The translations under genes and the position numbers were made by a program. Below, one piece after another: positions 1 through 37,861 of a DNA stretch of 37,861 bases; positions within the stretch are counted from its first letter, which is position 1, and each line of letters opens with the position of its first letter. The notes under the pieces were generated by a model. It was not told the origin of the DNA, made no database searches, and saw nothing but the letters and a program-made list of their open reading frames with translations. Source of the DNA: Thermoleophilia bacterium (lineage in GTDB: Bacteria > Actinomycetota > Thermoleophilia > BMS3ABIN01); contig JAUSDE010000008.1 in assembly GCA_030650885.1 (NCBI GenBank), positions 1-37,861 of the forward strand, read 5' to 3'.

Positions 1-1590
1 TTTATTCTTTTTGGCGCTTTGCCGCTTTTCGCCGGATGTGGCGAAACAAAGACAGTTACCGATTCACAGGTCGCCGACTACAACAAGCCCGCCATCGTTT
101 ATATAGTCACGACCTGGTCGGCCGATGTCAGGATCCCGACCCTGGATATCAACCTGGACAGCCTTATTACCTGGACGACAGGCGAAGTCCTGGCAAAGCG
201 TGTCGCGAACAATGAGAGCGCCATATTGGCAGCCACTCTCAACGAGCTGATCGCACGACCGTCGCTTTATTTCATAGCCTCGAGTGAGACATTCACCGAG
301 CCGATGGAGAGTTCCATCAGCGGCAACGGTTTTCTCATAAACCCCGAAGGCAATATCATCACTGCAGCCCACATGGTCAAGGCTACCGAGAGCGACCTCG
401 AATTCGATATGGCAAAGGAAGCGGCCAGCACGGCGATCGTCGATGAGCTGGATGCTTTCGAGAGCGACCTCAGCGATCTCGTCGGCCAGGACGTAACGCT
501 TACGCAGGAAGACGCGGACAGTTTCATGCTGGCGGTGGCTTCCATCTACGCTGAAAACATAACCGTCAGCGATTCAAAACAGAAAACACAGGTCTACACC
601 GGCAACATGATCGACAAGGCCCGTGAAGGGGATAGCGGCATCACCGCCGAGACGGTCAAGGTCGGCGATCCGATAGACATGGACGAGGAAACCGGCAAGG
701 ACATCGCAATCCTCAAGATCAGCGGCAGCAATCTTCCTTCGGTCCAGCTCGGTGACGAAAGCAGCGTGCGCGAGGGCGACAAGGTGTTCGGCCTTGGTTA
801 CCTTTCACAGAAATCATCAGAAAGCGGCGAAGGCGACGGCCTGGCCTCCAAGGAGGACAAACCGACTCTGGTCTCCGGCAATGTTGCCGGCCACCGCAAG
901 ATGGATGGCGGCTGGGAAGTGCTGCAGATGCAGATACCTCTGGAGGAGGGCTCCAGTGGATCGCCGATCCTGAACAGTAACGGCGACGCGATCGGGTCCA
1001 TGACGTTCGTCAACGTCAATACGGATTCGGAATCCGGAGTCGATACCAGTATCGCCACGGAGAAATTCGCGATTCCGATCTCGGTGGTCAAGGATTACAT
1101 GAGCCAGGTAAACGTCAGTGCTTCCGCGGGGACCGCGACAAAGGCCTATCGCGAGGGCGTGGACCTCTTCAGCCAGCAACACTACAGTGCCGCCAAGAAG
1201 AAATTCGAGGAGGTCAAAAGCAGCAACGCCGACTATCCGTTCATCGGGGATTACATCGCCGAGTGCCAGAGCAACATCGACAAGGGCCTCGACAAGGGCA
1301 CCTTCCCGTGGCTCGTGGTGATCATCGTAATTGCCGGAGCAGCAGTGGTGGGCATTCTGCTGGTCGTGTTCCTGGTGATCCTACCCGGCTCGAAGAAGAA
1401 AAAGCAGGCCAGCGTACAGGGCGGCCCGGCGGCGCCCCCGGCTTTGGGGCCACCGGCTGGTGATAGCAGCCTGCCTCCTGGAAGCGACGGACCGGCGGCT
1501 GGAGACAGCGGACCTTCAACCGGAGGCACCGGGCCTTCGACTGGAGACGGGAAAGAACCTCCTGCCGGAGGCAGTGCCCCCGCAGCTTAA
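1..1590 (+). CDS. Trypsin-like serine protease, predicted lipoprotein (5' end outside window), with a C-terminal TM helix and a Pro/Gly/Ser-rich tail
   Basis: Frame 1 is open from nt 1 (FILFGALPLFAGCGE: hydrophobic stretch plus lipobox-like FAGC, Cys codon 37-39), so the TTG at 19 is probably internal. Catalytic-triad contexts are ITAAHMV (His), KDIAILKI (Asp) and GSSGSPIL (Ser). The TM segment FPWLVVIIVIAGAAVVGILLVVFLVIL is followed by KKKKQ and a low-complexity P/G/S tail. TAA stop at 1588-1590. Confidence 0.8.
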   Translation, partial: FILFGALPLFAGCGETKTVTDSQVADYNKPAIVYIVTTWSADVRIPTLDINLDSLITWTTGEVLAKRVANNESAILAATLNELIARPSLYFIASSETFTEPMESSISGNGFLINPEGNIITAAHMVKATESDLEFDMAKEAASTAIVDELDAFESDLSDLVGQDVTLTQEDADSFMLAVASIYAENITVSDSKQKTQVYTGNMIDKAREGDSGITAETVKVGDPIDMDEETGKDIAILKISGSNLPSVQLGDESSVREGDKVFGLGYLSQKSSESGEGDGLASKEDKPTLVSGNVAGHRKMDGGWEVLQMQIPLEEGSSGSPILNSNGDAIGSMTFVNVNTDSESGVDTSIATEKFAIPISVVKDYMSQVNVSASAGTATKAYREGVDLFSQQHYSAAKKKFEEVKSSNADYPFIGDYIAECQSNIDKGLDKGTFPWLVVIIVIAGAAVVGILLVVFLVILPGSKKKKQASVQGGPAAPPALGPPAGDSSLPPGSDGPAAGDSGPSTGGTGPSTGDGKEPPAGGSAPAA

Positions 1591-1621
1591 TCAGCTGAGG
1601 CCAGCGGCCTGAATTCAACAC

Positions 1622-1653
1622 AAAAAAAGGCGCCCCGCGAGGGGCGCCTTTTG
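1622..1653. terminator. Bidirectional intrinsic terminator between convergent genes
   Basis: aaaaaaa-GGCGCCCC-gcga-GGGGCGCC-tttt: perfect 8-9 bp GC stem (1628-1649) flanked by an A-run and a T-run. It lies between the protease stop (1590) and the phasin-like gene stop (1705). Confidence 0.8.
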
Positions 1654-1704
1654 ATTCTTTATGTAATCCGGGCCTAACCTGGCCTACTACATATTTTCAA
1701 CCTT

Positions 1705-2073
1705 CTAAGTCGGTTCCTCTTCATCAGTAGGCGTAACCGTGAAGCCGGTCTGCGGCTCTTCCACTCGCAGTGGCTTGCCGTAGACTTTGGCCTCCAGCAC
1801 TGTCAGGCGGTGATCGATTTCATCAACGTGTTCCCTGGTGGCTACGCCCATTCCGCGCAGCGTGTCCTGGTAAGTATCGGAGGCCATCTCCTTGATGTTC
1901 GCGCCGCTTTCTTTGGCGCTGCCGGCTGCCTCCCTGATGAACACCTCGCCTTCCTCTTTGGTCATCTGGCCCCGCTTCACCAGCTCGTTCGCAAGTTCAT
2001 CGACCTTGTCCTTCGTCAGCGAGGCGGCGCCCACGCCCAGCAGTAAAACCTTCTCCATCAATTCGCTGATCAT
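1705..2073 (-). CDS. Phasin-like / PHA synthesis regulator family protein (COG3937-like)
   Basis: The N-terminus EKVLLLGVGAASLTKDKVDELANELVKRGQMTKEEGE matches the phasin-like family pattern as I recall it. SD AAGGGGGAAG lies just upstream of ATG 2073. The terminator is immediately downstream. Confidence 0.6.
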   Translation of the reverse strand: MISELMEKVLLLGVGAASLTKDKVDELANELVKRGQMTKEEGEVFIREAAGSAKESGANIKEMASDTYQDTLRGMGVATREHVDEIDHRLTVLEAKVYGKPLRVEEPQTGFTVTPTDEEEPT

Positions 2074-2157
2074 GACTTCCCCCTTCGTTTGAAAACATTT
2101 GGCCCGGCTTCACACCACGCTTCGATTTCCGGAGCCGCTCGAACTCTCCATAACCTC

Positions 2158-3654
2158 TCAGCCAGCCTGGGCTTTCTCTGATATCTTCGCCTTGATGTCC
2201 ACGAACTGGGTCTCGATCCACTTCTGGATGTCGTTGTGCTTGACTGCCTCCCTTATCATACCCGCCCTTCGGCTTTTCTCATCCTGTTTCATGACCAGCG
2301 CCTGGTAGATGGCCTCAGCCTGGCTTTCCAGGTCGAATGGGTTGACCGACAGGCAGTATTCGCCGAGCTCTTCGTGGGCGCCGGTGTTCTCCGAGAGGAC
2401 CAGCACACCGTCGTGGCGGTTGATCAGGCCGGCCTCCTTGGCGATCAGGTTCATTCCGTCGTAAATAGCGTTCACCATAAGCACATCGAACTGTTTGTAG
2501 GAGGCCACCGAGCGCATGAAGTTGTCCTGCATGCGCACATCGATGGGCATCCAGTTGGTGGTTCCGTGTTTCGTATTTATGAATTCCACCTCGCGCATGA
2601 TCTGCTCACGGTAGGTGTTGTACTCCTTGACGTCCCCGCGCGACGGTTGTAACAGCGCCAGAAAAGTGATGCGCTGTTTGAACTCGGGATGTTCGTCGAG
2701 GAACATGTCGAAAGCCTTGAAACCGCGAACGATGTTCTTGGAGAGGTCCATGCGGTCGACCCGCAGCACCAGATACTCGCGGCGCAACGCCTCGATGGCG
2801 CGCTCTTCCTCAAGTACCGCTTCGCTCTCGGCCAGCCGCTCGAAATCGGCGCAGTCGATGGAGATGGGATAGGCGCGAGCCCAGACGTCGCGGCCACCGA
2901 TCCTGATACTGGAACGGCCATAGTCGATCTCCACCTCTTTGCCCAGGAGTTCCTCACAGCTGACCAGGAAGTTCCTCACATACCTCTGGGTATGGAAAGC
3001 GACGATGTCGTTGGCCAGCAGCCCACGCACGATTGCCTGCCGGATATGGCGCGGCAGCACACGCCAGGAATCTGACTGGGGCCAGGGGATGTGCACGAAT
3101 TGATGCAGGAACGCTTCGGGATGCCGCTCGCGCACCAGGCCGGGACAGGTATAGAGATGATAGTCATGCAGCATCACCACGGGACGCTCGCCCTCGCGGC
3201 TATCGAGTTCGTCACAGACGGCGTCCGCGAACTCCTGGTTGACTACCTGATAGCCATTCTCCCAGGCCTCGAACTCGTTGTGCCGGATGTCCGGAACCAC
3301 GGAAAGGTCCCAGAGGTAATGCTGGATGAACCAGATGAGCGGATTGGCGATGATATTGTAAAACTTGTTGTACACGTCAGGGTCGGAGACGACGAAGCGC
3401 AATCCTAATCTGTGCTCATCATGGGTGACCTTGGTGCTGCCGCCGCCGACGCGGATACTGACTTCGGTATCCTCCGGGGTCATGGCGCTGGCGATCCATG
3501 TGATCTCGCAGGAAGCAGCCACGCCCAGAAGCGCCGTCACCAGCCCGCCGCCACCGCGGACCGTCTTGAGTTCCCCGTCCTCACCGCGCTGATAGGAGAT
3601 CGGCCCGCGGTTCGATACCAGGATCAGCTCGTTTTCGAAGGGACACTGTTCCAA
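2158..3654 (-). CDS. otsA: Alpha,alpha-trehalose-phosphate synthase (GT20, OtsA-like)
   Basis: GT20 hallmarks are present: LILVSNRGP, MLHDYHLY, FVHIPWPQSDSW, LANDIVAFHTQRYVRNFL, RVDRMDLSKNIVRGF, YDGMNLIAKE. TTG start 3654 is preceded by GGGAGG. A related GT20 activity (e.g. glucosylglycerol-P synthase) cannot be excluded. Confidence 0.8.
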   Translation of the reverse strand: MEQCPFENELILVSNRGPISYQRGEDGELKTVRGGGGLVTALLGVAASCEITWIASAMTPEDTEVSIRVGGGSTKVTHDEHRLGLRFVVSDPDVYNKFYNIIANPLIWFIQHYLWDLSVVPDIRHNEFEAWENGYQVVNQEFADAVCDELDSREGERPVVMLHDYHLYTCPGLVRERHPEAFLHQFVHIPWPQSDSWRVLPRHIRQAIVRGLLANDIVAFHTQRYVRNFLVSCEELLGKEVEIDYGRSSIRIGGRDVWARAYPISIDCADFERLAESEAVLEEERAIEALRREYLVLRVDRMDLSKNIVRGFKAFDMFLDEHPEFKQRITFLALLQPSRGDVKEYNTYREQIMREVEFINTKHGTTNWMPIDVRMQDNFMRSVASYKQFDVLMVNAIYDGMNLIAKEAGLINRHDGVLVLSENTGAHEELGEYCLSVNPFDLESQAEAIYQALVMKQDEKSRRAGMIREAVKHNDIQKWIETQFVDIKAKISEKAQAG

Positions 3655-3668
3655 GAGACCTCCCGAGG

Positions 3669-3698
3669 CCGGCCCGGGACCAGCAGGTCCCGGCCTGT
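3669..3698 (-). other. Intercistronic GC-rich hairpin between the GT4 gene and otsA
   Basis: CCGGGACC (3674-3681), loop agca, GGTCCCGG (3686-3693), with partial extension. It sits in the 48-nt gap between the GT4 stop (3703) and the otsA start (3654). No U-tract. Confidence 0.35.
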
Positions 3699-3702
3699 CG
3701 AT

Positions 3703-4935
3703 TTAACCCTTGAGTTCGGTGAAAAGCTTTAGATAATCGCGGAGCAGGCGAGGCGTCAGATAGTTGGCCCTGACGTGTTCCTTACCGGCGCGCCCCATGA
3801 TCTTTGCTTCCTTGGGATTATCCAGTACCCACATGCACTTCTCGGCACACTGCTCGACTGAGTTCACAAGAAAACCTGTCTCGCCGTCGTCGATCTGCTG
3901 GGGGATGCCGCCGACGTTGCCGCCGATAGTCGGCTTGGCTTTCCACAGGCCCTCACTGATCGTGAGGCCGAAGCCCTCCCGCGTGGATTTCTGGATGATG
4001 ACATCAGCGCGCGACTGGAAGGCGTTTACTTCCAGGTTGCCGACGTTGTTCAGGTTGGAGAGGATGAGCACATCGCTGTCGTCTCCGGCATGTTCCACAG
4101 TGCTGGTGAAAAAGGTCCAGCCTTCGGGGTCATCGGTGGCCATTGAACCGACCAGCGCCAGCCTCACCGAGGCGAACTCCTTCTTGACGATCTTGTAGGC
4201 GTCGATGACGCCGAGCGGATCCTTCCAGGGATCGAAACGGGAGATCTGTAACATCAGCGGCCGGTCCGGCTCGACGCCGAACTGGCTGACCACGTAGTCG
4301 GCATCCTCCGGCGACAGGGCCATGTTCTTGGTGGAAAGCGGGTCGATGGCCGGGGCGATCACCTTGATGGGGATGTCCAGGCCCTTGAAAACATAATCCT
4401 GGAGGGTGAACAGCGCCGTGTCATACTCAGAGATATACGGCAAAAGATAATCGGCTACTTCCTGGTTAGGTGTAGATGTGTCGATGTGGCAGCGCCAGAT
4501 CCACTTTGCTCCCAGGTCGCCGGCGTAATGCCGGAGCAGCAGCGGCTGCGGGTCATGAACAACAACGAAGTCGAAGCCTTTGCCCAGCGATTCGGCGGTG
4601 AGCCGGTTGTTCCTCTCGTAGATCTCCTTCTGGGTGGCATCGAGGCCGAGAGAATTCCCCTGGAGAGCGTTATGGGTTATCTTGGTGCCCTCGTAGAACT
4701 CCTGCTCCGCCATGATAATACGCCACTCAGCGTCCAGCCCGATGTCGCGCATCAGCGGGACCAGGGTATAAAGGATCTCGGCGACACCGCCACCGAAGGC
4801 AGTGGCGTTCACGTGGAGGACCCTGGCGCCCTTGAGCCCTTCCGCCAGTTCCCGGATCTCCTCGATCAGCGGGCGGACGACGACGCTCTGGTAATCCGCC
4901 AGAAATTTGTGGCCTACATGGACTTCCTGCAGCAA
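3703..4935 (-). CDS. GT4-family glycosyltransferase, TreT-like trehalose synthase (tentative)
   Basis: HVNATAFGGGVAEILYTLVPL, VVVHDPQPLLL, WIWRCHIDTSTPN and the C-terminal GT-B motif STREGFGLTISEGLWKAKP...GGIP resemble trehalose glycosyltransferring synthases as I recall them. TTG start 4935 with AGGAGG 7 nt upstream. Confidence 0.6.
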   Translation of the reverse strand: MLQEVHVGHKFLADYQSVVVRPLIEEIRELAEGLKGARVLHVNATAFGGGVAEILYTLVPLMRDIGLDAEWRIIMAEQEFYEGTKITHNALQGNSLGLDATQKEIYERNNRLTAESLGKGFDFVVVHDPQPLLLRHYAGDLGAKWIWRCHIDTSTPNQEVADYLLPYISEYDTALFTLQDYVFKGLDIPIKVIAPAIDPLSTKNMALSPEDADYVVSQFGVEPDRPLMLQISRFDPWKDPLGVIDAYKIVKKEFASVRLALVGSMATDDPEGWTFFTSTVEHAGDDSDVLILSNLNNVGNLEVNAFQSRADVIIQKSTREGFGLTISEGLWKAKPTIGGNVGGIPQQIDDGETGFLVNSVEQCAEKCMWVLDNPKEAKIMGRAGKEHVRANYLTPRLLRDYLKLFTELKG

Positions 4936-4985
4936 AAAATTACCTCCTGCGAGTGCCGGACTGCTGTAATGGACCTATGTTTAGC

Positions 4986-5010
4986 AGGGGCGGCCCTCCG
5001 GGCCGCCCCT
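4986..5010 (-). terminator. GC-rich hairpin downstream of the radical SAM gene (terminator-like, no U-tract)
   Basis: AGGGGCGGCCC-tcc-GGGCCGCCCCT, about 10-11 bp perfect stem, in the gap between the AmrS stop (5059) and the GT4 start (4935). Confidence 0.4.
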
Positions 5011-5058
5011 GCGGCTGTTGCTCGAATGAAACGCTATCGGCCGGCGCGCCTGCGCCCT

Positions 5059-6087
5059 TTAAGACCCGGCCTCATCCTTCCCTGACTGGATTATATTCAA
5101 ATCTTCACCACAGAAGGTACAATAACCTTCCCGAACGTCGATTTTGCCCAGACTGTAGCCGTCGCGCCGGATGACCACACGCTTGCAGTTTGAGCACACC
5201 GTGTTCTCTCCTTCATGACCCGGGACATTGCCCACATAGATGAATTTCAGGCCCGCGTCGCGCCCGATGGCGACGGCGCGCTCCAGGGTCGCGATGGGTG
5301 TCGGAGAAAGATGGGACAGTTCCAGATACGGGAAAAAGCGGGTCACGTGCCAGGGTGTCTTTTCTCCCAGGTCACGTGCGATCCATTCAGCGATGGAACG
5401 CAGCGTCTCGTCGTCGTCATTGACCGTAGGTATGATGTTTGTGACTATCTCCACATGGCAGCCGTGTACTTTTTTGGCGCGGACTGCTGCCTCGAAAATG
5501 GGTTCGACATCCGAGATCTTCGCCAGGAACTTGTAAGTCTCGGGGCGGAACCCCTTAATGTCTACCCGGTAGGCATCCAGGTGCGGCGCGATGATGTCGA
5601 GCGCTTCCCGGGTGATATAACCGTTGGTCACGAAGACCGTGTAGAGTCCTTCCGCATGGCAGGCCTTCGCGCCCGCCAGGGCGTATTCAAGCCAGATCGT
5701 GGGCTCATTATAGGTCCAGGCGACGCCGGAGCAGTCGTTCTGTCTGGCGATGCGCGGCAGGTTTTCGGCGGGCAGCCGTCGCATCTGGTCGCCGTCATCC
5801 ACGGCGTCGGCATGGGCTATCTGCCAGTTCTGGCAGTGGAGACAGCGCATGTTGCAGCCAAGAGTCCCGACCGACAGCACCTGGGTGCCGGGATGAAAAT
5901 GGAACAGCGGTTTTTTTTCGATGGGGTCGGCCGCCACGGACACGACCTGGTCGTAGATCAGCGTGTAGCATTTGCCGCCCACATTGGTGCGGGTCTTGCA
6001 GATGCCAAGTTTGCCTTCGGCGATCACACACAGGCGCGGACAGACATGGCAGCGGACCTTGCCGCTGTCACGCGGCTCCCAGAGCAA
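5059..6087 (-). CDS. amrS: AmmeMemoRadiSam system radical SAM enzyme (PFL-activase-like)
   Basis: N-terminal Cys cluster VRCHVCPRLCVIAEGKLGICKTR. Radical-SAM motif GCNMRCLHCQNW (CxxxCxxC). C-terminal CSNC...CTFC. Length is about 340 aa, typical of this family. Confidence 0.8.
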   Translation of the reverse strand: MLWEPRDSGKVRCHVCPRLCVIAEGKLGICKTRTNVGGKCYTLIYDQVVSVAADPIEKKPLFHFHPGTQVLSVGTLGCNMRCLHCQNWQIAHADAVDDGDQMRRLPAENLPRIARQNDCSGVAWTYNEPTIWLEYALAGAKACHAEGLYTVFVTNGYITREALDIIAPHLDAYRVDIKGFRPETYKFLAKISDVEPIFEAAVRAKKVHGCHVEIVTNIIPTVNDDDETLRSIAEWIARDLGEKTPWHVTRFFPYLELSHLSPTPIATLERAVAIGRDAGLKFIYVGNVPGHEGENTVCSNCKRVVIRRDGYSLGKIDVREGYCTFCGEDLNIIQSGKDEAGS

Positions 6088-6190
6088 TCCTTCGTGGAGG
6101 TTTTCTTCCGTGACTTTTATTGGGGTTTCCCTTACGGCTTTGCCTGCCAGCTTCCCGCCAGCAGGTCATTCCAAACTTGCGGACCGGGCG

Positions 6191-7165
6191 TCAGGCGGAT
6201 TTCCCATACACAGAGCGGAGCCTGGCGACACCCTCGTCCATGGCTTCGATGATGGCGTCGAACATCTCCTGATTGGCTGCTGCCACGCAGGACATCTGGA
6301 AGGAATGATCCGAGCCGAGCAACAGCCGGCTCGCCAGCAGCTTGCCCCAGCCATCGCCAAAGATGGCGCCGGCCTCGCGGGCGATGATGCCGGCGGCGGC
6401 CAGGTCGTGGGGCGAGTTATTAAGCACCGCGCCCTTGCCCACTTCCTCGAATATGGATTTGACCTCGGGAACGTCCTCGATCATCCGGGGACCGATATCA
6501 ATATAGGCGTCGAGCTGGCCGGTGAGTACGCGGGTGATCGAATAGGTGGCGCTACCCAGGTCGAAGACAGCGCCGTCCACCGAGGAGATATCCACCAGGT
6601 CGCCCATGGCTTCCATGAGTACGCGCGCGGGGCGGCCGCGGAAGCCGATGGTCCAGAAAAGTTTTGAAAGATCGGTGTTCCCGGAAAGGATAACCGGCAC
6701 CGCTTCGCCCTCAATGGTAGTGATCGTGACGCCCTCGCCGCGGGCGGCGGTAAAGGTCGTGCCGCTCTTGATCTCGCTCAGGCAGCCGAAAACGACGTCG
6801 CCCATAGTCGGCGCCTCGGTCAACTCGGCCACAGCAACGGAGACCATGGCGCATTCCAGCCCGGCCGCCGCCGGACGCGTGCCGTCCACCGGATCGACGA
6901 TGAGGACATGTGCGGGTTCGGAATCTCCGAAGCGGAGCAGGCCCCGGTCCTCGGAATAAACGGCGATGCTGATACCGCTGTCCTCCAGATATTTGACCAG
7001 GAAGTCCTCAGCCAGCTCGTCGATGCCAAAAGTGACGTCGCCGCCGACTGCGGTGCCGGCGTGAGTGCGCGCGGCTGCCTTGCCGATGTGAGGCAGCACG
7101 ACCTGCCGCAGCGATGTGCAGAGGTCGACAGCCAGGTCCTTGATGTCCAGTGATGCCTTGCTCAC
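6191..7165 (-). CDS. Inositol monophosphatase / FBPase-family phosphatase
   Basis: LIVDPVDGT (DPxDGT metal site) and SPHDLAAAGIIAREAGA (WDxAAG-type motif). GTG start 7165 lies 6 nt after the upstream gene's stop. Confidence 0.75.
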   Translation of the reverse strand: MSKASLDIKDLAVDLCTSLRQVVLPHIGKAAARTHAGTAVGGDVTFGIDELAEDFLVKYLEDSGISIAVYSEDRGLLRFGDSEPAHVLIVDPVDGTRPAAAGLECAMVSVAVAELTEAPTMGDVVFGCLSEIKSGTTFTAARGEGVTITTIEGEAVPVILSGNTDLSKLFWTIGFRGRPARVLMEAMGDLVDISSVDGAVFDLGSATYSITRVLTGQLDAYIDIGPRMIEDVPEVKSIFEEVGKGAVLNNSPHDLAAAGIIAREAGAIFGDGWGKLLASRLLLGSDHSFQMSCVAAANQEMFDAIIEAMDEGVARLRSVYGKSA

Positions 7166-7171
7166 AAGCGG

Positions 7172-8338
7172 TTAGTATAGCGGAAAAACCGCTTCCCTGA
7201 TTTCGGCGGCGCCCTTCCGGGCGAGTCCGCGGGCGATGTCTATGGGCCCGGGATCGACCGGAGGCGGTTCGTCCCCGGTGAGGGTCAGAGGCACCTCGTT
7301 GTCGGCATAGCGGCCGCAGAGCTCGCGCCAGCTTTCCGGCAGTGGTTCTGGCAGGTCGGCGTCGGCCATCTCGGCCATCAGACGGGTCCAGGCCCTGGGA
7401 ACAACCGTATAGGCCTGGTAGCCGCCGCCACCGGAACCGAGCCAGCGCCCGCCTGCGGCATCGTGAACCAGATCATGCAGGCGGTGGCCGAGCGCGGCGA
7501 AACCTGGAAGCGTTAGACCCATATGCGTCAACGGGTCGCTCCAATGTCCGTCGCATCCGTTCTGGGTGATGATTATTTCGGGCTGGAAGCTACGGGCCAG
7601 GTCGGGCACCAGTTCTTCGTATGCTTCGAGAAAGATGTCGTCGGTTGTGCCCGGCGACAGCGGCAGGTTGATGGCATATCCAAGGCCATCGCCGGTGCCG
7701 GTCTCGTTGGTGAAACCGGTTCCCGGAAAGAGGTGCATCCCGGATTCGTGGAAAGAGACGGTCATGACCCCGGGGTCGCCATAAAACATCTCCTGGACGC
7801 CGTCGCCATGGTGGGCGTCGAAATCCAGATAGAGGACGCGGGCGTCGTAATTCTTGCGCAGCCAGGCCGCCGCCAGTGCCACGTCGTTGTATATGCAAAA
7901 ACCCGATGCGCGGGCGCGCCGGGCATGGTGCAGGCCACCACCCACATGCAGGGCGTGGTCCAGCTCCCCCTCCATGATCAATCCAGCCGCCACCAGAGCT
8001 CCACCGGCGATGGTCGCGGAAGCGTCGTGCATTCCCGGGAAAACCGGATTGTCTCCGGTGCCGAGGCCCCAGCCGGGAGCATAATCCTTATCCAGGACAG
8101 GAGCGCTCATCTCACGGACCTTCTCGATGTAAGCCGGGTCGTGGATGAGGGCCAGTTCTTCGTCAGTGGCCATACGCGGCTCGACGATGCGCACGCGTTC
8201 GTCGGGAAGGTCGGGGAGGCTGTAAGCCTTGATGAGTTCGGCGGTTAGCTGAAGCCGCACTGGCTTCATGGGATGCCATGGGCTGAAATCATAGCCCATG
8301 TAGCTATCGCTGTAGATGAGTGCGGAGTGTCCCGGCAT
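7172..8338 (-). CDS. acuC: Histone deacetylase-family enzyme (acetoin utilisation AcuC-like deacetylase)
   Basis: GGGLHHARRARASGFCIYNDVA, LDFDAHHGDGVQEMF and SFHESGMHLFPGTG are classical class I/II HDAC/AcuC motifs. Confidence 0.8.
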   Translation of the reverse strand: MPGHSALIYSDSYMGYDFSPWHPMKPVRLQLTAELIKAYSLPDLPDERVRIVEPRMATDEELALIHDPAYIEKVREMSAPVLDKDYAPGWGLGTGDNPVFPGMHDASATIAGGALVAAGLIMEGELDHALHVGGGLHHARRARASGFCIYNDVALAAAWLRKNYDARVLYLDFDAHHGDGVQEMFYGDPGVMTVSFHESGMHLFPGTGFTNETGTGDGLGYAINLPLSPGTTDDIFLEAYEELVPDLARSFQPEIIITQNGCDGHWSDPLTHMGLTLPGFAALGHRLHDLVHDAAGGRWLGSGGGGYQAYTVVPRAWTRLMAEMADADLPEPLPESWRELCGRYADNEVPLTLTGDEPPPVDPGPIDIARGLARKGAAEIREAVFPLY

Positions 8339-8400
8339 GGCACGTTATACTACCATGCGCCAGCAGATGAAACCGGTTGTTCGTCTTACCTTGCGGCTAC

Positions 8401-8432
8401 AGACAAAGGGGCGGCCCACAACTGGTCGCCCC
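8401..8432 (-). terminator. Intrinsic terminator of the htrA operon
   Basis: On the minus strand: GGGGCGACC-aguugug-GGCCGCCCC followed by UUUGUCU. It lies 27 nt after the htrA stop (8459). Confidence 0.7.
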
Positions 8433-8458
8433 GCCATCTTCCGTAAAATTTTCCGACT

Positions 8459-9613
8459 CTAGACCCGCTCAGGCCGCTTGGCGAGCTCGATCTCTACCTC
8501 ATGGGACTCGGTGCCCCTCATATAGGTCAGCTTGATCTTGTCTCCGGGCCGGCGCTGCGCCAGGTAACCTGAGACACCCTCCATGGAATCCATCTTCTGG
8601 CCGTCGATGTCAGTGACGATATCGCCGGCCTGGAGACCAGCCTGCTCCGCTGGCGCCCCGGATACTATCTCGGTAATGATGGCGCCCGCATCCACGGCAA
8701 GCTGCTTCTGCTGCGCCGTCTCAGGATCGACTGTCTGGCCGATGACGCCCAGCCAGGCGTACTCGACCTCGCCCTTGGCGATGATCTGCTCCATGACTTT
8801 CTTGGCGGTATTGATGGGTACGGCGAAACCTACACCCTCGGAACCGCCGCTGTTGGTAGCTATCTGCTCGTTGAGGCCGATGACCTCACCGCGGGAATTA
8901 AACAGGGGGCCACCACTGTTGCCCTGGTTGATGGCGGTGTCAGTCTGAATGGCATTCTGGATACTGAAGCCGGCCTCAGGTGATGCGACCGTACGGTTGA
9001 TCGCGCTGACGATGCCTGAGGTTATCGATCCGGAATATTCTCCGAAGGGGCTGCCGATTGCAGCAACAGGCTCACCGACGACGACCGTGCTGGAATCACC
9101 GAGCGCTACCGGAACCAGGTCGAGTCCCTGGGGATCGATCTTGAGAACGGCCACATCGCTGCTGGTAAGGTCATAGCCGACGATTGAAGCCTTGGCCTTC
9201 TTGCCGTTGGTAAAATTTATCTCGATATCGCTGGCTCGCGTGGTATTGCTGCCGGTTCCATCGCTGGTGACCACATGCGCGTTCGTGAGGATATAGCCTT
9301 CAGTCGAGACGACGAATCCCGAGCCTATGCCCTGCTGCTCGCTGCCGCTCGAATGGAAGATATTGCTTTGCCCCGGGAAGGTGGAGACGATCTGCACTAC
9401 CGAGTCCGCGTAAGTCTTGTAGATGCGCTCCGGGCCGGAATCACCGCTCGAAGTCGAGGAGGAAGAAATCATCTCGGTCGGTTCTGGAATGGTGACCGTC
9501 GTCTGGGTTTCGCCAAGACCGCCCAGGTTCATCGAAAATGCCAGCAGAAAAAACAAAGCCGCCCCCGCGAGGCCGGCAACGACACTGATAGCGATGTTAA
9601 CGATCTTCTTCAC
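8459..9613 (-). CDS. htrA: HtrA/DegP/PepD-type serine protease with N-terminal TM anchor and C-terminal PDZ domain
   Basis: LTNAHVV (His), SDVAVLKI (Asp), GNSGGPLFN (Ser). PDZ-like segment GAIITEIVSGAPAEQAGLQAGDIVTDIDGQ. I place the start at GTG 9613 (VKKIVNIAISVV...) because AGGAGG (9625-9620) lies 6 nt upstream. The track start at 9655 has no SD. Confidence 0.85.
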   Translation of the reverse strand: MKKIVNIAISVVAGLAGAALFFLLAFSMNLGGLGETQTTVTIPEPTEMISSSSTSSGDSGPERIYKTYADSVVQIVSTFPGQSNIFHSSGSEQQGIGSGFVVSTEGYILTNAHVVTSDGTGSNTTRASDIEINFTNGKKAKASIVGYDLTSSDVAVLKIDPQGLDLVPVALGDSSTVVVGEPVAAIGSPFGEYSGSITSGIVSAINRTVASPEAGFSIQNAIQTDTAINQGNSGGPLFNSRGEVIGLNEQIATNSGGSEGVGFAVPINTAKKVMEQIIAKGEVEYAWLGVIGQTVDPETAQQKQLAVDAGAIITEIVSGAPAEQAGLQAGDIVTDIDGQKMDSMEGVSGYLAQRRPGDKIKLTYMRGTESHEVEIELAKRPERV

Positions 9614-9715
9614 TTTATTCCTCCTGGAACAACATCGGGTGGCCGACCAAGCCACCCGATTTTTATCAAAACTTCTATGACCCAGGCCGAGCCTTCACTA
9701 ACTCAACCATTACCA

Positions 9716-9743
9716 ATTATACCCATCCGCAATATAAAGCCAA
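9716..9743 (-). promoter_or_regulatory. Candidate sigma70-type promoter for htrA
   Basis: On the minus strand: TTGGCT (9743-9738), 16-nt spacer, TATAAT (9721-9716). This gives a leader of about 95 nt to GTG 9613. Confidence 0.45.
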
Positions 9744-9795
9744 CGGAGAACGGGTTAAGTGAGGTTAACTTATATTAACCGCCCTTTTCATCTCC

Positions 9796-11556
9796 CTAAC
9801 TGCCTTTGTTGTCTTCCGCCGGCAGCGTGACCGTGAAGACGGTGCCATCGCCGGTTGAGTCTACCTCGATAGTACCGTTCATCAACCTGACCAGCTCGTG
9901 GGCTATGGACAGCCCCAGGCCGGTGCCGCGAATGCGCCCGGCGGCCTTGCCTCGATAGAAGCGCTCGAAGACGCGGGGCAGCTCCTCACCGGGGATGCCG
10001 GGTCCGTGGTCGGCCACGGTGAAGCTGACCGAATTGCCGTTACGGCTTCCCGAGACCTGGATGGCGCCGCCGGTCGGCGAGTACTTGAGCGCGTTGTCGA
10101 TCAGGATGCGGACCAGCTGCGCGGTCCGGTCAGGGTCGCATACGGCAACCAGGCTGCCCGGTACGGCACTCGTGTCTATCGCGGAATCATGCGATGCGGC
10201 ATACGCGGCAAATTCCCTGGTAACCATGTCAAATATATCTTTTAGCTCAACCCTGCTGGTGCGCACGTCCATGGCACCGGAATCCATCTGTGACAGGTCG
10301 AGCAGCTTCCGTGCCAGGTCGGCCAGCCGGTCTACCTGCTCGCGCATGGTGGCTACGAACTCGTCGCGGGTCTTGTCGTCAAGGTCTTCCTCCTGCAGCA
10401 GCTCCAGGAAACCGCCCAGCGAGAACAGCGGCGTCTTCAGTTCGTGAGAGGCGTTGGCGATGAAGTCGCGGCGGGACTTCTCCAGCTTCACTTCCTGGCT
10501 GACGTCACGGATCACCAGCAGCGAGGCCAGCTCTGCCTGGTCAGACAGGTAAGAACTGTGCACAAGCAGCGCCTTGTCATCAGGCAGGTTGAAGATGTCC
10601 TCGCGCTGAGGACTTTCCTGGCTCATGGATTTCCAGAGATCATAAATCTCGATCGGCAGACACTCGTCGAGCGTGCAGGGCGCCGATATCTCCTGGCCGA
10701 GCAGATGCTCGGCGGCAGGATTCGCCACGATGATGCTGCCGCCTGAATCTATGCCGATTACGCCCTCGTCCAGATCGTCTAGTAGCACCTTCGCCCTGCG
10801 CTTCTCGTCATCGACCTGCTGGAATGCGGCTCCCAGCCGGTCGCCCATGTCGTTGAAGGTGATGGCAAGCTGGCCCAGCTCATCCTGGGAAGTGACCGGC
10901 ACCTTGATGTTGAAATCGCCCTCTGCGATCCGCGCCGCGCCCGACTCGATCCGGCGGATGCGCCGGGAGAGGATATAGGAGACCAGATAAATGACCGCCA
11001 GCGCGATGACCAGAGCCGACGAAGCCGCGATCACCATCAGCTGCTGTACAAGCGTCACTGCTGATTCGACTTCGTCCATGGAAGAAGAGACGATAATCGC
11101 AGCGACTATGCGGTTGTCCCGGGAGACCGGCACGGCGGCCATGGCATAGCTCCTGCCGCCGATGGAGGTCACGCTGGTCACCAGGTCGCCGGTGGATATT
11201 GCCGCGTTGGCGACGTCATAGTCGGCCGGTTCGAAACCCTGTCCCATCAGTGAGTCGGAGAGCAGGCTTCCCGATGAGTCGATAGCCAGGATGCGCGAGT
11301 CGGAACGCTCGGCATACTGCTGGGTGAGCAGATCCAGATAGATGCGCGAGGCTCCCTGGTTCAGAGCCTGCAGATAACTTTCGGAATATAGCGTGGCATA
11401 ATCGCCGAGATTGCCGAGCTTCTGGTCGGTGAGGCGGCTCTGCAGCTGGGGAACCACTACGGCGAAGATGATACCGATAGCAAAAACGAACACAGAGAAG
11501 AATACCAGGCTCTGCTTGATGGCGAGGCTGAAACGGATTTTATTTCTTAATGGCAT
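9796..11556 (-). CDS. Sensor histidine kinase (two TM segments, HAMP, PAS-like, HisKA, HATPase_c)
   Basis: TM1 VFFSVFVFAIGIIFAVVV. TM2 plus HAMP (IRRIESGAARIAEGDFNIKVPVTSQDELGQLAITFNDM). H-box ASHELKTPLFSL. N-box NALKYSP. G1 DHGPGIP. G2 GTGLGLSIA. Confidence 0.9.
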   Translation of the reverse strand: MPLRNKIRFSLAIKQSLVFFSVFVFAIGIIFAVVVPQLQSRLTDQKLGNLGDYATLYSESYLQALNQGASRIYLDLLTQQYAERSDSRILAIDSSGSLLSDSLMGQGFEPADYDVANAAISTGDLVTSVTSIGGRSYAMAAVPVSRDNRIVAAIIVSSSMDEVESAVTLVQQLMVIAASSALVIALAVIYLVSYILSRRIRRIESGAARIAEGDFNIKVPVTSQDELGQLAITFNDMGDRLGAAFQQVDDEKRRAKVLLDDLDEGVIGIDSGGSIIVANPAAEHLLGQEISAPCTLDECLPIEIYDLWKSMSQESPQREDIFNLPDDKALLVHSSYLSDQAELASLLVIRDVSQEVKLEKSRRDFIANASHELKTPLFSLGGFLELLQEEDLDDKTRDEFVATMREQVDRLADLARKLLDLSQMDSGAMDVRTSRVELKDIFDMVTREFAAYAASHDSAIDTSAVPGSLVAVCDPDRTAQLVRILIDNALKYSPTGGAIQVSGSRNGNSVSFTVADHGPGIPGEELPRVFERFYRGKAAGRIRGTGLGLSIAHELVRLMNGTIEVDSTGDGTVFTVTLPAEDNKGS

Positions 11557-11599
11557 ATGGAGAGCAGGCTATTGAGAGCGGGCGTGGCGTGCCCGCCGG

Positions 11600-12307
11600 T
11601 TACATGTCCCTGAATTTGTACCCGGCGCCGCGGACAGTAAAAATATATTCCGGATCATGGGGGTCGGGTTCGATTTTTTCCCGCAGGTGCCGGATATGCA
11701 CGTCCACCGTGCGCGGATCCCTGTACTCAGCGTCCCCCCAGACCAGCTGCAGCAGCGAATCACGCCCGAACACGCGTCCGGGATGGCTGACAAGCGTCTT
11801 CAGCAGCTCGAATTCCTTGTAGGTGAGGTCTACCTTCGTGCCGGACACATAGACATTCCGTTTGAGGAAGTCGATGCGCAGGCTTTCTATCTCCAGGACT
11901 TCGCGGGCGATCTCACTGGGTTGCTGGATCATCTGTGACCGGCGCAGCTGAGCCTTGACGCGGCTACGGAACTCGCGGATGCTGAACGGTTTGGTGATGT
12001 AATCGTCGGCGCCGATCTCGAGGCCGAGCACCTTGTCGAACTCGTCTGACTTGGCTGTCAGCATGATGATGGGCACAGTGCTCTCGGCTCGTATCAGGCG
12101 GCAGACGTCAGTTCCGTCCATTCCAGGCAGCATGATATCCAGCACCACGAGGTCGAAAGGCTGCTCGCGGAACTTCTCCAGTGCGGTCTCGCCGTCCATC
12201 GCCTGGACGATCTCGTAGCCCTCCTTCTCCATGGGGAAGGTAAGCAGTTTCTGTATCGCTTCCTCGTCATCGACCAGCAGGATGCGAGGCGCCTTGTTCT
12301 CGTTCAT
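11600..12307 (-). CDS. OmpR/PhoB-family response regulator (MprA/WalR-like)
   Basis: Receiver motifs [27 protein letters not shown] and ITKPF. C-terminal winged helix [12 protein letters not shown]...[12 protein letters not shown]. The ATGA overlap with the upstream radical SAM gene is at 12304-12307. Confidence 0.9.
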
Positions 12308-12924
12308 GCCCTGACCTCCTCGGATTCGGGCGTCAACAGTTGCCGTACCCTGAATTCGGCACCCATCTTCTCGGCTATACTTCGACAGGCTTCGATATCG
12401 ACCTCCGGCAGGTCAACTACTGACAACGTCACTTTCAATCCTTCCGCCAGACAATCCTCGGCAAATCTGAGCACGGCCCGGTAAGCTTTACTGAACATCG
12501 GCCTGCATAACTGATTGTAGACTTCGGAATTGTGAGCTACAAGGCTGACCGACACGGAGCCGATGCCCGCCACCGCCAGCTCATGGGCGACATCGCGCTC
12601 CGGGTGCAGAAGCTGTCCGTGGCCGTTTGTGTCCAGTCTTGAGGATATGCGCCTCAGCTTCAGCCACTCGGCGACCTCCAGGATAACTTCCAGCCTCATG
12701 GTCGGCTCACCGAATCCCACGAAGACGACTTCTCCGGCGGGGCCTTCCAGGAACTCCAGCTCCAGTTCATGCAGTATGTCTTCCGCCGACGGCTCACTGT
12801 CCAGCTTCAGGTTGTATCCGCAAAAGGTGTCGGTGAATTTAGCCAGACAGAAAACGCAGTCTGAGGAACAGCGGTTGGTGATGTTCAGATATATGTTGCC
12901 TTTGGCCCGATAGGCAATGGTCAT
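12304..12924 (-). CDS. Small radical SAM protein (resembles the TatD-associated radical SAM family)
   Basis: YLNITNRCSSDCVFC (CxxxCxxC near the N-terminus), about 200 aa, GFGEPT motif. ATGA overlaps at both ends (12921-12924 and 12304-12307). Confidence 0.7.
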   Translation of the reverse strand: MTIAYRAKGNIYLNITNRCSSDCVFCLAKFTDTFCGYNLKLDSEPSAEDILHELELEFLEGPAGEVVFVGFGEPTMRLEVILEVAEWLKLRRISSRLDTNGHGQLLHPERDVAHELAVAGIGSVSVSLVAHNSEVYNQLCRPMFSKAYRAVLRFAEDCLAEGLKVTLSVVDLPEVDIEACRSIAEKMGAEFRVRQLLTPESEEVRA

Positions 12925-13652
12925 GTGAGCTCCCGTTCGCGAAGCCAGTGCAATCCCTCGTAGGCTTTCTGGCGAGGCATCTCAAAGGTGATCGTGATTA
13001 TCTGGGGCAGTTCCCGCAGAGCGCGGAGGATCGGCGCAAAATCGATACGGCCCTCGCCTAGTGGCAGATGCAGGTCCTCGTGATAGGTATCTCCGCCGAT
13101 GTTGTCGTGGATATGCACGTGGCCGATGCGGTCCGGATAAGCTTTGATGAAACCCAGTGACTTGTTCTCGTCACCAAGCAGCTCGCTGTGGCCGATATCG
13201 ACGGTCAGCATGACGCCCGGGTGGGCATCCAGCACGTCTTTCATGTCAACCGGATCTTCGCTGGTATTCTCGCAGGATATGCTGGCGCCGTATTCTCCCG
13301 CCAGGGCCGCGAGAACGCCTATCTCCCTGAGCTTGAGGCTTATCTTCTCGGGCGTATTGGACCTCGGGGCCAGTATCGGATGTATCGTGATCGTCCGCGG
13401 ACGAAAAAGCTCCGCGTAACTCACCGCTTCGCCGATGCGCCGCATGCCGTCATCGTTGTCGACCCTGAGGTCGGGAGCATGGGCGACAAAAAACATGCCT
13501 GCCCGTTTAGCTGCCTTCAGCATGGCTTTTTCCTCGCGCCTGATCTTGTCGATCTCGTTGAGGTTGAGATCAGCGAAATCGAATCCGTGGGCCGCGAGGA
13601 ATGTGATGCCTTCGAGGCCGGCGGCCTGGCCGCCAAATCTGAGGTTGCTCAT
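12921..13652 (-). CDS. Sugar phosphate isomerase/epimerase (xylose-isomerase-like TIM barrel, AP_endonuc_2 fold)
   Basis: CENTSE, TVDIGHSEL and HVHIHDN...EDLHLPLGEGRIDFAPILRAL are typical metal-ligand contexts of this fold. Confidence 0.7.
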   Translation of the reverse strand: MSNLRFGGQAAGLEGITFLAAHGFDFADLNLNEIDKIRREEKAMLKAAKRAGMFFVAHAPDLRVDNDDGMRRIGEAVSYAELFRPRTITIHPILAPRSNTPEKISLKLREIGVLAALAGEYGASISCENTSEDPVDMKDVLDAHPGVMLTVDIGHSELLGDENKSLGFIKAYPDRIGHVHIHDNIGGDTYHEDLHLPLGEGRIDFAPILRALRELPQIITITFEMPRQKAYEGLHWLRERELT

Positions 13653-13924
13653 GAATGTCCGCCGAGGTTAACCAATACCAGTAGTAGTTTACCTGTATCA
13701 GGTATTGATTGCAGATCTCCGATATCTATACTGAAAGGCTCTTGCCGCATGCCCTTAGTCGATTTAAAAGAACTCTCCCCCCGCCATCGCGACCAGCGCG
13801 CGCGCCGCCTTCGCCGAATCAAGAGATCTGTCGAGCGGCAAAGCTATAAGGTGGATTCCGGCCTGGTTGCAAGTGGGATCATCCGGGAAGCATGCTCGTT
13901 CGAAGCTGCGAACCGGCTGGCTGA

Positions 13925-14908
13925 CTAGGGTAGAAGCGCCGTCCTCAGCATCTTCTGTACCAGTTCCTCGTATTCGATATTGGCTGCCTTCGCCTGAGCC
14001 GGGAAGTCGGAGGTTTCCGTCATTCCCGGCAGGGTATTGATCTCGGTAAGCTGGGGCGTTCCCTCTGAATCGATGATGAAATCGACGCGGCTGAAACCAC
14101 GGCAGCTCAGAACTGCGTGGATATGCATCGCCAGTTCCTGGGCGTGTGTCGCTGTTTCATCGGGAATCTCCGCCGGGACGACAAACTCGGTCATCCCGTG
14201 GTTGTACTTGGCTTCGTAGTCGTAGAAATCGGATGAAGGCTTCAGCTGCAAAACCGGTAATGCGGTCACGGTGCGCCTGTTTTCAATCAATCCCACCGTT
14301 ATCTCATCGCCCTCGACAAACTCCTCGGCGATGGCGCAACCGTAGTCAGCACATGTGTGCATGATCACATCGACCAGCTCTTCGGGTTCGCTGATCTTGA
14401 CTACTCCGAGGCTGGAACCCTCCTCGCATGGCTTCACCATGACCGGGAATCTGAGACTCTCTTTTGCTTTGATACAAACAGCTCCCAGGTCCTGGCCGGG
14501 CTCGAATATCTCGAAGGCGGCTGTAGGAATTTTATGGAAGACGGCGATCTGTTTCGTGCGCACCTTGTTCATGCCGATGGCGCTAGCCAGCACACGGGAA
14601 CCCGTATAGGGGATGTCCATCATCTCCAGAAGACCCTGGATGTTGCCGTCCTCGCCATACTTGCCGTGAAGTGCCAGAAAAGCCACCCTCACGTCTTCGC
14701 CGCGCAGCTTTTCGGCAACATCGCGGTCGACGTCGATTCCCACTGCGTTATAACCGAGCGACTGGAGCGCGGCCAGGCAGCCGGCGCCGGATCTCAGGGA
14801 GATCTCCCGCTCACGGGAGAGCCCGCCCATGAGGACTCCGATACGGCTGGTTTTCAGGATGATGTCTGTCATTGTCAATTTGCGCGCCTGTTTGGCACGG
14901 TGGGACAT
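13925..14908 (-). CDS. ddl: D-alanine--D-alanine ligase
   Basis: RIGVLMGGLSREREISLRSG, FLALHGKYGEDGNIQGLLE, ATP-grasp core EEFVEGDEITVG, C-terminal LTEINTLPGMTETS. By family comparison the true start is more likely ATG 14872 (MTDIILK...). Confidence 0.9.
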   Translation of the reverse strand: MSHRAKQARKLTMTDIILKTSRIGVLMGGLSREREISLRSGAGCLAALQSLGYNAVGIDVDRDVAEKLRGEDVRVAFLALHGKYGEDGNIQGLLEMMDIPYTGSRVLASAIGMNKVRTKQIAVFHKIPTAAFEIFEPGQDLGAVCIKAKESLRFPVMVKPCEEGSSLGVVKISEPEELVDVIMHTCADYGCAIAEEFVEGDEITVGLIENRRTVTALPVLQLKPSSDFYDYEAKYNHGMTEFVVPAEIPDETATHAQELAMHIHAVLSCRGFSRVDFIIDSEGTPQLTEINTLPGMTETSDFPAQAKAANIEYEELVQKMLRTALLP

Positions 14909-15082
14909 TATACAGCAAGCGGCAGGGTTGAGGCATAATTCGACCGAATATAATATATACTTCTCGGCGGCGGCGAGAGACCCGCCAGCCTACTTTCCCC
15001 GGGAGGGACCATCAGTCCTCGACATAAGAAATACCTCCGGCTGGCCGCGCAGATAATCGTCGTCGGCGCTGTCTTCTACTTC

Positions 15083-16027
15083 ATGGGCAAAAAAATCCAG
15101 ACGGACTGGCCGGAAATCACCTCCCGCGACTGGCAGATCGACATCCCCTGGCTGATTGTTTCCCTGGTCATGCTGCTGGCTCTCTACATGGGCCATGCCT
15201 GCGGCTGGCTGATAATCCTCAAGCGCTTCAATTATCCGGTTCCTTTCCTGCCGGGAATCTATGTCTGGTGCAAGTCGTTGCTGGCGCGGTATATTCCGGG
15301 TAATGTGATGATGGTTGTCGGCCGCGTGGTAATGATCGAGCCATACGGCGTCCCAAAACGCATTTCGCTCACCAGTGTTGCCTATGAACAGGCGCTGCTC
15401 CTGTCGTCGGCGGCTACCGTGATCGCGGTCGCATTACCTTTCTGGCCCAAGCTGCAGAATTTCTCGACCTGGATCTGGCTGGTTCTGGTCGTACCGCCAA
15501 TGGCCGTCATTCTGCTTCATCCAACAGTGCTTAATCGGATAGGCAACTACCTGCTGCGCAAGGTCAAGCGGGAGGCCATCGAGGAGTTCCTGCCGTTCAG
15601 GGACATCGTCGCCATCTTCTTTTACTACTGTTTCTTCTGGATCGTCTCCGGCATGGGCCTTTTCGCCATGGCGCAGACTGTCACATTTGTCAGCTGGTCG
15701 AGTTTCCCCATCTTCATCGCCAGCACTCCACTGGCCTGGTTGACTTCAGTGCTTTTCTTTATCTCTCCCAGCGGGCTGGGTGTACGGGAAGGCGTTTACG
15801 CCTTTACGCTCGACTTTGCTTTTCCAGACAGCAACGGGGATCCCTCGCTGGCGATCGCTTCGGCCTTCGCCATCCTTACCCGCTTCTGGCAGACGCTCGT
15901 GGAGATCGCAGTCGTCGCTGTAGTGATGGCACTGGTCAAGATCCGGCATATTAAGATCAAGGCCGCCACAGCTGAAGAAATGAAGGACGATGAAGATATC
16001 CATGGCAGGGATAATCCGACGATCTGA
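15083..16027 (+). CDS. UPF0104 / lysylphosphatidylglycerol-synthase-TM-like (flippase-like) membrane protein
   Basis: Multi-TM protein with the family-typical RW/ILKRF segment after TM2 and PSGLGVREG near the C-terminus. The frame stays open upstream to 14954 and encodes a further TM helix. The real start is probably upstream (see findings). Confidence 0.75.
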   Translation: MGKKIQTDWPEITSRDWQIDIPWLIVSLVMLLALYMGHACGWLIILKRFNYPVPFLPGIYVWCKSLLARYIPGNVMMVVGRVVMIEPYGVPKRISLTSVAYEQALLLSSAATVIAVALPFWPKLQNFSTWIWLVLVVPPMAVILLHPTVLNRIGNYLLRKVKREAIEEFLPFRDIVAIFFYYCFFWIVSGMGLFAMAQTVTFVSWSSFPIFIASTPLAWLTSVLFFISPSGLGVREGVYAFTLDFAFPDSNGDPSLAIASAFAILTRFWQTLVEIAVVAVVMALVKIRHIKIKAATAEEMKDDEDIHGRDNPTI

Positions 16028-16110
16028 GCTGGATGGTTTTTTCCGCTATGCTATAATTTCTTCAGAGAATCACTTCTGCCGCGCCCGCGGCGGGAAACCA
16101 GGAGGTAAGA

Positions 16111-16806
16111 ATGTTTAGCTTTGGCAATCCTGTCTTTTTCACCAGCATGTTGCTGCTGATACCGGGCATCATCCTGTCGGTTTACGCACAGATCAAGGTG
16201 AAGAGCACATTCAAAAAATATTCACAGACGAAAGCGGCCAGCGGCATAACCGGCGCCCAGGCCAGCCGTCAGTTGCTGGACCAGGCAGGGCTTTCAGGCG
16301 TCGCCATCGAGGAGATCCCTGGCGATCTTTCCGACCATTACGACCCGCGGAAGCGGGTAATGAGGCTGAGCGAGGGTGTGGGCCGCAGCGATTCGCTGGC
16401 GGCGCTGGGCGTAGCCGCACATGAAACCGGCCACGCGATTCAGCACGCCGAGGGCTACGTGCCGATGAAAGTGCGCTCGGCAGTGGTCCCGGTGGCGTCG
16501 TTCGGATCCAGCCTGGGTCCGATGATCTTCATCGCCGGCCTTTTCATCTCGAGCTTCCGGCCGTTGATGACCATCGGCATCGTACTGTTCACGGCTGCGG
16601 TCGTCTTCCAGATCGTGACCCTGCCGGTGGAATTCGATGCCTCATCACGGGCCATGAAGCTTCTGCAGAGCAACGGCATGGTGGTACAGAGCGAAGCACA
16701 GGGTGCGCGCAAGGTGCTGAGCGCCGCGGCGCTGACTTATGTGGCTGCGGCCCTGATGTCAATCCTGACGCTGCTGCGGATGGTTCTGATCAGCCGGAAT
16801 AGCTGA
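16111..16806 (+). CDS. YugP-like putative neutral zinc metallopeptidase (membrane)
   Basis: AAHETGHAIQHAEGY (HExxH) between an N-terminal TM helix and C-terminal TM helices. SD AGGAGG lies 6 nt upstream of ATG 16111. An extended -10 (TGcTATAAT) ends at 16057. Confidence 0.8.
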   Translation: MFSFGNPVFFTSMLLLIPGIILSVYAQIKVKSTFKKYSQTKAASGITGAQASRQLLDQAGLSGVAIEEIPGDLSDHYDPRKRVMRLSEGVGRSDSLAALGVAAHETGHAIQHAEGYVPMKVRSAVVPVASFGSSLGPMIFIAGLFISSFRPLMTIGIVLFTAAVVFQIVTLPVEFDASSRAMKLLQSNGMVVQSEAQGARKVLSAAALTYVAAALMSILTLLRMVLISRNS

Positions 16807-16822
16807 GCGTCTAGCGCCGATC

Positions 16823-18463
16823 TTAAAACCAGTGCCGTAGCCACCACTTCTCGAACAGTACCTTGCCCCAATGCCAGGGGTGCATCGGCGGATAGAGCCG
16901 CACGGCCGGTTCGGGCTCGGCATAGAAGTTGCCACTGGCGATACCAGCTTTCCCGTCTCCCAGCTCCAGCCAGCAGTATCCTTTGCCGTTGAATGTCGCT
17001 GTCGCTGGTTTTCCTTCTATTTCGGCGAGGATACGCTCGGCGACGACCCCGGCCTCGTAATGGGCGAAAACCCCCGCCATGGGAAGGTTCTTGCCGTTGG
17101 CCAGCCTGATACTGTTGACGTCGCCGATGGCGTATACGCCTTCATGCTCCGTCGCCATCGTGTGGGGGTCTGTATGCATCCATCCGGACGAACCGATAAG
17201 CCCGGAGCTGCGCACCACCTCAGGCGCCCGGTGCGGCGGAATGGCAAGAAGCAGGTCTACTTTCTGCGGTTCTCCGCCAGACTTGATGATGGTTCGCTCG
17301 CTGGGATCCATCTTCTCGAAAGTGAACAGCGGATGGTACTGGATGTTGCGCTTGTGCAACACCTTTGTTATAGCTTCCCCCATGGCCGTCCCGGTAACGG
17401 GCATGGGCTGGTGCTCGGGGGTATATATGTGGATCTCCGACCTGTCACGCACGCCCTTTTTGCGCAGGAAGGACTCCACCAGGAGCGCTGCCTCATAAGG
17501 CGCCGCGGGACACTTGAAAGGCATGTCGGTGACCAGCACACCCACTGTGCCGCCGGAAAACGAGTCCAGGGCAGCGTTGATCTTCGCCGTACCCTCCAGG
17601 TCATATAGATTGAGGGCCATCTCGTCAAAACCCTCCACCTCGTCCGGCCTGAGCTGGGCGCCCAGAGAAACGATCAGAAAGTCAAAATCGATTGCCTGCG
17701 ACTTTGTTCTCACCTGCCTGGAGGCGGCATCTATTTCCACGACCTCCTCATTGATAAACTCGACGCCCTTCCGGGTCAGGTCTGAAAGCGGCCGCTGGAT
17801 CTGGTCTGCACGCCGCTGCCCCACGGCATGCCAGAGCAGCGATGACTGGAAAAGGTGATTTGGCGAGCGGTCTATAAGAATGATGCGATCCCTGCCGGAT
17901 AGCTTGCGGCGCAAGTGATGGGCGGCCACCAGCCCGCCGGCACCGCCGCCGAGGATAACGATGTTCGCTCCCAACCCCCGGCCGGCGCGCTGTGGCACCG
18001 CACGGACAGCAGCCTCAGGCTCAGCCTGCGCGTCGGTCGGCTCCTGGAAGAGCTTCTCGACGACAGCGGCAAAGCCCTCCTCTTCAAACTCGCTCTCCCA
18101 CAAGACGACCTTGCCGTCAGACCCTACCAGCAAGGTGTAAGGCACCCAGCCGTTGCTAAGCTTTTTGAATATGGTCCCGTCTTCATCCGGGATCACGTCG
18201 AACGGCAGCTCGTACTCTTCCTTCCACTCCTGGCAGCTTTCGCTGGTTTCAAAGGGCCCCACATATACAACTGAAAGCCCCTTGGACGAGAAGCGCTCAT
18301 ACAGGCGCTTTATGGCGGGAGCCTCCCGCCGGCAGCCCTGTCACTGCCCTTTCCAGAATACGATGAGCAGGCCTCCTGTAGTCGAGGGAGGCAGGCCCAG
18401 TTCGTCAAGCGGAACCAGGGTCCCTTCAGCGACGCCCTTGTTGCCCTCGTCGATAACTTTCAT
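16823..18463 (-). CDS. Thioredoxin-fold (TlpA/redoxin-like, UxxC) domain fused to an FAD-dependent sulfide:quinone-oxidoreductase-like flavoprotein. Candidate selenoprotein with in-frame TGA at 18341-18343
   Basis: ATG 18463 (GGAG 7 nt upstream) opens MKVIDEGNKGVAEGTLVPLDELGLPPSTTGGLLIVFWKGQ-[TGA]-QGCRREAPAIKRLYERFSSKGLSVVYV-GPFETSESCQEW..., continuous with track ORF 16823..18262. Total length is 1641 nt, or 547 codons including stop. The SQR-like part has NIVILGGGAGGLVAAH (FAD fold), FKCPAAPYEAAL, GVYAIGD and KGYCWLELG. Confidence 0.6.
18301..18340 (-). promoter_or_regulatory. Candidate bacterial SECIS-like hairpin immediately 3' of the in-frame UGA
   Basis: mRNA: UGA CAGGGC UGCC GGCGGG-AGGCU-CCCGCC AUAAA GCgCCUG. 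The upper stem is 6-7 bp (18314-18330), starts 10 nt after the UGA and has a G-containing apical loop. A lower stem CAGG(G)C/GC(G)CCUG is possible. Confidence 0.45.
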
Positions 18464-18466
18464 TAG

Positions 18467-18817
18467 CTATCTCCTTTTTTCGCTCAGGCTGGCCACAAAA
18501 TCCTGTTCTACCTGCAGGCCCTCGAGCAAGACTTCCTTCATCGTGTCCATGGCCTTGAAGATTTTCGGGTTGGAAACGGTATAGAACATATTGGTGCCAT
18601 CGCGGCGTGATATAACCATCCCTTTCTGGCGCAGGAACGAAAGGTGCTGCGATACATTGGTCCGCGAGATCTCTGCCAGCGCGGCGATCTCACCTACTGA
18701 TCTTTCGCCGTCGCGCAACAGGTTGAGAATCTCGATCCGCTTGGCGCTTGTCAGCACCTTGCAGATCTCAGCGTGCATTTCATACAGTTTCCGGTTGAGA
18801 TCGTCAGTCATATCCAT
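18467..18817 (-). CDS. ArsR/SmtB-family transcriptional regulator
   Basis: Winged HTH KRIEILNLLRDGERSVGEIAALAEISRTNVSQHLSFLRQKGMVISRRDGTNMFYTV. Its TAG stop (18467-18469) is 3 nt from the downstream ATG (18463). Confidence 0.85.
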   Translation of the reverse strand: MDMTDDLNRKLYEMHAEICKVLTSAKRIEILNLLRDGERSVGEIAALAEISRTNVSQHLSFLRQKGMVISRRDGTNMFYTVSNPKIFKAMDTMKEVLLEGLQVEQDFVASLSEKRR

Positions 18818-18837
18818 TTCCCTTGTTTAGTGCAGAT

Positions 18838-18853
18838 GTTCGCATATATGAAC
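18838..18853. promoter_or_regulatory. Imperfect palindrome, candidate ArsR-type operator
   Basis: GTTCgcATATatGAAC (12 of 16 positions self-complementary) lies 21 nt upstream of the ArsR start, in the divergent intergenic region. Confidence 0.3.
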
Positions 18854-19052
18854 TATATGGCTGATGAGTGGTTTCGTCAACAGCCACACCGTTTCGGCTG
18901 TGGAGCCGGGTGATGACTTTGCCGGGTGGGACAGTTCCGGACGGGGATATTCGTCTCGCGGGCTGAAAATCCTGATATAATTTGTCCTCGCTTGACGCAT
19001 TTACCTGGTCAGGAAACACTTTTCCGGCCGGGAAAGACAATCGGAGCCTTTC

Positions 19053-20030
19053 TTGAAGATCCTTATAACCGGAATAACCGGCTTCGCCGGTAGCCACCTT
19101 TCAAGCTACCTGCGGTCGCTCGACGGCATGGAAGTCGCCGGGCTCGACCTGCGAGCTCCCGATGAGGAGTTTCTTGGACTTTTTTCGGGAGAACCCCCTG
19201 TAGTCCACTGCTGCAATATGGCTGACGCTGGCCCATTGACTGAGATCATCGAGCAGGAAGCCCCCGATGCGGTCGTTCATCTGGCGGCGCGTGCGCAAGT
19301 CGCCGGCGCCTGGCAGGAAGCGCCGGGGATCCTGGAAACGAATATCGTCTGCACCCAGGTTCTGATGCAGGCATTGCACGAGAAAGCTCCCGATGCCCGG
19401 ATGCTCCTGATCAGTTCCAGCGAGGTCTACGGCAAGGTGGACCAGCACAGGCTGCCAGCGGATGAATCCAGCCCCCTTAAGCCTAACAACCCCTACTCAG
19501 TCAGCAAGGTTGCCCAGGAATTCGTCGCCCTGCAATACCACGAAGCTTTCGGCGCCCAGGTTGTCATCGCCCGGCCGTTCAACCATGTGGGCCCCAAGCA
19601 GGTCGGCAATTTCGTGGTGCCTTCTTTCGCGCGCCAGATCGCGGAGATGGAGGCAGGCCTGCGGGAACCGGTCATGAGGGTCGGTAACCTTGAGTCTCAG
19701 CGAGATTTTACCGATGTTCGCGATGTCGTCAGGGCTTATCGCCTGCTGCTGATGGGAGGCAAGAACGGAGAAGCGTATAATATAGCTTCTGGAGTCACTC
19801 ATCCGATCAGTGAGATTCTCGGGAAATTGATCAAACTTTCTACGGTTGAGCCCACTATAGAGAATATACCTGAGCTGATGAGGCCGTCTGACACTCCGGT
19901 GGTAGTCGGCGACGCGGGCAAGCTTAAGGCACTCGGTGAGTGGCAGCCGGTTATCCCGCTCGAGCAAAGCCTTGAGGACGCGCTGAATTACTGGCGCGGC
20001 CAGATAGAGATTTTGGGGGCTTCGGCGTAA
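19053..20030 (+). CDS. rmd: GDP-4-dehydro-6-deoxy-D-mannose reductase-like NAD-dependent epimerase/dehydratase (Rmd-like)
   Basis: [12 protein letters not shown] (Rossmann fold), [19 protein letters not shown] (YxxxK), [24 protein letters not shown]. It sits directly upstream of gmd. TTG start with GGAG 6 nt upstream. Confidence 0.7.
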
Positions 20031-20049
20031 TCCAACAGGAAGGGAAAAA

Positions 20050-21048
20050 ATGCAAAAATCAGCCTTGATCACAGGCATAACAGGGCAGGACGGCTCTTAC
20101 CTGGCCGAGTTCCTGCTCGAAAAGGGGTACGAAGTATTCGGTATGGTCCGCCGTTCCAGCACGGAAAATTTTGAACGCATCGCCCAGATCCGCGATAAGG
20201 TGACACTGATCCAGGCGGACCTGCTGGACCAGATGTCACTGATCGCAGCCATCAGCGAGTCACAGCCGCACGAGATATATAATCTCGCGGCACAGAGCTT
20301 CGTTCCCACTTCGTGGACCAAGCCCGTGCTGACAGCGCAGTTCACTGCTCTCGGAGTTACCCGGATGCTGGAAGCCATGCGCCACACCAAGAGCGACGCC
20401 CGCTTCTACCAGGCGTCGTCATCGGAGATGTTCGGCAAGGTGGCGGAGGTGCCGCAGACGGAGAACACGCCGTTCCACCCACGCAGCCCTTATGGCGTCG
20501 CCAAGGTGTACGGCCATTTCATCACGGTCAACTACCGCGAGAGCTACGACCTCTATGCCTGCTCGGGTATCCTCTTCAACCATGAATCGCCACGGCGCGG
20601 CTATGAGTTCGTGACCCGCAAGGTCACCGATGCCGTCGCCCGAATCAAGCTGGGCGTGGCCAGCGAGATCCGCATGGGCACCCTCGACGCGAAGCGCGAC
20701 TGGGGATATGCCGAGGATTATGTGCGGATGATGTGGATGATGCTGCAGCAGGATGAGCCGGACGATTATGTCATCTGCTCGGGCGAGACCCATTCAGTCG
20801 AGGAACTGGTGCAAATAGCCTTCGATCACGTGGGTCTGGACTGGAAAGAGTATGTCAAGATCGACCAGCGCTTCGTGCGCCCGGCGGAAGTCGACCTGCT
20901 CATCGGCGATGCGACCAAGGCGAAGGAAAAACTGGGCTGGGTTCCAAAAGTCACCTTCTCGGAGATGATCAAGATGATGATCGAAAACGACCTCAAGATG
21001 GTGCAGGAAGAGATCGACGCGGGGATCCGGGCCAAGAACAGGCACTGA
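20050..21048 (+). CDS. gmd: GDP-mannose 4,6-dehydratase
   Basis: [74 protein letters not shown]. Confidence 0.92.
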
Positions 21049-21099
21049 GGCGACGGCTGGAGTTAAATAACGCGGAAGTTTATATATCGCCCATCGGAA

Positions 21100-21954
21100 T
21101 TATTTAATATCAGCCTGCTCCAACTCCGTCAGGCGAGCTGCCAACCGTGGCACGATGTCCGTGTCCTGTCTCAGACTCATGCCATCTATATCCCGCACAG
21201 GGCAAACGCCGAGAAGGCTGTTGGTGAGAAACGCCGCATCTTCATCCCGCGCCAGTTCGTAAAGCTTCGGCGCCTTCATCTCGACTTCGATTCCCATATC
21301 TTCGGCAATACCGATCACCTTTTCCCTGGCCACTCCGGCCAGCAGCGGCTCATCCTCACCGGCGGTGAGAAGCCTGCCAGACGCAAGGAAAAAGATATTT
21401 GTGAACGATCCTTCCAGAAGCCGCCCATGGCCGCTTGTGAAAAGTGCCTCCCAGGCTCCCGCCATCGCCGCTTCCCGACGGGCCATGATCGTGGGCAGAA
21501 GGCTGCCTGATTTCAGCGGAGCATACCGGCCCCGGTTGGCGGCAACTGTCACACATTTGACGCCCTCGCTATAAAGGTCTTCGGGATATCCGGGAGATGA
21601 TTCCGCGGTCAGCAGGAGTGTCGGCGTCAGTTCGGGAACCGGATCGACGCCAGCCGAGACTGTCGGCGTTCCCCTTGAAAGCTGGATGCGCAACCGCCCA
21701 TCGCTGACATCGTTGGCCTCAGCCAGAGACAACACCTGGCTCATCAGAGTTTCTTTATCGATGACAGACTCGAAAGCCGCCAGGCCCATGGCCTGCGTCA
21801 GACGCTTAAAATGCTCGGCAAAAAATACCGGCCTGCGGCTAAGGATCTTCAGGGTTTCTATGAGCGAGTCGCCGTAGGCGAAGCCTCGGTCAAAAACCGA
21901 GACGGTGGCGGCTGATTCAGGAACCAGGTTGCCATTGATGATGACGTAGGCCAT
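21100..21954 (-). CDS. pabC: Class IV aminotransferase, aminodeoxychorismate lyase-like
   Basis: FDRGFAYGDSLIETL and the class-IV fold length (284 aa). It starts 5 nt downstream of the pabB stop. Confidence 0.7.
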   Translation of the reverse strand: MAYVIINGNLVPESAATVSVFDRGFAYGDSLIETLKILSRRPVFFAEHFKRLTQAMGLAAFESVIDKETLMSQVLSLAEANDVSDGRLRIQLSRGTPTVSAGVDPVPELTPTLLLTAESSPGYPEDLYSEGVKCVTVAANRGRYAPLKSGSLLPTIMARREAAMAGAWEALFTSGHGRLLEGSFTNIFFLASGRLLTAGEDEPLLAGVAREKVIGIAEDMGIEVEMKAPKLYELARDEDAAFLTNSLLGVCPVRDIDGMSLRQDTDIVPRLAARLTELEQADIK

Positions 21955-21958
21955 TTAG

Positions 21959-23542
21959 TTACGCTTCCGCCGCCAGCGAAGATGGCGAAGTGATCGCCGA
22001 TCCGGTAGCGGTTCCCAGGGCCCTGTTTGCGCCAGGACGCGGCGCACCTCTGGCGGCCGATCTGCGTTTCGCCAGCTCCACCGCCCTGACCATGGCCTCC
22101 GCCTTTCGCAGAGACTCGTGATATTCGCGTTCCGGGTCGGAGTCAGCGACGATGCCGGCGCCGGCCTGCATATAGACGCGGTCGCCGCGGCGCACCAGGG
22201 TTCGGATAATGATGTTCATGTCCATGTCGCCGTTATACCCGATATAGCCGAAGCTGCCGGTGTAGGGGCCCCGGCGTACCGGCTCCAGCTCATCGATGAT
22301 CTCCATGCAACGCACCTTGGGACAACCGGTGATGGTGCCTCCGGGAAACATCGCCCTGAGCAGGTCGACGGCGTCCTTCTTCTCGTGCAACTCACCCTGG
22401 ACGTTGGAAACGATATGGATGACGTGAGAATAAGCCTCGTTGACCATCAGCTCGTTGACACTGACGCTGCCATAATCGCAGACGCGCCCCATATCGTTAC
22501 GCTCAAGGTCGACCAGCATGATGTGCTCGGCGCACTCCTTGGGATCGAGGTTGAGTTCCTGGACGAGGCAGTCGTCCTCGCCGCAGTCGACGCCGCGCCG
22601 CCGGGTGCCGGCGATGGGGCGGGTCTGAGCCTGACGACCCTGCAATTGCACCAGACGTTCGGGTGAAGAGGAGATGATCTGATATCCGTCCAGCTCCAGA
22701 TAGCCGGCGAAGGGTGACGGATTCACGGCTCGCAAGGCATCATAGAGCTCGAGGCTATCGCCGTCATAGTCCAGTTCCAGACGCTGGGACAGGTTGGACT
22801 GGAAGATGTCGCCATCCAGGATATATTCCCTGGCCCGGCGCACCATTTCCTGATAACCGTCGCTGGTCAGGTTCGAGCTGGTGCCGGAACTGAGCTTGAA
22901 TTCGTCTCGACCGATGTCTTCCGGCTGATCCGGAGCACCGACGATCGCCTGACGGCGAAGGGCGCTCTCGACCTCTTCGAGTTCACCGGGCGCAGCGTCT
23001 TCGAATACCAGATGAGCCACGCCGGCTCCATGGTCGTAGCAGATCAGGCGACGGGGGAAGATGATGTCGAAATCCGGGATATCCAGATCGTCGACGGCTA
23101 TGTGCGGCAGAGCCTCGATATAGCGGCCGGCGTCATAGCTGACCAGCCCGAAAGCTCCACCGGTTATGGGAAGGTTCCTGGCCTCGTCCGGGATCAATAA
23201 ATCGTCGGGCGCCAACGACTCCTGGAGCTCTCTTAAAAAAAGGAATGGATCCGAAATCTCGATGAGGGTACCGTCCACTGGCGGTGATTCGTCCGATGGC
23301 AAAACATCCGGCCCACGCAGAGTCGCAGCACCATGCCGGATAGTAACTGAAAGTCGGGGACTCCACGCCAGGAATGAATAGCGGCAGAGGTCGGGGTTGC
23401 CGCCGGCGCTGTCAAGAAGAACGAAGGGACCACTTCCCGGAAGTCCAAGCCTGCGGATCAGGCCGACGGGATTCACAAGTTCGACACTTACCTGCCGGTG
23501 AGAAACCGACCGGGCAGGTGTCAGCAGATCAGAGCCCGGCAA
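21959..23542 (-). CDS. pabB: Aminodeoxychorismate synthase component I (chorismate-binding enzyme)
   Basis: SSSPERLV, IAGTRRRG, LVDLERNDMGRVC, FPGGTITGCPKVRCMEIIDELE, RGPYTGSFGYI. The track start (23653) overlaps the dnaB 3' end by 92 nt, so I placed the start at in-frame TTG 23542. GTG 23476 is an alternative. Confidence 0.8.
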   Translation of the reverse strand: MPGSDLLTPARSVSHRQVSVELVNPVGLIRRLGLPGSGPFVLLDSAGGNPDLCRYSFLAWSPRLSVTIRHGAATLRGPDVLPSDESPPVDGTLIEISDPFLFLRELQESLAPDDLLIPDEARNLPITGGAFGLVSYDAGRYIEALPHIAVDDLDIPDFDIIFPRRLICYDHGAGVAHLVFEDAAPGELEEVESALRRQAIVGAPDQPEDIGRDEFKLSSGTSSNLTSDGYQEMVRRAREYILDGDIFQSNLSQRLELDYDGDSLELYDALRAVNPSPFAGYLELDGYQIISSSPERLVQLQGRQAQTRPIAGTRRRGVDCGEDDCLVQELNLDPKECAEHIMLVDLERNDMGRVCDYGSVSVNELMVNEAYSHVIHIVSNVQGELHEKKDAVDLLRAMFPGGTITGCPKVRCMEIIDELEPVRRGPYTGSFGYIGYNGDMDMNIIIRTLVRRGDRVYMQAGAGIVADSDPEREYHESLRKAEAMVRAVELAKRRSAARGAPRPGANRALGTATGSAITSPSSLAAEA

Positions 23543-23561
23543 TGCTGCCGAAGCCTGGAAC

Positions 23562-24893
23562 TCAGACCCTGGCCGCGCTGCTGAATGAGGTGTACTTGTC
23601 CTGGAATACAAGGTCGATTTTCCCCATTGGCCCATTTCGGTGTTTGGCGACAATTAGCTCTGTGGTGTTCTCTATATGGCCGGACTCGTTTTTCGGCCGG
23701 TAGATGAATAGTACCAGGTCGGCGTCCTGCTCGATGGCGCCGGACTCCCTGAGGTCAGTCAGCACCGGGCGGGGGTTCTCCCGCTTATCCGATGCCCTCG
23801 AAAGCTGCGAAAGCGCCAAAACCGGCACCTTGAGCTCGCGGGCCATGACTTTGAGCGAACGCGAGATCTTGGCGATCTCCTGCTGGCGGTTCTCATAGCG
23901 GCCGTCGGACATCATCAGCTGGAGGTAGTCGATGACAACCAGCCCCACGGCCTGCTCGCTGGCGAGACGCCTGGTCAGCGCCCGGATCTCAAGCATATTG
24001 GTGCCAGGGCTGTCCACGATCGTGATCGGTGCCTTTTCCAGCCGGGCGCAGGCTTCGGTCAGCTTCGACCAGTCATCGGGGCCGACACTGCCAGTGCGCA
24101 GGCGATGGCTGTCGACCCGGCCCTGGGCGCACATCATGCGCTGAGCCAGTTCGGTGTCGCTCATCTCCAGGCTGAAAATGACTACGCGGATGTCTTCCTT
24201 GAGAGCGATATTCTGGGCGATGTCGAGGGCAAGCGATGTCTTGCCCATGGCCGGCCGAGCTGCCAGTATGACCAGGTTTGAAGGCTGCAGCCCGGAGGTT
24301 ATCTTGTCCAGGTCCTGAAAACCGGTAGGGACTCCGGTGATCCGCGTGCCCTTCTCGTGAAGCTTCTCGATCCTCTCGAACTGCTCGGAAAGAAGGTCCT
24401 TCAGGGGCCGCACGTTGCCGCGGATCTGATGCTGTGAGATCTCGAAGACCAGCTTTTCGCTCGTGTCGAGGATCTCCTGGACTTCTCCCGGACGCTCATA
24501 ACCCATTTCCGCGATTCTGTTGCCGACCTGGATCAGCGACCTCAGTATCGAGTTCTCCCGGACGATGGCGGCGTAATGGGCGGCATTGGCAGCGGCTGGA
24601 ACCGTGGAGACCAGGGTATGTATATAAGCCTTGCCGCCGACCTTGTCCAGCACCCCCCTCGCGACGAGGCTCTCAGTTACCGTGATAGGGTCCACAGGAT
24701 CGCCGTTGGCAAAAAGGTCAGTGATAGACCGGTAGATCTCTCGGTGTGAATCGCGGTAGAAATCGGTATCCCGAAGCTTTCCCGCGACTGCAGTGATGGC
24801 CGTGGGAGAGATCATCATGGAGCCGAGCACCGATACTTCCGCCTCCAGGTTCTGGGGAAGAAGTGACGGCGTATGTCTCATCTCTCGAGCCAT
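23562..24893 (-). CDS. dnaB: Replicative DNA helicase DnaB
   Basis: PQNLEAEVSVLGSMM at the N-terminus. Walker A ARPAMGKTSLAL. Walker B LVVIDYLQLM. LSQLSR, and an RNGP motif near the C-terminus. Confidence 0.95.
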   Translation of the reverse strand: MAREMRHTPSLLPQNLEAEVSVLGSMMISPTAITAVAGKLRDTDFYRDSHREIYRSITDLFANGDPVDPITVTESLVARGVLDKVGGKAYIHTLVSTVPAAANAAHYAAIVRENSILRSLIQVGNRIAEMGYERPGEVQEILDTSEKLVFEISQHQIRGNVRPLKDLLSEQFERIEKLHEKGTRITGVPTGFQDLDKITSGLQPSNLVILAARPAMGKTSLALDIAQNIALKEDIRVVIFSLEMSDTELAQRMMCAQGRVDSHRLRTGSVGPDDWSKLTEACARLEKAPITIVDSPGTNMLEIRALTRRLASEQAVGLVVIDYLQLMMSDGRYENRQQEIAKISRSLKVMARELKVPVLALSQLSRASDKRENPRPVLTDLRESGAIEQDADLVLFIYRPKNESGHIENTTELIVAKHRNGPMGKIDLVFQDKYTSFSSAARV

Positions 24894-24948
24894 TGTGAGA
24901 TCCTATTTCATGTTGATGCCGGCATTAAGAACGATCCGGCTAGCATTC

Positions 24949-25404
24949 CTATGCCTGGCCTGCCGCCGCTACGATAACCTTGGCGGTGGCCTTGACTCCG
25001 GTGTTGACTTCGATCTCGACCATGTAGTCGCCGACCTCCTTGATCGGCTCCTCCAGATTGATCTTCTTCTTGTCGATCTTGACGTTCCGGGCCCGGAATA
25101 TCTCCTTGGAGATATCAGCCGCGGTCACAGAGCCGAACAGCTTGCCATCCTCGCCGGCCTGCGCCGTTACAGTCAGAACGGTCTTGCTCAACATCTCCGC
25201 CGTATCTCCGGCGCGTTCGATGTCGCGGACCTTTTTGGTTTCCTCATCCTGCTGGCGCCGCCTTACTTCCTCGATGCGACCGGCCGATGCCTGCTCCGCC
25301 AGCTTGCGCGGCAAAAGGAAATTGCGTGCGTAACCGTCAGATACAGCCACGACCTTGCCTTTGCCGCCCAGTGTTTCAACGTCCTGCAACAATATCACGT
25401 CCAT
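24949..25404 (-). CDS. rplI: 50S ribosomal protein L9
   Basis: MDVILLQDVETLGGKGKVVAVSDGYARNFLLPRKLA is the canonical L9 N-terminus. Confidence 0.95.
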   Translation of the reverse strand: MDVILLQDVETLGGKGKVVAVSDGYARNFLLPRKLAEQASAGRIEEVRRRQQDEETKKVRDIERAGDTAEMLSKTVLTVTAQAGEDGKLFGSVTAADISKEIFRARNVKIDKKKINLEEPIKEVGDYMVEIEVNTGVKATAKVIVAAAGQA

Positions 25405-25485
25405 TTTTTTCCGTCTCCTTTCTTAAAGCAGATCCCGCTATTTACAGCGATTATTTTATAGTGCTATTTGCGTCAATCATCAGTC

Positions 25486-26478
25486 TTATTGACCTGAAAG
25501 ATTCTTCCTGATAAAACGGCGGCGATAGTCCAGCCAGGTGTCGAACAGGCCTATCCAGCTGGTCAGCGACAGCGTCAGCTGCAGCAGGACAAGACAAAAA
25601 TAGACCGCCAGCCGCTTTACCCTGGCGACCTTGTAGACCCAGAGGAAAAAATTGGCGATGGCCATCCCCTGGATGAAAAACAGCACCTCGGCGATTATAA
25701 ACAGGTTTGCACCGGTAAGTTCGAGCGCCGAAACATACCTTTCCGGTGCGTACGGTGCCAGGAACTCGCACAGCAACCCGATGATGATCGCATAGGCGAA
25801 CACCCAGTGTATCCTCAAGTCACGAAAAACAAAGTCGCGCGGGAACGGCTGGCGCAACCGTTCGAAGACGCGCCGTCCGATAGCCAGGTTGGCCCCCGAG
25901 AGGGCGATGGATACAACCAGTAGCACCGCCGGCGCCAGATATGGCAGCAGCAGCGCGAACTCCCTCGCCTGAGCGATGGCCTCGTCCACATCCTGTTCGT
26001 TCATCCCGACCGACTGGTAGATCTGGCGGCTGGGTTCCGCGGTTGCGTCGGCAAGCGATTCGATAGCGCTCACCGGTCCCTGGCCACTCAACAGCAACAG
26101 TGCGGCAAGCCACACGAAAAGCGCTGCGAAAAAGACGACCACCATGGAAACAAACAGCCGGAACTGGGTGACGCCTTTTCTTAGAGCCAGGCCGCCACCC
26201 AGGCCGGCGATAGCAGTCAGCAGGAATATCAGCAATCCAGCGGCAAAGCCGACAACCGGCGCGGTCAGGGCCATGCAGGCCGCGCCTGTCAGCAGGCTGA
26301 CGATCAACCCGGCATATACGCCATAACGCGACGTTATGAAAGCCGCCGGGATCGGCATTGCCGGAACTGCCACGATTGAAAACAGCGGCACAAAGGCGAT
26401 GACGACTCCCAGGCCGACCGAAAATGCGACGGCCTTGCCCCCGTCCTGCAGGAGGGCGGATCTGGATTCAGTGCTCAT
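25486..26478 (-). CDS. DUF2232 (YybS-like) polytopic membrane protein
   Basis: Multi-TM protein in the conserved position between rpsR and rplI, as for yybS in Firmicutes. The family call rests on position and topology only. Confidence 0.6.
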   Translation of the reverse strand: MSTESRSALLQDGGKAVAFSVGLGVVIAFVPLFSIVAVPAMPIPAAFITSRYGVYAGLIVSLLTGAACMALTAPVVGFAAGLLIFLLTAIAGLGGGLALRKGVTQFRLFVSMVVVFFAALFVWLAALLLLSGQGPVSAIESLADATAEPSRQIYQSVGMNEQDVDEAIAQAREFALLLPYLAPAVLLVVSIALSGANLAIGRRVFERLRQPFPRDFVFRDLRIHWVFAYAIIIGLLCEFLAPYAPERYVSALELTGANLFIIAEVLFFIQGMAIANFFLWVYKVARVKRLAVYFCLVLLQLTLSLTSWIGLFDTWLDYRRRFIRKNLSGQ

Positions 26479-26520
26479 ATCGCTTACCGGGTCCTTCGCG
26501 TTTTGCGCGTTTTTCCTGCG

Positions 26521-26808
26521 TTATCTGACCAGGTACGGCAGCAACGCCATCTCGCGCGAACGCTTGATGGCGATGGCCAGCTGGCGCTGATGGCGCCTGC
26601 AGGTCCCTGTCACGCGCCGGGCGCGTATCTTGCCCCGATCGGAGACGTAACGCCGCAGCTGGTTGTAGTTCTTGTAATCTATCTCTTCGATTTTTTCCTT
26701 GCAGAAATAGCAGTATTTGCGCCGCTGCGAGCCGCCGCCTCCGGCACGCCATGACGGCTTCTTGCCACCAGGCTTGCGTGGTCCTCTTGATGATGATGAT
26801 GGGGGCAT
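26521..26808 (-). CDS. rpsR: 30S ribosomal protein S18
   Basis: [61 protein letters not shown]. Confidence 0.95.
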
Positions 26809-26840
26809 ATGTCCTTCCGTTTCTGTTTCTGATTATCTGG

Positions 26841-27305
26841 TTAGAACGGGATATCGTCGTCGCTGGACGATCCCGATGGTGCATCAAAGTCGGACGTGTC
26901 GGGCGAAAGGCCTGACGAAGCTCCGGCCGCGACCGGCGCATTCGCCGCCGCACCGCCTGAAGCTCCCGCGTCCTGGCGCGAGCCAAGGAACTGTACCGTG
27001 TTCGCGATCACTTCGACCTTTGAGCGCTTGGAGCCGTCCTGAGCTTCCCAGCTGCGGAAGCTGAGGCGGCCGTCCACTGCGATCTGCCTGCCTTTGCTCA
27101 GATATTGGCCGCAGCTTTCTCCCTGGGCCCCCCAGACTACGATGTCAAAGTAGTTGGGCTTCTCGATCCATTCGCCGGCGTCGTTCTTGTATTTCTCGTT
27201 CACCGCAAGCCCCAGGGTGCAGACAGATTTGCCGTTGGGCGTCGTCCGCAGTTCGGGGTCGCGGGTCAGGTTTCCTACCAGGACTACTCTGTTGATACTG
27301 GCCAT
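26841..27305 (-). CDS. ssb: Single-stranded DNA-binding protein
   Basis: MASINRVVLVGNLTRDPELRTTPNGKSV (OB fold), Gly/Ala-rich linker, acidic tail DDDIPF. Confidence 0.95.
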   Translation of the reverse strand: MASINRVVLVGNLTRDPELRTTPNGKSVCTLGLAVNEKYKNDAGEWIEKPNYFDIVVWGAQGESCGQYLSKGRQIAVDGRLSFRSWEAQDGSKRSKVEVIANTVQFLGSRQDAGASGGAAANAPVAAGASSGLSPDTSDFDAPSGSSSDDDIPF

Positions 27306-27317
27306 TGTGGGCCTCCT

Positions 27318-27632
27318 TTAACTCTCACTGGCTACTTTTTCCTTGAGGGCTATCGGCATGAACCGGATCACCTCGTCGGTTATCCTAAGGATGCGCGAGA
27401 TCTCGTCGAGCGCAGCCGCTGAAATGGTGAGAGTGATGACATAATAGAAGGCGTCGCGGATGTGGTTGATCTCGTAGGCGAGGCGTTTCTTGCCCCATTC
27501 CTCGACATTATCAACTACACCCTGGCCGTCTGTAGCCGTCTTTTTGATGCGGTCCAGGATTTCCGTCTGGCGCGCGGGCTCTGCTTCAGGGTTGAGCAGA
27601 ACCATTAATTCGTAATTGCTCGTGGTAATCAC
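27318..27632 (-). CDS. rpsF: 30S ribosomal protein S6 (start codon uncertain)
   Basis: NYELMVLLNPE...ILDRIKK...VEEWGKKRLAYEI matches S6. A long SD, AAGGAGGTGAT, sits at about 27628-27638. The track start 27695 has no SD. The 5' end could be GTG 27632, ATT 27629 or another non-canonical codon (see findings). Confidence 0.85.
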   Translation of the reverse strand: MITTSNYELMVLLNPEAEPARQTEILDRIKKTATDGQGVVDNVEEWGKKRLAYEINHIRDAFYYVITLTISAAALDEISRILRITDEVIRFMPIALKEKVASES

Positions 27633-27840
27633 CTCCTTCGGTCTAAGCGGCCCCATGTCAGTGCATGGAGCAGGAGTGGGAGTTATTTCGCGCAACGCTG
27701 GCCTTTTCAGGCAACAACGCCGCTATGCAATGGGAGGCAAGAGTATAGCAGAAGCGGTGGACGGATAAAATCCGGCGTGTTTGAACTCCGCCTCACCCGG
27801 GAAACCGGAACTTACAGGGAATCTGGTCGAGGAGGTTCGC

Positions 27841-28620
27841 ATGGAAACAGTAAAAAGTACGGTCATCGAAGTCCCATGGCCCGAAACGGGAGAGCCTCGG
27901 CTGAAGGTCAGCGTCGGCGGCTGCCGTCTCAAAATATCGGCGGTTGATGGCGACGCCTGGGTCAGCGGGACCTACGAAGATCCCACCGGCGGCCTGGAAT
28001 CGAAAGTCGACGACCAGGGCGGGGGCTCGGTGCGGATAACCCAGTCCGGCAAGATATCGCGGCTTAAGAATCCCTTCGCGGGAGCGCCCCGCATGGAACT
28101 TCAACTGGGAAAGAGCCGCCCGTTCGGCCTCATCATCGAAACCGGCGCCAGCGAAGCCACCGTCGAACTGGGCGGGCTGCCCCTGAAGCGTCTGGCGATC
28201 AAACAGGGCGCCGGCAGATGCGATCTCGATTTTTCGGAGCCTAACCCGGAAGAGATCGACGAGTTCGACGTCGACTCGGGCGCTTCGACGCTGATCATGC
28301 GCAACCTGGCTAACGCCAACTTCACCAGTATGACCATAGATGGAGGCGCCGCCACCTATGATCTCGACTTCGGGGGAACCCTGCGACGCGATGGCGAGGT
28401 CCGGATGAGCGCTGGCGTTGCGGCCGTTACCATCAGCGTGCCGGCCGCGACCGCTGCCAAGATCACGCCCGGTTCGGTTCTCGGCAGTCTGAATATCGGT
28501 GACGACCTGACCAGGAAGGAAGGCGGTTTCTGGACGGAGAACGCGCTTGCTGGTCTGAAACCAGTGCTATATATAGTGCCCAGCGTCGCCCTGGGCACTC
28601 TCAACCTGAAAGTCACATGA
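27841..28620 (+). CDS. Hypothetical beta-rich protein (toastrack/DUF4097-like, tentative)
   Basis: Repetitive beta-strand pattern (RLKISAVDGDAWVSG..., ATVELGGLPLKRLAIKQGAGRCDLDF, STLIMRNLANANFTSMTIDGGAATYDLDFGG). I place the start at ATG 27841, with GAGGAGG 5 nt upstream, rather than at 27781. Confidence 0.45.
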   Translation: METVKSTVIEVPWPETGEPRLKVSVGGCRLKISAVDGDAWVSGTYEDPTGGLESKVDDQGGGSVRITQSGKISRLKNPFAGAPRMELQLGKSRPFGLIIETGASEATVELGGLPLKRLAIKQGAGRCDLDFSEPNPEEIDEFDVDSGASTLIMRNLANANFTSMTIDGGAATYDLDFGGTLRRDGEVRMSAGVAAVTISVPAATAAKITPGSVLGSLNIGDDLTRKEGGFWTENALAGLKPVLYIVPSVALGTLNLKVT

Positions 28621-29348
28621 AGCCCAGGATGAAGATAACCAGATCCGGCATGGCCGCCTCGGTCTCGATGGCCGCCATCGCCAGTTATGCCTCGTTCCTC
28701 CGGCCCCGGATCCTCCGATGGGGCGCCACTGAAACGGAAGTGGTCTCAGCGATGCCGGGCGATGAGATCGTCGGGACGCCCCGTTATGTGACTAATCATG
28801 CAGTTAACATCCACGCTCCAGCGGCCCTTGTCTGGCCCTGGCTGGTTCAGATGGGCCAGGGCCGCGGTGGCCTCTACAGCTATGACTGGCTGGAGAACCT
28901 GCTGGGCTTTGACATCCATAGCGCCGACCGGATCATTCCGGAATTCCAGCACCTGGAGCCGGGGGACTCGATCAGGCTGGTCCGGGAAGGCTATCCCGCT
29001 GATCTGCACTACGAGGTGGTGCTGGTTGAGCGCGAGCGGACCCTGGTTCTGCGCACCCCCGGAAGTCCGGCAGAGAATTTCGCCAAGAATCTTCCATACG
29101 GGACCTGGACTTTCTTCCTGCGCAGGATCGACGAGGAGACCACAAGGCTCATCGCCCGCACCCGTTCGGATTTCAGGCCGAGTTTTTCCGGCTACATCTG
29201 GAACAAGTACGGGCTGGAACCGGCACATTCGATCATGGAGCGGCGCATGATGCTGGGTATCAAGGCGCGGGCGGAAGCGTCGGTGGGGACGGGGAGCCGA
29301 GGCGGAGTCATGGTCCCGGGTCGCGTCGAGCCGATCAAGGCTGCGTGA
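28617..29348 (+). CDS. SRPBCC (START/polyketide-cyclase-like) family protein (tentative)
   Basis: VWPWLVQMGQGRGGLYSYDWLENLLG is a motif I associate with actinobacterial SRPBCC proteins. ATGA overlap with the upstream gene at 28617-28620. Confidence 0.5.
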   Translation: MKPRMKITRSGMAASVSMAAIASYASFLRPRILRWGATETEVVSAMPGDEIVGTPRYVTNHAVNIHAPAALVWPWLVQMGQGRGGLYSYDWLENLLGFDIHSADRIIPEFQHLEPGDSIRLVREGYPADLHYEVVLVERERTLVLRTPGSPAENFAKNLPYGTWTFFLRRIDEETTRLIARTRSDFRPSFSGYIWNKYGLEPAHSIMERRMMLGIKARAEASVGTGSRGGVMVPGRVEPIKAA

Positions 29349-29418
29349 GGCTGCTATTTGATTTGATATACTGGCGGCGTGGCGCATATCGGTCACATTC
29401 ACTTCTTTGGGGGGCATC

Positions 29419-30234
29419 ATGGCGGAACAAAAATTCATAACCTTCCTCAGCGATTTCGGCCTGGCAGACGACTTCGTCGGTACCTGCCGTGGCGTCATCA
29501 AAAAGATCTCCCCTGAGGTGCAGATCATCGACATCACCCACGGAGTCGCACGCCATGACATCCTTCAGGGCGCGGTCATCCTGGCCAACGCCGTCCCCTA
29601 TATGCCCGAAAGCGTGATCCTGGCGGTTGTCGATCCTGGAGTCGGCGGAGAACGAAAGTCGCTTGCCATCCGCACCGTTTCTGGGCAATACCTGGTTGGC
29701 CCGGATAACGGTCTGTTATCACTCGCGGCCGATGTTTTGGGCGGACCTGAGGCGGCGGTCGAGCTCGCCTGTTCCACTTACAGCCTGCCCGAGGTATGCA
29801 AGACTTTTGAAGGGCGTGACCTGTTTTCGCCAGCCGCCGCCCATCTTGCCCGGGGCGTCGACATGGAGAAGCTGGGCGCTTCTGTGCCCGTGGCAGGACT
29901 GACAAAACTGGAACTACCCGAACCAGCCATCGCCGGGCCGGAAGTTACGGCCACCACCATCTATGTCGACAGCTTCGGCAACGTACAGCTTCATCTCAGC
30001 CGCGAGCAGCTGGAACATGTCGGCGCCGCAGTTGGCAGCATGCTGGAGGTGAGCCACGGCGAGGAAAACTGGAAGGTCCCCTTTGTGCGCTCCTTCTCGG
30101 ATGTGGCTCCCGAGGAGATCATGGTCTACGAGGATTCGTACCACAAGATATCTTTTGCGGTGAACCAGGGAGATGCCGCCGGCGTCTTTCAGATCGCGCC
30201 TGGAAACCAGATGACCTTCAGGGCAATCGGCTGA
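29419..30234 (+). CDS. S-adenosyl-L-methionine hydroxide adenosyltransferase family protein (DUF62, SAM hydrolase/halogenase family)
   Basis: LSDFGLADDFVGTCRGVI, VVDPGVGGERK, GPDNGLL, FEGRDLFSPAAAHLARG, VDSFGNV. ATG 29419 is preferred over TTG 29407. An extended -10 (TGaTATACT) lies at 29364-29372. Confidence 0.88.
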   Translation: MAEQKFITFLSDFGLADDFVGTCRGVIKKISPEVQIIDITHGVARHDILQGAVILANAVPYMPESVILAVVDPGVGGERKSLAIRTVSGQYLVGPDNGLLSLAADVLGGPEAAVELACSTYSLPEVCKTFEGRDLFSPAAAHLARGVDMEKLGASVPVAGLTKLELPEPAIAGPEVTATTIYVDSFGNVQLHLSREQLEHVGAAVGSMLEVSHGEENWKVPFVRSFSDVAPEEIMVYEDSYHKISFAVNQGDAAGVFQIAPGNQMTFRAIG

Positions 30235-30236
30235 CC

Positions 30237-30521
30237 GTGATAGACAATAACAGGACCGACGGAACGCCAGCGAGCAGCTCCGGGGCGTCAGACACGACCA
30301 TCCTCCTTTTCGATACTACCCACACGGCAATGGCGGGCGAGCAGGCCATCATCGACGCCGGCTTCTGGTGCGATGTGGTGCCTAAGCCGCCGGACGCGAT
30401 GACCGGCCTTTGCGGGCTTGCCATCGCCATACGCGATGAGGACCTGGCGGCTGTCAGGGAAACCCTGGTGAACGCCGGCCTGGCTTTTGAAATCTACCAG
30501 CCGGAAGTGGAGGCTCATTGA
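30237..30521 (+). CDS. DUF3343 (putative Se/S carrier-like) small protein
   Basis: LLFDTTHTAMAGEQAIIDAGFWCDVVPKPPDAMTGLCGLAIAI matches the DUF3343 pattern as I recall it (helix, then P-x-P...CG-hydrophobic). GTG start lies 3 nt after the upstream stop. Confidence 0.6.
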   Translation: MIDNNRTDGTPASSSGASDTTILLFDTTHTAMAGEQAIIDAGFWCDVVPKPPDAMTGLCGLAIAIRDEDLAAVRETLVNAGLAFEIYQPEVEAH

Positions 30522-31093
30522 ATCAGGAACAACTTTCGGGGGGCGAGAAAAACGACGGCCTCGACCGGCGCCTGTTCATCGCGCTACGCACCCGCTGGCA
30601 TGTCCAGCCGCTTCAGGCGGTGCTGACCGCGCTCTCGGTCAGCGGTAACAATGGCTTCCTCTGGATCGGGCTTGCGGTGCCCGTCTTCTGGGCGGCCGGT
30701 GACGGTCTCCTTGGCATCGTATCCAGGCTGGTCTTCATGGCAGTCGTTGTGTACTCAACACTGGCGATTAACTACGCCGTAAAGCAGATCCTGGGCCATG
30801 AAAGACCCGCGCTGGACGATCCTGCACTACTGCCGCTCGTCGGCGTGCCTTCAAGTAAATCGTTCCCTTCTTCCCACGCAGCGATGTCATTCGCGGCGGC
30901 GACTATTTATGTCTATTTCATGACTGCGGTGTGGCCATTCTTCCTGGCCTTTGCTCTCTTCTACGGCCTCGCCCTGCTGGTTTCCTGGAGCAGGGTCTAT
31001 GTCGGCGTACACTTTCCATCAGACGTCCTGGCAGGCATGTTCGTCGGCCTGGCATCGGGATGCTTCTGGGCTATTTTCCTTCATTTCTTATAA
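30518..31093 (+). CDS. PAP2-family phosphatase (membrane)
   Basis: KxxxxxxRP (KQILGHERP), PSSH (SFPSSHAA) and SRxxxxxHxxxD (SRVYVGVHFPSDV) motifs. TTGA overlap with the DUF3343 stop. Confidence 0.85.
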   Translation: MNQEQLSGGEKNDGLDRRLFIALRTRWHVQPLQAVLTALSVSGNNGFLWIGLAVPVFWAAGDGLLGIVSRLVFMAVVVYSTLAINYAVKQILGHERPALDDPALLPLVGVPSSKSFPSSHAAMSFAAATIYVYFMTAVWPFFLAFALFYGLALLVSWSRVYVGVHFPSDVLAGMFVGLASGCFWAIFLHFL

Positions 31094-31159
31094 TGTGGAC
31101 GGCTATTGTGACAGGGCGAGAGCGAAAGGCACGGCGATCATGGCGACTGATATTTGAAA

Positions 31160-31558
31160 ATGCATGAGATAAAGATTTCCAGCCACTCCCGGAGCGAGCT
31201 GATAGATATTTCCGGTTTCGTGCAAAAAGCCGTCGCCGACAGTGGCGTCACCGATGGCCTATGCGTCGTCTTCATACCGCATACGACCGCCGCTGTGACC
31301 ATAAACGAGGGAGCCGACCCCGCGGTGCGGAGTGACATAACAACCGAACTCGACAAGGTCATCCCCTGGAACGACGGCTACGCTCACGGTGAAGGCAATT
31401 CCGCCGCCCACATCAAGACGTCGCTGTTCGGTTCTTCTGAGACGATCCTTGTCAGTGGCGGCCGCCTGGTGCTGGGCACCTGGCAGTCCATTTATTTCTG
31501 TGAGTTCGATGGGCCTCGCAGCCGTAAGGCCTATATCAAGGTTGTGGCTGATGTCTGA
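31160..31558 (+). CDS. yjbQ: YjbQ/UPF0047 family protein (secondary thiamine-phosphate synthase-like)
   Basis: IPHTTAAVTINEGADP, NSAAHIKTSLFGSSETILVSGGRLVLGTWQSIYFCEFDGPRSR. The start could also be TTG 31154. Confidence 0.85.
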   Translation: MHEIKISSHSRSELIDISGFVQKAVADSGVTDGLCVVFIPHTTAAVTINEGADPAVRSDITTELDKVIPWNDGYAHGEGNSAAHIKTSLFGSSETILVSGGRLVLGTWQSIYFCEFDGPRSRKAYIKVVADV

Positions 31559-32282
31559 CGCCATGACGTCCATACTGCTGGCCTCCCTGGCCGCCGCCTT
31601 CACCATCGCCGGAGGCAGCCTGCCGCTGGTTCGCAAGCAGCTGGGTGAGCGGGGCATCTCGCTGCTGGTCGCGTTTTCGGCGGGCGTCCTTCTTTCTGCC
31701 GGTATCAACGACAAGCTGCCGGAGAGCTTTGACCTGGCGCACGAGGGCGCAGTACTCGGCGTCTTCGCCGGCTTCATGCTGCTGTACCTGATCGAGAAGG
31801 TGACCATGGTCCACGCCTGCCGTGAGCAGGGCTGCAAAGTCCACCCATTCGGCTTCTTCGCGCTGGTGGGCATCGGCTTCCACACCATGCTGGACGGCTT
31901 TTCCATCGCCGTCAGCGGCGAGGCCAGGGCTGCCCTGGGGCTGGTAGTCGCCTTCGCCGTACTGGCCCACAGCTTCCCCAGCGGTGTCTCCGTGGCCAGC
32001 GTCATGCTTTCCTGTGGCTACAAACGCTCGAAGGCATGGTGGGTCCTGATCTTGCTGGCAGTGCAGGCTATTATCGGCGCAGTCATCGGACTGTTCTTCT
32101 CCGGCGCCAGCGACCAGGTTCTCGGATTCGCGATCGGCCTCTCCGCGGGCACCTTCCTCTATATCTCCACCAGCGACCTGCTGCCTATCGCCCACGAGAC
32201 CAACTGGAAGGATTACCGCGTCCCCATGTTCTTCACAGCCGGCTTCGGTTTGATGCTGGCGACGGCGCTGGCTCTGGGTTAG
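31551..32282 (+). CDS. ZIP-family divalent metal transporter (ZupT-like)
   Basis: GFHTMLDGFSIA, LAHSFPSGVS and eight hydrophobic segments. ATG 31551 overlaps the yjbQ stop. The longer track ORF from 31389 lies inside yjbQ. Confidence 0.8.
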   Translation: MSDAMTSILLASLAAAFTIAGGSLPLVRKQLGERGISLLVAFSAGVLLSAGINDKLPESFDLAHEGAVLGVFAGFMLLYLIEKVTMVHACREQGCKVHPFGFFALVGIGFHTMLDGFSIAVSGEARAALGLVVAFAVLAHSFPSGVSVASVMLSCGYKRSKAWWVLILLAVQAIIGAVIGLFFSGASDQVLGFAIGLSAGTFLYISTSDLLPIAHETNWKDYRVPMFFTAGFGLMLATALALG

Positions 32283-32346
32283 ATTCCCGGCACAACTCTT
32301 GCGCTATGCCAGGCGCCGGACTGACTCCTGCAACTCCCGCTCCTCC

Positions 32347-32390
32347 GTTCACTTTCTTGTCACAATTCGTTCACCACCTTTTAACCTCCG
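32347..32390 (+). promoter_or_regulatory. Array of four 11-bp direct repeats (PHO-box-like) upstream of a small ORF
   Basis: GTTCACtttct TGTCACaattc GTTCACcacct TTTAACctccg, with strict 11-bp phasing. A -10-like TAGCAT (32407-32412) lies 16 nt downstream. Confidence 0.6.
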
Positions 32391-32450
32391 CGTGAAGAAA
32401 AACATCTAGCATTCATGGAGGAAGAAACGAATACGCGAAAGGAGGTGAAA

Positions 32451-32705
32451 GTGAATACCACAACTATCCTTCCGGAAAAGGAAGCCTGCAGCAACGAGGA
32501 CAGGATCTGCATTCTCTACATGCTCAAGGTGCATGCGGATTTCCCCATTGAGCTCGCTTCCATCAGCGAGACTCTGAGGATACCGCTCAAGCGGGTCGAG
32601 AAAGCCATCATCGACCTCGAAGGCCAGATAGACGGCGGTGACGGTGACGGAAACGCCTACCTGCACAAGGCAAGGTGCTCCAGCAAGGCCGTCTATATCA
32701 CCTGA
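32451..32705 (+). CDS. Small hypothetical protein (84 aa) with a possible winged-helix/HTH segment
   Basis: AAGGAGGTG SD lies 5 nt upstream of GTG 32451. Segment ICILYMLKVHADFPIELASISETLRIPLKRVEKAIIDLEG looks HTH-like. GC content is lower than the surroundings by eye. No family recognised. Confidence 0.5.
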   Translation: MNTTTILPEKEACSNEDRICILYMLKVHADFPIELASISETLRIPLKRVEKAIIDLEGQIDGGDGDGNAYLHKARCSSKAVYIT

Positions 32706-32761
32706 TGAACGGCCTCCTGGATATAATCCCCCCCTCGCAAGAACGGGTTGTCATACCGCCC

Positions 32762-32805
32762 GTTCACAATTTGTTCACATTTCATTCACGCTTTTGTAAC
32801 CTGCG
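32762..32805 (+). promoter_or_regulatory. Array of four 11-bp direct repeats (PHO boxes) upstream of pstS
   Basis: GTTCACaattt GTTCACatttc ATTCACgcttt TGTAACctgcg, with a -10-like TACTCT (32822-32827) 16 nt downstream. The geometry is the same as the 32347 array. Confidence 0.65.
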
Positions 32806-32863
32806 TGGATTTTCATTCTGCTACTCTGCAACAGAAACGAACCACAAAAGGAGATAGACACGC

Positions 32864-33778
32864 ATGACAGTTAAAAGTTCAATACGAATTATAGGCACGT
32901 TCCTGGCTGCGGGGCTCATGATCGGCCTCGCATTCGCAGCCTTCGGCTGCGGCAACCAGAACACCTCAGCCGGTGGCGCAGGCGGCTCCAAGGGCGGCGC
33001 CATCCAGGTCAAGGGCTCCGACACCATGGTGAACCTCGCCCAGATGTGGGCTGAGGATTATATGAAGGAAAATCCGCAGGTCAATATCGCCGTCACGGGC
33101 GGTGGCTCAGGCACCGGCATAACCGCCATCATCAATGGCACCACCGACGTCGCCGATTCTTCCCGCGAGATGAAACAGAAGGAAAAAGACGACGCGGCCG
33201 CCAAGGGCGTCGAAGTCGTCGAGAACAAGGTTGCGCTGGACGGCATCGCAGTTGTTGTTAACAGCTCCAACGGTGTCGGCGAGCTCAGTGTCGACCAGCT
33301 GGCTGATATCTTCTCCGGCAAGATCACCGACTGGCAGGAAGTCGGCGGCAGCCCGGGCCAGATCGTCATCCTCTCCCGCGAGAGCAACTCGGGAACGCAC
33401 GTCTTCTTCAAGGAGCATATCCTCAATAAGGGCAAGAGCGATGGCAAGGTCGAATACGCGTCCAGCGCACTGCTGCTTCCCTCATCGCAGGCGATCGTCG
33501 ACGAGGTCAAGCAGAACCCGAAAGGGATCGGCTATGTCGGACTGGGTTATGTTGACGACAGCATCAAGGCCGTGAAGGTGAAGAAAGATGCAACCTCCAC
33601 AGCGGTCACGCCTACTGTAGCTACCGTCCAGGACGGCAGCTACCCCGTCTCCCGCCCGCTTTACATGTACTCCAAGCAGGGTGCATCGCAGACGGTGCAG
33701 GATTACCTTGCCTGGATCAAAGGCCCGGAAGGCCAGAAGGTCGTCGAGCAGCTCGAGTTCGTACCACTTACTAAATAA
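32864..33778 (+). CDS. pstS: Phosphate ABC transporter substrate-binding lipoprotein PstS
   Basis: Signal peptide with an AAFGC lipobox-like Cys. GSDTMVNLAQ, TGGGSGTG and SRESNSGT are PstS-family motifs. SD AAAGGAG. Confidence 0.9.
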   Translation: MTVKSSIRIIGTFLAAGLMIGLAFAAFGCGNQNTSAGGAGGSKGGAIQVKGSDTMVNLAQMWAEDYMKENPQVNIAVTGGGSGTGITAIINGTTDVADSSREMKQKEKDDAAAKGVEVVENKVALDGIAVVVNSSNGVGELSVDQLADIFSGKITDWQEVGGSPGQIVILSRESNSGTHVFFKEHILNKGKSDGKVEYASSALLLPSSQAIVDEVKQNPKGIGYVGLGYVDDSIKAVKVKKDATSTAVTPTVATVQDGSYPVSRPLYMYSKQGASQTVQDYLAWIKGPEGQKVVEQLEFVPLTK

Positions 33779-33801
33779 CGCACACGGTAGGAATCGCATG
33801 T

Positions 33802-33837
33802 GAAGCACCCCGGACCGCAAGTCGTCCGGGGTGCTTC
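33802..33837 (+). other. 14-bp perfect hairpin between pstS and pstC
   Basis: GAAGCACCCCGGAC-cgcaagtc-GTCCGGGGTGCTTC, starting 24 nt after the pstS stop. No U-tract follows. Confidence 0.7.
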
Positions 33838-33851
33838 GACATATAAACAAA

Positions 33852-34760
33852 ATGAGCGTGACGGGGAAGATGAGAACCGCCCAGAAAATCAAGGAAAGCA
33901 TAATCGGCAAGGTCATCCTCGCCTGTGGAGTCCTCTCCATAGCTGTAGTTGTCCTTATTTTTGCCTTCCTGACTCGCGATGCCCTGTCGCTGTTCAGCAC
34001 TTACTCGCCTATCGATTTCATCACCGGCCAGAACTGGTATCCCATCTCGGAACCTCCGGTTTTCGGCATCCTGCCGCTGGTACTGGGCTCGATGCTGGTG
34101 ACAGTGATCGCCATCGTCATCGCCATCCCGCTGGGCATCGGCACGGCCATCTACATAGCCGAGATCGCCCCGGGCTGGCTCAAGGAGATCCTCAAACCCC
34201 TGATGGAGATCGTGGCGGCTATTCCTTCGGTTGTGCTGGCTTTCATCGGGCTCACCCTTCTCGCACCTTTTATACAGGATCTGCTCAATCTCAATACCGG
34301 GCTGACAGCGCTGACCGGCGGCATAATGCTGGCATTCATGGCCCTGCCGACCATCGTCTCCATAGCTGAAGACGCCATCAACGCCGTGCCCCGTTCGTAT
34401 CGCGAGGGCTCGCTGGCCATGGGAGCGACTCGCTGGCAGACCACCGGTCGCGTTGTAGTCCCGGCGGCGATGTCCGGCATTTCCGCTTCTGTCATGCTGG
34501 GAATCGGCCGGGCCATCGGCGAGACCATGGTAGTGCTGATGGTCACCGGTAACGCCGCCGTTATGCCGACCTCAGTAGATTCGGCCCTGAAACCGGTCCG
34601 AACACTCACGGGAACGATAGCCCAGGAGATGGGCGAGACTGTCTTCGGCAGCTCCCATTATTTCGCCCTCTTCGCCGTAGGCCTGGTGCTGTTCGTCATA
34701 ACCTTCGCCGTCAACTGGATCGCCGACCTTATCCTCTATCGCTACCGCGAAAGCGAATGA
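33852..34760 (+). CDS. pstC: Phosphate ABC transporter permease PstC
   Basis: Six TM segments and an EAA-like loop (SIAEDAINAVPRSYREGSLAMGATRWQT). GTG 33831 lies inside the hairpin, so ATG 33852 is preferred. Confidence 0.88.
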   Translation: MSVTGKMRTAQKIKESIIGKVILACGVLSIAVVVLIFAFLTRDALSLFSTYSPIDFITGQNWYPISEPPVFGILPLVLGSMLVTVIAIVIAIPLGIGTAIYIAEIAPGWLKEILKPLMEIVAAIPSVVLAFIGLTLLAPFIQDLLNLNTGLTALTGGIMLAFMALPTIVSIAEDAINAVPRSYREGSLAMGATRWQTTGRVVVPAAMSGISASVMLGIGRAIGETMVVLMVTGNAAVMPTSVDSALKPVRTLTGTIAQEMGETVFGSSHYFALFAVGLVLFVITFAVNWIADLILYRYRESE

Positions 34761-34812
34761 TCTGAAGACTCACCGCAAACAACTGGTATACGAGAAGATC
34801 GCGCACTCGGCG

Positions 34813-35619
34813 ATGGCGCTAATCACACTTATCGCCGTGGCGCCGGTGATAGCCATCCTCGTCTACCTGGTGATGAAAGGATGGCGCGCGCTCACACCAG
34901 AGTTCCTGACCCAGATGCCAAGCCAGGGGATGAAGGCGGGCGGTATTTTCCCTGCGATCGTCGGCACTTTTTACCTGGTGCTCGGCACAGTGATATTTTC
35001 CGTTCCGATCGGGACCCTCGCTGCGGTCTACCTGACCGAATACGCCACCCAGGGGCGCCTGACCCGTTACATCAGGCTGGCGATAGCCAACATGGCAGGG
35101 GTGCCTTCCGTGGTCTACGGACTGTTCGGGCTGGGCCTGTTCGTACTGCTCATGCAATTCGGCACCTCGCTGCTGGCGGGCTCGCTCACGCTCGGCCTGC
35201 TGGTGCTGCCCGTAGTCATCACCGCTGCTGAAGAAGCCCTGATAGCAGTACCGCAGTCGTTCCGGCAGGCGTCGTTTGCACTGGGAGCAACGCGCTGGCA
35301 GACGATCAGGCGAGTGGTTCTTCCCAATGCCATCCCCGGGATCATAACGGGCACGGTGCTGGCCGTGGGACGCGCTGCCGGCGAGACCGCGGCTATCATG
35401 TTCACGGTGGCGGCCTTCTTCCTGCCTACCCTGCCCGATTCACCATTCAGCCAGGCGATGGCGCTGCCATATCACCTATACACCATATCCACGCAAGTGC
35501 CGGGCATGCCCGATGAGATAAAATGGGGCACCGCGCTGGTGCTGTTACTGCTGGTACTTTCATTCACGCTCACGGCCGCCGCCGTCCGGGCAAGATTCAG
35601 GAGGAAGAAAAAATGGTAG
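34813..35619 (+). CDS. pstA: Phosphate ABC transporter permease PstA
   Basis: [10 protein letters not shown] and an EAA-like loop ([27 protein letters not shown]). The frame is open upstream to CTG 34762, and the N-terminus may be longer (see findings). Confidence 0.88.
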
Positions 35620-36419
35620 CCGCGGAAGCGACGAAAAACATCGCAACAAAAAGCATCGTGCAGCTCAAGGGCGTCGATTTCTACTACGGCGATTTCAAGG
35701 CGCTGGAAGACATCAACCTGGAGATCCGGCAGAACACGGTGACGGCGCTCATCGGCCCTTCCGGCTGCGGCAAGTCGACGGTACTGAGGCTGATGAACCG
35801 GATGCATGAAGTCATGGGCAAAACCAGGGTCGAAGGAGAGGTACTACTCGACGGCAAGGATATCTATGCAGCCGACGTAGACGTGGTCGGGCTGCGCTCC
35901 CGGGTCGGCGAGATCTTCCAGAAGCCCAACCCCTTCCCTAAATCCATCTATGACAATGTGGCTTATGGCCCCCGCATCCAGGGAAGAAAGAGCAGCGATG
36001 AGCTGGACGGCATCGTCGAGCGTGCGCTGACACAGGCGGCTCTCTGGAAAGAGGTAAAAAACAAGCTGAAAACCTCAGCCATGGAACTCTCCGGCGGCCA
36101 GCAGCAGCGTCTCTGCATCGCGCGAACTCTGGCAGTTGAGCCGGAGATCATCCTCATGGACGAGCCGTGTTCGGCGCTGGACCCGGTAGCGACGCAGCAG
36201 ATCGAGGATACAATGGACTCGCTCAAGAAGAATTACACGATCATCATCGTCACACATAACATGCAGCAGGCAGCGCGCGTATCTGAATACACAGGCTTCA
36301 TGCTGATCCAGGAAACAGGGGAGCCCGGCCGGCTTGTGGAATATGGACCAACGAGCAAGATCTTCACCATGCCTGACCGCAAGGAAACTGAAAACTACAT
36401 CACGGGAAGGTTCGGATAA
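35613..36419 (+). CDS. pstB: Phosphate ABC transporter ATP-binding protein PstB
   Basis: Walker [10 protein letters not shown], signature LSGGQQQRL, Walker B IILMDEP, H-loop VTHNM. ATG 35613 has AGGAGG 8 nt upstream and overlaps the pstA stop. Confidence 0.93.
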
Positions 36420-36421
36420 CT

Positions 36422-37111
36422 ATGGGCAGACAATCATTTCATGACGGGCTCAAGCAGCTTAACGAGGAGATCCTGCGCATGGGGAGCCTGGTGGTCGAGG
36501 CGGTTGACCTCTCCACCCAGTCCCTCTTCAAAGGCGACCGTTCCCTGGCCAACGCGGTGATCGCCGGGGACGACGACATCAACGAACTCAACCTCTGGAT
36601 CGAAGGCAAGTGCCTTTCGCTGCAGGCCCAGCAACAGCCTGTCGCCCGCGACCTGCGGCTGCTGCACACCTGCCTGCTGGTCAGCCTCCACCTGGAGCGC
36701 ATCGGCGATCTGGCGGTCAACATCGCCAAGATAGCCAAGCGCCTGGAGCGGACAGCCGGCGCCGAACCTTATATGGATCTGCTTCGAAAGATGTCAGCCC
36801 AGGCCCTTGAAGTCCTGCGCCAGGGAATCAAATCCTTCGCCGACCGGGATGTGGAACTAGCCAAATCGCTGGTAGAGCTCGACGAGCCCATCGACGAGAT
36901 GTACAAGGAGATCCTGGGACGCCTCCTTCACCCCAAGGAGGAAGAAGCATCTTCCGCGGAATGGGCCACGCACATCGCCCTCGCCAGCCGCTACATCGAG
37001 CGCATCGCCGACCAGGTCGTCGACATGGGAGAGCGCATCGACTTCCTGGTCACGGGACATCTGGATGGAAAATATTTCGACAACGACCCGGACCATCGAT
37101 TTGGCGAGTGA
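36422..37111 (+). CDS. phoU: Phosphate signalling complex protein PhoU
   Basis: Two PhoU repeats (ERIGDLAVNIAK and ERIADQVVDMGE). Starts 2 nt after pstB. Confidence 0.9.
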   Translation: MGRQSFHDGLKQLNEEILRMGSLVVEAVDLSTQSLFKGDRSLANAVIAGDDDINELNLWIEGKCLSLQAQQQPVARDLRLLHTCLLVSLHLERIGDLAVNIAKIAKRLERTAGAEPYMDLLRKMSAQALEVLRQGIKSFADRDVELAKSLVELDEPIDEMYKEILGRLLHPKEEEASSAEWATHIALASRYIERIADQVVDMGERIDFLVTGHLDGKYFDNDPDHRFGE

Positions 37112-37186
37112 TCCGGCGATGGCTTCTGATACTCACGAAACGAACCGTCTTGATCACGGACCGCATCATCGCCGGAAGCGCCGTCC

Positions 37187-37861
37187 ATGAGCACGGCTGA
37201 AATAATACTGCTGGCAATCTGCGGCACCCTGCTCGGCGCCCTGGCGGTCAGCATGATGATCCTGCTGAAATCACGTTCAGAGCGTGCTTCGATTGCTGCA
37301 GCTATCCGGGCAACCGACGGCAAACCGCTAGAAGATGCCGCCCGCGACCTGGCTGCATGCGCTGATAACGCGGCTGCCCTGCCGCTTTATAAAACCCGCA
37401 TTGATAGAATGCTTCTTGATTCTCCCCTGCCCATCCTGCTGCTGGACGAACAGCGCGTGATCGTCGATCTGAGCGCGCGGGCCGAGGAGGAGCTGGACCA
37501 GCCGCGCCGCCGCCGCGGGCTGCTGGAGACCATGGGCAGCCATGATCTGGATGAAGCGGCGCGGTCGGCGATGGCGTCGCTCAAGCCTGCCGTCGTGACC
37601 GTCAGGCTATACGCCGGGGGCCGCCAGACCTACCAGGCGCGCCTTGTCCCATACCGCTCGGGTGATGTAGTGGAATGCCTGGTATTCCTTCAGGACGTAG
37701 CCGCCACCATGGACTTCGGTGAGCTGCGCTCCCAGTTCGCGGCTACTGTTTCGCATGAGCTGCGCACGCCGCTGGCAGGTATCCGGGCGATGGTTGAGGC
37801 GCTGCAAGACCCGGCGATCTCTCCCGGGGAAGCATCCCGGTTTCTCAGCCGGGTCGACATG
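37187..37861 (+). CDS. PhoR-like sensor histidine kinase, 3' end outside the window (not in the ORF track because no stop is reached)
   Basis: ATG 37187 opens MSTAEIILLAICGTLLGALAVSMMILL (TM helix). A PAS-like region follows (PLPILLLDEQRVIVDLS...), then the H-box FAATVSHELRTPLAGI. The frame is open to the last base (225 codons). Confidence 0.75.
   Translation, partial: MSTAEIILLAICGTLLGALAVSMMILLKSRSERASIAAAIRATDGKPLEDAARDLAACADNAAALPLYKTRIDRMLLDSPLPILLLDEQRVIVDLSARAEEELDQPRRRRGLLETMGSHDLDEAARSAMASLKPAVVTVRLYAGGRQTYQARLVPYRSGDVVECLVFLQDVAATMDFGELRSQFAATVSHELRTPLAGIRAMVEALQDPAISPGEASRFLSRVDM

What the first reader, a model, noticed from the sequence alone, without database searches (positions are those of the whole stretch)
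16823..18463. In-frame TGA at the first Cys position of a thioredoxin-fold CxxC motif, fused to an SQR-like flavoprotein: candidate UxxC selenoprotein
Seen directly: on the minus strand an ATG at 18463 (GGAG SD 7 nt upstream) opens a frame reading MKVIDEGNKGVAEGTLVPLDELGLPPSTTGGLLIVFWKGQ, then TGA (18343-18341), then QGCRREAPAIKRLYERFSSKGLSVVYV. This runs without any other stop into the 479-aa ORF listed at 16823..18262, whose GTG 'start' is simply codon 68 of the longer frame.

The stretch around the TGA follows the TlpA/ResA/redoxin pattern hhhhFW-x-x-W-C-x-x-C-x-x-E-x-P-x-h-x-x-hY. The downstream part (SKGLSVVYVG...ELPFDVIPDEDGTIFKKL...VPYTLLVGSDGKVV) completes the fold. The stop codon therefore falls exactly on the catalytic N-terminal Cys of CxxC, giving U-Q-G-C.

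Established knowledge: many bacterial selenoproteins are thioredoxin-fold proteins with UxxC or CxxU, and Sec aligns with Cys in homologues. The rest of the protein is a sulfide:quinone-oxidoreductase-like FAD enzyme (GGGAGG, FKCPAAPYE, GYCWLELG).

Inference: a Sec-containing redoxin domain fused to an SQR-like enzyme is not a selenoprotein family I know of. It could couple selenol/persulfide chemistry to quinone or FAD redox. TGA is a normal stop elsewhere in the window (e.g. 16025-16027, 34758-34760, 21046-21048), so this would be local recoding, not a reassigned code.
Basis: partly seen in the sequence, partly recalled or inferred. Interest (0 to 1): 0.85.

Follow-up and report, generated by a model that had tools for sequence, protein, structure and literature searches.

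The report
Selenocysteine redoxin fused to sulfide:quinone reductase
The "stop codon" is very probably a selenocysteine codon at the active site of a thioredoxin-like domain fused to a sulfide-oxidising membrane flavoenzyme; this two-domain selenoprotein occurs in at least five bacterial phyla, databases cut it short everywhere, and I did not find it in current selenoprotein catalogues.

Summary
On the minus strand, ATG 18463 opens a 546-codon frame that contains one in-frame TGA (18343-18341) and ends at 16823.

The interpretation as a UxxC selenoprotein is strongly supported:
- All 17 full-length homologous loci, from Thermoleophilia, Gaiellales, Acidobacteria, Gemmatimonadota, Desulfobacterales and Myxococcales, have TGA at the same codon.
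- About 65 more database entries are the 40-aa leader, called as a tiny ORF ending where the leader ends (DNA not checked).
- Both sides of the TGA evolve as coding sequence.
- A 17-nt hairpin starts 10 nt after the UGA. It is kept in all 18 sequences, shows an A-U/G-C compensatory switch, always has G as the first loop base, and has suppressed synonymous change. It fits the published bacterial SECIS model.
- The Sec aligns with the nucleophilic Cys of the ResA CxxC motif.
- The C-terminal domain is a type III-like sulfide:quinone oxidoreductase with both catalytic cysteines.

Only one Cys variant was found, on a frameshifted 575-nt contig. Public annotations are all truncated. The fusion is not in the 2026 selenoproteome catalogue, and no NCBIfam 20.0 model reached its cutoff.

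Two things are unresolved. The Sec machinery of this genome could not be examined. The mechanism is inferred, not shown: the tethered Sec redoxin probably takes sulfane sulfur or electrons from the SQR site.

The parts
16823..18463 (-). Complete selenoprotein gene: 546 codons plus stop. It encodes a Sec-redoxin domain, a linker and a type III-like SQR flavoprotein.
   Evidence: Single open frame apart from one TGA. Full-length homologues at 52-78% identity in 17 loci.
18341..18343 (-). In-frame UGA at codon 41, read as selenocysteine. It is the first position of the UxxC motif (U-Q-G-C).
   Evidence: TGA at the same codon in 17 of 17 full-length loci and in L081. Aligns with the N-terminal Cys of the ResA CxxC motif.
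18314..18330 (-). SECIS-type hairpin GGCGGGA-GGC-UCCCGCC: a 7-bp stem and a 3-nt loop, starting 10 nt after the UGA.
   Evidence: 99% of cells are paired over 18 sequences. Pair 17-27 is A-U in 10 and G-C in 8, with no mismatch. The first loop base is always G. Synonymous variation is 0.18 here against 0.50 elsewhere in the gene. Meets the bSECIS constraints quoted in PMC13188914.
18344..18463 (-). 40-codon N-terminal leader that includes strand beta-1 of the redoxin fold (LLIVFWK).
   Evidence: Conserved at the protein level in all homologues. Differences by codon position are 0.28/0.19/0.46, the same pattern as downstream of the TGA. About 65 database ORFs consist of just this leader, ending where it ends.
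18080..18373 (-). TlpA/ResA-like redoxin core (residues 31-128) with UxxC and the conserved GWVP loop. No signal peptide or TM segment.
   Evidence: Pfam AhpC-TSA, Redoxin and Thioredoxin_8. PDB ResA structures 4nmu and 1st9, E=1e-10. No hydrophobic N-terminus.
17969..18040 (-). Pro/Ala/Glu-rich interdomain linker (residues 142-165).
   Evidence: The least conserved region (0.46), with indels; linker length varies by about 22 residues among homologues.
16826..17968 (-). Type III-like sulfide:quinone oxidoreductase domain (residues 166-546). It has the GGGAGG FAD-binding motif, catalytic C318 (FKCPAAPYE) and C497 (GYCWLELG), and a Trp-rich C-terminal amphipathic tail.
   Evidence: Pfam Pyr_redox_2 and FCSD_central. 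NCBIfam NF049943 scores 251 bits, below its cutoff of 525. PDB human SQOR, A. ambivalens SQR and FCSD; both catalytic Cys align. Both Cys are kept in all 80 loci.
18467..18817 (-). ArsR/SmtB-family regulator immediately upstream, 3 nt from the selenoprotein start. Probably in the same operon.
   Evidence: NCBIfam HTH_metalloreg at 78 bits against a cutoff of 55, with a weak BigR-like hit. An ArsR gene lies directly upstream in L001, L003, L004 and L017 as well; in L004 and L017 it is fused to a rhodanese domain.

Best explanation
The gene encodes one 546-residue selenoprotein. UGA at codon 41 is recoded to selenocysteine by SelB and Sec-tRNA(Sec), directed by the 17-nt hairpin that starts 10 nt downstream. 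The product has four parts: a cytoplasmic TlpA/ResA-like redoxin domain with a U-x-x-C active site, a flexible linker, a type III-like sulfide:quinone oxidoreductase, and a C-terminal tail that probably binds the membrane.

Most likely mechanism (inferred, not shown):
1. The SQR domain oxidises H2S at the C318/C497/FAD site and passes the electrons to quinone.
2. The tethered selenolate attacks the persulfide or polysulfide that builds up on the catalytic cysteines and takes the sulfane sulfur as a Se-S(n) adduct.
3. The adduct is resolved by Cys44, or the sulfur is handed on to carriers such as DsrE-like or rhodanese proteins, or to small thiols.

In this model the Sec domain is a built-in, highly reactive sulfane-sulfur acceptor that clears the SQR active site. 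Expression is probably controlled by the adjacent ArsR-family regulator.
For: Shown:
- TGA is at the same codon in 17 of 17 full-length loci from at least five phyla, and in L081.
- The coding signature is the same upstream and downstream of the TGA.
- No conserved restart codon follows the TGA. Gene callers start the truncated products at different positions.
- The hairpin is kept in 18 of 18 sequences. Pair 17-27 is A-U in 10 and G-C in 8 with no mismatches. The first loop base is always G, and 17 nt separate the UGA from the apical loop. No shuffle reached the observed pairing, and the slid-partner controls gave 35-61% paired against 99%.
- Synonymous change is suppressed in the hairpin codons (0.18 against 0.50). 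Arg45 is always CGG.
- These features match the bSECIS model: a 3-9 nt loop, a 4-16 bp stem, G in the first two loop positions, 16-37 nt spacing, and MFE of -7.5 kcal/mol or lower (PMC13188914; energies).
- Sec41 aligns with the nucleophilic Cys of ResA.
- Both SQR catalytic cysteines align with human SQOR and are universal across the 80 loci.
- The linker is variable and rich in indels. There is no signal peptide or TM segment. The Trp-rich C-terminal tail is conserved.

Context consistent with sulfur handling:
- ArsR, or an ArsR-rhodanese fusion, lies directly upstream in 5 loci.
- A DsrE-like gene lies directly upstream in L002 and L005, and TauE is upstream in L005.
- In Methylacidiphilum, an H2S-induced type III SQR is in an operon with TusA and DsrE2 (PMC10205796).
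Against: - The Sec machinery (selA, selB, selC, selD) was not seen. There is no tRNA-Sec in the window or in the 17 fused loci. There are no SelA, SelB or SelD homologues in their flanks. The rest of the genome could not be searched.
- There is no biochemical evidence for any step of the mechanism.
- A Trx-type UxxC would normally reduce a persulfide back to H2S. On its own that would make sulfide oxidation futile, so the acceptor model needs a downstream partner.
- The neighbourhood is only partly conserved. The Gaiellales loci show no recurrent sulfur genes.
- The hairpin lies within a conserved peptide, CR[R/Q]E[A/S]PA, so part of its conservation is due to protein constraint.
Confidence: 0.55

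Rival explanations
1. The protein is the same selenoprotein, but electrons flow the other way round between domains, as in QSOX (quiescin sulfhydryl oxidase) or DsbA/DsbB. The oxidised Se-S redoxin domain oxidises an external dithiol, or captures HS- itself. It is then re-oxidised by the C318-C497 disulfide, FAD and quinone. The enzyme would be a selenol-thiol:quinone oxidoreductase in which the Sec domain is the primary substrate site.
For: - The architecture is a Trx-fold CxxC-type domain tethered by a flexible linker to a flavin/disulfide oxidase module. This is the logic of QSOX (my own knowledge).
- Electron flow from a dithiol to quinone is thermodynamically downhill (established redox potentials; inference).
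- The quinone-facing C-terminal tail is conserved.
Against: - No candidate dithiol substrate is conserved in the neighbourhood.
- The flavoprotein keeps every feature of a sulfide-oxidising SQR, and standalone paralogues manage without the domain.
Confidence: 0.2
2. The protein is the same selenoprotein acting as a reductase. Reducing equivalents pass from quinol or another donor through FAD and C318/C497 to the Se-S redoxin. The redoxin then reduces polysulfide/S0, peroxides, or selenium or arsenic compounds. This would be a membrane-linked analogue of thioredoxin reductase-thioredoxin fusions or of CoADR-rhodanese persulfide reductases.
For: - The flavoprotein is distantly similar to CoA-disulfide and persulfide reductases, including CoADR-rhodanese fusions (3nt6, 8a56).
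- Neighbours in some loci suggest metalloid handling: ArsR regulators, an ArsP permease, SAM methyltransferases and an MMPL exporter.
- selD lies next to standalone relatives in L073, L025 and L075.
Against: - No NAD(P)H-binding domain beyond the SQR fold was detected.
- Reducing a selenosulfide from menaquinol is thermodynamically uphill (inference from standard potentials).
- The best matches are SQR and FCSD, which work in the oxidative direction.
Confidence: 0.12
3. This is not a selenoprotein. The TGA would be a sequencing error, a pseudogene lesion, or a true stop that separates a 40-codon upstream ORF from an SQR gene with an internal start. A variant of this idea is that the UGA is read through as Trp or Cys without Sec.
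For: - Every public annotation treats the TGA as a stop.
- The Sec machinery was not observed.
- One relative has TGC at the site.
Against: - The same TGA is present in 18 independent assemblies checked at the DNA level, across at least five phyla. About 65 further database ORFs are just the leader and end where it ends.
- A stop there would split the redoxin fold between strand beta-1 and its active-site helix.
- Codons 42-67 are conserved in frame but lack a conserved start codon.
- The SECIS-type hairpin shows covariation and synonymous constraint.
- TGA works as a normal stop elsewhere in the window.
- The single TGC variant lies on a frameshifted 575-nt contig.
Confidence: 0.04

Closest known systems
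Sec-containing Prx-like / TlpA-like / redoxin thiol:disulfide oxidoreductases (UxxC), as listed in the prokaryotic selenoproteome catalogue (PMC13188914, Table 1)
   Same: Thioredoxin fold. Sec occupies the N-terminal position of the CxxC motif. A bacterial SECIS hairpin lies just downstream within the coding sequence. The Pfam domains are PF00578 and PF08534.
   Different: The catalogued families are described as single-domain proteins. This one is fused to a ~380-aa flavoprotein, is cytoplasmic (no signal peptide or anchor), and has almost no Cys-form orthologues.
Type III sulfide:quinone oxidoreductase (Caldivirga maquilingensis; Methylacidiphilum fumariolicum MFUM_v2_0219)
   Same: Same flavoprotein family: the FAD-binding motif, two catalytic cysteines and C-terminal amphipathic helices. 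It is associated with DsrE-type sulfur carriers.
   Different: No described type III SQR carries an N-terminal redoxin domain or a Sec outside the flavoprotein. Standalone paralogues are at most about 51% identical. One sits next to the fusion in L002.
[quoted passage not shown]
   Same: A selenoprotein built on the same SQR family, and the best NCBIfam hit (251 bits).
   Different: The score is far below the cutoff of 525. The Sec of that family lies inside the flavoprotein (HxxU motif) and it has no redoxin domain. In the protein studied here the flavoprotein contains only Cys and the Sec is in the fused domain.
Redox fusions with a tethered Trx-fold or rhodanese domain: QSOX (Trx + Erv/FAD), TrxR-Trx fusions, CoADR-rhodanese persulfide reductase (Npsr, PDB 3nt6/3ntd)
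   Same: The design principle is shared: a mobile Cys-based carrier domain linked to a flavin/disulfide module (for the CoADR-RHD hits; the rest is from my own knowledge).
   Different: The flavoprotein families and electron partners are different, and none of these uses Sec in the tethered domain. This is a resemblance in logic only, not homology of the whole protein.

Membership tests
Bacterial selenoprotein (SelB/SECIS-dependent UGA recoding) | In-frame UGA conserved in orthologues, with coding sequence on both sides | tested here: met
   TGA in 17 of 17 full-length loci and in L081. The codon-position pattern is the same upstream and downstream.
Bacterial selenoprotein (SelB/SECIS-dependent UGA recoding) | bSECIS stem-loop: 3-9 nt loop, 4-16 bp stem, G in the first two loop positions, 16-37 nt from the UGA to the loop, MFE of -7.5 or lower | tested here: met
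   7-bp stem, a 3-nt loop beginning with an invariant G, and 17-nt spacing. The consensus energy is -13 kcal/mol. Covariation and synonymous constraint are present.
Bacterial selenoprotein (SelB/SECIS-dependent UGA recoding) | Sec aligns with a catalytic Cys in homologues | tested here: met
   It aligns with the first Cys of the ResA CxxC motif. One TGC variant exists within the family. No other Cys-form fusion was found among 1.84 billion representatives.
Bacterial selenoprotein (SelB/SECIS-dependent UGA recoding) | The genome encodes selA, selB, selC (tRNA-Sec) and selD | not testable with these tools
   None is present in the 37.9-kb window or in the flanks of the 17 fused loci.
Bacterial selenoprotein (SelB/SECIS-dependent UGA recoding) | Selenium demonstrated in the protein | not testable with these tools
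   Needs 75Se labelling or mass spectrometry.
TlpA/ResA-like redoxin (thioredoxin fold) | Domain model above threshold, with the CxxC motif at the N-terminus of helix 1 and the conserved Pro loop | tested here: met
   AhpC-TSA 53.8 bits (cutoff 26) and Redoxin 38.9 bits (cutoff 26.6). The ResA alignment covers FW..C..C..E.P and the GWVP loop.
TlpA/ResA-like redoxin (thioredoxin fold) | Extracytoplasmic location (signal peptide or membrane anchor), typical of TlpA, ResA and CcmG | tested here: not met
   The N-terminus is hydrophilic. The only hydrophobic peak is the Rossmann GxGxxG segment. It therefore has a TlpA-like fold but is not a periplasmic cytochrome-maturation reductase.
Type III sulfide:quinone oxidoreductase | FAD-binding fold of the SQR/FCSD family with the two redox-active cysteines | tested here: met
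   Pyr_redox_2 and FCSD_central. C318 and C497 align with the catalytic Cys of human SQOR.
Type III sulfide:quinone oxidoreductase | Placement in the type III clade, by fingerprints or phylogeny | tested here: inconclusive
   The only SQR-specific NCBIfam model is the Sec subtype of type III. It is the best hit but scores below its cutoff (251 against 525). No phylogeny with reference types I-VI was built.
Type III sulfide:quinone oxidoreductase | Sulfide-dependent quinone reduction | not testable with these tools
   Needs an enzyme assay.
NF049943 type III SQR selenoprotein subtype (HxxU) | Score above the curated cutoff, and Sec within the flavoprotein | tested here: not met
   251 bits against a cutoff of 525. 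The flavoprotein part has no in-frame TGA.

The most novel reading that the evidence does not exclude
This would be a Sec-only family: apart from one doubtful fragment, no orthologue has Cys in place of Sec. In it, a tethered selenolate is an integral catalytic partner of a sulfide:quinone oxidoreductase, so that sulfide oxidation or sulfane-sulfur export depends on selenium. This form of the enzyme would be widespread in subsurface and soil Thermoleophilia, Acidobacteria, Gemmatimonadota and Deltaproteobacteria. A bolder variant is that the enzyme handles selenide or Se(0) as well as sulfide. That would connect with the selD genes found beside standalone relatives of the flavoprotein.
Probability: 0.3. 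Interest if true: 0.72.

Novelty: new variant of a known kind. Interest (0 to 1): 0.62.

Why it matters
- Annotation. At least 120 protein clusters (at 90% identity) in public databases are truncated "FAD-dependent oxidoreductase" or "sulfide:quinone oxidoreductase" calls of this gene. The window's own GenBank protein, MDO8735533.1 (391 aa), is one of them. Recognising the Sec codon restores a whole catalytic domain.
- Selenoprotein biology. The family adds a two-domain architecture, largely from Actinomycetota MAG lineages, that the 2026 catalogue does not list. It has almost no Cys counterparts. That is unusual for thiol-oxidoreductase selenoproteins, which the review says mostly arose from widespread Cys homologues.
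- Sulfur biology. Type III SQRs are described as the SQR type about which least is known (PMC10205796). A built-in Sec acceptor domain gives a testable idea for how sulfane sulfur leaves the active site. It also suggests a link between selenium availability and sulfide detoxification in groundwater and soil bacteria.

Tried and rejected
- Rfam at gathering thresholds and ARAGORN on the window gave no RNA family hit and no tRNA, including no tRNA-Sec.
- ARAGORN on the 17 fused loci found only ordinary tRNAs.
- tblastn with E. coli SelA, SelB and SelD against all 1.09 Mb of fetched DNA found no SelA or SelB. SelD appeared only next to standalone SQR relatives (L073, L025, L075), not next to the fusions.
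- Idea rejected: the Sec domain replaces a third active-site Cys (the PPHKC motif seen in the L002, L051, L052 and L069 paralogues). Position 413 is Ala in most standalone forms too: 52 of the 81 aligned homologous genes, fused and standalone, have Ala, and only 6 have Cys.
- A search for Cys-form fusions found none. The N-terminal profile search found only P0122, which is TGC on a frameshifted 575-nt contig. P0121, translated with W, is TGA in the DNA. The exhaustive search with residues 42-165 found no ~540-aa Cys form. P0199 is frameshift noise. P0245 and P0269 are unrelated secreted multi-TlpA proteins.
An alignment that included the short leader ORFs was discarded because MAFFT misplaced them.
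- A scan of the window for other ORF pairs joined by a TGA found 51, none convincing. The only stronger hairpin, just after the TGA at 33801, follows the stop of the upstream gene and is probably a terminator.
- In-frame stops in relatives led nowhere. The second SQR-like gene in L006 has TAA, so it is a pseudogene or an error. L054 has a TGA at a non-catalytic position.
- Literature. The GOS paper on selenoprotein fusions, deep-Sep and the 2016 ISME survey do not mention this fusion. The Haft & Tolstoy 2025 paper is not held in the library. A search for Thermoleophilia together with selenocysteine gave nothing relevant.
Full report
OBSERVATION

On the minus strand an ATG at 18463 opens a frame of 40 sense codons. 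GGAG lies 7 nt upstream of it, inside the end of the preceding ArsR gene. After the 40 codons comes TGA at 18343-18341, and the frame then continues without interruption to TAA at 16825-16823. The 479-aa ORF in the mechanical list (16823..18262) starts at GTG, which is codon 68 of this frame.

With Cys placed at codon 41, Pfam finds AhpC-TSA/Redoxin/Thioredoxin_8 over residues 31-128. It finds Pyr_redox_2 plus FCSD_central over residues 167-458.

TGA is an ordinary stop in this window: 12 of 30 large ORFs end in TGA. ORF pairs joined by one TGA are common by chance, with 51 in this window. The bare observation is therefore not significant on its own. The comparative evidence is what decides the matter.

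THE TGA IS CONSERVED AND BOTH SIDES ARE CODING

A protein search returned 889 relatives. The best 120 are all 426-504 aa long and cover only 72-92% of the query. Their N-termini begin just after the TGA position, at different and non-conserved start codons; examples are "M-TCRQEAP", "L-GCRQESP", "VRKLYERF" and "VVYVGPF". This is the pattern expected when gene callers truncate a selenoprotein.

A scan of one genome per species returned 17 loci that match residues 1-546. They come from Thermoleophilia, Gaiellales/Gaiellaceae, Desulfobacterales, Acidobacteria, Longimicrobiales and Myxococcales. Every one has an in-frame stop at the same codon, and in every case it is TGA. In all of them the TGA is preceded by a conserved leader, MKVxxxxxKGVxxGxxVxLxELGLPxxxxxGLLIVFWKxx.

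Mean pairwise differences by codon position are 0.28/0.19/0.46 in the 12 codons before the TGA and 0.27/0.23/0.48 in the 60 codons after it. The same reading frame is therefore under purifying selection on both sides.

A profile of the first 82 residues found 69 database proteins. About 65 of them are just the leader, called as a small ORF that ends where the leader ends (one search shows examples; their DNA was not checked). One, P0121, had been translated with Trp at the site, but its DNA has TGA. One, P0122, has TGC (Cys). It lies on a 575-nt contig that has a frameshift soon after and then diverges.

An exhaustive HMMER search of 1.84 billion representatives with the exact post-TGA redoxin segment gave 17 hits at E of 1e-10 or better. 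All of them begin at or after the TGA. No ~540-aa Cys-form fusion exists among the close relatives.

RECODING SIGNAL

Ten nucleotides after the UGA lies the hairpin GGCGGGA-GGC-UCCCGCC. Across 18 sequences the 7-bp stem is 99% paired. Pair 17-27 is A-U in 10 sequences and G-C in 8, with no mismatch. This couples a non-synonymous change in codon 46 (CGG/CAG, Arg/Gln) to a synonymous change in Pro49 (CCC/CCU). Two further pairs tolerate only G-U. The first loop base is always G, and the loops are GGC, GUC, GUG or GCG.

No shuffle reached the observed pairing. When the 3' partners were slid by 1 to 3 columns, pairing fell to 35-61%.

The G-C state occurs both in the window's Thermoleophilia group and in some Gaiellaceae, while close relatives of each (for example L002) have A-U. 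The switch therefore happened at least twice; this is an inference from the identities.

Synonymous-codon variation in hairpin codons 45-50 is 0.18, against 0.50 for 285 similarly conserved codons elsewhere. Arg45 is always CGG, although Arg has six codons.

These features satisfy the published bSECIS constraints: a 3-9 nt loop, a 4-16 bp stem, G in the first two loop positions, the N1-G-[G/U]-N-N2 loop pattern, 16-37 nt between the UGA and the loop, and MFE of -7.5 or lower (PMC13188914). From my own knowledge, the geometry also recalls the minimal E. coli fdhF SECIS, a 17-nt stem-loop placed 11 nt after the UGA.

WHAT THE PROTEIN IS

Sec41 aligns with the N-terminal, nucleophilic Cys of the ResA CxxC motif: FWGTWCEPC in ResA against FWKGQUQGC here. 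The E-x-P and GWVP-loop positions are conserved as well.

There is no signal peptide or TM helix, so the redoxin domain is cytoplasmic, unlike ResA and TlpA.

Residues 142-165 form a Pro/Ala/Glu-rich linker. It is the least conserved region (0.46) and its length varies by about 22 residues.

The C-terminal domain matches human SQOR, Acidianus SQR and flavocytochrome c sulfide dehydrogenase. C318 (FKCPAAPYE) and C497 (GYCWLELG) align with the two catalytic cysteines. Both are kept in all 80 related loci.

The best NCBIfam model is NF049943, "type III SQR, selenoprotein subtype". The score is 251 bits against a cutoff of 525. That family has its Sec inside the flavoprotein (HxxU; PMC13188914 and PMC12013277), so this protein is a relative and not a member.

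The Trp-rich C-terminal tail is the best conserved segment (0.80). This fits the monotopic membrane binding known for type III SQRs (cited in PMC10205796 and PMC13047784).

CONTEXT

An ArsR/SmtB regulator ends 3 nt before the start codon. An ArsR gene lies directly upstream in L001, L003, L004 and L017 as well. In L004 and L017 it is fused to a rhodanese domain.

A DsrE/DsrF-like gene lies directly upstream of the fusion in L002 and L005. L005 also has a TauE/SafE exporter. Other neighbours are an ArsP permease (L003), a DsbD-thioredoxin protein and OsmC (L006), and SAM methyltransferases (L002, L007, L012). The Gaiellales loci show no recurrent neighbours.

In L002 the fusion is followed by a standalone 383-aa paralogue. 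The Thermoleophilia loci L051, L052 and L069 are syntenic with the window but carry only that standalone form.

In Methylacidiphilum, an H2S-induced type III SQR shares an operon with TusA and DsrE2 (PMC10205796).

MECHANISM

Shown: there is a conserved UGA with a SECIS-type hairpin, at the catalytic position of a redoxin domain, and that domain is tethered to an SQR that looks catalytically intact.

Inferred: SelB-dependent Sec insertion. Also inferred: the selenolate acts as an intramolecular acceptor for the sulfane sulfur generated on C318/C497, resolving it with Cys44 or passing it on to DsrE, rhodanese or small thiols.

Two alternatives keep the same protein but reverse the roles of the domains:
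- A QSOX-like thiol:quinone oxidase, in which the Se-S domain is the substrate site.
- A reductase that sends electrons outward through the redoxin.

The pseudogene, sequencing-error, uORF and plain read-through explanations are essentially excluded by the comparative data.

NOVELTY

Sec-containing Prx-like, TlpA-like and redoxin UxxC proteins are well known, and so are type III SQRs and an HxxU Sec-SQR. The fusion does not appear in the following:
- the 2026 catalogue;
- the GOS paper's list of selenoprotein fusions;
- the deep-Sep paper;
- any NCBIfam 20.0 model at or above its cutoff.

All public annotations are truncated. I rate it a new variant of a known kind: a new selenoprotein architecture, widespread, and with essentially no orthologues that use Cys instead of Sec.

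LIMITS

- The Sec machinery of the source genome could not be examined.
- No phylogeny against reference SQR types was built.
- The mechanism rests on inference.

Noticed in passing
L073:8110-9123 (selD) with the SQR-like gene at 10001-11086; L025:6-446; L075:4-168 with the SQR-like gene at 825-1913: selD homologues lie within 1-2 kb of standalone relatives of this flavoprotein in two Chloroflexota-lineage MAGs (L073 Caldilineales, L075 Chloroflexi). In the Nitrospirae locus L025 a partial selD lies at the locus edge, about 9.5 kb from the SQR-like gene. NCBIfam classifies these flavoproteins like the one in the window (type III-like, 210-223 bits), not as the known 'N-terminal to SelD' family TIGR03169. 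The family may have a link to selenium metabolism.
   Followed up: partly
L002:10001-11641 and L002:11796-12947: In the Thermoleophilia MAG DeMMO3_11 the Sec fusion is immediately followed by a standalone 383-aa paralogue with a PPHKC motif. Upstream lie three ArsR genes, a DnaJ-domain protein, an MMPL-family transporter, a SAM methyltransferase and a DsrE-like gene. Compared with the window, this is an expanded version of the locus.
   Followed up: partly
L051, L052, L069 (for example L069:9303-11940): Three Thermoleophilia MAGs are syntenic with the window. They share the GDP-mannose-dehydratase-like gene, an ArsR 72-75% identical to the window's, a Zn-metallopeptidase and a membrane protein. 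They carry only the standalone SQR paralogue, 46% identical, where the window has the Sec fusion. This implies gene replacement or differential loss at one locus.
   Followed up: partly
L015:9600-11257 (Vicinamibacterales chromosome OZ244656.1): The flavoprotein belongs to the fused clade (60% identity) and keeps only the tail of the redoxin domain (YDEDGYTRVIASLY). No N-terminal domain is present upstream in any frame. This looks like a secondary loss of the Sec domain.
   Followed up: partly
L004:914-1588 and L017:440-1126: The regulator directly upstream of the fusion is an ArsR-rhodanese fusion of 225-229 aa. Its rhodanese part resembles the rhodanese-related (seleno)protein models NF041203 and NF045694.
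   Followed up: partly
L006:4053-5258: A second, type-I-like SQR gene (motif CLGPAYEF) lies downstream of the fusion in a Desulfobacterales MAG. It has an in-frame TAA at 4239, so it is a pseudogene or an assembly error, not a Sec codon.
   Followed up: yes
L054:10967: A standalone homologue in a Deltaproteobacteria MAG has an in-frame TGA at a non-catalytic position (VAYNI*AKING) with only a weak downstream fold. It is probably a lesion or an error.
   Followed up: partly
window 33804-33848 (+): This is the most stable 45-nt fold found after any in-frame TGA in the window (-25.2 kcal/mol). It lies just after the stop of ORF 32864-33778 and before ORF 33831-34760, so it is most likely an intrinsic terminator or an intergenic structure rather than a SECIS.
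   Followed up: no
window 12304-12924 (-) and 12921-13652 (-): A TatD-associated radical SAM protein (TIGR04038, 195 bits) overlaps by 4 nt with a CbiR-like phosphodiesterase or sugar-phosphate-isomerase-like gene. This is unrelated to the finding.
   Followed up: no

What the first reader, a model, noticed from the sequence alone, without database searches (positions are those of the whole stretch)
18301..18343. Hairpin with G-containing apical loop starting 10 nt after the in-frame UGA (SECIS-like)
Seen directly: the mRNA reads UGA-CAGGGCUGCC-GGCGGG-AGGCU-CCCGCC-AUAAAGCGCCUG. The upper helix GGCGGG/CCCGCC (plus a possible A-U closing pair) occupies 18330-18314. The flanks CAGG-GC and GC-g-CCUG can form a lower helix separated by an internal loop.

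Established knowledge: bacterial SECIS elements are stem-loops inside the coding sequence immediately 3' of the UGA. The SelB-binding apical part lies roughly 10-11 nt downstream and carries unpaired G/U in the loop region.

Inference: the position and shape fit, but GC-rich coding DNA forms many hairpins by chance.
Basis: partly seen in the sequence, partly recalled or inferred. Interest (0 to 1): 0.6.

Follow-up and report, generated by a model that had tools for sequence, protein, structure and literature searches.

The report
Selenocysteine recoding hairpin in redoxin-SQR gene
The hairpin is almost certainly a real bacterial selenocysteine-insertion signal (SECIS): it makes the ribosome read an internal UGA as selenocysteine in a 546-residue redox enzyme that public annotation cuts short, so it is a solid but ordinary example of a known mechanism.

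Summary
On the minus strand, UGA (18343-18341) is followed by a 10-nt spacer and a 17-nt hairpin at 18330-18314: GGCGGGA / GGC / UCCCGCC.

The SECIS reading is supported by these results:
- The hairpin meets all four criteria of the published bacterial SECIS model.
- It is the most synonymously constrained part of the gene (pS 0.19 against 0.57-0.66 elsewhere).
- Its six core pairs form in 53 of 53 distinct family sequences from at least five phyla.
- One pair switches between G-C and A-U with no broken intermediate, and the tree needs at least two switches.
- The same geometry follows the Sec-UGA of selD in close relatives (same 10-nt spacer) and, with a 12-nt spacer, of fdhA in this genome.
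- The genome carries tRNA-Sec(UCA), selA and selB. selD was not found in this 94%-complete assembly but is present in 5 of 5 close relatives.

The UGA sits at the first Cys position of a UxxC motif. That motif lies in a ResA/Prx-like domain fused to a type III SQR-like flavoprotein.

No Cys-containing fused orthologue was found.

This scan has already reported the same fusion family in three other genomes.

Verdict: a new member of a known kind, of moderate interest.

The parts
18341..18343 (-). In-frame UGA read as selenocysteine (U41). It is the first position of the UxxC redox motif FWKGQ-U-QGC.
   Evidence: Searches show the codon and its frame. The TGA is conserved at this position in 16/16 family orthologues and in 18/18 full-length genes from other genomes. 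It aligns with the first Cys of FWASWCxPC in Cys-containing homologues.
18331..18340 (-). 10-nt spacer (CAGGGCUGCC) between the UGA and the base of the SECIS stem.
   Evidence: The spacer length is invariant in all 53 distinct family sequences, with no indels. selD of close relatives has the same 10-nt spacing.
18314..18330 (-). SECIS upper hairpin. The 5' arm GGCGGGA is at 18330-18324, the apical GGC at 18323-18321 and the 3' arm UCCCGCC at 18320-18314. It can equally be read as a 6-bp stem with the pentaloop A-GGC-U.
   Evidence: RNAfold gives -12.2 kcal/mol for the 17-mer, and it is the only helix in the RNAalifold consensus. The six core pairs form in 53/53 sequences. Pair 18327/18317 is G-C in 16 and A-U in 37, and is never broken. 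Synonymous constraint peaks here.
18301..18313 (-). 3' flank (AUAAAGCGCCUGU). In the window it pairs with 18334-18341 to form a lower helix, which is not conserved outside the close clade.
   Evidence: The helix is present in the MFE fold of the window and its close relatives. It is absent from distant members and from the consensus structure. The flank is still synonymously constrained within the close clade.
16823..18463 (-). Full selenoprotein gene of 546 codons plus stop. An N-terminal ResA/Prx-like thioredoxin-fold domain (residues about 30-128, UxxC) is fused to a type III SQR-like flavoprotein (residues about 165-546).
   Evidence: Pfam hits are AhpC-TSA, Redoxin, Pyr_redox_2 and FCSD_central. 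NCBIfam gives SQR_III_seleno at 251 bits, below its cut-off of 525, and ResA. PDB hits are SQR/FCSD and ResA. pN/pS upstream of the UGA is 0.23, the same as in the rest of the gene.
18471..18474 (-). Shine-Dalgarno GGAG, 7 nt upstream of the ATG at 18463, which is the true start upstream of the UGA.
   Evidence: One search shows it in the window. Similar purine-rich SD-like motifs precede the same start in the 15 complete same-family genes, window included.
18467..18817 (-). ArsR-family HTH regulator gene. Its stop lies 3 nt before the selenoprotein start, so the two are probably one operon.
   Evidence: Pfam HTH_5 with E = 5.6e-15; coordinates.

Best explanation
The hairpin at 18330-18314 is a functional bacterial SECIS element.

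Proposed mechanism:
- When the ribosome reaches UGA-41 of the 546-codon gene, the hairpin lies 10 nt downstream, just outside the mRNA entry channel.
- Its apical G-containing loop is bound by the C-terminal winged-helix domains of SelB.
- SelB-GTP then delivers Sec-tRNA(Sec, anticodon UCA) to the A site, so selenocysteine is inserted instead of termination.
- The product is a UxxC selenoprotein: a ResA/Prx-like redox domain fused to a type III SQR-like flavoprotein.

What is shown here:
- the structure, its position and its conservation;
- covariation and synonymous-site constraint;
- coding selection on both sides of the UGA;
- presence of tRNA-Sec, SelA and SelB.

What is inferred from established knowledge of the E. 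coli and Moorella SelB-SECIS systems:
- SelB binding to the loop;
- actual Sec insertion.

The enzyme's chemistry is a lower-confidence inference. The selenolate/thiol pair may exchange electrons or sulfane sulfur with the two conserved SQR-type cysteines, C318 in KCPAAPYE and C497 in GKGYCW.
For: (1) Anatomy fits the published bSECIS model, as quoted in PMC13188914. That model requires an apical loop of 3-9 nt, an upper stem of 4-16 bp, a G in the first two loop positions with the pattern N1-G-[G|U]-N-N2, 16-37 nt from UGA to the loop, and MFE <= -7.5. Here the loop is A-G-G-C-U, the stem is 6-7 bp, the distance is 16-17 nt, and the energy is -12.2 (hairpin) or -25.1 kcal/mol.

(2) Synonymous constraint. 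Codon identity among same-amino-acid pairs peaks at codons 40-58, at 0.88 against a gene mean of 0.56. All of the 15 top-ranked 12-codon windows start at codons 36-50. pS is 0.185 in codons 42-58 against 0.57-0.66 elsewhere.

(3) Conservation and covariation.
- The six core pairs form in 53/53 distinct sequences. These include 28 metagenomic ones selected without reference to the hairpin.
- One pair is G-C in 16 and A-U in 37, and is never broken. The switch links an Arg/Gln codon change to a synonymous Pro third position.
- The gene tree needs 3 switches, and at least 2 are forced by well-supported branches.

(4) The sequence upstream of the UGA is coding. pN/pS is 0.227 for codons 1-40 against 0.23 downstream, and an SD precedes the ATG at 18463.

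(5) The machinery is present. tRNA-Sec scores 67.8 bits and has anticodon TCA. selB (353 bits) and selA (507 bits) lie next to it on contig C43.

(6) Other selenoprotein genes of the lineage use the same geometry.
- selD of 5/5 relatives has UGA-N10-7 bp-GUC triloop.
- fdhA of this genome (HCART-U-H) has N12-7 bp-GUC.

(7) UGA is also a true stop in this genome. It ends fdhA, and several orthologues of this gene end in TGA.

(8) Cys-containing homologues with the same C..CR.EAP peptide lack the hairpin.
Against: - There is no experimental evidence of Sec insertion or SelB binding.
- The single-sequence dinucleotide-shuffle z-score is only -1.94.
- No Rfam SECIS family matches, even at E <= 10.
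- selD was not found in this genome (best hit 43 bits). The assembly is 94% complete in 198 contigs.
- Covariation rests on one stem position. The other pairs are invariant or change only to G-U.
- The peptide encoded here (CRREAPAIKRLYERF) is itself conserved, so part of the nucleotide conservation is protein-level.
Confidence: 0.9

Rival explanations
1. The TGA is an ordinary stop. A 40-codon upstream ORF ends there, the real gene starts at GTG 18262 (479 aa), and the hairpin is a chance or protein-driven feature of GC-rich coding DNA.
For: Table-11 ORF listing and public gene calls give exactly this model: a 479-aa ORF at 16823-18262, and 120/120 top database relatives are truncated calls. 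The dinucleotide-shuffle z-score is only -1.94.
Against: - This model would cut a thioredoxin fold in the middle of its CxxC motif.
- Codons 1-40 evolve under the same purifying selection as the rest of the gene (pN/pS 0.227).
- The frame and the TGA are kept in every full-length family gene found in the protein-based genome searches (16/16 and 18/18).
- The SD sits before ATG 18463.
- Synonymous sites are constrained only at the hairpin.
- A compensatory change involves a synonymous Pro position.
Confidence: 0.03
2. The UGA is read through or recoded by a mechanism other than SelB/SECIS, for example as Trp, Gly or Cys by near-cognate or reassigned decoding. The hairpin would then only stimulate read-through or pause the ribosome.
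For: selD was not found in this assembly. Downstream stem-loops can stimulate stop-codon read-through in other systems (general knowledge).
Against: - tRNA-Sec(UCA), selA and selB are present and clustered.
- selD is present, itself with an in-frame TGA, in 5/5 closest relatives.
- TGA serves as a genuine stop in the same genome.
- The recoded position is the catalytic Cys position of a CxxC motif, which is the classic Sec site.
- Loop sequence and spacing fit the SelB-type consensus.
Confidence: 0.04
3. The conserved hairpin is a regulatory RNA element unrelated to recoding, such as an mRNA-stability element, an RNase site or an attenuator. It merely happens to follow the UGA.
For: Nothing specific. 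It is a stable GC-rich hairpin inside an operon that has its own ArsR regulator.
Against: - The fixed 10-nt distance to the UGA holds in 53/53 sequences.
- A G[G/U]N apical loop of the same geometry follows the Sec-UGA of selD and fdhA in the lineage.
- No T-run or terminator features are present.
Confidence: 0.02

Closest known systems
Bacterial SECIS element (consensus model of Zhang and Gladyshev, bSECISearch, as summarised in PMC13188914). The archetype is E. coli fdhF, with a 17-nt minimal upper stem-loop about 11 nt from the UGA; that last detail is from memory.
   Same: - A stem-loop inside the coding sequence immediately 3' of the Sec-UGA.
[quoted passage not shown]
- A 6-7 bp GC-rich upper stem.
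- 16-17 nt from the UGA to the loop.
- MFE well below -7.5 kcal/mol.
   Different: - It sits at the short extreme of the allowed UGA-to-loop distance.
- It has no bulged U in the stem.
- The loop is a triloop/pentaloop rather than the GGUC tetraloop of fdhF.
- No Rfam covariance model recognises it.
- It is almost invariant across at least five phyla.
Prx-like thiol:disulfide oxidoreductase selenoproteins ('Prx-like 1', PF00578, UxxC; Kryukov and Gladyshev 2004; GOS study PMC2398784).
   Same: The N-terminal domain hits PF00578 and Redoxin above their cut-offs, and Sec sits at the first position of UxxC.
   Different: Here the domain is fused to a roughly 380-residue SQR-like flavoprotein. The fusions listed in the papers I read (PP2C, Unknown_1-3, secretin-like) do not include this one. 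No Cys-containing orthologue of the fusion was found, whereas Prx-like 1 has thousands of Cys homologues.
[quoted passage not shown]
   Same: It is the best NCBIfam hit for the C-terminal domain (251 bits), and it is an SQR-type flavoprotein that is also a selenoprotein.
   Different: The score is far below the family cut-off of 525. In that family Sec lies in an HxxU motif inside the flavoprotein, whereas here Sec lies in a separate N-terminal redoxin domain.
SECIS elements of selD (close relatives) and fdhA (this genome).
   Same: A 7-bp stem and a G[G/U]C triloop, starting 10 nt (selD) or 12 nt (fdhA) after the UGA.
   Different: The stem sequences are unrelated (AAGUCC.. and GUGGCCG.. against GGCGGGA). 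Only the geometry and the loop are shared, as expected for targets of one SelB.

Membership tests
Bacterial SECIS (bSECIS consensus model, PMC13188914 Fig. 2 legend) | Apical loop of 3-9 nt on an upper stem of 4-16 bp | tested here: met
   A 7-bp stem with a 3-nt loop, or a 6-bp stem with a 5-nt loop.
Bacterial SECIS (bSECIS consensus model, PMC13188914 Fig. 2 legend) | At least one G in the first two apical-loop positions, usually in the pattern N1-G-[G|U]-N-N2 with N1 and N2 pairing | tested here: met
   The window has A-G-G-C-U. Across the family the loops are AGGCU 26, AGUCU 14, AGUGU 10, AGGCC 2 and AGCGU 1. The G at loop position 2 is invariant.
Bacterial SECIS (bSECIS consensus model, PMC13188914 Fig. 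2 legend) | [quoted passage not shown] | tested here: met
   A 10-nt spacer plus a 6- or 7-nt stem arm gives 16-17 nt, at the lower limit.
Bacterial SECIS (bSECIS consensus model, PMC13188914 Fig. 2 legend) | MFE <= -7.5 kcal/mol | tested here: met
   -12.2 kcal/mol for the 17-nt hairpin and -25.1 for UGA plus 48 nt.
Bacterial SECIS (functional definition) | It follows an in-frame UGA that aligns with Cys in homologues, inside a continuous conserved reading frame | tested here: met
   The UxxC aligns with the CxxC of ResA/TlpA-like homologues. pN/pS is 0.23 on both sides of the UGA.
Bacterial SECIS (functional definition) | The host encodes tRNA-Sec, SelA, SelB and SelD | tested here: inconclusive
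   tRNA-Sec(UCA), selA and selB are found above their cut-offs. selD is not found in this 94%-complete assembly but is present in 5/5 closest relatives.
Bacterial SECIS (functional definition) | The structure is maintained by selection, shown by covariation and synonymous constraint | tested here: met
   One pair is 16 G-C and 37 A-U with none broken, and the tree forces at least 2 switches. pS is 0.185 against 0.57-0.66 elsewhere.
Bacterial SECIS (functional definition) | It binds SelB and directs selenium-dependent UGA decoding | not testable with these tools
   This needs an EMSA or ITC binding test, a reporter assay, 75Se labelling or mass spectrometry.
Rfam SECIS families | A match to a curated covariance model | tested here: not met
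   There was no hit at gathering thresholds over the whole window, and none at E <= 10 on 18200-18420.
Prx-like thiol:disulfide oxidoreductase selenoprotein (PF00578, UxxC) | A PF00578/Redoxin domain with Sec at the first position of UxxC | tested here: met
   PF00578 scores 53.8 bits against a cut-off of 26, and PF08534 scores 38.9 against 26.6. The motif is U41-Q-G-C44.
Type III SQR, selenoprotein subtype (NF049943) | A score above the curated cut-off, and Sec in an HxxU motif of the flavoprotein | tested here: not met
   The score is 251 bits against a cut-off of 525. The only Sec lies in the N-terminal redoxin domain.

The most novel reading that the evidence does not exclude
The redoxin-SQR fusion may be a Sec-obligate family, because no Cys orthologue appeared in any search. 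It carries a near-invariant minimal 17-nt SECIS at a fixed 10-nt spacing through at least five phyla: Actinomycetota, Acidobacteriota, Gemmatimonadota, Thermodesulfobacteriota and Myxococcota. On this reading the gene and its recoding signal travel together by horizontal transfer. The hairpin would then be a 'portable' SECIS accepted by widely divergent SelB proteins, which is unusual because bacterial SECIS elements are generally regarded as species- and gene-specific.
Probability: 0.35. Interest if true: 0.6.

Novelty: new member of a known kind. Interest (0 to 1): 0.45.

Why it matters
- Annotation. The gene is 546 codons long, not 479, and its active-site residue is selenocysteine. Every one of the top 120 database relatives is a truncated gene call named 'FAD-dependent oxidoreductase' or 'SQR'.
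- A clean SECIS data set. The analysis yields 53 distinct sequences with fixed register, covariation and a synonymous-site footprint, for a bSECIS type that Rfam does not detect. Such a set could help train SECIS and selenoprotein predictors.
- Selenium use in the lineage. These deep-subsurface Thermoleophilia-type Actinomycetota appear to use selenium for at least fdhA, selD, this fusion and probably a DUF1573 lipoprotein.
- Enzyme architecture. The enzyme tethers a selenolate redox centre to a sulfide:quinone-reductase-type flavoprotein, and the function of that arrangement has not been tested.

Tried and rejected
- **Rfam:** there was no hit at gathering thresholds on the whole window, and none at E <= 10 on the 221-nt region. 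The element cannot be filed under any Rfam SECIS family.
- **Cys-containing orthologues of the fusion:**
  - They were absent from 61 related genomes and from 301 genomes of the phylum.
  - They were absent from the 80 best loci of 185,579 species genomes and from the top 120 of 887 word-index hits.
  - They were absent from the top 150 of a full HMMER scan of 1.84 billion representatives.
  - The two long candidates, P0216 and P0238, are frameshifted translations. L088 and L132 lack an intact N-terminal domain.
  - I therefore used distant Cys-containing ResA/TlpA-like homologues as the contrast.
rejected as a conserved part.
- **selD in the own genome:** not found. I attribute this to assembly incompleteness, because 5/5 relatives have it.
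- **Literature:** in the papers I searched and read, I found no description of a redoxin-SQR fusion selenoprotein. This is not proof that none exists.
- **Structure prediction of the fusion:** not run, because the tool returns no coordinates from which a Sec-to-Cys distance could be measured.
Full report
**1. The observation**

The parts are:
- UGA at 18343-18341;
- a 10-nt spacer, CAGGGCUGCC, at 18340-18331;
- a 17-nt hairpin, GGCGGGA / GGC / UCCCGCC, at 18330-18314;
- the flank AUAAAGCGCCUG.

RNAfold pairs the 7-bp upper stem and also a lower helix, with -26.1 kcal/mol for 57 nt.

A fairer control keeps the peptide and redraws synonymous codons from the window's own usage. It gives z = -3.4, with -25.1 against -15.0 +/- 3.0 and 0.22% of 5000 resamples as stable. 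For the 17-mer alone the figures are -12.2 against -5.05 +/- 2.57, with 1.6% as stable.

**2. The gene around it**

With TGA read as U, one frame runs from ATG 18463 to TAA 16823 (546 codons). The ATG is preceded by GGAG at 18474-18471.
- Residues 31-128 match AhpC-TSA, Redoxin and Thioredoxin_8. Residues 167-458 match Pyr_redox_2 and FCSD_central.
- The best NCBIfam hits are SQR_III_seleno (251 bits, below its cut-off of 525) and ResA.
- PDB relatives are SQR/FCSD flavoproteins and ResA.
- The UGA is the first position of FWKGQ-U-QGC, which is a UxxC redox motif.
- An ArsR-family regulator gene ends 3 nt upstream.
- The flanking genes are unrelated: a zinc peptidase and sugar-nucleotide enzymes.

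**3. Is the UGA read through?**

Across the 15 complete genes of the same bacterial family (the window's and 14 orthologues), codons 1-40 upstream of the UGA have pS = 0.658, pN = 0.149 and pN/pS = 0.227. This is indistinguishable from codons 59-160 (0.232) and 161-546 (0.234). The region before the 'stop' is therefore translated in this frame.

The frame and the TGA are kept everywhere I looked with protein-based searches:
- 16 of 16 family genomes, at 73-93% identity;
- 18 of 18 full-length genes found among 185,579 species genomes. These come from Thermoleophilia/Gaiellales, Desulfobacterales, Acidobacteria, Longimicrobiales and Myxococcales MAGs.

A further 31 metagenomic members also carry it, but they were retrieved with a DNA pattern that requires the TGA.

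Five of the loci from the named collection encode proteins identical to those of handles in the window's own family. This places the window in a Thermoleophilia-type actinomycete lineage known from subsurface MAGs.

**4. Sec machinery**

On contig C43 the genome carries tRNA-Sec (67.8 bits, anticodon TCA), selB (353 bits, full length) and selA (507 bits) side by side.

selD was not found (best hit 43 bits). The assembly is 94% complete in 198 contigs. All five closest relatives have selD at 367-380 bits, and each copy has its own in-frame TGA.

TGA is also an ordinary stop here. fdhA on C36 has Sec at HCART-U-H and then terminates at a TGA. Several orthologues of the fusion gene also end in TGA. 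A reassigned genetic code is therefore excluded.

**5. Is the hairpin under selection as RNA?**

(a) Synonymous footprint. The fraction of same-amino-acid pairs that use the identical codon peaks at 0.88 in 12-codon windows starting at codons 40-47 (spanning codons 40-58). The gene mean is 0.56, and all of the 15 top-ranked 12-codon windows start at codons 36-50. pS falls to 0.185 in codons 42-58.

(b) Conservation. In 25 distinct genomic sequences, RNAalifold keeps only the upper 7-bp hairpin. To avoid ascertainment bias I scanned metagenomes with a pattern covering only the V-F-W-K codons, the TGA and the Cys and Arg codons, and not the hairpin itself. I then accepted hits by protein similarity to residues 59-200.
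- All 28 distinct members form all six core pairs.
- Together with the genomic set, 53 of 53 do.
- Of the 38 unrelated pattern matches with enough downstream sequence to classify, one forms six pairs, and that one is rich in G-U pairs.

(c) Covariation. The fourth stem pair is G-C in 16 sequences and A-U in 37, and is never broken. The change couples CGG(Arg)/CAG(Gln) with the synonymous CCC/CCU(Pro), which protein-level selection cannot explain. On a maximum-likelihood tree the state needs three changes, and at least two are forced by well-supported branches. The other stem changes are G-C to G-U only.

(d) Contrast. I examined 19 Cys-containing ResA/TlpA-like sites from the phylum. They have the same FWxxxCxxCR.E.P peptide, yet none has a comparable hairpin at the equivalent place. 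The 17-nt window gives 0 to -8.7 kcal/mol there, against -12.2 here. One of these, L060, comes from the unpublished genome G172, and dropping it changes nothing.

**6. Fit to the known model**

The bSECIS consensus quoted in PMC13188914 asks for four things:
- a 3-9 nt loop on a 4-16 bp stem;
- G in the first two loop positions (N1-G-[G|U]-N-N2);
- 16-37 nt from UGA to the loop;
- MFE <= -7.5.

All four are met: the loop is A-G-G-C-U, the distance is 16-17 nt, and the energy is -12.2 or -25.1.

Loop variants in the family are AGGCU, AGUCU, AGUGU, AGGCC and AGCGU, with the G invariant.

The same geometry follows the Sec-UGA of two other genes of the lineage:
- selD of relatives has N10, a 7-bp stem and a GUC loop;
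- fdhA of this genome has N12, a 7-bp stem and a GUC loop.

This is what one SelB should require. Rfam has no matching model.

**7. What is not supported**

The lower helix exists only in the window's close clade. The Sec-versus-Cys orthologue contrast could not be made, because no Cys-containing fused orthologue turned up in any search.

**8. Mechanism**

By analogy with the E. coli and Moorella systems (established knowledge, not tested here), SelB-GTP-Sec-tRNA(Sec) binds the apical loop while the UGA is in the A site, and Sec is inserted.

The resulting UxxC selenolate/thiol pair lies in a domain tethered to an SQR-type flavoprotein. That flavoprotein keeps the invariant cysteines C318 (KCPAAPYE) and C497 (GKGYCW). 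I infer that the two exchange reducing equivalents or sulfane sulfur. This step is speculative.

**9. Novelty and context**

The SECIS is a new member of a known kind. The host protein belongs to the known 'Prx-like UxxC' selenoprotein class, but in a fusion that I did not find in the selenoprotein papers I read.

Earlier notes of this scan report the same fusion family in three other genomes, which agrees with my results. I set the scores on my own tests.

An extra observation came from a crude whole-genome scan for UGA-N9-12-stem-G[G/U]N in open frames. Besides this gene and fdhA, it recovered a DUF1573 lipoprotein with a G-C-U motif. Its TGA is conserved in 9 relatives.

Noticed in passing
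G000 contig C156:21943-22464 (L159:1444-1965, + strand): A 173-residue DUF1573/Ig-like lipoprotein has an in-frame TGA (U114, motif LEG-C-U-DAQ). A perfect 7-bp hairpin with a GUU triloop follows 12 nt downstream. The TGA is conserved in 9 relatives at 54-76% identity. This is a probable additional selenoprotein, and it lies next to a polyferredoxin-like membrane protein.
   Followed up: partly
G000 contig C36 (L158:2791-5472, - strand): This is the formate dehydrogenase alpha subunit, with Sec at HCART-U-HAPTV (U316). Its SECIS-like hairpin is N12-GUGGCCG-GUC-UGGCCAU. The gene's true stop is also a TGA, so TGA serves as both Sec codon and stop codon in this genome.
   Followed up: partly
L153-L157 (selD of G001, G002, G005, G009, G018): selD of all five closest relatives is itself a selenoprotein (HGAG-U-ACK). 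Its hairpin starts exactly 10 nt after the UGA and has a GUC triloop. selD was not found in the window's own 94%-complete assembly.
   Followed up: partly
window 18467-18817 (-): An ArsR-family HTH regulator gene with a single Cys (C19) ends 3 nt before the selenoprotein start. It could be a persulfide or redox sensor of the BigR/SqrR type, but those use two Cys. This was not examined.
   Followed up: no
G001:C29:26614-27771, G005:C4:137975-139117, G009:C13:13917-15086, G018:C14:5980-7113: In several relatives a second, stand-alone SQR-like paralogue (43-45% identical, no redoxin domain, no TGA) lies within about 0.1-1.5 kb of the fusion gene. With this query no such paralogue was found anywhere in the window's own genome.
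   Followed up: no
L088, L132; proteins P0216, P0238: Some family members in public data are frameshifted or lack an intact N-terminal domain, either as assembly errors or as pseudogenes. In length lists they can be mistaken for full-length Cys forms.
   Followed up: partly
window 29419-31093: An earlier first-reader note flags a DUF3343 (putative Se/S-carrier-like) protein in a gene trio in this window. It may be relevant to selenium handling in a Sec-using organism. I did not examine it.
   Followed up: no
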